DNA of 45,012 bases, taken from Octopus bimaculoides. Taxonomy: Eukaryota. Both the position numbers and the translations under genes were made by a program. Shown piece after piece: positions 1 through 45,012 of the stretch; positions within the stretch are counted from its first letter, which is position 1; each line of letters starts with the position of its first letter. Location of the stretch: assembly GCF_001194135.2 (NCBI RefSeq), contig NC_068994.1, positions 17,695,090 through 17,740,101 of the forward strand, given 5' to 3'. The notes under the pieces are model-generated. The model did not search any database. It saw only the letters and a list, made by a program, of their open reading frames with translations, and was not told the DNA's origin.

Positions 1-250
1 ATTCAGACGATACTTCCTTTTCTGAAAACACACACACACACATACACATACAGACACACACACACAGAAGCAAAACAAAAATTTGAAAAGATTTAAAACA
101 AAAAAAAAAAAAATTGTAGAAAAAGCTAAAATATCTTTCTGCCAGTAGTTTATTACAAGTGGCAGTAGTCGTGCTAGAAATTACAGTTGTTTGTAGTGCT
201 TACACCATAGAAAGAGTTCATTGCCATTATTTTCTAGCTACAAGATTTCA

Positions 251-525
251 GCACCACCACCACCACCACCACCACCTACCCTCCTGTCTGAGAAGGGAAC
301 AGAACACTGTGGTACATACAATGCAAAGAAGAAGAAGAAGAAGAAGCACTCTTGCACTGGAACTGCTGGTAGGTATTATTGGGGTCACTCATCACTCTCC
401 TGAAACACAATAAACAAAATAAAAAAAACAACCAACAAATACTTACCTCTTGCAACAACAGCAGCAGTAGCAGTAGTAGTAGTAGCAGTAGTAGTAGTGG
501 TGGTGGTGGCAGCAGCAGTAGCTGT
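251..525. repeat. Cluster of trinucleotide microsatellites: (CAC)n, (AGA)n, (AGT/AGC/GGT)n
   Basis: Directly visible tracts. They explain the poly-H/P/S/L ORFs in the track. Confidence 0.9.
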
Positions 526-772
526 GAAGCTTTGCCGCTCAGCTTAAGTAGTATACAAAATACCACAAAGGATTTGATCACCAAGAACTTTTAGTGTTTT
601 AGTTGTTAACCAAGTCATAACAATGTGCTACTGTTGTGAAAGCTGAATAAAAGCTATTGTGCAAAAGAAATGGCTAAACGTTGCTATAAGAGCTGCTCTC
701 TCTTCATTTATAATGAAGGACTCTGCTTGTGATGTTACATATATATGTGTGTGTGTGTGTGTTATTCTTAGC

Positions 773-978
773 TTTTATCTTTTATTTGTTTCAGACTTTA
801 GACTATAGCCATGTTGAAGCAACACCTCGAAGGGTTTAGTTGAACAAATCAAACCCAAGGGCTTATTTTATTTTTAAGCCCTGGTTTTGCCAAATCGCTA
901 AGCCATGATGCAAATAAACCAACACTGGTTGTCAAGCAACGGTGGGGAGACAAGCACAAAGACATGCACATGCATGCA

Positions 979-1011
<33 letters not shown>

Positions 1012-1170
1012 GACAGGCTTGTTTCAGTTTCCATCAACCAAATCCACTCACAAGGTTTAGGTTCATTTGGGGCTGGTTGAAGACACTTGCCCAAGGTGCC
1101 ATGCAGTGGGACTGAACCCAAACCCATGTGATTCAAAAGCAAGCTTCTTAGTACACAACCACACTTGCAC
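773..1170 (-). mobile_element. SINE family B (tRNA-like head, internal CA/TA tract, ~400 bp), near full length
   Basis: Reverse complement of the head (ggctgtgtggtaag...ggttcagtcccactg...ggcaagtgtcttc) and tail also found at 29581-29976 and many other places in the window. Confidence 0.8.
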
Positions 1171-1270
1171 TTATGATAATGATACACCGTATAGATACTC
1201 CATTGCTTTCATTTATTGTATTTGATATATATTAGCAACAGAGGCAGTGTTAATACCAAGAGGTAATATG

Positions 1271-1475
1271 TATCCCTGCTTAAACATGGCTGTTCTGTTA
1301 GAACAATCTTTACTGCAGTAGATACCATGAGAGAGACTCTCATATTAGCATTTTGTCCAAAATGCACTCTTGTTTATATCACTAGCAGGGAGATGAAAAG
1401 CCAGTATGAGAGTTTTTCTCATATCTACTGCAGTAAAGTTTGTTCCAACAGAACATCCACATTTAAGTGGGGGTA
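1271..1475. mobile_element. Foldback / MITE-like element with ~75-bp imperfect inverted arms
   Basis: Left arm cttaaacatggctgttctgttagaacaatctttactgcagtagata...ctctcatattagcatttt matches the reverse complement of the right arm ending ...gaacatccacatttaag. Spacer ~45 bp. Confidence 0.85.
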
Positions 1476-2180
1476 AATATTGTTCACAGTGTAAGGACAC
1501 AGTGCATCGATAGCCAGCTGGAGAAGATGCTTTCCTAGGGCTAAATAGCAGTAACATTCATCCTAATTAGGACTGCCACTTTATGTTGGCAAATAAACTT
1601 TGCTTTAAAGTACTGTTGCTGCATGTTTCTCGTTCAGTGTTGGTTTGTTTACAACTCCATAACTTAGCAATTCAGCAAAAGAGGCTAATAGAATATGAAC
1701 CAAACTCATAAAAGTAAGTACTGGGGTTAAGTTGTTTGACTAAAACCCTTCAATGTAGTGCCCCAGCATGACCACAGACCAATGGATGAAGCAAGAAAAA
1801 AGTATATACATAAATACATACATACATGCATGCGTGTATGCACAGTATGGCTGAATGGTTAAGAAGTTCACTTTGCAACCATAAGGTCTTAGGCATATGT
1901 CCTTTCCTACAGCTTCAGGTTGACTCATTTCTTGTGAGTGAAAGTGTGTAGACAGAAACTGTTTGGAAGACAACCAGGTGGATTGTATCCATAATTCAAA
2001 AAGTACAGTCTTGTCACACACAACATACCTCACCAATTCTACCTGAGATTTGTGTTAAGGGTATATGTGTCTGTAGAATACTCACCCACTTATATTTTGA
2101 TTCAGGAGCAACTAATTCAGTTGATCAGACAACTAAACCCTTTTCGTCAAACAACAGATCCACCACACCCAAACACACAC

Positions 2181-2896
2181 ATTTATTCATAAAGAATCTC
2201 ACAGAGAGGGTCATAGCCCAACTAATTAGGGAGAGAGTTAGTTGAGATGAGATGCAGTTTGGGTTTGTGCCAGGGAAAAGTACCACTGATGCTATATTTC
2301 TGGTATGACAGCTGCAGGAAAAATTCATAGCCAAAGATAAACCTCTGTACTTGGCTTTCGTTGACATGGAGAAAGACTTTGACAGGGTCCCCCAAACCCT
2401 TATCAGGTAGTCAATGCAGAAACTAGGGATAGATGAGTGGTTGACAAGAGCTGTACAAGCCATGCCCAGGGATGCTGTCAGTAAGGTGAGGGTTGATGAG
2501 TACAGTGAAGAATTCTGGGTAGGGGTAGGTATCCACCAAAGATCAGTCCTCAGCCTCTTCTTATTCATCATAGTCCTCCAGGCAATAACAGAAGAATTCA
2601 AGACAGGCTGCCCCTGGGAGCTTCTCTATGTTGATGACCTTGCTCTAATTGCTGAGTCACTATCAGAACTAGAGACGTTTCAGGTGTAGAAGCAAGATCT
2701 AGAATTGAAGGGTCTTAGAGTCAATCTAGCAAAAACCAAAGTCTTAGTAAGTAGGAAGGCAAACAAATCACAAATCCCTTCAGGTAGATGTCCCTGCTCG
2801 ATCTGTAGAAAAGATGTAGGTAGAAACTCCATAAGATATACTCAGTGTAAGCTATGGACATATAAGAAGTGCAGCAATATCAAAGGAAGGTTAACT
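2181..2896 (+). mobile_element. RTE-clade LINE ORF2 fragment (reverse transcriptase plus Cys-rich finger), degenerate
   Basis: Translates to MQFGFVPGKSTTDAIF...LYLAFVDMEKDFDRVP...GIHQRSVLSLFLF...LLYVDDLAL...GLRVNLAKTK, with in-frame stops and a frameshift. YVDD corresponds to the YADD catalytic motif. Confidence 0.9.
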
Positions 2897-3181
2897 GGGG
2901 ATGTATTAGTGTATGACACTAAGGTGACATATACAGAAACTGTATTATAAAAATATGTAAAACAGCAAATTATTTCTGGCAAATGTACAAGACCAATCTT
3001 TGATCACAGGATATAACAGATACTTATTGTATCAATATTGGAATAAAGGAAGTCAAATTTAACAACTATGATTTGAGCTTTGAACCAAGAGGGAATATAT
3101 TAAATATGGCAAAAAGTTTTAATCCTACACTTCTCTGTTTCAGTTATCTCCATTGTAAAATAGTTTTTGTTTTATTTAGCT

Positions 3182-3410
3182 TTAACCGTTTAAGGCTGGG
3201 TGTGGCTTATTGATACAACATGCTTTCTTCTGCAGAAGACAGGTGTGGTTTATTGAAACACAGCTAAATTCAGAAGACGGATGTGGTATATAAGCCACAT
3301 TTGCGTTATAAGCTATTTGATTGATTATCATCTTGTATGTTTTTAAAAATTTTTTTTATTGCATCCTGTATGAAAAGACTGGCTATTTATACCCGACCTT
3401 AAACAGTTAA
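3182..3410. mobile_element. piggyBac-like MITE with TTAA target duplication
   Basis: TTAA-CCGTTTAAGGCTGGG at the left and CCCGACCTTAAACAG-TTAA at the right are inverted repeats flanked by TTAA. Confidence 0.8.
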
Positions 3411-3608
3411 TGTCAATTTTTTAAAGGTGAACTGAATTGAACCAGTATACTATAAATTAAGTATATTTGTTTTTATTTTTAAATTGACTTCAGCTGGAAC
3501 TGAAATCAGCTGAAAAATAATCAGACAGTGACATTAAAACATAAATAATAATGGTAGCTATATCATTTATAACAATTATGGAGTTAGAAAGATTTGAGAT
3601 TGGACACC

Positions 3609-3907
3609 TTAATCCATTACCTACCAGTGATCTCATATGAGATCACTTAAAAATCACAAATTTCGTAATTATCTGTCAATATTTACACATATCTAACCTT
3701 TCTGCTATATCTACTAGGTATATTTCTCTGATATTCAAATGAGGTTTGCTAATTTTTCACCCAATATCTTGCTTATTTCTATTTAAAATGTTATTTTGAA
3801 ATGTTATTTTGATCATTCCAGCGTGTTTCTAAGTCTGTTTTATGCTAGAAATCAAAGTTTCATTAAAAAAATTCCAGTTAATAGAATTATGGGAGGTAAT
3901 GGGTTAA
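3609..3907. mobile_element. piggyBac-like MITE (second family) with TTAA target duplication
   Basis: TTAA-TCCATTACCTACCA ... TGGGAGGTAATGGG-TTAA inverted termini. Internal 22-bp perfect palindrome at 3626-3647. Confidence 0.75.
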
Positions 3908-4505
3908 CTGTCACCATATTTTAACAATTTTTTTTTTTGATAACGCATGGTGTCTCCAAGCAGACAGTTAGTACAAGAGAGATAATCATTTCCTCATAAT
4001 AACTGGTGGGATTAGAAGTTTAAATCTGAAAGTAAGGAAATGAAGAAGAAACATACAAGAAACATTTCTTTTCTTTTTTGTTTTGTTGCTTACTTATATT
4101 ACAAATTCTTAAAATTTCTCGTCAGTAATAATCATGTATAGCGTTATTTCATTCTTTTTAGAAATCAGTAGTACGACATAATCTGAGAAATATTAATTAA
4201 ACATCTTATGAAGCAAAACATTTCTTACAGACAGAAAATAATTACAATCTGGAAGAAATTCATGGGATGTGCAATTTTCTTATCTTTTTTTCCTTTCTTT
4301 CTTCATTGAGCATTATCACAAGGTCACTTTTTACAGGGGATGATAGAATTAGTTCCAGTATATCACTGGTATTTATTTAATACATCTCAGAAGGTAAAAT
4401 ACAGAGTTGGTTGAGTTAGTCATTCAAGTAGATTATAAACAAAACTACAATATGGGTTTAGCTTGGCATTCTTCCATATCTGTCATTCCACTGCTTAAAG
4501 AATAA

Positions 4506-4629
4506 TTATCCTTTCAGGATCAATAAAATAAGTACCAGTGAAGCACTGGGGTTGATGTAATTGATTAACCCCTCCCTCATAATTGTTGGCCCTGTGTCAA
4601 AATTTGAAATCATTATCATTATTATTATT

Positions 4630-4691
<62 letters not shown>

Positions 4692-5165
4692 CATTGTTCT
4701 TGTTGTTGTCAAGGTGGCAAGCTGGCAGAATTGTTAGCTCATCAGTCAAAATGCATAGTGACATTTCTTCTGGCTTTACATTCTGAGTTCAAACTTCACT
4801 GAGGCCAGCTTTGCCTTTCGTCATTTCAGGCTCAGTAAAATAAAGTACCTTTAGGGGGTCAATAAAATAAGTACTCATCAAATACAGGGGTTGATGTAAT
4901 CAACTAGTTCCTTCCCTAAAAAATTTCAGGCTTTGTGTCTGTAGTAGAAAGAATTATTTGAATCCAGTGTTCAGTTGGTATTTATTTTATCAAACTTGAA
5001 AGGACGAAAGGCAAAGTTGACCTTGTTCAAATTCCACTGAGGTTGACTTTGCCTTTCATTCTTTTGGGGTCAATGAAATAAGTACCAGCCAACTATTGAG
5101 GTCAATGTAATCAACTTATCCCCTCCCACCAAAATTTCAGTCCTTGTGCCTATAGTAAAAAGGAT
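4506..5165 (+). mobile_element. Array of SINE family A copies and fragments separated by (ATT)n tails
   Basis: Recurrent motifs gagctggcagaat, ttctgagttcaaa, gactttgcctttcatcc and aagtaccag, ending in (ATT)n. A short reverse fragment lies near 4940-5020. Confidence 0.8.
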
Positions 5166-5170
5166 TATTA

Positions 5171-5790
5171 AGTGAGAGAGCAGTGCATGCCATCAAAGTG
5201 ACACTGGGGTAAAATATATGAAGCCCAGTACACCCATCATGACTACCCATCTGATAAGGGTACACCAGACACATGCATATGTGTGCAACATGGTGATCTC
5301 ATATCAAGATAAACAGCACATGATTTTGCAGGTGGAACCCAGTTAGAATTTTCTTCAGGTCAAGTAGCCCATCCTGCTCAAAAGGTCCCTGAATAAGGGT
5401 TAAGGATGTTGAACGAAACACCCATGATTCCAGAGGTGAATTATCCAAATCCCAAAGAATTCCTCTCGACACCATGGCTATGATGCTCCCCCACTACTTN
5501 NNNNNNNNNGGTGAATTATCCAAATCCCAAAGAATTCCTCTCGACACCATGGCTATGATGCTCCCCCACTACTTCTGCTCGTAATTAGAGATGCACATAT
5601 TGTCAGCCACTAAGGGACATGCTCAACTGGTTAAGGTCAAACTGACAAGCGAATCTGTGGTATTGAGCAGAATATTTGCTGTCACCCATCTTTTATACCG
5701 AGACAAAACAATGTACATGATAACACTTCCAATCAGTTAAGATGAGAAGCCATGAGAGCCACTGCCTGGTACTGCATCAGGGCATGATGC
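5171..5790 (-). mobile_element. Unclassified ~600-bp interspersed element with 10-bp target-site duplication
   Basis: AGGATTATTA flanks both ends (5161-5170 and 5791-5800). Higher GC than the flanks, no TIRs seen. Contains a 10-N gap. Confidence 0.6.
5500..5509. other. Assembly gap (10 N) with duplicated flanks
   Basis: About 55 bp before the gap recur immediately after it. Confidence 0.95.
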
Positions 5791-5873
5791 AGGATTATTA
5801 TTATGATCATTATTATTACTATTATGGTTATTTTTATTATCATTATTATTATTATTATTGTCATTATTATTAT

Positions 5874-6066
5874 AAAAGATGGTGAGCTGACAGAATTGCT
5901 AGCATGCTGGATGAAACGCTTAGCAGTAGTTTGCTTGTCTTTACATTCTGAATTCAAATTCCACCAGGGTTGGCTTTGGCTTTCATCCTTTTGGGGTCAA
6001 TAACAGAAATACCAGTTGACTTATCCCCATACCCGAAATTGCTGGCTCTGTGTCAAAATTTGAAAT
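5874..6066 (+). mobile_element. SINE family A
   Basis: gatggtgagctgacagaattgctagc...ttctgaattcaaattcc...ctttcatcc, following an (ATT)n tract. Confidence 0.8.
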
Positions 6067-6666
6067 TATTATAAAAATGCAACTTTGTTATTACTTTCTG
6101 CTTCTAGCATTAATGGGCAAATATCTTCCACCATAGCCCTGGACTTATGAATTTGGTAGACAGAAACAGTGTGTACACTCATGTGCATGTGTGCACATCT
6201 GTTTTCCATCACTTGACAACTGCTATTGGTTTGTTTATGTCTCCAAAACTTAAAAGTTTAGCTAAAAGAAACCAACCAATAGAATAAGTACCAGATTTTA
6301 AAATAAATACTGATGATGATAATATAAACAGCTAAACCCTTCAAAGTGCTGCCCCTAGCATGATTGCTGTTCAATGACTGAAACAAGAGTAGTAATCCTG
6401 TTATTAAAGTGTCACATATATCTTAGTTCTTTAGGTTAATACTTAACTTAACATTACAAGGAAAATGCTTTCAAAGTTCATCATGTGTCACCTAAAAACC
6501 TTTGGCATGTCACCAGATGCAGGTGTCATACCTTTGCTATCACTGGTCTATAAGAATAAATGATTGAATAAATGATTACTTTGTCATCAATGTCATACCA
6601 TCTTTACTTCAAATTTTATGGTCAAATGCAGATAGTTTTCATTGTTATTATTATTAGTAGAGAGGA

Positions 6667-6717
<51 letters not shown>

Positions 6718-6722
<5 letters not shown>

Positions 6723-7090
6723 GCTCTGCCAAGGAAGGAGGTTATGTTTTCATTGGTGTTGGTTTGTCCGTCTGTGTGCAACATAACTCAAAAAGTTGTG
6801 AACGGTATTTGATGAAACTTGCAGGAAAAGTTGGTAATGACACAAGGAAGAGATGGTGAAATTTTGGTAGTGATCAGGGAAGTTTTATGGATTCTTGAAG
6901 GATTTTTCATTTGTTATATTTACTTTACATGAAGTATTACAATGTTATGTTCTTTGATTATCTCCCTTGAAAACACGTTCCTCGTTTCCACATAACCTAA
7001 GATGGCGTTGCTGTTTCCAAAGTTTATTTTTGTTTCTCTATTAGTAATTTTACTCGCATACCTATCTTAAAATGAGCTGCTTGGCGGAGG
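6718..7090 (+). mobile_element. Helentron/DINE-1-like non-autonomous element (tentative)
   Basis: Starts ctctgccaagg...ggaggttatgttttc and has an internal gtctgt microsatellite-like stretch. A complementary sub-terminal motif cttggcggagg lies at 7080-7090. Classification is inferred from resemblance to Helentron-associated interspersed elements. Confidence 0.45.
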
Positions 7091-7094
7091 ATGA

Positions 7095-7480
7095 CATGAC
7101 AAGCCTTGACTATTGGGATCGACTCAAAAAGCTCAGGCTTTGCTCCCTCCACCACCGCTGTGATTTCTATATCATCTGTATGATGTGGAAAATATTCCAT
7201 CAACATTGCCCATCTTTAAAATTTGTTCGAGGCTTGGCCCCTGTGCCATCTGTCCACTACAGAAATGCTCATGTCATATCACAACACTATGACAGAACTA
7301 TTTCACTTCAATTGGCCCTGCTCTCTTCAACATCATGCCAGACATACATAAAGGAAGAAAGTGACTTCACGGCATTCAAATGATCCCTAGATGATTACCC
7401 CCAACAAATACCAGATAAACCAACCACACCCAGATATGCCTCTGAAAACAATAACCCCCTGCTTGAATGGGCTATGGTTC
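7095..7480 (+). mobile_element. CR1/L2-like LINE ORF2 3' fragment, degenerate
   Basis: LDYWDRLKKLRLCSLHHRCDFYIICMMWKIF and FK*SLDDYPQQIPDKPTTPRYASENNNPLLEWA resemble CR1-group ORF2 C-termini (L.Y.ERL..L.L.SL..RR.R). Confidence 0.72.
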
Positions 7481-8020
7481 CCCAGAGCTGACTGTGTATC
7501 TCTTCCAGGTGGTGCTATTAAATTAGACATGGCCTGAGTCAACTTCGGCTGAAACTTATCAAAGTAATCTAATCTATGCTGTAACCTTTTAAGCAAAGCA
7601 TGACAATGTGAGTAGAGGCTGATATCTTAACATTTCAGATGGTCTTAAGTATTAAAAAAATTATCAAAGATTTATATAGAACTACATTCAGAGTATGTCT
7701 ATAAGCTATTGTGTTTAAACCTGGTTTCTATCCTCAAACTGTTCTGTTTTGTAGTTGCAATTTAAAAAAAAATTTTTAATAAAGCACTGTGAAATTAGAA
7801 AAATCAAAAATCTGCAACAATCTCGGTCCCATGAGTATCTGATAATGGATTTTCAACTGTGTAAAGAAACTGATTGTGGTGATCGTAGTTTTGACAGTGA
7901 TTGTGGTGAAAGCAGAGACAGTGTTGATGATGACCAGGGTCGAGATAAGTATGGGAGGTTATATTTTTGCTGGTGTTGGTTTGGGAAATTGGGTGATTTT
8001 CAGCCTGCATGTATATGGGT

Positions 8021-8068
8021 GGAAATGAGCTGCTTGGTGGAGGTCTGCGTTCTCTGAGCGCTTTTCTA

Positions 8069-8070
<2 letters not shown>
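8021..8070 (+). mobile_element. 3' terminus of the Helentron/Helitron-like element (ends CTAGT)
   Basis: aaatgagctgcttggtggaggtctgcgttctctgagcgcttttctagt. Its first 21 bp match 7070-7090. Confidence 0.45.
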
Positions 8071-8100
<30 letters not shown>

Positions 8101-8119
8101 CATCATCATTATTATTATC

Positions 8120-8850
<731 letters not shown>

Positions 8851-9479
8851 ATTATTATTATTATTATCACCATATACTTAAAATAGATTACATTGATATA
8901 TTTTAAACAAAATCTTATAAAAAGAAAACCTCAGCATAAGATAAGCATATATCCCTTGAGACTTATCAGTTATTTTTATCTAAATAAATCTGCTTATCTG
9001 TTCAGTAGCTGCTCACCTTCTGTTTTGCAGTAGTATATACATGCATGAAATAGCATACTATAAATTATATAGACCTTTTTTTAAACATGTAATCTGCTGG
9101 AGACATGTGCTGTTGATTTATCTTTAGTCTGTTTCTTACACACTAACATGTGTTCATACATATTTTTTTTACCTGCTTTGCTGCTTATAACTGATAAATA
9201 CTGTTTACTTTGCAATTATAATCCCTATGACATATGCAGACTCAGAAACCTCATGTTGAAATTGAAAGGGAGAATTTGAAGTACTTTGCCATCTATTTTT
9301 GAACAACTTGCCATTATCACTCTAACCATTCTAGATTAGGAGCAAAAGCCAAGAGCAAACACAATTTCATTAACATTAGCAATAATCTTTTTTTTTTTTA
9401 CTGGCCACAAGGACAAAAAACAAAAAAAAAAAACATTTAGGGCAACATGAAGGCAAAAGATAGTGATGAGTGCTCCTCT

Positions 9480-10380
9480 TTCCTCTGTATTCCCCAGCCT
9501 ACAGATGCTAGCTTAGAAAAGGTTCACTCACTTGAGCCACCCTTGCCATATTCACCTATCTTTTAACAAATTTACCTAGAGGCAGCACGTCCCTCACCTT
9601 CCTTTTCAAATGGACTTATAAAAAAGTCAATGAGATCTTGGCTGAAGAGGAAAGTGTCTGTTTTCTGTCCTTTCAGTCTCGTCCATCACACAACCTCTTT
9701 CATCATAGCCACTAGACAGAGGAAAACTACTTGCTCTTCCTGACCAAAGAAAAGTGGTGGGGTGATCTTCCCAATGGAGTTGACTGATAGCTGGATCCAT
9801 CCTATACATTAGTGATTCTCAACAGGGGCCCACATAAAATTTTGCTGTTAAAATGTATGTACAATAAATTGGTTATACTTCTACGATCCACAAACTATTT
9901 CAACAATATTTTAATAGAATTCCTAATAATATTTAATTGTAAAATATAATGGGAAATTTTTAAACATCGACTGTCTATGGGAGTCCAGTAGAGTAAATTA
10001 AAAATGAAAGGAGTTCATAGACAAAACATAGTTGAGAACCACTGCTATTACATGATAGCAGTTGTCTGCCCAAGCACTGTATGAGTGCAGGATAGTTTCA
10101 TCACTTTGCATGCAACTAAAGTCAATGTGGCTGATAGAACTACCATGTTTGTAGGGCTCATCTCAAACCAGCAGTGATCCCTTGTGGCATTGCCATGCCT
10201 TGGAATTCTGGCTCAAAAGTCCTCCAGAAAAGACTAGCCAGTTGATTTGTATTGATAACTGGAGTTGTTCTTGCATACTACTAATCATTTATAGAATACC
10301 ATAATGGAAGATCTGCCAACCACATTGTCTGACTATCAGAGGACTGTGAGTGCCTGATGTCTATACCAACTGTGAATATG
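9480..10380 (-). mobile_element. Tx1/L1-like LINE ORF2 C-terminal fragment, degenerate, split by a hAT MITE
   Basis: Minus-strand translation gives YKHGSSISH...CMQSDETILH (CCHC-knuckle-like), then after the MITE ...EKITPP...VVFLCLVAMMKEVV*WTRLKG. Clade assignment is from remembered similarity. Confidence 0.62.
9810..10044. mobile_element. hAT (Charlie-like) MITE
   Basis: TIRs (T)AGTGATTCTCAAC / GTTGAGAACCACTG. Near-8-bp TSD ctatacat / ctat(t)acat. Confidence 0.85.
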
Positions 10381-10891
10381 TGTTGAGCTCATACACTAAA
10401 ACCAAGGAGTCAAATAGACAATATTGCATAAATTATTCCAAGACTTCCAAATGTTTTTTTTAATGAGTAGTGAGAAACAATGTGGGAAATCCTGGTAGAA
10501 TTAAAATATATATTTCTGGATGTCCAAAGAATCAAAATAAATGTTGATATAGAATTGAGTCGCCTCCTCTAGGGTAATAAAAAATTTGGTATTAAAATTA
10601 CAGTCAGTTAGTAGTATAGTAACTGCACCAGCTTGATGTCACTCAAGGTGCAAGGCACACTGCCTTCATCTATGCTTGATACAGGACAGCAGCTCTACCA
10701 AAAAGACAAGCTGTGAAAAAACGTTTAACATGACCACACCTGCTCTCTGTTAAGGAAATGCTGGAGATGTCATAACTTCAGCATGTATCTGTGCATCATT
10801 AGCTATGGGATGCTTAGTCCTCCACACAGCAGATACTGACAGCAAGTGGACCATCTGACCAACCAGTGGTGCATGTCCTCTCCACAAAAAG

Positions 10892-10893
<2 letters not shown>

Positions 10894-10959
<66 letters not shown>
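10894..10959. repeat. (AAT)n microsatellite, possibly the tail of a retroposon at ~10600-10893
   Basis: Directly visible tract. Confidence 0.9.
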
Positions 10960-10966
10960 CCTTTGT

Positions 10967-11172
10967 ATTATAAGTACAAGGCCTGAAATTTTGGGGCAGG
11001 GGCTAGTTGATTTCATCTATCCCAATACTCAACCAGTAGTTATTTTGTTAACCCTGGAAGGATGAAAAGCAAAGTCAACCTTGGCAGGAGCTTGACTTAG
11101 AACATAAAGTTAAAGAAGTGCCACTAAGTATTTTGTATACTGTGCTAACAATTCTGCCAGCTTGTTGCCCTT
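10967..11172 (-). mobile_element. SINE family A
   Basis: Reverse-complement motifs ggatgaaaagcaaagtcaacc and attctgccagcttg. Confidence 0.75.
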
Positions 11173-11984
11173 ATAATAGTACAACTACTACTAATAATAA
11201 TAATCATGTTTAAAAACTACAAAGTTGAAAGCAAACCATTCCTAAAACATTGAATTTCACATAGCTGATGTTAGTTCTATTTTCTGCATCATAAAAGGAT
11301 GAGAAACAAAGATAATTCTTCCCATGGAGAAGAAAAAAATCAATGAAAAATAATTTCCCTAGCTAGCCTGGTTACCTTTTTATGTTTTTGCTGCAAAAAG
11401 AGAAGCACATCATATTGACACATTTTTTTCAGAAATTATGAAACTATTACTATACAGACAGTGGGAAACAATTGGCAGTAAAATCTAAACGCCTTTGTTG
11501 ATCCACCCCACATCCCCAGAAAGACACAAAGTAAAACTGACGTTGGGTCAATTTTACTTTGTGTCTCTCAAGGAGTCAATAAACCACAAATACTTGCAAA
11601 AATGTTTGTGACAGGACATGAACTCATGACCCAAAAAAACCCCAACATCTTAACCACTTTGCTATTTTGCCTTTTAAGGCAAAATAACATGACACAAATA
11701 TATTCCATTTTCATTGTTGTTATCTTTTAAATAAATCGTGTCTCTGCACATGATAATTTCCAGTTATTTATTATGTGATAGTGATAGTTATTGTGACAAC
11801 TGCTGCCAACAGCCATAGATTTCTAAGGGATTAAAGGTGTACATAGAAAAAGATTATGTGAGTATACCAAACAAGTCTTTGTTTACTATACAATGCATTA
11901 GAAACAAGGTTGGTGGAGATGGGCCAAGACAGTAGCGTGCAGGACTTAATAGTATCAAATTCTTTTTTTTTTTTGTTATCTTTT

Positions 11985-23399: not shown

Positions 23400-24330
23400 A
23401 GGTTATCTTTTATCTTTTACTTGTTTCAGTCTTTAGATTGCAACCTTGCTGGAGAAGTGGGGGGGGGCATTCCCTTGAAGGGGTTTTAGTCAAACAAATC
23501 AACCAAAGTACTTATTCTGTCAGTCCTTTTTGAAGAACTGCTAAGTTACTAGGATGTAAACAAACACTGGTTGTCAAGCAGTGATGGGGAACAAACACAG
23601 GCATAAATACACACACATACATACTATGCACTTTCAGAATTCTGGTTTAAACACCCCATGTGACCCCTTGTAACTTGTTAATTTTTGGGGGATTTTCAGA
23701 AAATTTTTGTGAATTTGTATTCTACACATATGAATATGCAAAAAAATCTTTTTGTGTGATTTAAGGGTGATTTAGCTATTATTTTTAGCACATCTCACGA
23801 CTACCAGATACCTTCCTTGTTTCTTTGTATCTTTAACATGTATTGATGTTTTTCAGTATTTTTCTCTCCATAAACACATTTAATGTAATGATGATGCACC
23901 CAAGGGTGATCTATTTCTGGGATTTAGGCAAAAAATTTGATCTGTCTATTTTAAACTCTAATTTTTAAAAACATTTGAAAAAGAGTAGAACTTTTAGGAT
24001 TTAGTGAGGGGTGGGGGAGGTTTAAAAAAATTTTTTTTTTTGTCTTCAAAATCCTATGAATTCTTGTGTGTAGAAAACAAACTTGAAAAAAATTTCTCAA
24101 AATTCCCAAAAATTAAAAAGTTATGAGGGGTTATATGGAGTGCTTAAACCATAATTCTGCCTGATATGCTTTCACAGTTTCCATCCACCAAATTCACAAG
24201 GCATTGGTTGGCCTGGGGCTAGGGTAAAAGACACTTGCTTAAAGGAGCCACACAGTGAGACTTGAACCTGAAACCACATGGTTGCAAAGCAAGTTTCTTA
24301 ATCACACAGCTACAGCTATGCCTGCATCTC
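23400..24330 (-). mobile_element. SINE family B split by a long-TIR MITE
   Basis: Tail at 23400-23630, head at ~24165-24330. Confidence 0.7.
23635..24159. mobile_element. MITE with ~100-bp terminal inverted repeats, superfamily unassigned
   Basis: cagaattctggtttaaacaccccatgtgacccc...ttctacaca matches the reverse complement of tgtgtagaaaac...ggggttatatggagtgcttaaaccataattctg. Confidence 0.8.
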
Positions 24331-24411
24331 AGCCACACATCTACATTGACTGAACAGACTTGTCTATGAACAAGAGAACTTCAGCCTTGATTTCATGTAC
24401 AGTATACCCTT

Positions 24412-24580
24412 TCTACCATAGGCAAAAGGCTTGAAATTTTGTGGGAGAGAGCTAAGCAAGTACACTGAACCCAGTGCTTATTTCATCAACCCTAAAATGA
24501 TTTGAACTCAGAACGTAAAGCCAGAAGAAATGCCAGAGCATTTCGTTCAATGTGCCGAAGGTTCTGGCAGCTCACCACCT
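24412..24580 (-). mobile_element. SINE family A
   Basis: tttgaactcagaacgtaaagcc...ggttctggcagctcacc. Confidence 0.7.
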
Positions 24581-24723
24581 TCTTTAGACACAATATATCA
24601 AAGATGATATCATCTAATGGGATATGGCTGGTTTAAATGCTAAAAGATTCCGAAATATCATTGGACTATATATAACCAAATTACAACAGGTATATAGTCC
24701 ATTTTTTGTTTTATAGTGCATTG

Positions 24724-24933
24724 TTAAGCTTTTAAACTGACTATATTAGGCCCAAATATTCTATCAGTTTTATGTTCAAACCAGCCATATATAGCCTCTC
24801 ACACTTTCCCTTCAATGTCATTCAAAAACTGAACAATATCACTGAAATCTCAAAGCTACATAATAACCCATGATTAATACAAAACAAAACAAATACTAAA
24901 TTTGACAGAATAATCTGAATGATAATGGGTTAA
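24724..24933. mobile_element. piggyBac-like MITE family P, copy 2 (degenerate)
   Basis: Internal homology to copy 1. Right end ...aatctgaatgataatggg-TTAA. Confidence 0.7.
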
Positions 24934-25199
24934 TCTACACACACTGTATAAAATCCTAATCTTTAATGTACCATTTAACCAATGGATTATGATACTCATC
25001 AGCACATATGCACACAAATATAGATTTTGCATTAGTTATTCTACAACAACAATAAGATAAGAGTATTCAATACACTCTTAAATAAATCTGTGTGGCCTAT
25101 TGTATACATGGTACCTAAAATCACAGTCCATACCTTATTTAAATTACTCTGTCTGCTTGTGTTTGTTTGATTTTAAATTAATTATGGCTTATTTTGTAA

Positions 25200-25415
25200 A
25201 TTCTGCCTGTCCTCCTCTACAGCCTGTCCATCCTCAAGCAAGACCTGAACAAACTCAGATCTTTGGTCTCTCTACGTGACCAAATCTCAAACAACAATAT
25301 CAAGAACAATGCCAGCAGCTGATCATTGAAGACCAAGTCTGGCAGCACAGGCTACAGTGGTTTGGCCACGCCTGCAGGATGAGCACCGGACGACTACCAC
25401 ACCAACTTCTTTTGC
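25200..25415 (+). mobile_element. RTE-clade LINE ORF2 C-terminal fragment
   Basis: ILPVLLYS ... QHRLQWFGHACRMSTGRLPHQLL matches the RTE motif RL.W.GHV.RM...RLP..LL. Confidence 0.75.
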
Positions 25416-25850
25416 TTTCCATCAACAAAGCTTTGATCAGTCTAGGCCCATAGTATGAAAAGAAACACTTGCCCAGCCACACAATGGGACTGAACCCTAG
25501 GCCACATGGTTGAGAATCAAGCATATTAATCACGCAGCTATGCCTGCCCAACATGGATTTTTAATTAATTAATTAATTAATTTTTTTGCTGCAATATCTT
25601 GATTTATTTCTAAATATTGGTACTCTAAGATTACAAATGTAATACTTGTATTTTCTCCAAATAATTTTGAGTGCTATGTTGTTTTCTACGTAGCAATGAC
25701 AGAATAAGCTGTTCTCTTGATGCAAGTGATTTTTATTAATGAATAACCATGTGGTTCCATGGCACAACATCCTGGGCAAGTGTATTTATTCTACTATTGC
25801 CATGGATCATTGTAAATGGAATTGGAAGACAGAAACTCCGAAGAGGCCTG

Positions 25851-25893
<43 letters not shown>

Positions 25894-25929
25894 ATCCTAT
25901 GGCAATGGGGCAATGTGCAGTGACAGGTT

Positions 25930-25970
<41 letters not shown>

Positions 25971-26085
25971 CATATATATAGCAATAAGAAAATGGAGGGG
26001 AATATGAGGTACTCATCAACTTGCAGACACTGTATTCCGTTGATTAATCTGTTTATTTTATAACCAAAATGACAAAAAGCACAAT

Positions 26086-26460
26086 NNNNNNNNNNNNNNN
26101 NNNNNNNNNNNNNNNNNNNNNNNNNNNNNNNNNNNNNNNNNNNNNNNNNNNNNNNNNNNNNNNNNNNNNNNNNNNNNNNNNNNNNNNNNNNNNNNNNNNN
26201 NNNNNNNNNNNNNNNNNNNNNNNNNNNNNNNNNNNNNNNNNNNNNNNNNNNNNNNNNNNNNNNNNNNNNNNNNNNNNNNNNNNNNNNNNNNNNNNNNNNN
26301 NNNNNNNNNNNNNNNNNNNNNNNNNNNNNNNNNNNNNNNNNNNNNNNNNNNNNNNNNNNNNNNNNNNNNNNNNNNNNNNNNNNNNNNNNNNNNNNNNNNN
26401 NNNNNNNNNNNNNNNNNNNNNNNNNNNNNNNNNNNNNNNNNNNNNNNNNNNNNNNNNNNN
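26086..26460. other. Assembly gap
   Basis: N run. Confidence 0.99.
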
Positions 26461-26479
26461 TATATATATATATATATAT

Positions 26480-27900
26480 CATCATCCTTTAACGTCTGTT
26501 TTCCACATTGGAAAGTTTGGACAGAGCTGGAAAGCAAGAGAGCTGCACCACATTCCAGTCTGACTTGGACTGGTTTCTACAGCTGGATGCAGATGCCCTT
26601 CCCAACACCAACCACTTTACCTAGTGCGTTGGGTGCTTTTACATGGTGCTGGCACAGGTGCTTTTCATATGGCACTGGCACAGTGTATTTTTAAGTGGCA
26701 CCAGAACAGGGCTCTTGCAGGCCAATCCTCTTCAGTAGTGATGGTGGCATTAACATTTCTGCTGTAGATGCTGCTCACCTTGTTGAAGAATATGGGCTTG
26801 CAACATACCTATGATCTCTACCCATGTCACTGTGTACCCCACCCTCTCCCTATTTCTCATCTATATTGTTTTATTACAATGCTGCTCTCTGCCACCACCT
26901 TTTTTGTATTACCACTTATGTTCTCCTTCCTGGACCCACTCCCTATTTCTTTTATCTTTGCACCCAAACTAATATTCCCCATTGTCCATACCCTCTCCTC
27001 TTCCCCTGTTCAACAGTCATCACATTCACCTATAAGGTAAAATAGTAAAGGGTAAAGACCCCCTTCGGTCATGAATGGCCATGGGATTGCATCAAAAAAG
27101 TTACCCCCTGAGGCACAAGTCCAGGCAAGGTTGTTTATGGAAGACTGGCAGTCATCCTCCCCTCTTCGTGCCACTGATATTACCCAAGGGAAAGGCAAAG
27201 GCCAATACAGCTTGGCACCAGTGATGTCACAACTCATTTCTACAACTGTGTGAACTGGAGCAACATGAAATAAAGTGTCTTGCTCAAGAGCACAACACAC
27301 AGCCCAGTCCGGGAATCAAACTCACTATCTCATGATTGTCAGCCCAATGCTCTAACCACTGAGCCATGTGCATTCATTACATTCATCTATACCCCATCTT
27401 TAATCATCTGTTTCTTGTCTCAAACTCTTGTATTTAACTACCTACCACTCCTGTTCCCCTGTCCCTATCCCCCTCATTCACCCATTTGTACCTCAAGAGT
27501 ACATCCTAACACCTCACCCCCACCTAGCACCATCTTTTTCTCTCTTCTTCCAGCTAAGGTTGCCATGTATCTCCTCTACAGCAAAGCATTTGTTCCTAAC
27601 CCACTATCACACTCTTGCTTCTCGATCCTGGCATAAAGCCACCTCCCTCAATACTACACCCACAACTCAGTCAAGAGGCTTTGTCTTACAAGTTATGTGG
27701 TGACCACAATGGTGCCAATGACACAAAAGACACCCAGTACACTCTGTAAAGTGGTCGGTGTTGGGAAGGTCATCAAACCGTAGGGACCAAGTCAAAGTAG
27801 ATATTGGACCATGACACAATCCTCTGACTTGCTGGATCTTATCAAACTGGCCAATCCATGCCAGCATTGAAGGTGAATGTTAAATGATTATGATGATGAA
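26480..27900. mobile_element. Mosaic of retroposon 3' tails ending in (GAT)n, a tRNA-headed SINE (27040-27370, minus) and unclassified repeat
   Basis: Tail motif ...gttaaatgattatgatgatg at ~27880-27898 and a related reverse tail at 26480-26700. tRNA-like head at 27330-27370. Confidence 0.5.
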
Positions 27901-29580
27901 AACATGTGAATGTGTGCTTGTGTGTGAGCCTGTATGTCTGTATGAATGTTGTTCCATGTATCCTTGTTAAACATCAAGTGAAATAACAAAAAATAAATCT
28001 TTTTTAAAAAGCCAGTAACTTTGCCTACATTCTTCAGTAAATAAAAATTCCTATTTCAGCTTTCAATGTGAAATGACCATACTTGAAAAACAGGTAAGGG
28101 CCTCTAGGTGTAAAAAACCTACTTCAACAAGTTTTATTTAACCCACACCAGCATGCAAAAGCTCTCTGGATCATATGTGGCAGATGTATCAACACCACCA
28201 TTTTAATATATGCTTTTCCATGTTTGCATGAGTCAAACGAAGTTTATTGAGGTAGATTTTCTATGGCTAGTTGTCCTTCCTGTTGCCAATGTTCATCTGT
28301 TTCCAAGCTAGGCAATAATATGTTACAACCAAGTTACAACTATACAGTGATGCCAAGACAAGGAGTCACAAACACACACATGCGCATATATGGATGACAG
28401 GCTTCTTTCAGTTTCCATCTACCAAATCCATTCACACGTTTGCTTATTTTTAGGAAACTCAACTTAAACCATTTTCTGAATGGTTTAGATGCAACAATTT
28501 TGAGTGAATCAACATTTGCAGACCAACTGAAGATCATCAGAATCTTTCAGCAATTTCTTCAAAATATAATAGATTCTTGGAATTGTCATTATTTTATGTA
28601 TATTAATAAACCGTGGCAAGACCAGTAATGATGTAATCCACCACATGTAGCCTCTAGGGATTTTTGTATAAAACTATAATATAATTTAATTGTTTAAGAT
28701 ATTTATCGTAGTTTGGTTTATTAAAAAAAAAAGAGCATGATACCAAGGGAGATAATTCATTCAAGCTTAAAAAAAATTTTTTTAACAAAACTTTGCAATT
28801 TCCAAAGAAATATTACTACCTTTGAATTTCTTTAAGAAAGCAAATCAGAGACAATAGAGTACTCATGTAGATTTTGAATAAGATAAAATTGTCAAATCAT
28901 AATAAATGAAAGTGAATAAAAAAACCTTCACTTTTTTGTGTCTATCCAAAACATTTTCATAAATTTGTTCTAAACATCCACATTTGTTTTCAGACTTATT
29001 TAGCTCTTGCTTCATATATTCTGAGCAATATAAAGCTTTCCTTTCATAAGTTCCAAGTTACTCTGGGGTTGAAAAAATAATTGGTAATATATAAAATATA
29101 TGAATATGATACTTGGACACTAGGCACAAGTATGTCTTGGGTATCACATATGATACACAGGATGGGTAAAGGGTTAATTGATAAAATTGACCAATTTCCA
29201 CAGCACAAAGACTAATTATCATTCAATAGATACAGGCATGGCTGGCTGTATGGTCAGAAGTTTGCTTTCAAACCACACAGTCTCTAGTTCGATCCTATTG
29301 TATGACACTTTGGGTAAGTATTTTCCATTATAGCCCTGGGTCAACCAAAACCTTGTCAGTAGTTATGGTAGATGGAAACTGAAAGCAGCTCACTATATAC
29401 AGATATATGTATGTGCATGCATATGTTAGTATTTCATTATGTGATATCATTGTAATGCGTCTGGTCATGGACAACATCATCTTGCTTGGAAACAGGTGAG
29501 GGTTGGCAACAGAAAGGGCATCCAGTTGTAGAAAACCTGACTCTATAACTTCCTTCTGACCCAAGTAAGCACAGAAAAAT

Positions 29581-29976
29581 GTGCATTGATTCCCAGCGAC
29601 ATGGTTCCAAGTTCAGTACAACTGCATGGCAGCTTGGGCATGTGTCTTCTTATAGCCTGTAACCTTGGGCCAAATAAAGCCTTGCGAGTGGATTTTATAG
29701 ATAGAAACTGAAAGAAGCCTGTCATATATATTTATATATATACACACACATCTATGTGTGGGTGTCTTTGTGTCTGTGTTTGTCCCCTAACACCACTTGA
29801 CAACCAGTGTTGGGGTGTTTATGTCTCCATAACTTAGTGGTTTGGCAAAGAGGTCAATAGAATAAGTACCAGGCTTTAAAAAAAAAAGGACTGGGGTTGA
29901 TTCATTTGACTAAACATTCAAGGTGGTGCCTCAGTATTGCTGCATTCTAGTGACTAAAACAAGTAAAAGATTAAAA
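29581..29976 (+). mobile_element. SINE family B, near full length
   Basis: Head, TA/TG spacer and tail ending gactaaaacaagtaaaagattaaaag. Confidence 0.8.
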
Positions 29977-30399
29977 AGAAAACATATATATACACATATA
30001 TATGCTCTTTCGTTTTTTTTTTGACTGAAAAAGAAAGACACAACAAAATAAATAAATAAAACAGCATTGAATTGTAAGTATAGCAAAATAACCTCCTTTT
30101 ATTTATAAAGGAGTTTTTTTTTTTTTTAAGAGGGGGGAATATACAAAAAGTATACAAACTTCAAATTTGTTTTACTACAAATTTATATGTTGAGAGGAAA
30201 ATAAAATTTCCTCTTGTTTAACAAATTTTACATGACTAAAACCATTTCTTCAATAAAAGAGCAACATTCCACAAAGTTCATTATCATCATCATTGTAAAC
30301 TGTTGTTTCAGAGACGGAAAGAGGAGTGAGATAGGGGAAATATTGTTCAATGAAGGAAACAGAGCAAATAGCACAGGTACCAGTTATCTTTTATGCATA

Positions 30400-30635
30400 A
30401 TGCACACACACACACACACACACACACACAATATATATATATACACACACACGTGCATATACATATATGTATATATATACATACACACACAAACACACAT
30501 ACATGAGTGTGTGCATGTGTTTACGCATGCAGACACTCTCACATACATATTTGGGGCAATAAACTTACATAATGCACACAAATTCCATTTGAAGTTATGA
30601 TGTATATGTGTGTGTGTGTGTGTATAGATATACAT

Positions 30636-30698
<63 letters not shown>

Positions 30699-30835
30699 AA
30701 GATACACACATTACATGCAGCCAATTTAAAACAGTCTGTTAAAGGATTTGGGGGAGGGAAAACAGTAATTTCATATTAGAGAGAGGGAGAGAGAATCAAG
30801 AGAGAGAGAGAGAGTCAAGAGAGAGAGAGAGAGAT
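30400..30835. repeat. Compound (CA)/(TA)/(GA) microsatellites
   Basis: Directly visible. Confidence 0.92.
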
Positions 30836-31836
30836 TGTGTTTAAATAAAATGTAAAACAAACAAATGTAATATATCACATTGATAAAGTGGTGGGACAGT
30901 TTTTTTTTTTCTTTTTTTGGTATTGAAAATTTGGACTTTAATTTTCAATGAAGTGGCTTTTTAAATAAAAAAGAAAAAAAAACATCTTTGTAAATAAAGA
31001 ATGTGACATTTTGTAGCAATGCATTATCAAATACACTGTCTTTATATACAATCAGAATAGCTACAGAAGTTTACAACAGTGCTTATAAGCACTGTTAAGT
31101 CTTGAATTTTTCCTGTCCCTGGCAATAAAACCAGTTAATTCATTCCAGGCATTAGGACATTTTGAAAAAAAAAAAAATTTTTTGTTTTCTTTTTTAAAAT
31201 TATTATTTTGCCAAATCATGAAGAACACTTCACAAGTGACATGCACCAACCATCTGAAGCAACCAAAAGAAGTTTGAGCCAACAAGACAAGCTATGGAAT
31301 TGCTCGACCTACCAAAAGTAGCAGTCAAATATCCATCAGATCACATACTACTGTCTTTCTGTCTTTGATAAAAATCAAAATCAAAATAAAAATGATGGGT
31401 TTGTTATGGCTAAAATATTTTTGATCATAGGACTGCTCGATTAGGACTGACCTGGGGGCTAAACAGCACACCGTGAACACCAAGAGAAATTGGAAACTTG
31501 TTTTTAAATCTATGTATCTGTTGCGATCGTATTTAAAATCTGTTTCTCGATAGCAAGATCAAGTCAATCAATATTTGGAAAAAAAAAAGTTAAGATTGCA
31601 GATCTCAGTCGATAGGTTTTCAGAAATGATTTGAATTTTACAGATGGGAATTATCAAAGAGAGAGAGAGATACCACGAAAAAGAAAAACAACAACAACAA
31701 AGATTGATGTCTCAGTTAAGACCATTCATGAGAATAAAAAGAGTATGAATAGATGGTTGGGTCAATTCAGGCACTAGATTATTATAAGAAAAGCAGCAGG
31801 ACTTTACATCATTGAATCAATTTAATTAGCAAACTT

Positions 31837-32065
31837 TTAACCCTTCAACATTTAAACCAGTCATATCCAGCCCAAATATCCTATTAGTTTTATGTTTAAA
31901 CTGATCAGATCCTGACTCTCACACCTACCCTACAATATCATTAAAAAAAATAAATGATCACATCATCAAAATCTCAAAGCGACAAGATAATGCATGATTA
32001 ATTCAAAACAATGTGAAATAAATAAGCATTACATTTGCAGAATAATCTGAATGCTAAAGGGTTAA
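31837..32065. mobile_element. piggyBac-like MITE family P, copy 3
   Basis: TTAA-CCCTTCAACATT ... AATGCTAAAGGG-TTAA. Confidence 0.85.
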
Positions 32066-32579
32066 AAGCTGTTTTATGTTATAAAATTGGGAGAGGACTG
32101 ATGTACTAACTTAATATCCTGAAGAGTAACAACTATCTAAATTCAGCCACCTTGCTTACTTGACAAATGCTTTTCTTGTCAATTTAGTAATGAAAAGTTA
32201 ATTAAACATCATTATACAGTTTACTATCATATATGTATTACTTCAGCTGCAAATTGGTTTTTCTTGTTCCCATTGCAGATATGTGCACACAAACTAAAAT
32301 ATTATTCTAGCCTGGATTACATATGTCACGTAAATAAATAAAAATCCTTACTGCTCTAATAGACCCCCTTTTTGCTATGACTTGTGGGGTTAAATGTCAC
32401 CATTTGTCAGACTTTATATGTCAAGAATGCAATAAACTCTGAACCCTGTATTGCTAGAGCAGAATAATTTAAGTGTGTATATATGCATTTAAATGTGTGT
32501 ATGTATGCATATATGTGTGTGTATGTATGTATATATATATGTTGCTTTGTAAGAGTTATTGCTAAAAGAGTTCAAGTGC

Positions 32580-32628
32580 NNNNNNNNNNNNNNNNNNNNN
32601 NNNNNNNNNNNNNNNNNNNNNNNNNNNN
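32580..32628. other. Assembly gap
   Basis: N run. Confidence 0.99.
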
Positions 32629-32671
<43 letters not shown>

Positions 32672-33009
32672 ACACATACCTAACAAAATAAATGTCTGTA
32701 ATTTTCCTATACAATTCAGATTTAAGGATATAACATTCTCCACTGAAACTAAATTTCTTATACAATAGTAATAATGATGTAAGATGTTTAGAGACAAAGA
32801 AAAGGGGTTGTCTAATTCATAACGGGAAATGGGTCTAGCCTTTAGATTTTTCTAGTACATATACCTGCAACATGGCACATTACAGGACTTAATACAAAAT
32901 AACCAAGATCTTTTGCCTATATGCAAGATTTGCAAAACAAAATTATGAACAGTCAATTCGAACATAAGATCTTATTTTTACACTTTTTTATTGACCTTAG
33001 AAAAGTTAA

Positions 33010-33238
33010 CTAACCCCTTAGTATTAAAACCAGACATATCCAGCCCAAATAGTCTTCTTGTTTTATGTTCAAATCAGCCAGATCTGGCTTCTTATAACTA
33101 CCCTAGAATGTCACTCTAAAAAGAAACAATCACATCGTCAAATATTTCACAGCTTCAAGATGATGCACGATTAATTTAAAACAATGTGAATGAATAAGTA
33201 TTATATTTCACAGAAGAATCTGAATGCTAAAGGGTTAA
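33010..33238. mobile_element. piggyBac-like MITE family P, copy 4
   Basis: CTAA-CCCCTTAGTATT ... AATGCTAAAGGG-TTAA. Confidence 0.8.
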
Positions 33239-33548
33239 AAACTAAAAAGATGCCAATATAATTTGAACCAGAACAATGTGGTATCAAACTAAAGAGAAAA
33301 CATTTAGGCTGGTTCTCAATTGTCTGCACAAATAACATTATTCTTTCCAAATTAAAAAGCCTCACATCTTGACCATATTCAAATATTTTAAGAGATGACC
33401 ATCATATTAATAACAAGAGTTATTAATATCATGATGAATGTAAGATTTATATTCTATGTAGTGATTTTTTTAACTAAAAAGTAAAGATGGGGCTAAAATA
33501 CTATTGCCTAAGGATACATCTATCATATATATCTGCTATTACCATAGG

Positions 33549-33585
<37 letters not shown>

Positions 33586-33679
33586 TACACCTATATTTGG
33601 ATAGCCAACAACCAGGCAAGAACTTAAATCAATAGAACTTATTGTGTGAGTAACAGATACTGCATGGGGAATGATAATA

Positions 33680-33860
33680 ATAGCAGTTTCAAATTTTAGC
33701 ACAAGGCCAGTAATTTCAGGGGTGGGGGATTAGTCAATTACATTAACCTCAAAAGGATAAAAGGCAAAGTTAATCTTAGCAGAATCTGAACTCAGAATGT
33801 GAAGATGGATGAAGTAATTTTGTCCAGTGCAGTAATGATTCTGCCAGCTCACTGCCTTAA
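33680..33860 (-). mobile_element. SINE family A
   Basis: aaaggataaaaggcaaagttaatcttagcagaatctgaactcagaatg...ctgccagctcactgcctta. Confidence 0.75.
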
Positions 33861-36800
33861 TGATAATAATAATAAAGTTTAGCTCCTACAACTAAAATAA
33901 ATAAATAATAAAATCACTTGCGAACTAAAGAAACTGATGCTACCAGAAACATGAATACTAAAAAGCATATCAATGGCTGTTACCTATGTCATATGAATTA
34001 CAATTGACTTACTAAAGATAATCACATAAATTAATCACATCCAATACCAAGATGTACATATTCCTAGAGTACTTCATATTATCTAGCTTTTTTGCCTCAC
34101 CTAGCTGCCTCCATTTAGCATTTTGTTGAAATGCTTCCATAACCGACTTCAAAATATAAAGCTGCAAAATTAATCAACTGTTGTACATAAAGGCCTTAAA
34201 ATACTATTTTGATTTTGAGTTAGACATTAAGAAGAACTCTTGGCTATATTTCATGGCTTCAAACTAGACATGATTGTGTGGTTTGCAAGTCTACCAAGAC
34301 ACCAGTTTAAAAAAGCAGGACAAACAGTTAATAAGAAACAGTAGCTGTAACAAAAAAGACAAGGAATAGAACACTCACAGCTGTATACTGGGACAAGTGA
34401 AAAGTACTCTAATCTAACAAACACTGATGAAGAACAAAGCAAAAACAGAATTACAGAATGCTGAGGTAAGAATGAACTTTTATTATAACAAAAGATCTTG
34501 AGCATCAGTAAAGAAACTGGAAGACAAGAAAACTATTAACAATGCAACTCCTTAAACAAGCTGCCTAAAATATCCAGAAATGACCAGCTAGCTTTAGTTA
34601 TGTGTATATTTTGGCATTTCAGAATATGGAATATTCTCCTTCAGAGCCCCAGAAAAATGATTTTTAAAAGCTTTCCAGGAGTAAGGAAGGTTAAAATACA
34701 TAGTATATGTGTCTGTTTGCTGCTGAGATGAATTTGTATTAACAGCTCAGAGAAATTTAGCTTAACAAGAGATGTGTCTATATCACATCCATCACAGCAG
34801 GTAAAATGATTAAGAAACAAGTGAAACATCGAACTTGAGATTCCATTAGACAAATACTGCTTGATATATAGAGATACAGTCAATATTAATGATCTATTAA
34901 TCAACCAGGAATTTATAAACTCCAGCATGATTAACAAACAAGGAACACAGAGCTAAAAGGTAGAAACAGAAGGCATAACAATAACTAGTGAAATTCAGAT
35001 TGTAGCCACTAAACATAACACCAAAACATAATGAAAAAGGGAATCAGTTTTAAATGAAAGATAGGGTAAAAACAGAATTTAAAGAAACTTCAAATGCTTT
35101 CTTTAGTAACAAAAAATATATTTAATAGAATGACAAAATGGCCCAAAATTTGTAGTAGAGCACTTGTCAATGACAAATATGATCCTTAAGAAATTGACCC
35201 ACTATCTTATAAGGGGTCAAAGAAATACAGATAGCACCATCAATGTCCAACATACTTGACATTGCCAATATTAAAGCCATTTCTAATAGACTATTATACG
35301 TAGGCACACAAAGTAAAACAATTTGTACAAGAACTTATAAATCAAAATCAGCATGACATGGAATATAAAGACAACAATACTACAAAACATTACTGCTCTT
35401 GGTACTAAAAGGGGAAATTCAGAACAAATTGGTGGCAACAGTCTTTAAGTATATACCAGATAAGGGCAACCTTTTTTCAAGAAGCAGACCACATAAGACA
35501 TGGTTCATGACCAGGAAGGTTGCACAACTAAAAAAATCTAAGGTAATTTTTCATTAGATGTGCCATTCAGAAAGTGCCATAGGCTGCAGGTTGCCCATAA
35601 CTGGTACATACATATGCATTATGTGTTCTGTAATGATACATTAAAGGGAAGCGCACATATATATATATAGTTGCTTATACATTTACTGAATATAGAATGG
35701 AGACCTTTGAACAAAAGGAATGTGATGGAACTGGCTTCAAAATATTTCTGTTGGACTGAAGCAAGATACTTCTGCAGAGTGTCTTGCTTGAAGTACAACA
35801 GAAATAAGTGACAAGATATACAATAGTACCTATCATTTGATGCTGCACAAAGCAAAGAAAGCACCAACTGATATCGCTATGACAATTGCCCACTTGTTTT
35901 AAATTTTTCAACAGATATCGCAGTAAATTAACCCCACAGGCTGATTAAATTAGTGTGAAATACAAAGTGGACAGCAATGAAGACTTCTACACGAGCCTCA
36001 TAAATTAATGCCTCACCATCACTAGTCATTTTGCTAAGATGTCATCAATGAAATATTATCTTCAGTAAATGTAGACCCAATGAGATCTGACAAGGAGGTA
36101 AACAACAACAACTCTTATAAGGGCCAAAACTGAATGTAAGTTCAATAAACAAGTGTGTAATCTAAAAGAAAAAGCTTTCTACTGATTAAAAATTTACTTT
36201 ATTTGGGAAACTTAGAGAGCTACAGAAAATTCTTAAAAACTGACAGCCATAACAATACTTTAATGATCTAATATAATGACTGGATTGCAAGGCACTTCAA
36301 GAGAAGAGATTGAATTATTTTCTCTCTCCTTTTCTGTAAGTATTTAATGTTGTCTACAACTGACTTTAGGTTAATTCTGAATAAAAAAAAAAACAAGCAA
36401 AAAAAATCTAAACATATGAAGCTTAAATACAAACAAACAGATGAGATAAAATATAAAGACATTATAATAGTTAATCCTTTCGTAAACAGGAATGTTACAG
36501 ATTCTTTTTTCCTCTGAATAGGAAAATGCTAAGCTATCCTAAAAAAAAACTTTTCTTCTCCCAGAAAACTATTTTTCCACAGTTAAGTGAAACATGCAGA
36601 ATAAAGTGTCTTGCCCAGAGACTCAAGAAAATGACAGCAGAGCTAACAAATCATGAACTGGTAATCTAATACCTTAAGCATTTCTTCTAAATACACAGAA
36701 TAGGATTTGAATTCCCAGCAGCGAGGCACCCATCTCTGCATACCACAATACAATCAGCTTGGCTCTCTACCTATTGTATTATCACACCCACTCTCAACAA

Positions 36801-39575
36801 CAACAACAACAACTACTAACAATAACAAACAATTATTATTTGTCCAATGATTTTCCAGAATAAGAAGTGATACTTGCTATGTCCTTTTGCACACAATAGC
36901 AGCCCACAAAATTAGTGCTATGAAAATGAAACTCTCCTGGACAAGATACTAGTTTACTTGTATATTTTTACTTTCCCCAGATGTGGACACTAACCCAATA
37001 ATCCAAATTTGTTAATTAAGTAAGATAAATGGAAGTAAGAGTCCCATGTGTGGGTGGAGCACAAGCTATAGTGCCAAAAGCCAAGCACTTGTAGATGCAA
37101 TTTTAATTTAAGCCAAGACCTAATCCACTCAACTAAGCTTCATTAAAGATGAACAAAGCAATCTAAAAATATATACGGGCTTATATAAACAAGAAGAGAT
37201 GCATCAAGAGAGTAGGAGAGGTGATCAGCAGCTTTTACTGAGTGTAAGGGACCTGGCATGGAAACAAACTAAAACCAATCTGTGACAGTTCTGGAAATGC
37301 CACAAGTAAAACTGAAAGTTGAAATTAAACCATGAAAGCACTGCAAACATCAATAAGTATAATACTTATTAATAATTGAAATTAAACAAAACAAAATAAA
37401 ATTGTTTCCAATGACATTGAGGAGAACATTTCAACACACAGTACAACATTGGTACATTCCATTGGAAAATAACAGAATTTCTGAACTTCAACCTGCAGAA
37501 AAGATTAACAAAAGTAATAAGTAAAAAACGAAAGAATACACAAAAAATTTACCAAATAATATAGAAATTGACAACAAATTTGTGATTTAAATCTTTAAAC
37601 ACGTCCTCAATAAATTGTAAAAATTACAGAACCTAATAGTAGAACTAAATTTCAGATTCCTTAAATATAAAACTGACAAACACAAAACATCTAAAATAGA
37701 ATTAAAATTTCATTTTTTTTTTTAAATGTACTTTCTGATGAATTCAGATGTTCTTCTAGTGACTTAGTTTATTAGATTATCTTTTAAAAGCACCATAAAC
37801 TTATTTCAAAGAAAGGAGGGTTTAAACAAACTTATGAAGATTTGCTAATGGAAGATGTTTTATGAAACATAAGTAACCCCCAAAAAGCTCAAGAGATATT
37901 CATATATACATAAATTTGCAAGCACGTTTCACATTATATTACATACATTTATGTACACATTATATATACACACACACACAAATACGTATACTTATATATG
38001 CAAATGCACACTATATACATACACACACATATTATATACACATGACAGATGTGTATATGTGTACATATATATACAAATTTAGCTACATTACTGCAATTAG
38101 CTAGTAGATGGTTCAGGTATAGAACTATTTCAAACAGCCTGACAACTGTGGTATCAATCAACATTGGAAAATTGAACATTTTACCAAGAAAATAAGCAAC
38201 ACCAGACTTATAAAAACTATACTTAAGAAAAGCGTTTGACAAAGACACATTTCTGAGTGTGTGTGTGTGTGTGTAATTAAATATATATATATATATATAG
38301 TGCTGTATTGTACTTTTTTTATTTGTTAGTCCAGTGATTTGATCTGTCTAAAACAATTGCAATGTGTTGGAAGTCATACACTGTTTATATTAAATCTTAT
38401 AATACCATGAAATACCAAGGCTTTCATTAAAACATCGACAACTTGATAACTGAGGGTCTAGCTAACTGTATGTCAGAGACTAAGGTCGCTCATGTACATG
38501 AAGGGCTTTTTTTTTTTGATGCAGCTGTAGGCATACATATTATTATTACAAAGTAATAATAAAGTAACAGTGTATATTAGAAATGGCTCACACGACTCTA
38601 CCAAAATGCGATTTAGTTTAAGTTTAACACCATCTCAAATCAAACCACTTACTACCCTCAGTGCAACACAGAATTATACACACACACATACATTCATTTT
38701 TGTGTAAGCTATTGAATTTTGCATGTGGGAATACAAATATATATACACACTCATATACAATATCTATGTACTTACATATATAAACACATCACACACACAT
38801 ATATATATATATTATTCATAAATAGTGTATGTGCACATGTTGTTATATTTATTACATATATAAACTCGTATCTAATATATATCTGCACAGTGAGTCTGTT
38901 GAATATACGTGTGTGTAAAACATACATACATATGTATATATATTTGTGTGTGTGTATACGTGTATACATATAAGGAAGCTATCAGACGTTAACACAAAAC
39001 ACACACATACATTGATGCATACGTGTATATATAGAAAGAAAAACAGCATGAAATTATTCTAAAATGAACTAGAAATTAGTATGAAAAAGAATTTGAAAAA
39101 AAAAACACTAAATGAAAAAAGGAAAAAAAAATATGAAAAAGATACGAAGCATTCACTAACGGGTGGGGAACCTAAGGTAATAAGCCTTAAAGGTGTGGTG
39201 AATTGAGTTATTTTAGTGACAAGGTGGATGTGTGAATGTTTTCTGTTTTTATGCTAACAGATCCGGAAGGAGGGTTGTCAGAGAGATTAGCGATGAGGTA
39301 AAGAAAGAGAAAGACCAAGAAAACAAGAGAAAGAAACAACAACAACAAAAAAAGAGAATAATATAGTTTTTTTTTTTTTTTTCACTTCTCTTTTCTTCAT
39401 CATCAATAAATAAATATGAAATTAATCAAGAAAATAAGGGAGAAGAATAATGAGTGGTGATGGAGTAACAAAATGTAATAAAACTCGCTCTCCCTTTTTT
39501 GGGTGGAGGCTTGAGAAAAGTAAAAGCGGGTGGGTGAGAATTACATGTAAAGAATACAGAAATTATCAGAACGGT

Positions 39576-39610
<35 letters not shown>

Positions 39611-39994
39611 NNNNNNNNNNNNNNNNNNNNNNNNNNNNNNNNNNNNNNNNNNNNNNNNNNNNNNNNNNNNNNNNNNNNNNNNNNNNNNNNNNNNNNNNNN
39701 NNNNNNNNNNNNNNNNNNNNNNNNNNNNNNNNNNNNNNNNNNNNNNNNNNNNNNNNNNNNNNNNNNNNNNNNNNNNNNNNNNNNNNNNNNNNNNNNNNNN
39801 NNNNNNNNNNNNNNNNNNNNNNNNNNNNNNNNNNNNNNNNNNNNNNNNNNNNNNNNNNNNNNNNNNNNNNNNNNNNNNNNNNNNNNNNNNNNNNNNNNNN
39901 NNNNNNNNNNNNNNNNNNNNNNNNNNNNNNNNNNNNNNNNNNNNNNNNNNNNNNNNNNNNNNNNNNNNNNNNNNNNNNNNNNNNNNNNNNNNNN
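39611..39994. other. Assembly gap
   Basis: N run. Confidence 0.99.
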
Positions 39995-40149
39995 AAGAAC
40001 ATTTCCTCAACAAAAGAAAAAAAAATTAATCAATAAATAAATAGAAAGAAAAGACAAGAAAATATGTAGAAGAAAGTTTTCAAAAAAAAAAAAAAGCAGA
40101 ATGTTTTGGAATTAAGGAAAGATAGAAAGAATAGATGTTGCATTTGACT

Positions 40150-40529
40150 CTAGTATTTTGCTTAAAGAATGTATGCATGGGTGTGTGTATATATATATAT
40201 GCACATATATATGTGTACATTTATGTATTTACATATGCACATGTATACATATACACACAAAATGTGAGCATGTACATACATACATGTTTATATATGCTTG
40301 TACACATGTATTCATGCATATATATACATATAGACACATATACATACACGTGTGTATATATATATATATATTTATATACATACGTGTGTGTATATACATA
40401 CACGTGTATGTATGTGTGTATATATATATACACACATGTATGTATGTCTATATCTCTATTATATATATGCAAGTATACATATATGTGCATACATTACATT
40501 TATGTAAACATCAATGTGCACACACACAC

Positions 40530-40569
<40 letters not shown>

Positions 40570-40750
40570 CATACACCTGTTTATATAGATGTATGCATGT
40601 ATCCCTATGTATATATAAGAGCAGGTATGTGTGTGTATATACATTCTATATATATATACATACATATATATGTGTTATATATACATATATATATAATGTT
40701 ACATATACATATATATATATAATTTAATGTTATATATAGATATATATTAT
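40150..40750. repeat. ~600-bp compound (TA)/(CA)/(TG) purine-pyrimidine microsatellite abutting the FBXW7 stop codon
   Basis: Directly visible. Confidence 0.92.
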
Positions 40751-40754
40751 ATTT

Positions 40755-43436
40755 TTAGACAGGTTGCTTCCGATCATCAACATCAAAATCTAATACCATT
40801 AATTTTGTTTCTTCTGTACCATTCCGACTGCCAACAGCACATATAAGTTTGGTGTTGGTGCAGCGTACCCGCCATACAACTCCACCACTTCCACCACTTT
40901 CTAGTGTCACTAAATTCCGTAGAAACTCACCAGTCTTTAAGTCCCAGATTTTTACAGTTCCATCATCTGATGAAGTTATCACAAATTTCTTGTTAAACTG
41001 CAAGCATGTGACAGCACTCTGGTGTCTGTTCGGACCCTGCAGTGTCTGAAGGCAACGACCAGTGCGAATGTCCCAAACTTTAACAGTGGAATCAGCATTG
41101 CCCGAAACAAGTATATTCTCTTTCAGTTCCATACCACTAGTCAGCGACTGGTGACCAATGAGCGTATGTAGGCAGGTGCCTGTCTCAACATCCCAGACAC
41201 GGATTGACGTATCCAAAGAGCCACTAACTATGTGTGTACCATCAAACTGTAGTGAGTACACCCTGTTAGTGTGTCCTTGCAGAGAGTGGAGACAGGCTTC
41301 AGTCTCTGGATCCCACACTTTAACCGTGTAGTCATAGGCTCCACTGACCACCCGTCGCCCATCATATTGAACACAACGAACTGCTGCAACATGCCCCATC
41401 AAAACATGCAGGCACTGACCAGTATCAATGTCCCAAACTCGAAGTGTAGCATCTCTCGAACCACTCACAACTTTATTCCCATGCAAGTGCATACAACGCA
41501 CTGTTGATGTGTGACCATATAAAGTATGAATGCACTGGCCAGTTTCTGCATTCCAAACTTTGAGTGTTCGGTCTGTAGATCCACTAATAATGATATTGTC
41601 AGCCATCTGTGATGCCCACACACCACCAGTATGACCAATAAGTGTTCGTAAACATTTCCCAGTCAATGATGACCAAACTTTTAGTGTGTTATCATCAGAC
41701 CCACTCACAATTCTGCTACCACAAAATTCTAAACAGGTTATCACATGATCCTCATGACCTTTGAGGAGTTTTGGTGGACGAATTTTACCACATCTCCAAT
41801 ACTGTTCGATCTGATGTTGTCGCATGTAAAGAGTTTTCCAGGGACTTCTCAACATACCTTGAGATCGTCGTCTTACACTATATCCAAATACTAAAGATTC
41901 ATCAATTCCTTCTTCGTTACATTTTTCCCGCCAAAGTAAATTATCCTCGGTAAGAACACGCCAGTAACGACAAGTCTGCGCTGCACGGAGAAGATCCTTT
42001 GGTCCAAGATAGGATAGAACATACAATGCCAATTCCTTTGGAAGCAATGAAATGAAATCCCTTTGGAACTGAGGCTCAATAACCTGCATGATATGTCTGA
42101 CCTGGGTGGGTTCACAAAGTTCTATCATCTCATCTAAAGCTAAGCATCGCTCAGGGTTACTCCAGGACTGGAATGTCTGTAACCATTGAGCAAGTTCTGG
42201 AGGGGGGTTGCTTTTTGATGGAATTTTTTTTCTAGTAAAACCCATATTTAAAGTTGACAGGTTATGAGAGCGCAAAGTATCAGAATTAAAGAGTTCTGCT
42301 GAAGAACGACAGAATTTTTTTCCTGGTGTTGTTTCTTCCTCTTCTTGCCAACCAATGTCTTGCTTTCTTTTCATTATATATTTATCCTTGTGTTGATGAA
42401 TAGGCACTGGAATACGAGATTTCAGTGGATGGCTAGAAAATAAACTTTGGTGTGGACTAATAGAGGAGACCAATGACGACCCTAGTCCAGAATTACCATC
42501 GCTGCAACTGTTCTCTAAACTTCCTCCTGTGCCATTCCGATCATTGCTCTGACCATCATTAGTTTCACATTCCCCACCTTCTCCTTTGCCCAACTCGTTA
42601 GCTGATGCAGTACAGGCTTCGGATTTATCAGGGGGGTTATTGTTAGTCCAATTATCCGAATCGGCTTGAATAATATCATTAGTTGTTACCTTCTGGGATA
42701 CTTGGACAGTCATTATATCTTCAGCAGCAGGAGGATTTTGAGAAGCGTCTTCATTGACCACCAAAATCTGCCGGTCTTGGTCAGAGGTAGAACTGGTCGC
42801 AGTACTGGTTACACTACTAGCACCTTCAGAACATTCCAAATTACACAGATTCTCACTTGAACGATTTACACGAAGGCCACTTGAGGTGGAGGAGGACCTA
42901 TTCTTGCTTGTAGAAGGGTCCCATTTAAAATTGATGGCGTATGATGTTGGAATAGTAGTTGTCGCCGGTGGAGAGGTAGTAGTAATAGTACAAGTAGATG
43001 ATAGTGACGATGTAGATGGAGAACTAAAACAAGTATTATTCGAAGAACTTGTATTAAGTACAGATGCACAAGTAAAAGACGAAGTAGTGAAAAGAGAAGA
43101 AGAGGAAGTCTCTATACACTGATGTTCTTCTTTAGCATCACTTACTTCGTTACTGTTGTTCACCGTAGATTGTCTGGGTCGCCGTGGAGACTTCACACCG
43201 TAAGGTACACAACCTAGACTGGATTTGTTCGATTCAAGCCATTCAGTAGTGATGCCGTTAACTTTACACAAATCATCGACACAAGTGAATCCTCCTAAAC
43301 GCTTCCGAGCCTCCACTATACTCTCTGCTCTTCTCGGACCGATCCTATCAAGCGAAGTTAACTCCTCCACGCATGCCAGATTAACATCTATTTTCTTCTC
43401 AGTTGCCCCAGTGGTGTTTTTCTTTCTTCCTACCAT
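40755..43436 (-). CDS. FBXW7: F-box/WD repeat-containing protein 7 homolog (SCF substrate receptor), single-exon, with an N-terminal ComEA-like helix-hairpin-helix domain
   Basis: Uninterrupted 893-aa ORF with an in-frame stop 27 nt upstream of an ATG in strong context (aggaatATGG). From M355 it aligns by eye to human FBXW7: MKRK, CEPTQVRHIMQVIEPQFQRDFISLLPKELALYVLS, LKGHEDHVITCL, YGHTSTVRCMHL, VVWR...CAVGSRNGTEETKL.VLDFDVD. R647/R661/R687 correspond to human R465/R479/R505. Confidence 0.97.
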   Translation of the reverse strand: MVGRKKNTTGATEKKIDVNLACVEELTSLDRIGPRRAESIVEARKRLGGFTCVDDLCKVNGITTEWLESNKSSLGCVPYGVKSPRRPRQSTVNNSNEVSDAKEEHQCIETSSSSLFTTSSFTCASVLNTSSSNNTCFSSPSTSSLSSTCTITTTSPPATTTIPTSYAINFKWDPSTSKNRSSSTSSGLRVNRSSENLCNLECSEGASSVTSTATSSTSDQDRQILVVNEDASQNPPAAEDIMTVQVSQKVTTNDIIQADSDNWTNNNPPDKSEACTASANELGKGEGGECETNDGQSNDRNGTGGSLENSCSDGNSGLGSSLVSSISPHQSLFSSHPLKSRIPVPIHQHKDKYIMKRKQDIGWQEEEETTPGKKFCRSSAELFNSDTLRSHNLSTLNMGFTRKKIPSKSNPPPELAQWLQTFQSWSNPERCLALDEMIELCEPTQVRHIMQVIEPQFQRDFISLLPKELALYVLSYLGPKDLLRAAQTCRYWRVLTEDNLLWREKCNEEGIDESLVFGYSVRRRSQGMLRSPWKTLYMRQHQIEQYWRCGKIRPPKLLKGHEDHVITCLEFCGSRIVSGSDDNTLKVWSSLTGKCLRTLIGHTGGVWASQMADNIIISGSTDRTLKVWNAETGQCIHTLYGHTSTVRCMHLHGNKVVSGSRDATLRVWDIDTGQCLHVLMGHVAAVRCVQYDGRRVVSGAYDYTVKVWDPETEACLHSLQGHTNRVYSLQFDGTHIVSGSLDTSIRVWDVETGTCLHTLIGHQSLTSGMELKENILVSGNADSTVKVWDIRTGRCLQTLQGPNRHQSAVTCLQFNKKFVITSSDDGTVKIWDLKTGEFLRNLVTLESGGSGGVVWRVRCTNTKLICAVGSRNGTEETKLMVLDFDVDDRKQPV
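40790..41765 (-). other. WD40 beta-propeller of FBXW7 (domain within the CDS)
   Basis: Successive GH...SGS.D.T.KVW repeats. Confidence 0.95.
41900..42210 (-). other. D (dimerisation) domain and F-box (domains within the CDS)
   Basis: WLQTFQSWSNPERCLALDEMIELCEPTQVRHIMQVIEP followed by LLPKELALYVLSYLGPKDLLRAAQTCRYW. Confidence 0.92.
43212..43394 (-). other. Tandem helix-hairpin-helix domain (ComEA / HHH_3 type; domain within the CDS, aa ~15-75)
   Basis: KIDVNLACVEELTSLDRIGPRRAESIVEARKRLGGFTCVDDLCKVNGITTEWLE follows the ComEA pattern ININTAS.EEL..LPGIG...A..II.YR...G.F.SV.DL..V.GIG. Confidence 0.85.
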
Positions 43437-44060
43437 ATTCCTCAGGCAAAAGGCAGGATTTTAGGCAAACTATTGAGAGTCGAAGATAATTGAACGGCAG
43501 CCGACTCTATGACGACCGCCATTAGAGTTCACACTTGTATTCTGTACCACCTCCGAAGTTCACAAATGACAATACGTTTACCAACGTGACCATATAGACA
43601 AATAAATTGTCAATCAGCGATAGTCCAAATTCAAAACATAAATATTAAATTCGCTCAATTACTTGAAAATATCCTCATTTTTTGACAAGTCTGAAAGTTA
43701 CGGTTTTATGCGGTATTAGTTTCGTAATTAAAAGATGTTAGCTCTACATGTATTTGGTAACTGTCAAAGCGAGGGCAGGGGGGACAAGCTTAATTTTTGA
43801 ATATAGATTAACTTTTCCGTCTCCTCTCATTCATTTTTAGATTGAAAATGCAACTTTCGCTCTATTCCTTTGAATATTTATCTTCAGATCAGAATATTGA
43901 TTTAATTAGCTTTATTATACTTCTGCTTAATTGCACCGTATAATTACCATAATGTTAACGATTGAATTGAAATAATTCGCCTCTCTGTATATATTTGTAT
44001 ATTTCAACGTAAAATGTTCAACACGCGACGTCGTAAAAACCCTTTTAACACGTGCTTGCT
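43437..44060 (-). promoter_or_regulatory. CpG-retaining 5' UTR / promoter region of FBXW7
   Basis: About 25 CpG by manual count in 43441-44055 versus about 2 in 34001-35000. GACGTC at 44027-44032 and CACGTG at 44049-44054. TSS not determined. Confidence 0.5.
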
Positions 44061-44756
44061 GATAGTCAATAAAATATTCTCTTTATTTTTGTTTTGTTTA
44101 ATCTTGATTTTCATCTTGCAGAAAAGCATTATTTCTTATGGCAATATACATTAATGAGAATATATATATTGTATATTATATTATATTATGTTATGCTATA
44201 TTATATGTACGCTCATACATTGTTCTTCGAAGTTTCCTTTTTAAAGTTTATTTCAACTCGAAAATGTATCCCTTACTTGAAAGCTGCTACACTGATACTA
44301 ACAAAATGTGTTGAAACTTCATTTTTTACAGAATGAAAACCTAATTCCAACGTATCTGAAACCTTTTTAATTAAATATTTTTTGTTTGAATTTTAGCAAT
44401 TAATTCTTTGGTTCTATTATCCATCTATTCACTCTCCATATCTTAGATTTTAACCATTTTATACAGCATTCATAGAGCACTGGGTAAAATATACATAAGC
44501 GTGTCTGGGGAAAACGGGTTGGTCAAAGCTTTTGTCAAGTTTTAAAAGCTTTTTATATTAGTGTCACAACCAATATCTGATTCCAAATATTGTATTTTAT
44601 TTCTTCCCTATTAAAAGAAATATGGAAAGACTTCCGCCCGTCCCCGCCTCATTTTCTCCCAGATTTGTTCATTTTTGTAATTTTTGGGCCAGAAATCCCC
44701 CTTTTCGGATACGGAGGTTACGGAAAATTGCCAAAAATCGACATTCTTTTATTCTT

Positions 44757-44958
44757 TTATTTGTTTAAGTCATTTGACTGCGGCCATGCTGGAGCACCGC
44801 CTTTAGTCGAGCAAATCGACCCCAGGACTTATTCTTTGTAAGCCTAGTACCTATTCTATCGGTGTCTTTTTGCCGAACCGCTAGCTGACGGGGACGTAAA
44901 CACACCAGCATCGGATGTCAAGCGATGTTGGGGGGACAAACACAGACACACAAACATG

Positions 44959-45012
<54 letters not shown>
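44757..45012 (-). mobile_element. SINE family B tail with intact CpGs, running into a (CA)(TA)n tract
   Basis: gtcatttgactgcggccatgctggagcaccgcc...gtcgagcaaatcgacccc...gccgaaccgc. Confidence 0.85.

What the first reader, a model, noticed from the sequence alone, without database searches (positions are those of the whole stretch)
43212..43436. ComEA-type helix-hairpin-helix DNA-binding domain fused to an FBXW7 ubiquitin-ligase receptor
Seen: aa ~15-75 form a tandem HhH (LDRIGPRRAESIV...GGF..VDDL..VNGIT), followed by a basic SPRRPR patch and a ~280-aa S/T-rich linker, all in frame with a complete D-domain/F-box/WD40 core. Established: this HhH type binds DNA without sequence specificity (bacterial ComEA, animal EEPD1 and KIF22). 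Human, fly, worm and yeast Fbw7/Ago/SEL-10/Cdc4 have no such domain to my knowledge, although human FBXW7 acts on chromatin-bound factors (Myc, Notch ICD, Jun, cyclin E) and at DNA breaks. Inference: a DNA-tethered SCF receptor that could scan chromatin or damage sites directly, possibly an undescribed lineage-specific architecture. Caveat: both hairpins deviate from the GhG consensus (RIG and GIT), so DNA binding is unproven. I cannot tell how widespread the fusion is.
Basis: partly seen in the sequence, partly recalled or inferred. Interest (0 to 1): 0.85.

Follow-up and report, generated by a model that had tools for sequence, protein, structure and literature searches.

The report
Octopus FBXW7 with ancestral HhH domain
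The octopus version of the cancer-relevant ubiquitin-ligase receptor FBXW7 does carry a ComEA-type DNA-binding-type domain at its front end, but this is an ancient animal feature already auto-annotated in many species (and lost from mammals), not an octopus novelty, and its DNA binding is still untested.

Summary
Observation confirmed. Window 40755-43436 (minus strand) is one uninterrupted 893-aa ORF. Residues 13-73 hit Pfam HHH_3 (E 1.7e-14). The model superposes on ComEA (0.8 Å). The C-terminal part is FBXW7 (human 2OVP, E 3.9e-268).

The window is Octopus bimaculoides chromosome CM046614.1, and this exact protein is already in NCBI/UniRef.

Interpretation partly supported. The domain type and the in-frame fusion are right; "lineage-specific" is wrong.
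- The same architecture occurs in chiton, bivalves, gastropods, annelid, nemertean, brachiopod, hemichordate and amphioxus.
- It also occurs in a vertebrate "FBXW7-like" paralogue (ray, lungfish, amphibians, reptiles, birds).
- That paralogue is sister to canonical FBXW7. No mammal or teleost hit carried it.
- An intron splits the HhH domain at the same codon in oyster, amphioxus and turtle, so the fusion arose once and is old.

Octopus genes have lost all coding introns (retrogene-like).

Likely mechanism (inferred): a weak, sequence-independent dsDNA/chromatin tether on a ~330-aa disordered linker, made effective by D-domain dimerisation. The ComEA DNA-contact residues are conserved, but both hairpins deviate from GhG.

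I found no paper describing this. Moderate interest; a new variant of a known kind.

The parts
40755..43436 (-). Complete single-exon coding sequence of the Octopus bimaculoides FBXW7 orthologue (893 aa plus stop at 40755-40757).
   Evidence: The ORF is listed. The exact protein is found on GCA_001194135.2 CM046614.1 as a 2682-nt gene. It is 74% identical to deer FBXW7-alpha over aa 340-887.
43209..43400 (-). (HhH)2 domain of ComEA/HHH_3 type, aa 13-76, ending at the invariant Cys76.
   Evidence: Pfam HHH_3 hits at E 1.7e-14. A PDB profile search finds EEPD1, ComEA and KIF22. The AF2 model matches ComEA 8dss_B at rmsd 0.8 Å. Invariant residues are D17 N19 A21 L29 G33 A37 R44 F50 C76.
43338..43352 (-). 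Hairpin 1, L-D-R-I-G (aa 29-33). The first Gly of the GhG motif is replaced by Arg in cephalopods, while the second Gly (G33) is invariant.
   Evidence: Taken from alignment A1. Other taxa have G-I/V-G at this position.
43329..43334 (-). R35-R36, the positional equivalents of the V. cholerae ComEA DNA-contact pair K62/K63.
   Evidence: Position 36 is K or R in 19 of 19 sequences. ComEA K62/K63 are required for DNA binding, and R71 is the equivalent of invariant R44 (PMC3879209). The equivalence rests on spacing from the hairpin, not on a ComEA alignment.
43248..43262 (-). Hairpin 2, V-N-G-I-T (aa 59-63). This is G-I-T instead of G-I-G, the same change as in the vertebrate FBXW7-like paralogue.
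   Evidence: Taken from alignment A1.
43173..43190 (-). Basic patch S-P-R-R-P-R (aa 83-88) just after the domain.
   Evidence: The 14-23 residues following Cys76 carry net +1 to +9 in 17 of 19 orthologues and +4 in octopus; two vertebrate paralogues are 0 and -1.
42420..43172 (-). Ser/Thr/Asn-rich disordered linker, aa 89-339. It contains the short conserved motif D-P-S-T-S-K-N at aa 173-179 (nt 42900-42920).
   Evidence: The linker is 34% S+T. It has pLDDT 30-40 and no predicted secondary structure. It is 34% identical between cephalopod lineages, with dN/dS about 0.3. The PS[TA]S motif occurs in 20 of 59 HhH-FBXW7 linkers against about 3% in shuffled linkers.
42054..42419 (-). Start of the region shared with all FBXW7 proteins, aa 340-461. 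It holds SRIPVPI, MKRK (M355, NLS-like), PGKKxC and the helical dimerisation (D) domain.
   Evidence: Homology to mammalian FBXW7-alpha begins here. Ancient introns lie immediately before MKRK in oyster, amphioxus and turtle. Helices span aa 415-463.
41916..42053 (-). F-box, aa 462-507.
   Evidence: Pfam F-box-like hits at E 2.3e-16.
40779..41795 (-). WD40 beta-propeller, aa 548-886. It includes the phosphodegron-binding arginines R647, R661 and R687, which correspond to human R465, R479 and R505 (nt 41376-41498).
   Evidence: Pfam WD40 hits seven times. Human FBXW7 2ovp matches at E 3.9e-268. The residue mapping comes from the alignment, and all three arginines are invariant in A2.

Best explanation
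This is the Octopus bimaculoides orthologue of FBXW7, the substrate receptor of an SCF ubiquitin ligase, encoded by an intron-less gene.

Shown here:
- A folded ComEA-type (HhH)2 domain (aa 13-76) and a basic patch sit at the N-terminus.
- They are joined by a ~330-aa disordered tether to the dimerisation domain, F-box and WD40 propeller, which keeps the phosphodegron-binding arginines.
- The architecture is the ancestral bilaterian state of FBXW7. It is found in Lophotrochozoa, hemichordate, amphioxus and a vertebrate FBXW7-like paralogue.
- The canonical vertebrate FBXW7 clade, including every mammalian and teleost hit, lacks the domain. It joins different N-terminal sequence at the same ancient exon junction, just before MKRK.

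Inferred:
- The HhH domain makes weak, sequence-independent contacts with the phosphate backbone of double-stranded DNA. The contacts would come from hairpin backbone amides and R35/R36.
- Two copies are brought together by D-domain dimerisation, and the basic patch helps. Avidity then concentrates the ligase on chromatin.
- The long flexible linker lets the propeller reach phosphorylated DNA-bound substrates such as Myc, Jun, Notch-ICD and cyclin E orthologues.
For: Domain identity:
- Pfam HHH_3, E 1.7e-14.
- A profile of 19 orthologous N-termini hits EEPD1 9yi2 (two domains), ComEA 8dfk (1.4e-17), ComEA 8dss and KIF22 2edu (1.5e-10).
- The model superposes on ComEA at 0.7-0.8 Å.

Core identity.

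One protein:
- The frame is uninterrupted, with chance probability ~5e-11.
- The HhH is 86% conserved against 34% for the linker across deep cephalopod divergence, with saturated dS.
- A spliced, AATAAA-terminated oyster mRNA contig carries HhH, F-box and WD40 together.
- RNA-derived cephalopod contigs carry the whole ORF. In the same contigs the neighbouring SMYD-like gene is spliced.

Antiquity:
- Taxon list; all 19 re-scanned N-termini hit HHH_3.
- The intron inside the domain is shared by oyster, amphioxus and turtle.
- In an NJ tree the vertebrate FBXW7 and FBXW7-like clades each have 100% bootstrap support. They are sisters, with amphioxus outside.

DNA-binding plausibility:
- The equivalents of ComEA K62/K63 and R71 are conserved: K/R36 in 19 of 19, and R44 invariant.
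- ComEA's own HhH segment is as near-neutral as this one, so charge is no objection.
- The KIF22 HhH tail is needed to carry dsDNA, and a dimer is predicted to stabilise binding (PMC13581288).
- Isolated EEPD1 (HhH)2 domains do not bind DNA stably, but four per dimer do (PMC12988330).

Flexible tether: pLDDT 30-40 for aa 82-410.
Against: - No DNA-binding experiment exists for any FBXW7 HhH domain.
- In cephalopods the first Gly of hairpin 1 is Arg, and hairpin 2 is G-I-T.
- In V. cholerae ComEA, bulky substitutions of a hairpin-1 glycine (G60V/E) abolish function, although that is the second Gly, which is retained here.
- The same fold occurs in proteins that do not bind DNA, such as PsbU and the TEFM N-terminal domain, both among the fold hits.
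- A single EEPD1-type (HhH)2 does not bind DNA on its own.
- Caenogastropod FBXW7 and canonical vertebrate FBXW7 do without the domain, so it is dispensable for core function.
- Substrates and dimerisation are assumed from vertebrate and yeast work, not shown for octopus.
Confidence: 0.6

Rival explanations
1. The HhH fold is real and conserved but is not a DNA binder here. It would serve as a protein-protein, RNA or poly(ADP-ribose) interaction module, or as a localisation or stability element, as in other HhH-fold proteins that do not bind DNA.
For: - PsbU and the TEFM N-terminal domain appear among the fold matches.
- Tex, an RNA-associated protein, is a sequence and fold hit.
- Isolated EEPD1 (HhH)2 fails to bind DNA.
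- Both cephalopod hairpins are non-canonical.
Against: - The closest sequence and structure relatives are ComEA and KIF22, both experimentally shown dsDNA binders.
- The ComEA DNA-contact basic pair and the structural Arg are conserved in all 19 orthologues.
- A basic patch follows the domain in nearly all taxa.
Confidence: 0.25
2. In cephalopods specifically the domain is a decaying relic. DNA binding would be lost through G31R and the G-I-T hairpin, while other phyla with canonical G-I-G hairpins keep the function.
For: Cephalopods are the only sampled group with Arg at the first hairpin-1 glycine. The octopus gene is an intron-less, retrogene-like copy.
Against: - The domain is 86% identical between octopus and distant cephalopod-like orthologues, while the adjacent linker is 34% identical and dS is saturated. 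This indicates strong purifying selection on the altered domain.
- The model still folds confidently, with pLDDT ~91.
- Vertebrate FBXW7-like also has G-I-T in hairpin 2.
Confidence: 0.1
3. The N-terminal 354 codons are not part of the functional protein. Translation or transcription would start at M355, and the HhH-FBXW7 "fusion" would be an annotation artefact.
For: M355 (MKRK) coincides with the start of the region common to all FBXW7 proteins. The Argonauta hians database model is a 492-aa partial protein lacking the N-terminus. Internal start sites cannot be excluded with these tools.
Against: - The frame is open, with chance probability ~5e-11.
- The HhH is under purifying selection.
- The same N-terminus is joined to the core by splicing in oyster mRNA.
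- It is also joined in gene models of amphioxus and turtle.
- RNA-derived cephalopod contigs span the whole ORF.
Confidence: 0.04
4. One reading: a lineage-specific, newly invented fusion of a ComEA-like domain to FBXW7.
For: Classical model organisms were said to lack it. The mammalian hits do lack it.
Against: The architecture is present in at least six phyla and in a vertebrate paralogue. The intra-domain intron position is shared. The tree places the HhH-bearing forms as the ancestral condition.
Confidence: 0.01

Closest known systems
Human FBXW7 / yeast Cdc4 (SCF substrate receptor; PDB 2OVP/2OVQ/2OVR, 7T1Y, 1NEX)
   Same: It is 74% identical to mammalian FBXW7-alpha from aa 340 to the C-terminus. 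It shares the D domain, F-box, propeller and the three phosphodegron-binding arginines.
   Different: Mammalian FBXW7 has unrelated isoform-specific N-termini and no HhH. The octopus gene has no coding introns.
Vertebrate "F-box/WD repeat-containing protein 7-like" paralogue (e.g. Chrysemys P0044, Pristis P0085, Protopterus P0050, Lissotriton P0057, Manacus P0034)
   Same: It has the same HHH_3, linker, MKRK, D-domain, F-box and WD40 architecture. It has the same intra-domain intron position and the same G-I-T second hairpin.
   Different: It is a separate vertebrate gene, sister to canonical FBXW7. Its linker is shorter and acidic, and its first hairpin is canonical G-I-G. It has introns.
Bacterial ComEA DNA-binding domain (PDB 8DSS, 8DFK, 2DUY)
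   Same: This is the best fold match, at 0.7-0.8 Å and 40% identity, and the best single-domain sequence match. The basic DNA-contact pair and the structural Arg are conserved.
   Different: ComEA is a periplasmic or membrane-anchored DNA-uptake protein with canonical G-I-G hairpins. Here the domain is the N-terminus of a eukaryotic E3 receptor, and its hairpins read R-I-G and G-I-T.
KIF22/Kid C-terminal HhH domain (PDB 2EDU)
   Same: It is an animal HHH_3 domain used to tether a machine (a kinesin) non-specifically to chromosome arms. dsDNA carriage needs the HhH tail, and a dimer is predicted to stabilise binding. This is the closest functional analogy.
   Different: In KIF22 the domain is C-terminal and attached to a motor. 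The sequence match is weaker (43.9 bits).
EEPD1 tandem (HhH)2 domains (PDB entry 9YI2)
   Same: It is the best whole-chain profile hit, with two HHH_3 domains scoring 56.7 and 38.2 bits. The domains are flexibly tethered to a dimeric catalytic-fold body, and DNA binding depends on multivalency. EEPD1 hairpins are also non-canonical (G-V-T, G-L-S).
   Different: EEPD1 has four HhH2 domains per dimer, against two expected per FBXW7 dimer. Its partner domain is an EEP fold, not an E3 receptor.

Membership tests
FBXW7/Cdc4/SEL-10/Ago family of SCF receptors | F-box that binds SKP1 | tested here: met
   Pfam F-box-like covers aa 462-507 at E 2.3e-16. The region is nearly identical to the human F-box. 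SKP1 binding itself was not tested.
FBXW7/Cdc4/SEL-10/Ago family of SCF receptors | WD40 propeller with the arginine triad that binds the phosphodegron (human R465, R479, R505) | tested here: met
   R647, R661 and R687 align to the human residues and are invariant in 22 orthologues. Human FBXW7 2ovp matches at E 3.9e-268.
FBXW7/Cdc4/SEL-10/Ago family of SCF receptors | Dimerisation (D) domain upstream of the F-box | tested here: met
   The sequence from aa ~410-461 is highly similar to the human D-domain region and is predicted helical. Dimerisation itself is not testable here.
FBXW7/Cdc4/SEL-10/Ago family of SCF receptors | Orthology (groups with FBXW7 of other animals rather than with other FBXW proteins) | tested here: met
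   All top database hits are FBXW7. The NJ tree places it with molluscan FBXW7 inside a 99%-supported lophotrochozoan clade. FBXW1A/11 score far lower.
ComEA-type (HhH)2 domain, Pfam HHH_3 (PF12836) | Profile match above the curated threshold | tested here: met
   54.1 bits against a cut-off of 27, E 1.7e-14.
ComEA-type (HhH)2 domain, Pfam HHH_3 (PF12836) | Two helix-hairpin-helix units packed as one (HhH)2 fold | tested here: met
   The model has four helices (aa 23-27, 33-47, 53-58, 64-73), pLDDT ~90, and rmsd 0.7-0.8 Å to ComEA structures. This is a prediction, not a solved structure.
ComEA-type (HhH)2 domain, Pfam HHH_3 (PF12836) | Canonical G-h-G hairpins | tested here: not met
   In octopus hairpin 1 is R-I-G and hairpin 2 is G-I-T. 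Most other FBXW7 orthologues have G-I/V-G in both. EEPD1, an accepted member, also deviates, so this lowers confidence in function rather than excluding membership.
ComEA-type (HhH)2 domain, Pfam HHH_3 (PF12836) | Basic residues after hairpin 1 that contact DNA phosphates (V. cholerae ComEA K62/K63) | tested here: met
   Octopus has R35/R36. Position 36 is K or R in 19 of 19 sequences. Invariant R44 is the equivalent of ComEA R71. The equivalence was judged by spacing from the hairpin, not by an alignment that includes V. cholerae ComEA.
ComEA-type (HhH)2 domain, Pfam HHH_3 (PF12836) | Sequence-independent dsDNA binding | not testable with these tools
   This needs EMSA, anisotropy or chromatin assays.
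Processed retrogene | Loss of all parental introns in the coding region | tested here: met
   The ORF is uninterrupted in three Octopus species and in a related genomic contig. Oyster has 13 coding exons, and amphioxus and turtle have multi-exon genes.
Processed retrogene | Poly(A) tract, target-site duplications, and a separate intron-bearing parent gene | tested here: inconclusive
   No poly(A) remnant follows the stop codon, only TA/CA microsatellite. No second cephalopod FBXW7 appears among the top hits, but cephalopod genomes could not be searched directly.

The most novel reading that the evidence does not exclude
The ancestral bilaterian FBXW7 was a DNA- or chromatin-tethered SCF receptor. 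Its ComEA-like (HhH)2 domain, working in pairs through D-domain dimerisation, placed the ligase on DNA next to its phosphorylated transcription-factor substrates. The function has been overlooked because, as far as tested here, mammals lack the HhH-bearing gene and zebrafish is reported to have no second fbxw7; fly, worm and yeast are said to lack the domain. Birds, reptiles, amphibians, sharks, amphioxus and molluscs still have it. It would therefore be directly testable in chicken or Xenopus cells.
Probability: 0.4. Interest if true: 0.65.

Novelty: new variant of a known kind. Interest (0 to 1): 0.48.

Why it matters
FBXW7 is one of the most studied tumour-suppressor E3 receptors. How it finds chromatin-bound substrates and DNA lesions is explained in mammals by isoform-specific N-termini, nuclear localisation signals and poly(ADP-ribose) binding (this last point is from my own knowledge).

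If the ancestral protein carried a real DNA tether, two things follow. First, the mammalian arrangement is a derived replacement. Second, non-mammalian vertebrates would have a second, chromatin-directed FBXW7 whose substrates are unknown.

The finding also shows how sampling only the usual model organisms can hide an ancient domain architecture. If the domain does not bind DNA, this is simply a conserved accessory domain that databases have already annotated automatically.

Tried and rejected
1. Searching the big protein collection with the 111-aa N-terminus alone found nothing, a limit of the word index.
2. Searching with the N-terminal profile A1 returned only bacterial ComEA-like proteins and none of the FBXW7 proteins. 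It therefore gave no taxonomic range.
3. The exhaustive representative search with A1 found 75,901 HHH_3-type representatives. Its top 150 were all proteins with 2-19 tandem HhH units whose summed scores outrank single-domain FBXW7. It was useless for finding Ecdysozoa or Cnidaria. Whether arthropods, nematodes, cnidarians or fungi have the domain remains untested.
4. dN/dS between O. bimaculoides and O. sinensis/vulgaris was uninformative. dS is ~0.03, with 1-2 changes in the domain. The deeper comparison has saturated dS, so only amino-acid identity and dN are usable.
5. Retrogene hallmarks (poly(A), target-site duplications) were not seen downstream of the stop codon.
6. Most short Logan contigs carrying the cephalopod ORF end in T-runs and are colinear with genomic DNA. 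By themselves they do not prove RNA origin. Only L009 and L010, with a spliced neighbouring gene, do.
7. Net charge of the HhH core does not discriminate, because ComEA's own segment is near neutral.
8. Run-accession searches in the literature did not identify the species of P0001-P0003. Calling them cephalopods is an inference from shared derived residues and the tree.
9. Rfam found nothing in the window.
10. The long "inverted repeats" I1-I5 coincide with the run of N at 39606-39993 seen, so I treat them as N-gap artefacts rather than real repeats.


Full report
WHAT IS THERE

The finding's coordinates (43212-43436) are the first 75 codons of one uninterrupted 893-codon reading frame on the minus strand, 40755..43436. 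An in-frame stop lies nine codons upstream of the first ATG. It is the only substantial ORF in the 45-kb window. The rest is AT-rich, full of microsatellites, SINE-like repeats and runs of N, with no Rfam match.

An exact-sequence look-up places the protein on Octopus bimaculoides assembly GCA_001194135.2, chromosome CM046614.1. There it is modelled as a single-exon gene, and it is already held by NCBI, UniRef and eukprot.

CHECK OF THE OBSERVATION

- Residues 13-73 match Pfam HHH_3 (PF12836) at E 1.7e-14, 54 bits against a cut-off of 27.
- A profile of 19 orthologous N-termini hits EEPD1 (both of its HhH2 domains), two ComEA structures, KIF22, Tex and TEFM in the PDB.
- The AlphaFold2 model of aa 1-94 is confident over the domain. 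It superposes on Geobacillus ComEA 8dss at 0.8 Å over 60 columns and on Thermus 2duy at 0.7 Å, with KIF22 second.
- The rest of the protein is FBXW7. It has an F-box at 462-507 and seven WD40 hits. It is 74% identical to deer FBXW7-alpha from aa 340 onward. Human FBXW7 structures match at E ~1e-268.
- The three phosphodegron-binding arginines are conserved as R647, R661 and R687.
- In a full-length model the HhH domain (pLDDT ~91) and the D-domain/F-box/propeller are separated by ~330 residues. These have no predicted structure and pLDDT 30-40.

IS IT ONE PROTEIN?

- An open frame of 354 codons ahead of M355 has a chance probability of about 5e-11 at local composition.
- I compared octopus with three more distant orthologues (872/869 aa, unnamed). 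They are probably other coleoid cephalopods, judging by shared derived residues and the tree. In that comparison the HhH is 86% identical, the linker 34% and the core 97%, with synonymous sites saturated. The N-terminal domain is therefore under purifying selection as protein.
- In oyster the same architecture is assembled by splicing. An mRNA contig with an AATAAA signal and the start of a poly(A) tail maps to 14 exons, 13 of them coding. It carries HhH, F-box and WD40 together. The identical protein is encoded on 91 short contigs from other runs.
- In the cephalopod relative, two contigs carry the entire ORF. Head-to-head upstream of it lies a SET+MYND gene. That gene is contiguous in the contigs but split into blocks in a related genomic contig, so these contigs derive from RNA.
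- An additional shorter isoform starting near M355 cannot be excluded.

HOW WIDESPREAD?

The full-length search lists PF12836 among the precomputed domains of FBXW7 from these groups:
- a chiton, seven bivalves, many gastropods and octopuses;
- the annelid Owenia, the nemertean Lineus and the brachiopod Lingula;
- the hemichordate Glandiceps and amphioxus;
- a vertebrate gene annotated "FBXW7-like" in a sawfish, lungfish, newt, caecilian, turtles, lizards, snakes and birds.

I re-scanned 19 N-termini and all hit HHH_3, the best at 5.6e-20. They align with ten invariant positions.

Canonical FBXW7 of mammals, birds, turtles, sharks and teleosts lacks the domain. Pristis and Chrysemys have both genes.

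A neighbour-joining tree of the shared region gives 100% bootstrap support to the canonical clade, to the FBXW7-like clade and to their union, with amphioxus outside. This fits a duplication at the base of vertebrates in which one copy kept the HhH. No mammalian or teleost HhH copy appeared among the hits. A zebrafish paper also reports finding no second fbxw7 gene (PMC3404928).

The strongest argument for a single old origin is gene structure. The intron that splits the HhH domain lies at the codon equivalent to octopus K45 in oyster, amphioxus and turtle. Another intron lies immediately before MKRK in all three. That second junction is where homology to mammalian FBXW7-alpha begins. From my own knowledge, it is also where the human alpha, beta and gamma first exons join the common exons. 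The HhH-plus-linker is therefore best seen as the ancestral "first-exon module" of FBXW7.

WHAT IS SPECIAL TO OCTOPUS?

The coding region has no introns in O. bimaculoides, O. sinensis or O. vulgaris, nor in a genomic contig of the more distant relative. Oyster has 13 coding exons.

Wholesale intron loss points to an old retroposed copy of the HhH-bearing mRNA that became the working gene. No poly(A) remnant survives. I could not search cephalopod genomes for a parent copy.

Cephalopods also uniquely changed the first glycine of hairpin 1 to arginine.

HOW IT PROBABLY WORKS

Shown: a folded ComEA-type domain, a basic patch, a long disordered tether and a complete FBXW7 core.

Inferred: sequence-independent dsDNA binding.

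In favour:
- ComEA and KIF22, the nearest relatives, are proven dsDNA binders.
- In V. cholerae ComEA the pair K62/K63 after hairpin 1 is essential for binding, and R71 for integrity (PMC3879209). By spacing from the hairpin, these correspond to positions 35/36 and 44. Octopus has R35/R36, position 36 is K or R in 19 of 19 sequences, and R44 is invariant.
- Avidity matters. The isolated EEPD1 HhH2 region does not bind DNA, while the dimer with four copies does (PMC12988330). For Kid, a dimer of HhH domains is predicted to stabilise DNA binding, and the tail is required for dsDNA transport (PMC13581288).
- FBXW7 dimerises through the D domain (established for human and yeast; conserved sequence here). 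That would present two HhH2 units on flexible arms.

Against:
- There is no experiment on this domain.
- Both cephalopod hairpins are non-canonical.
- The same fold occurs in non-DNA-binding proteins such as PsbU and the TEFM N-terminal domain.
- Some lineages have lost the domain.

I put the tether model at about one half. The descriptive claims (a real domain, one protein, an ancestral architecture) I put above 0.9.

COMPARISON WITH WHAT IS KNOWN, AND NOVELTY

- The protein is a member of the FBXW7 family. All defining features that could be tested were met.
- Its N-terminal domain is a member of HHH_3 by profile and predicted fold, but fails the strict GhG criterion in both hairpins.
- Functionally, the nearest analogy is KIF22, where an HHH_3 domain tethers a machine to chromosome arms.
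- Full-text searches for FBXW7 or Fbw7 with "helix-hairpin-helix", and for F-box with HHH_3, found no relevant paper.
- A Xenopus F-box survey mentions "Fbxw7-like" genes. It did not surface in the FBXW7 + helix-hairpin-helix search, and the Pfam domain list I saw in it names no HhH.
- The 2026 EEPD1 paper does not mention FBXW7, F-box, ComEA or KIF22.

The architecture is thus automatically annotated in many genomes but apparently undiscussed: a new variant of a known kind, not a lineage-specific invention.

VERDICT

- Observation: confirmed.
- Interpretation: partly supported.
- Interest: moderate, 0.48. A real, conserved and experimentally accessible puzzle in a heavily studied protein, but already present in databases and with function unproven.

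Noticed in passing
window 40755-43436 (minus); L001 5690-8308; L006/L007 3001-5703; compare L002 3001-9377: The FBXW7 coding region has no introns in three Octopus species and in a related genomic contig. Oyster has 13 coding exons, and amphioxus and turtle have large multi-exon genes. This looks like an old retrogene that became the working copy. No poly(A) remnant or parent copy was found.
   Followed up: partly
P0034, P0044, P0050, P0057, P0085 (L016 for turtle); tree: Vertebrates other than mammals and teleosts carry a second FBXW7 gene ("FBXW7-like") with the HhH domain, sister to canonical FBXW7. In many bird annotations it is merged with the neighbouring RRP8 gene (named "ribosomal RNA-processing protein 8 isoform X").
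   Followed up: partly
window 42900-42920 (minus; aa 173-179 DPSTSKN); linkers of P0001-P0060: A short motif x-P-S-T/A-S-x recurs in the otherwise unalignable linker of 20 of 59 HhH-bearing FBXW7 proteins, against about 3% in shuffled linkers. It occurs in cephalopods, bivalves, chiton, annelid, nemertean, brachiopod and amphioxus, and in only one vertebrate paralogue (P0058, EPSASSE). It may be a phospho-site or docking motif.
   Followed up: partly
P0041 (Tubulanus polymorphus isoform X2), N-terminus: This isoform starts with an unrelated exon and then continues with only the second half of the HhH domain (GGFSSISDILKVPGIGSGVLDQN). An alternative first exon is apparently spliced at the conserved intra-domain intron. 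That would give a half-domain isoform.
   Followed up: no
P0061 (Babylonia), P0091 (Littorina), P0114 (Batillaria): Caenogastropod FBXW7 models lack the HhH domain and start MA(K/R)RRTEA..., although the gastropod Haliotis has the domain. This is either a lineage loss or an unannotated alternative first exon.
   Followed up: no
P0004 (Argonauta hians GAB1603669.1): The database model for this octopod is a 492-aa partial protein covering only the F-box/WD40 part. The HhH end is missing from that annotation.
   Followed up: no
L009 3-1184 (minus) and L001 950-3401: In the cephalopod relative a SET+MYND (SMYD-like) gene lies head-to-head upstream of FBXW7. RNA contigs join the two, suggesting overlapping 5' ends or a bidirectional promoter. 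No match to it was found in the window or in the 2-3 kb octopus flanks.
   Followed up: partly
L015 49063-49161, 49238-49324, 49401-49487 (Branchiostoma belcheri): The exon encoding QSWSGPERLLALDELIDRCEPTQIKHVMA (D-domain) appears three times in tandem within ~430 bp. This is either an assembly artefact or a tandem exon triplication.
   Followed up: no
window 4500-8800, 12400-14600, 29200-29800, 44700-44900; gaps e.g. 39606-39993: There are several families of short interspersed SINE-like repeats, abundant ATT/TA/CA microsatellites and runs of N. The 100% "inverted repeats" 26086-26479 / 39592-39985 reported by the repeat finder coincide with the N run seen at 39606-39993 and appear to be N-gap artefacts.
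   Followed up: partly
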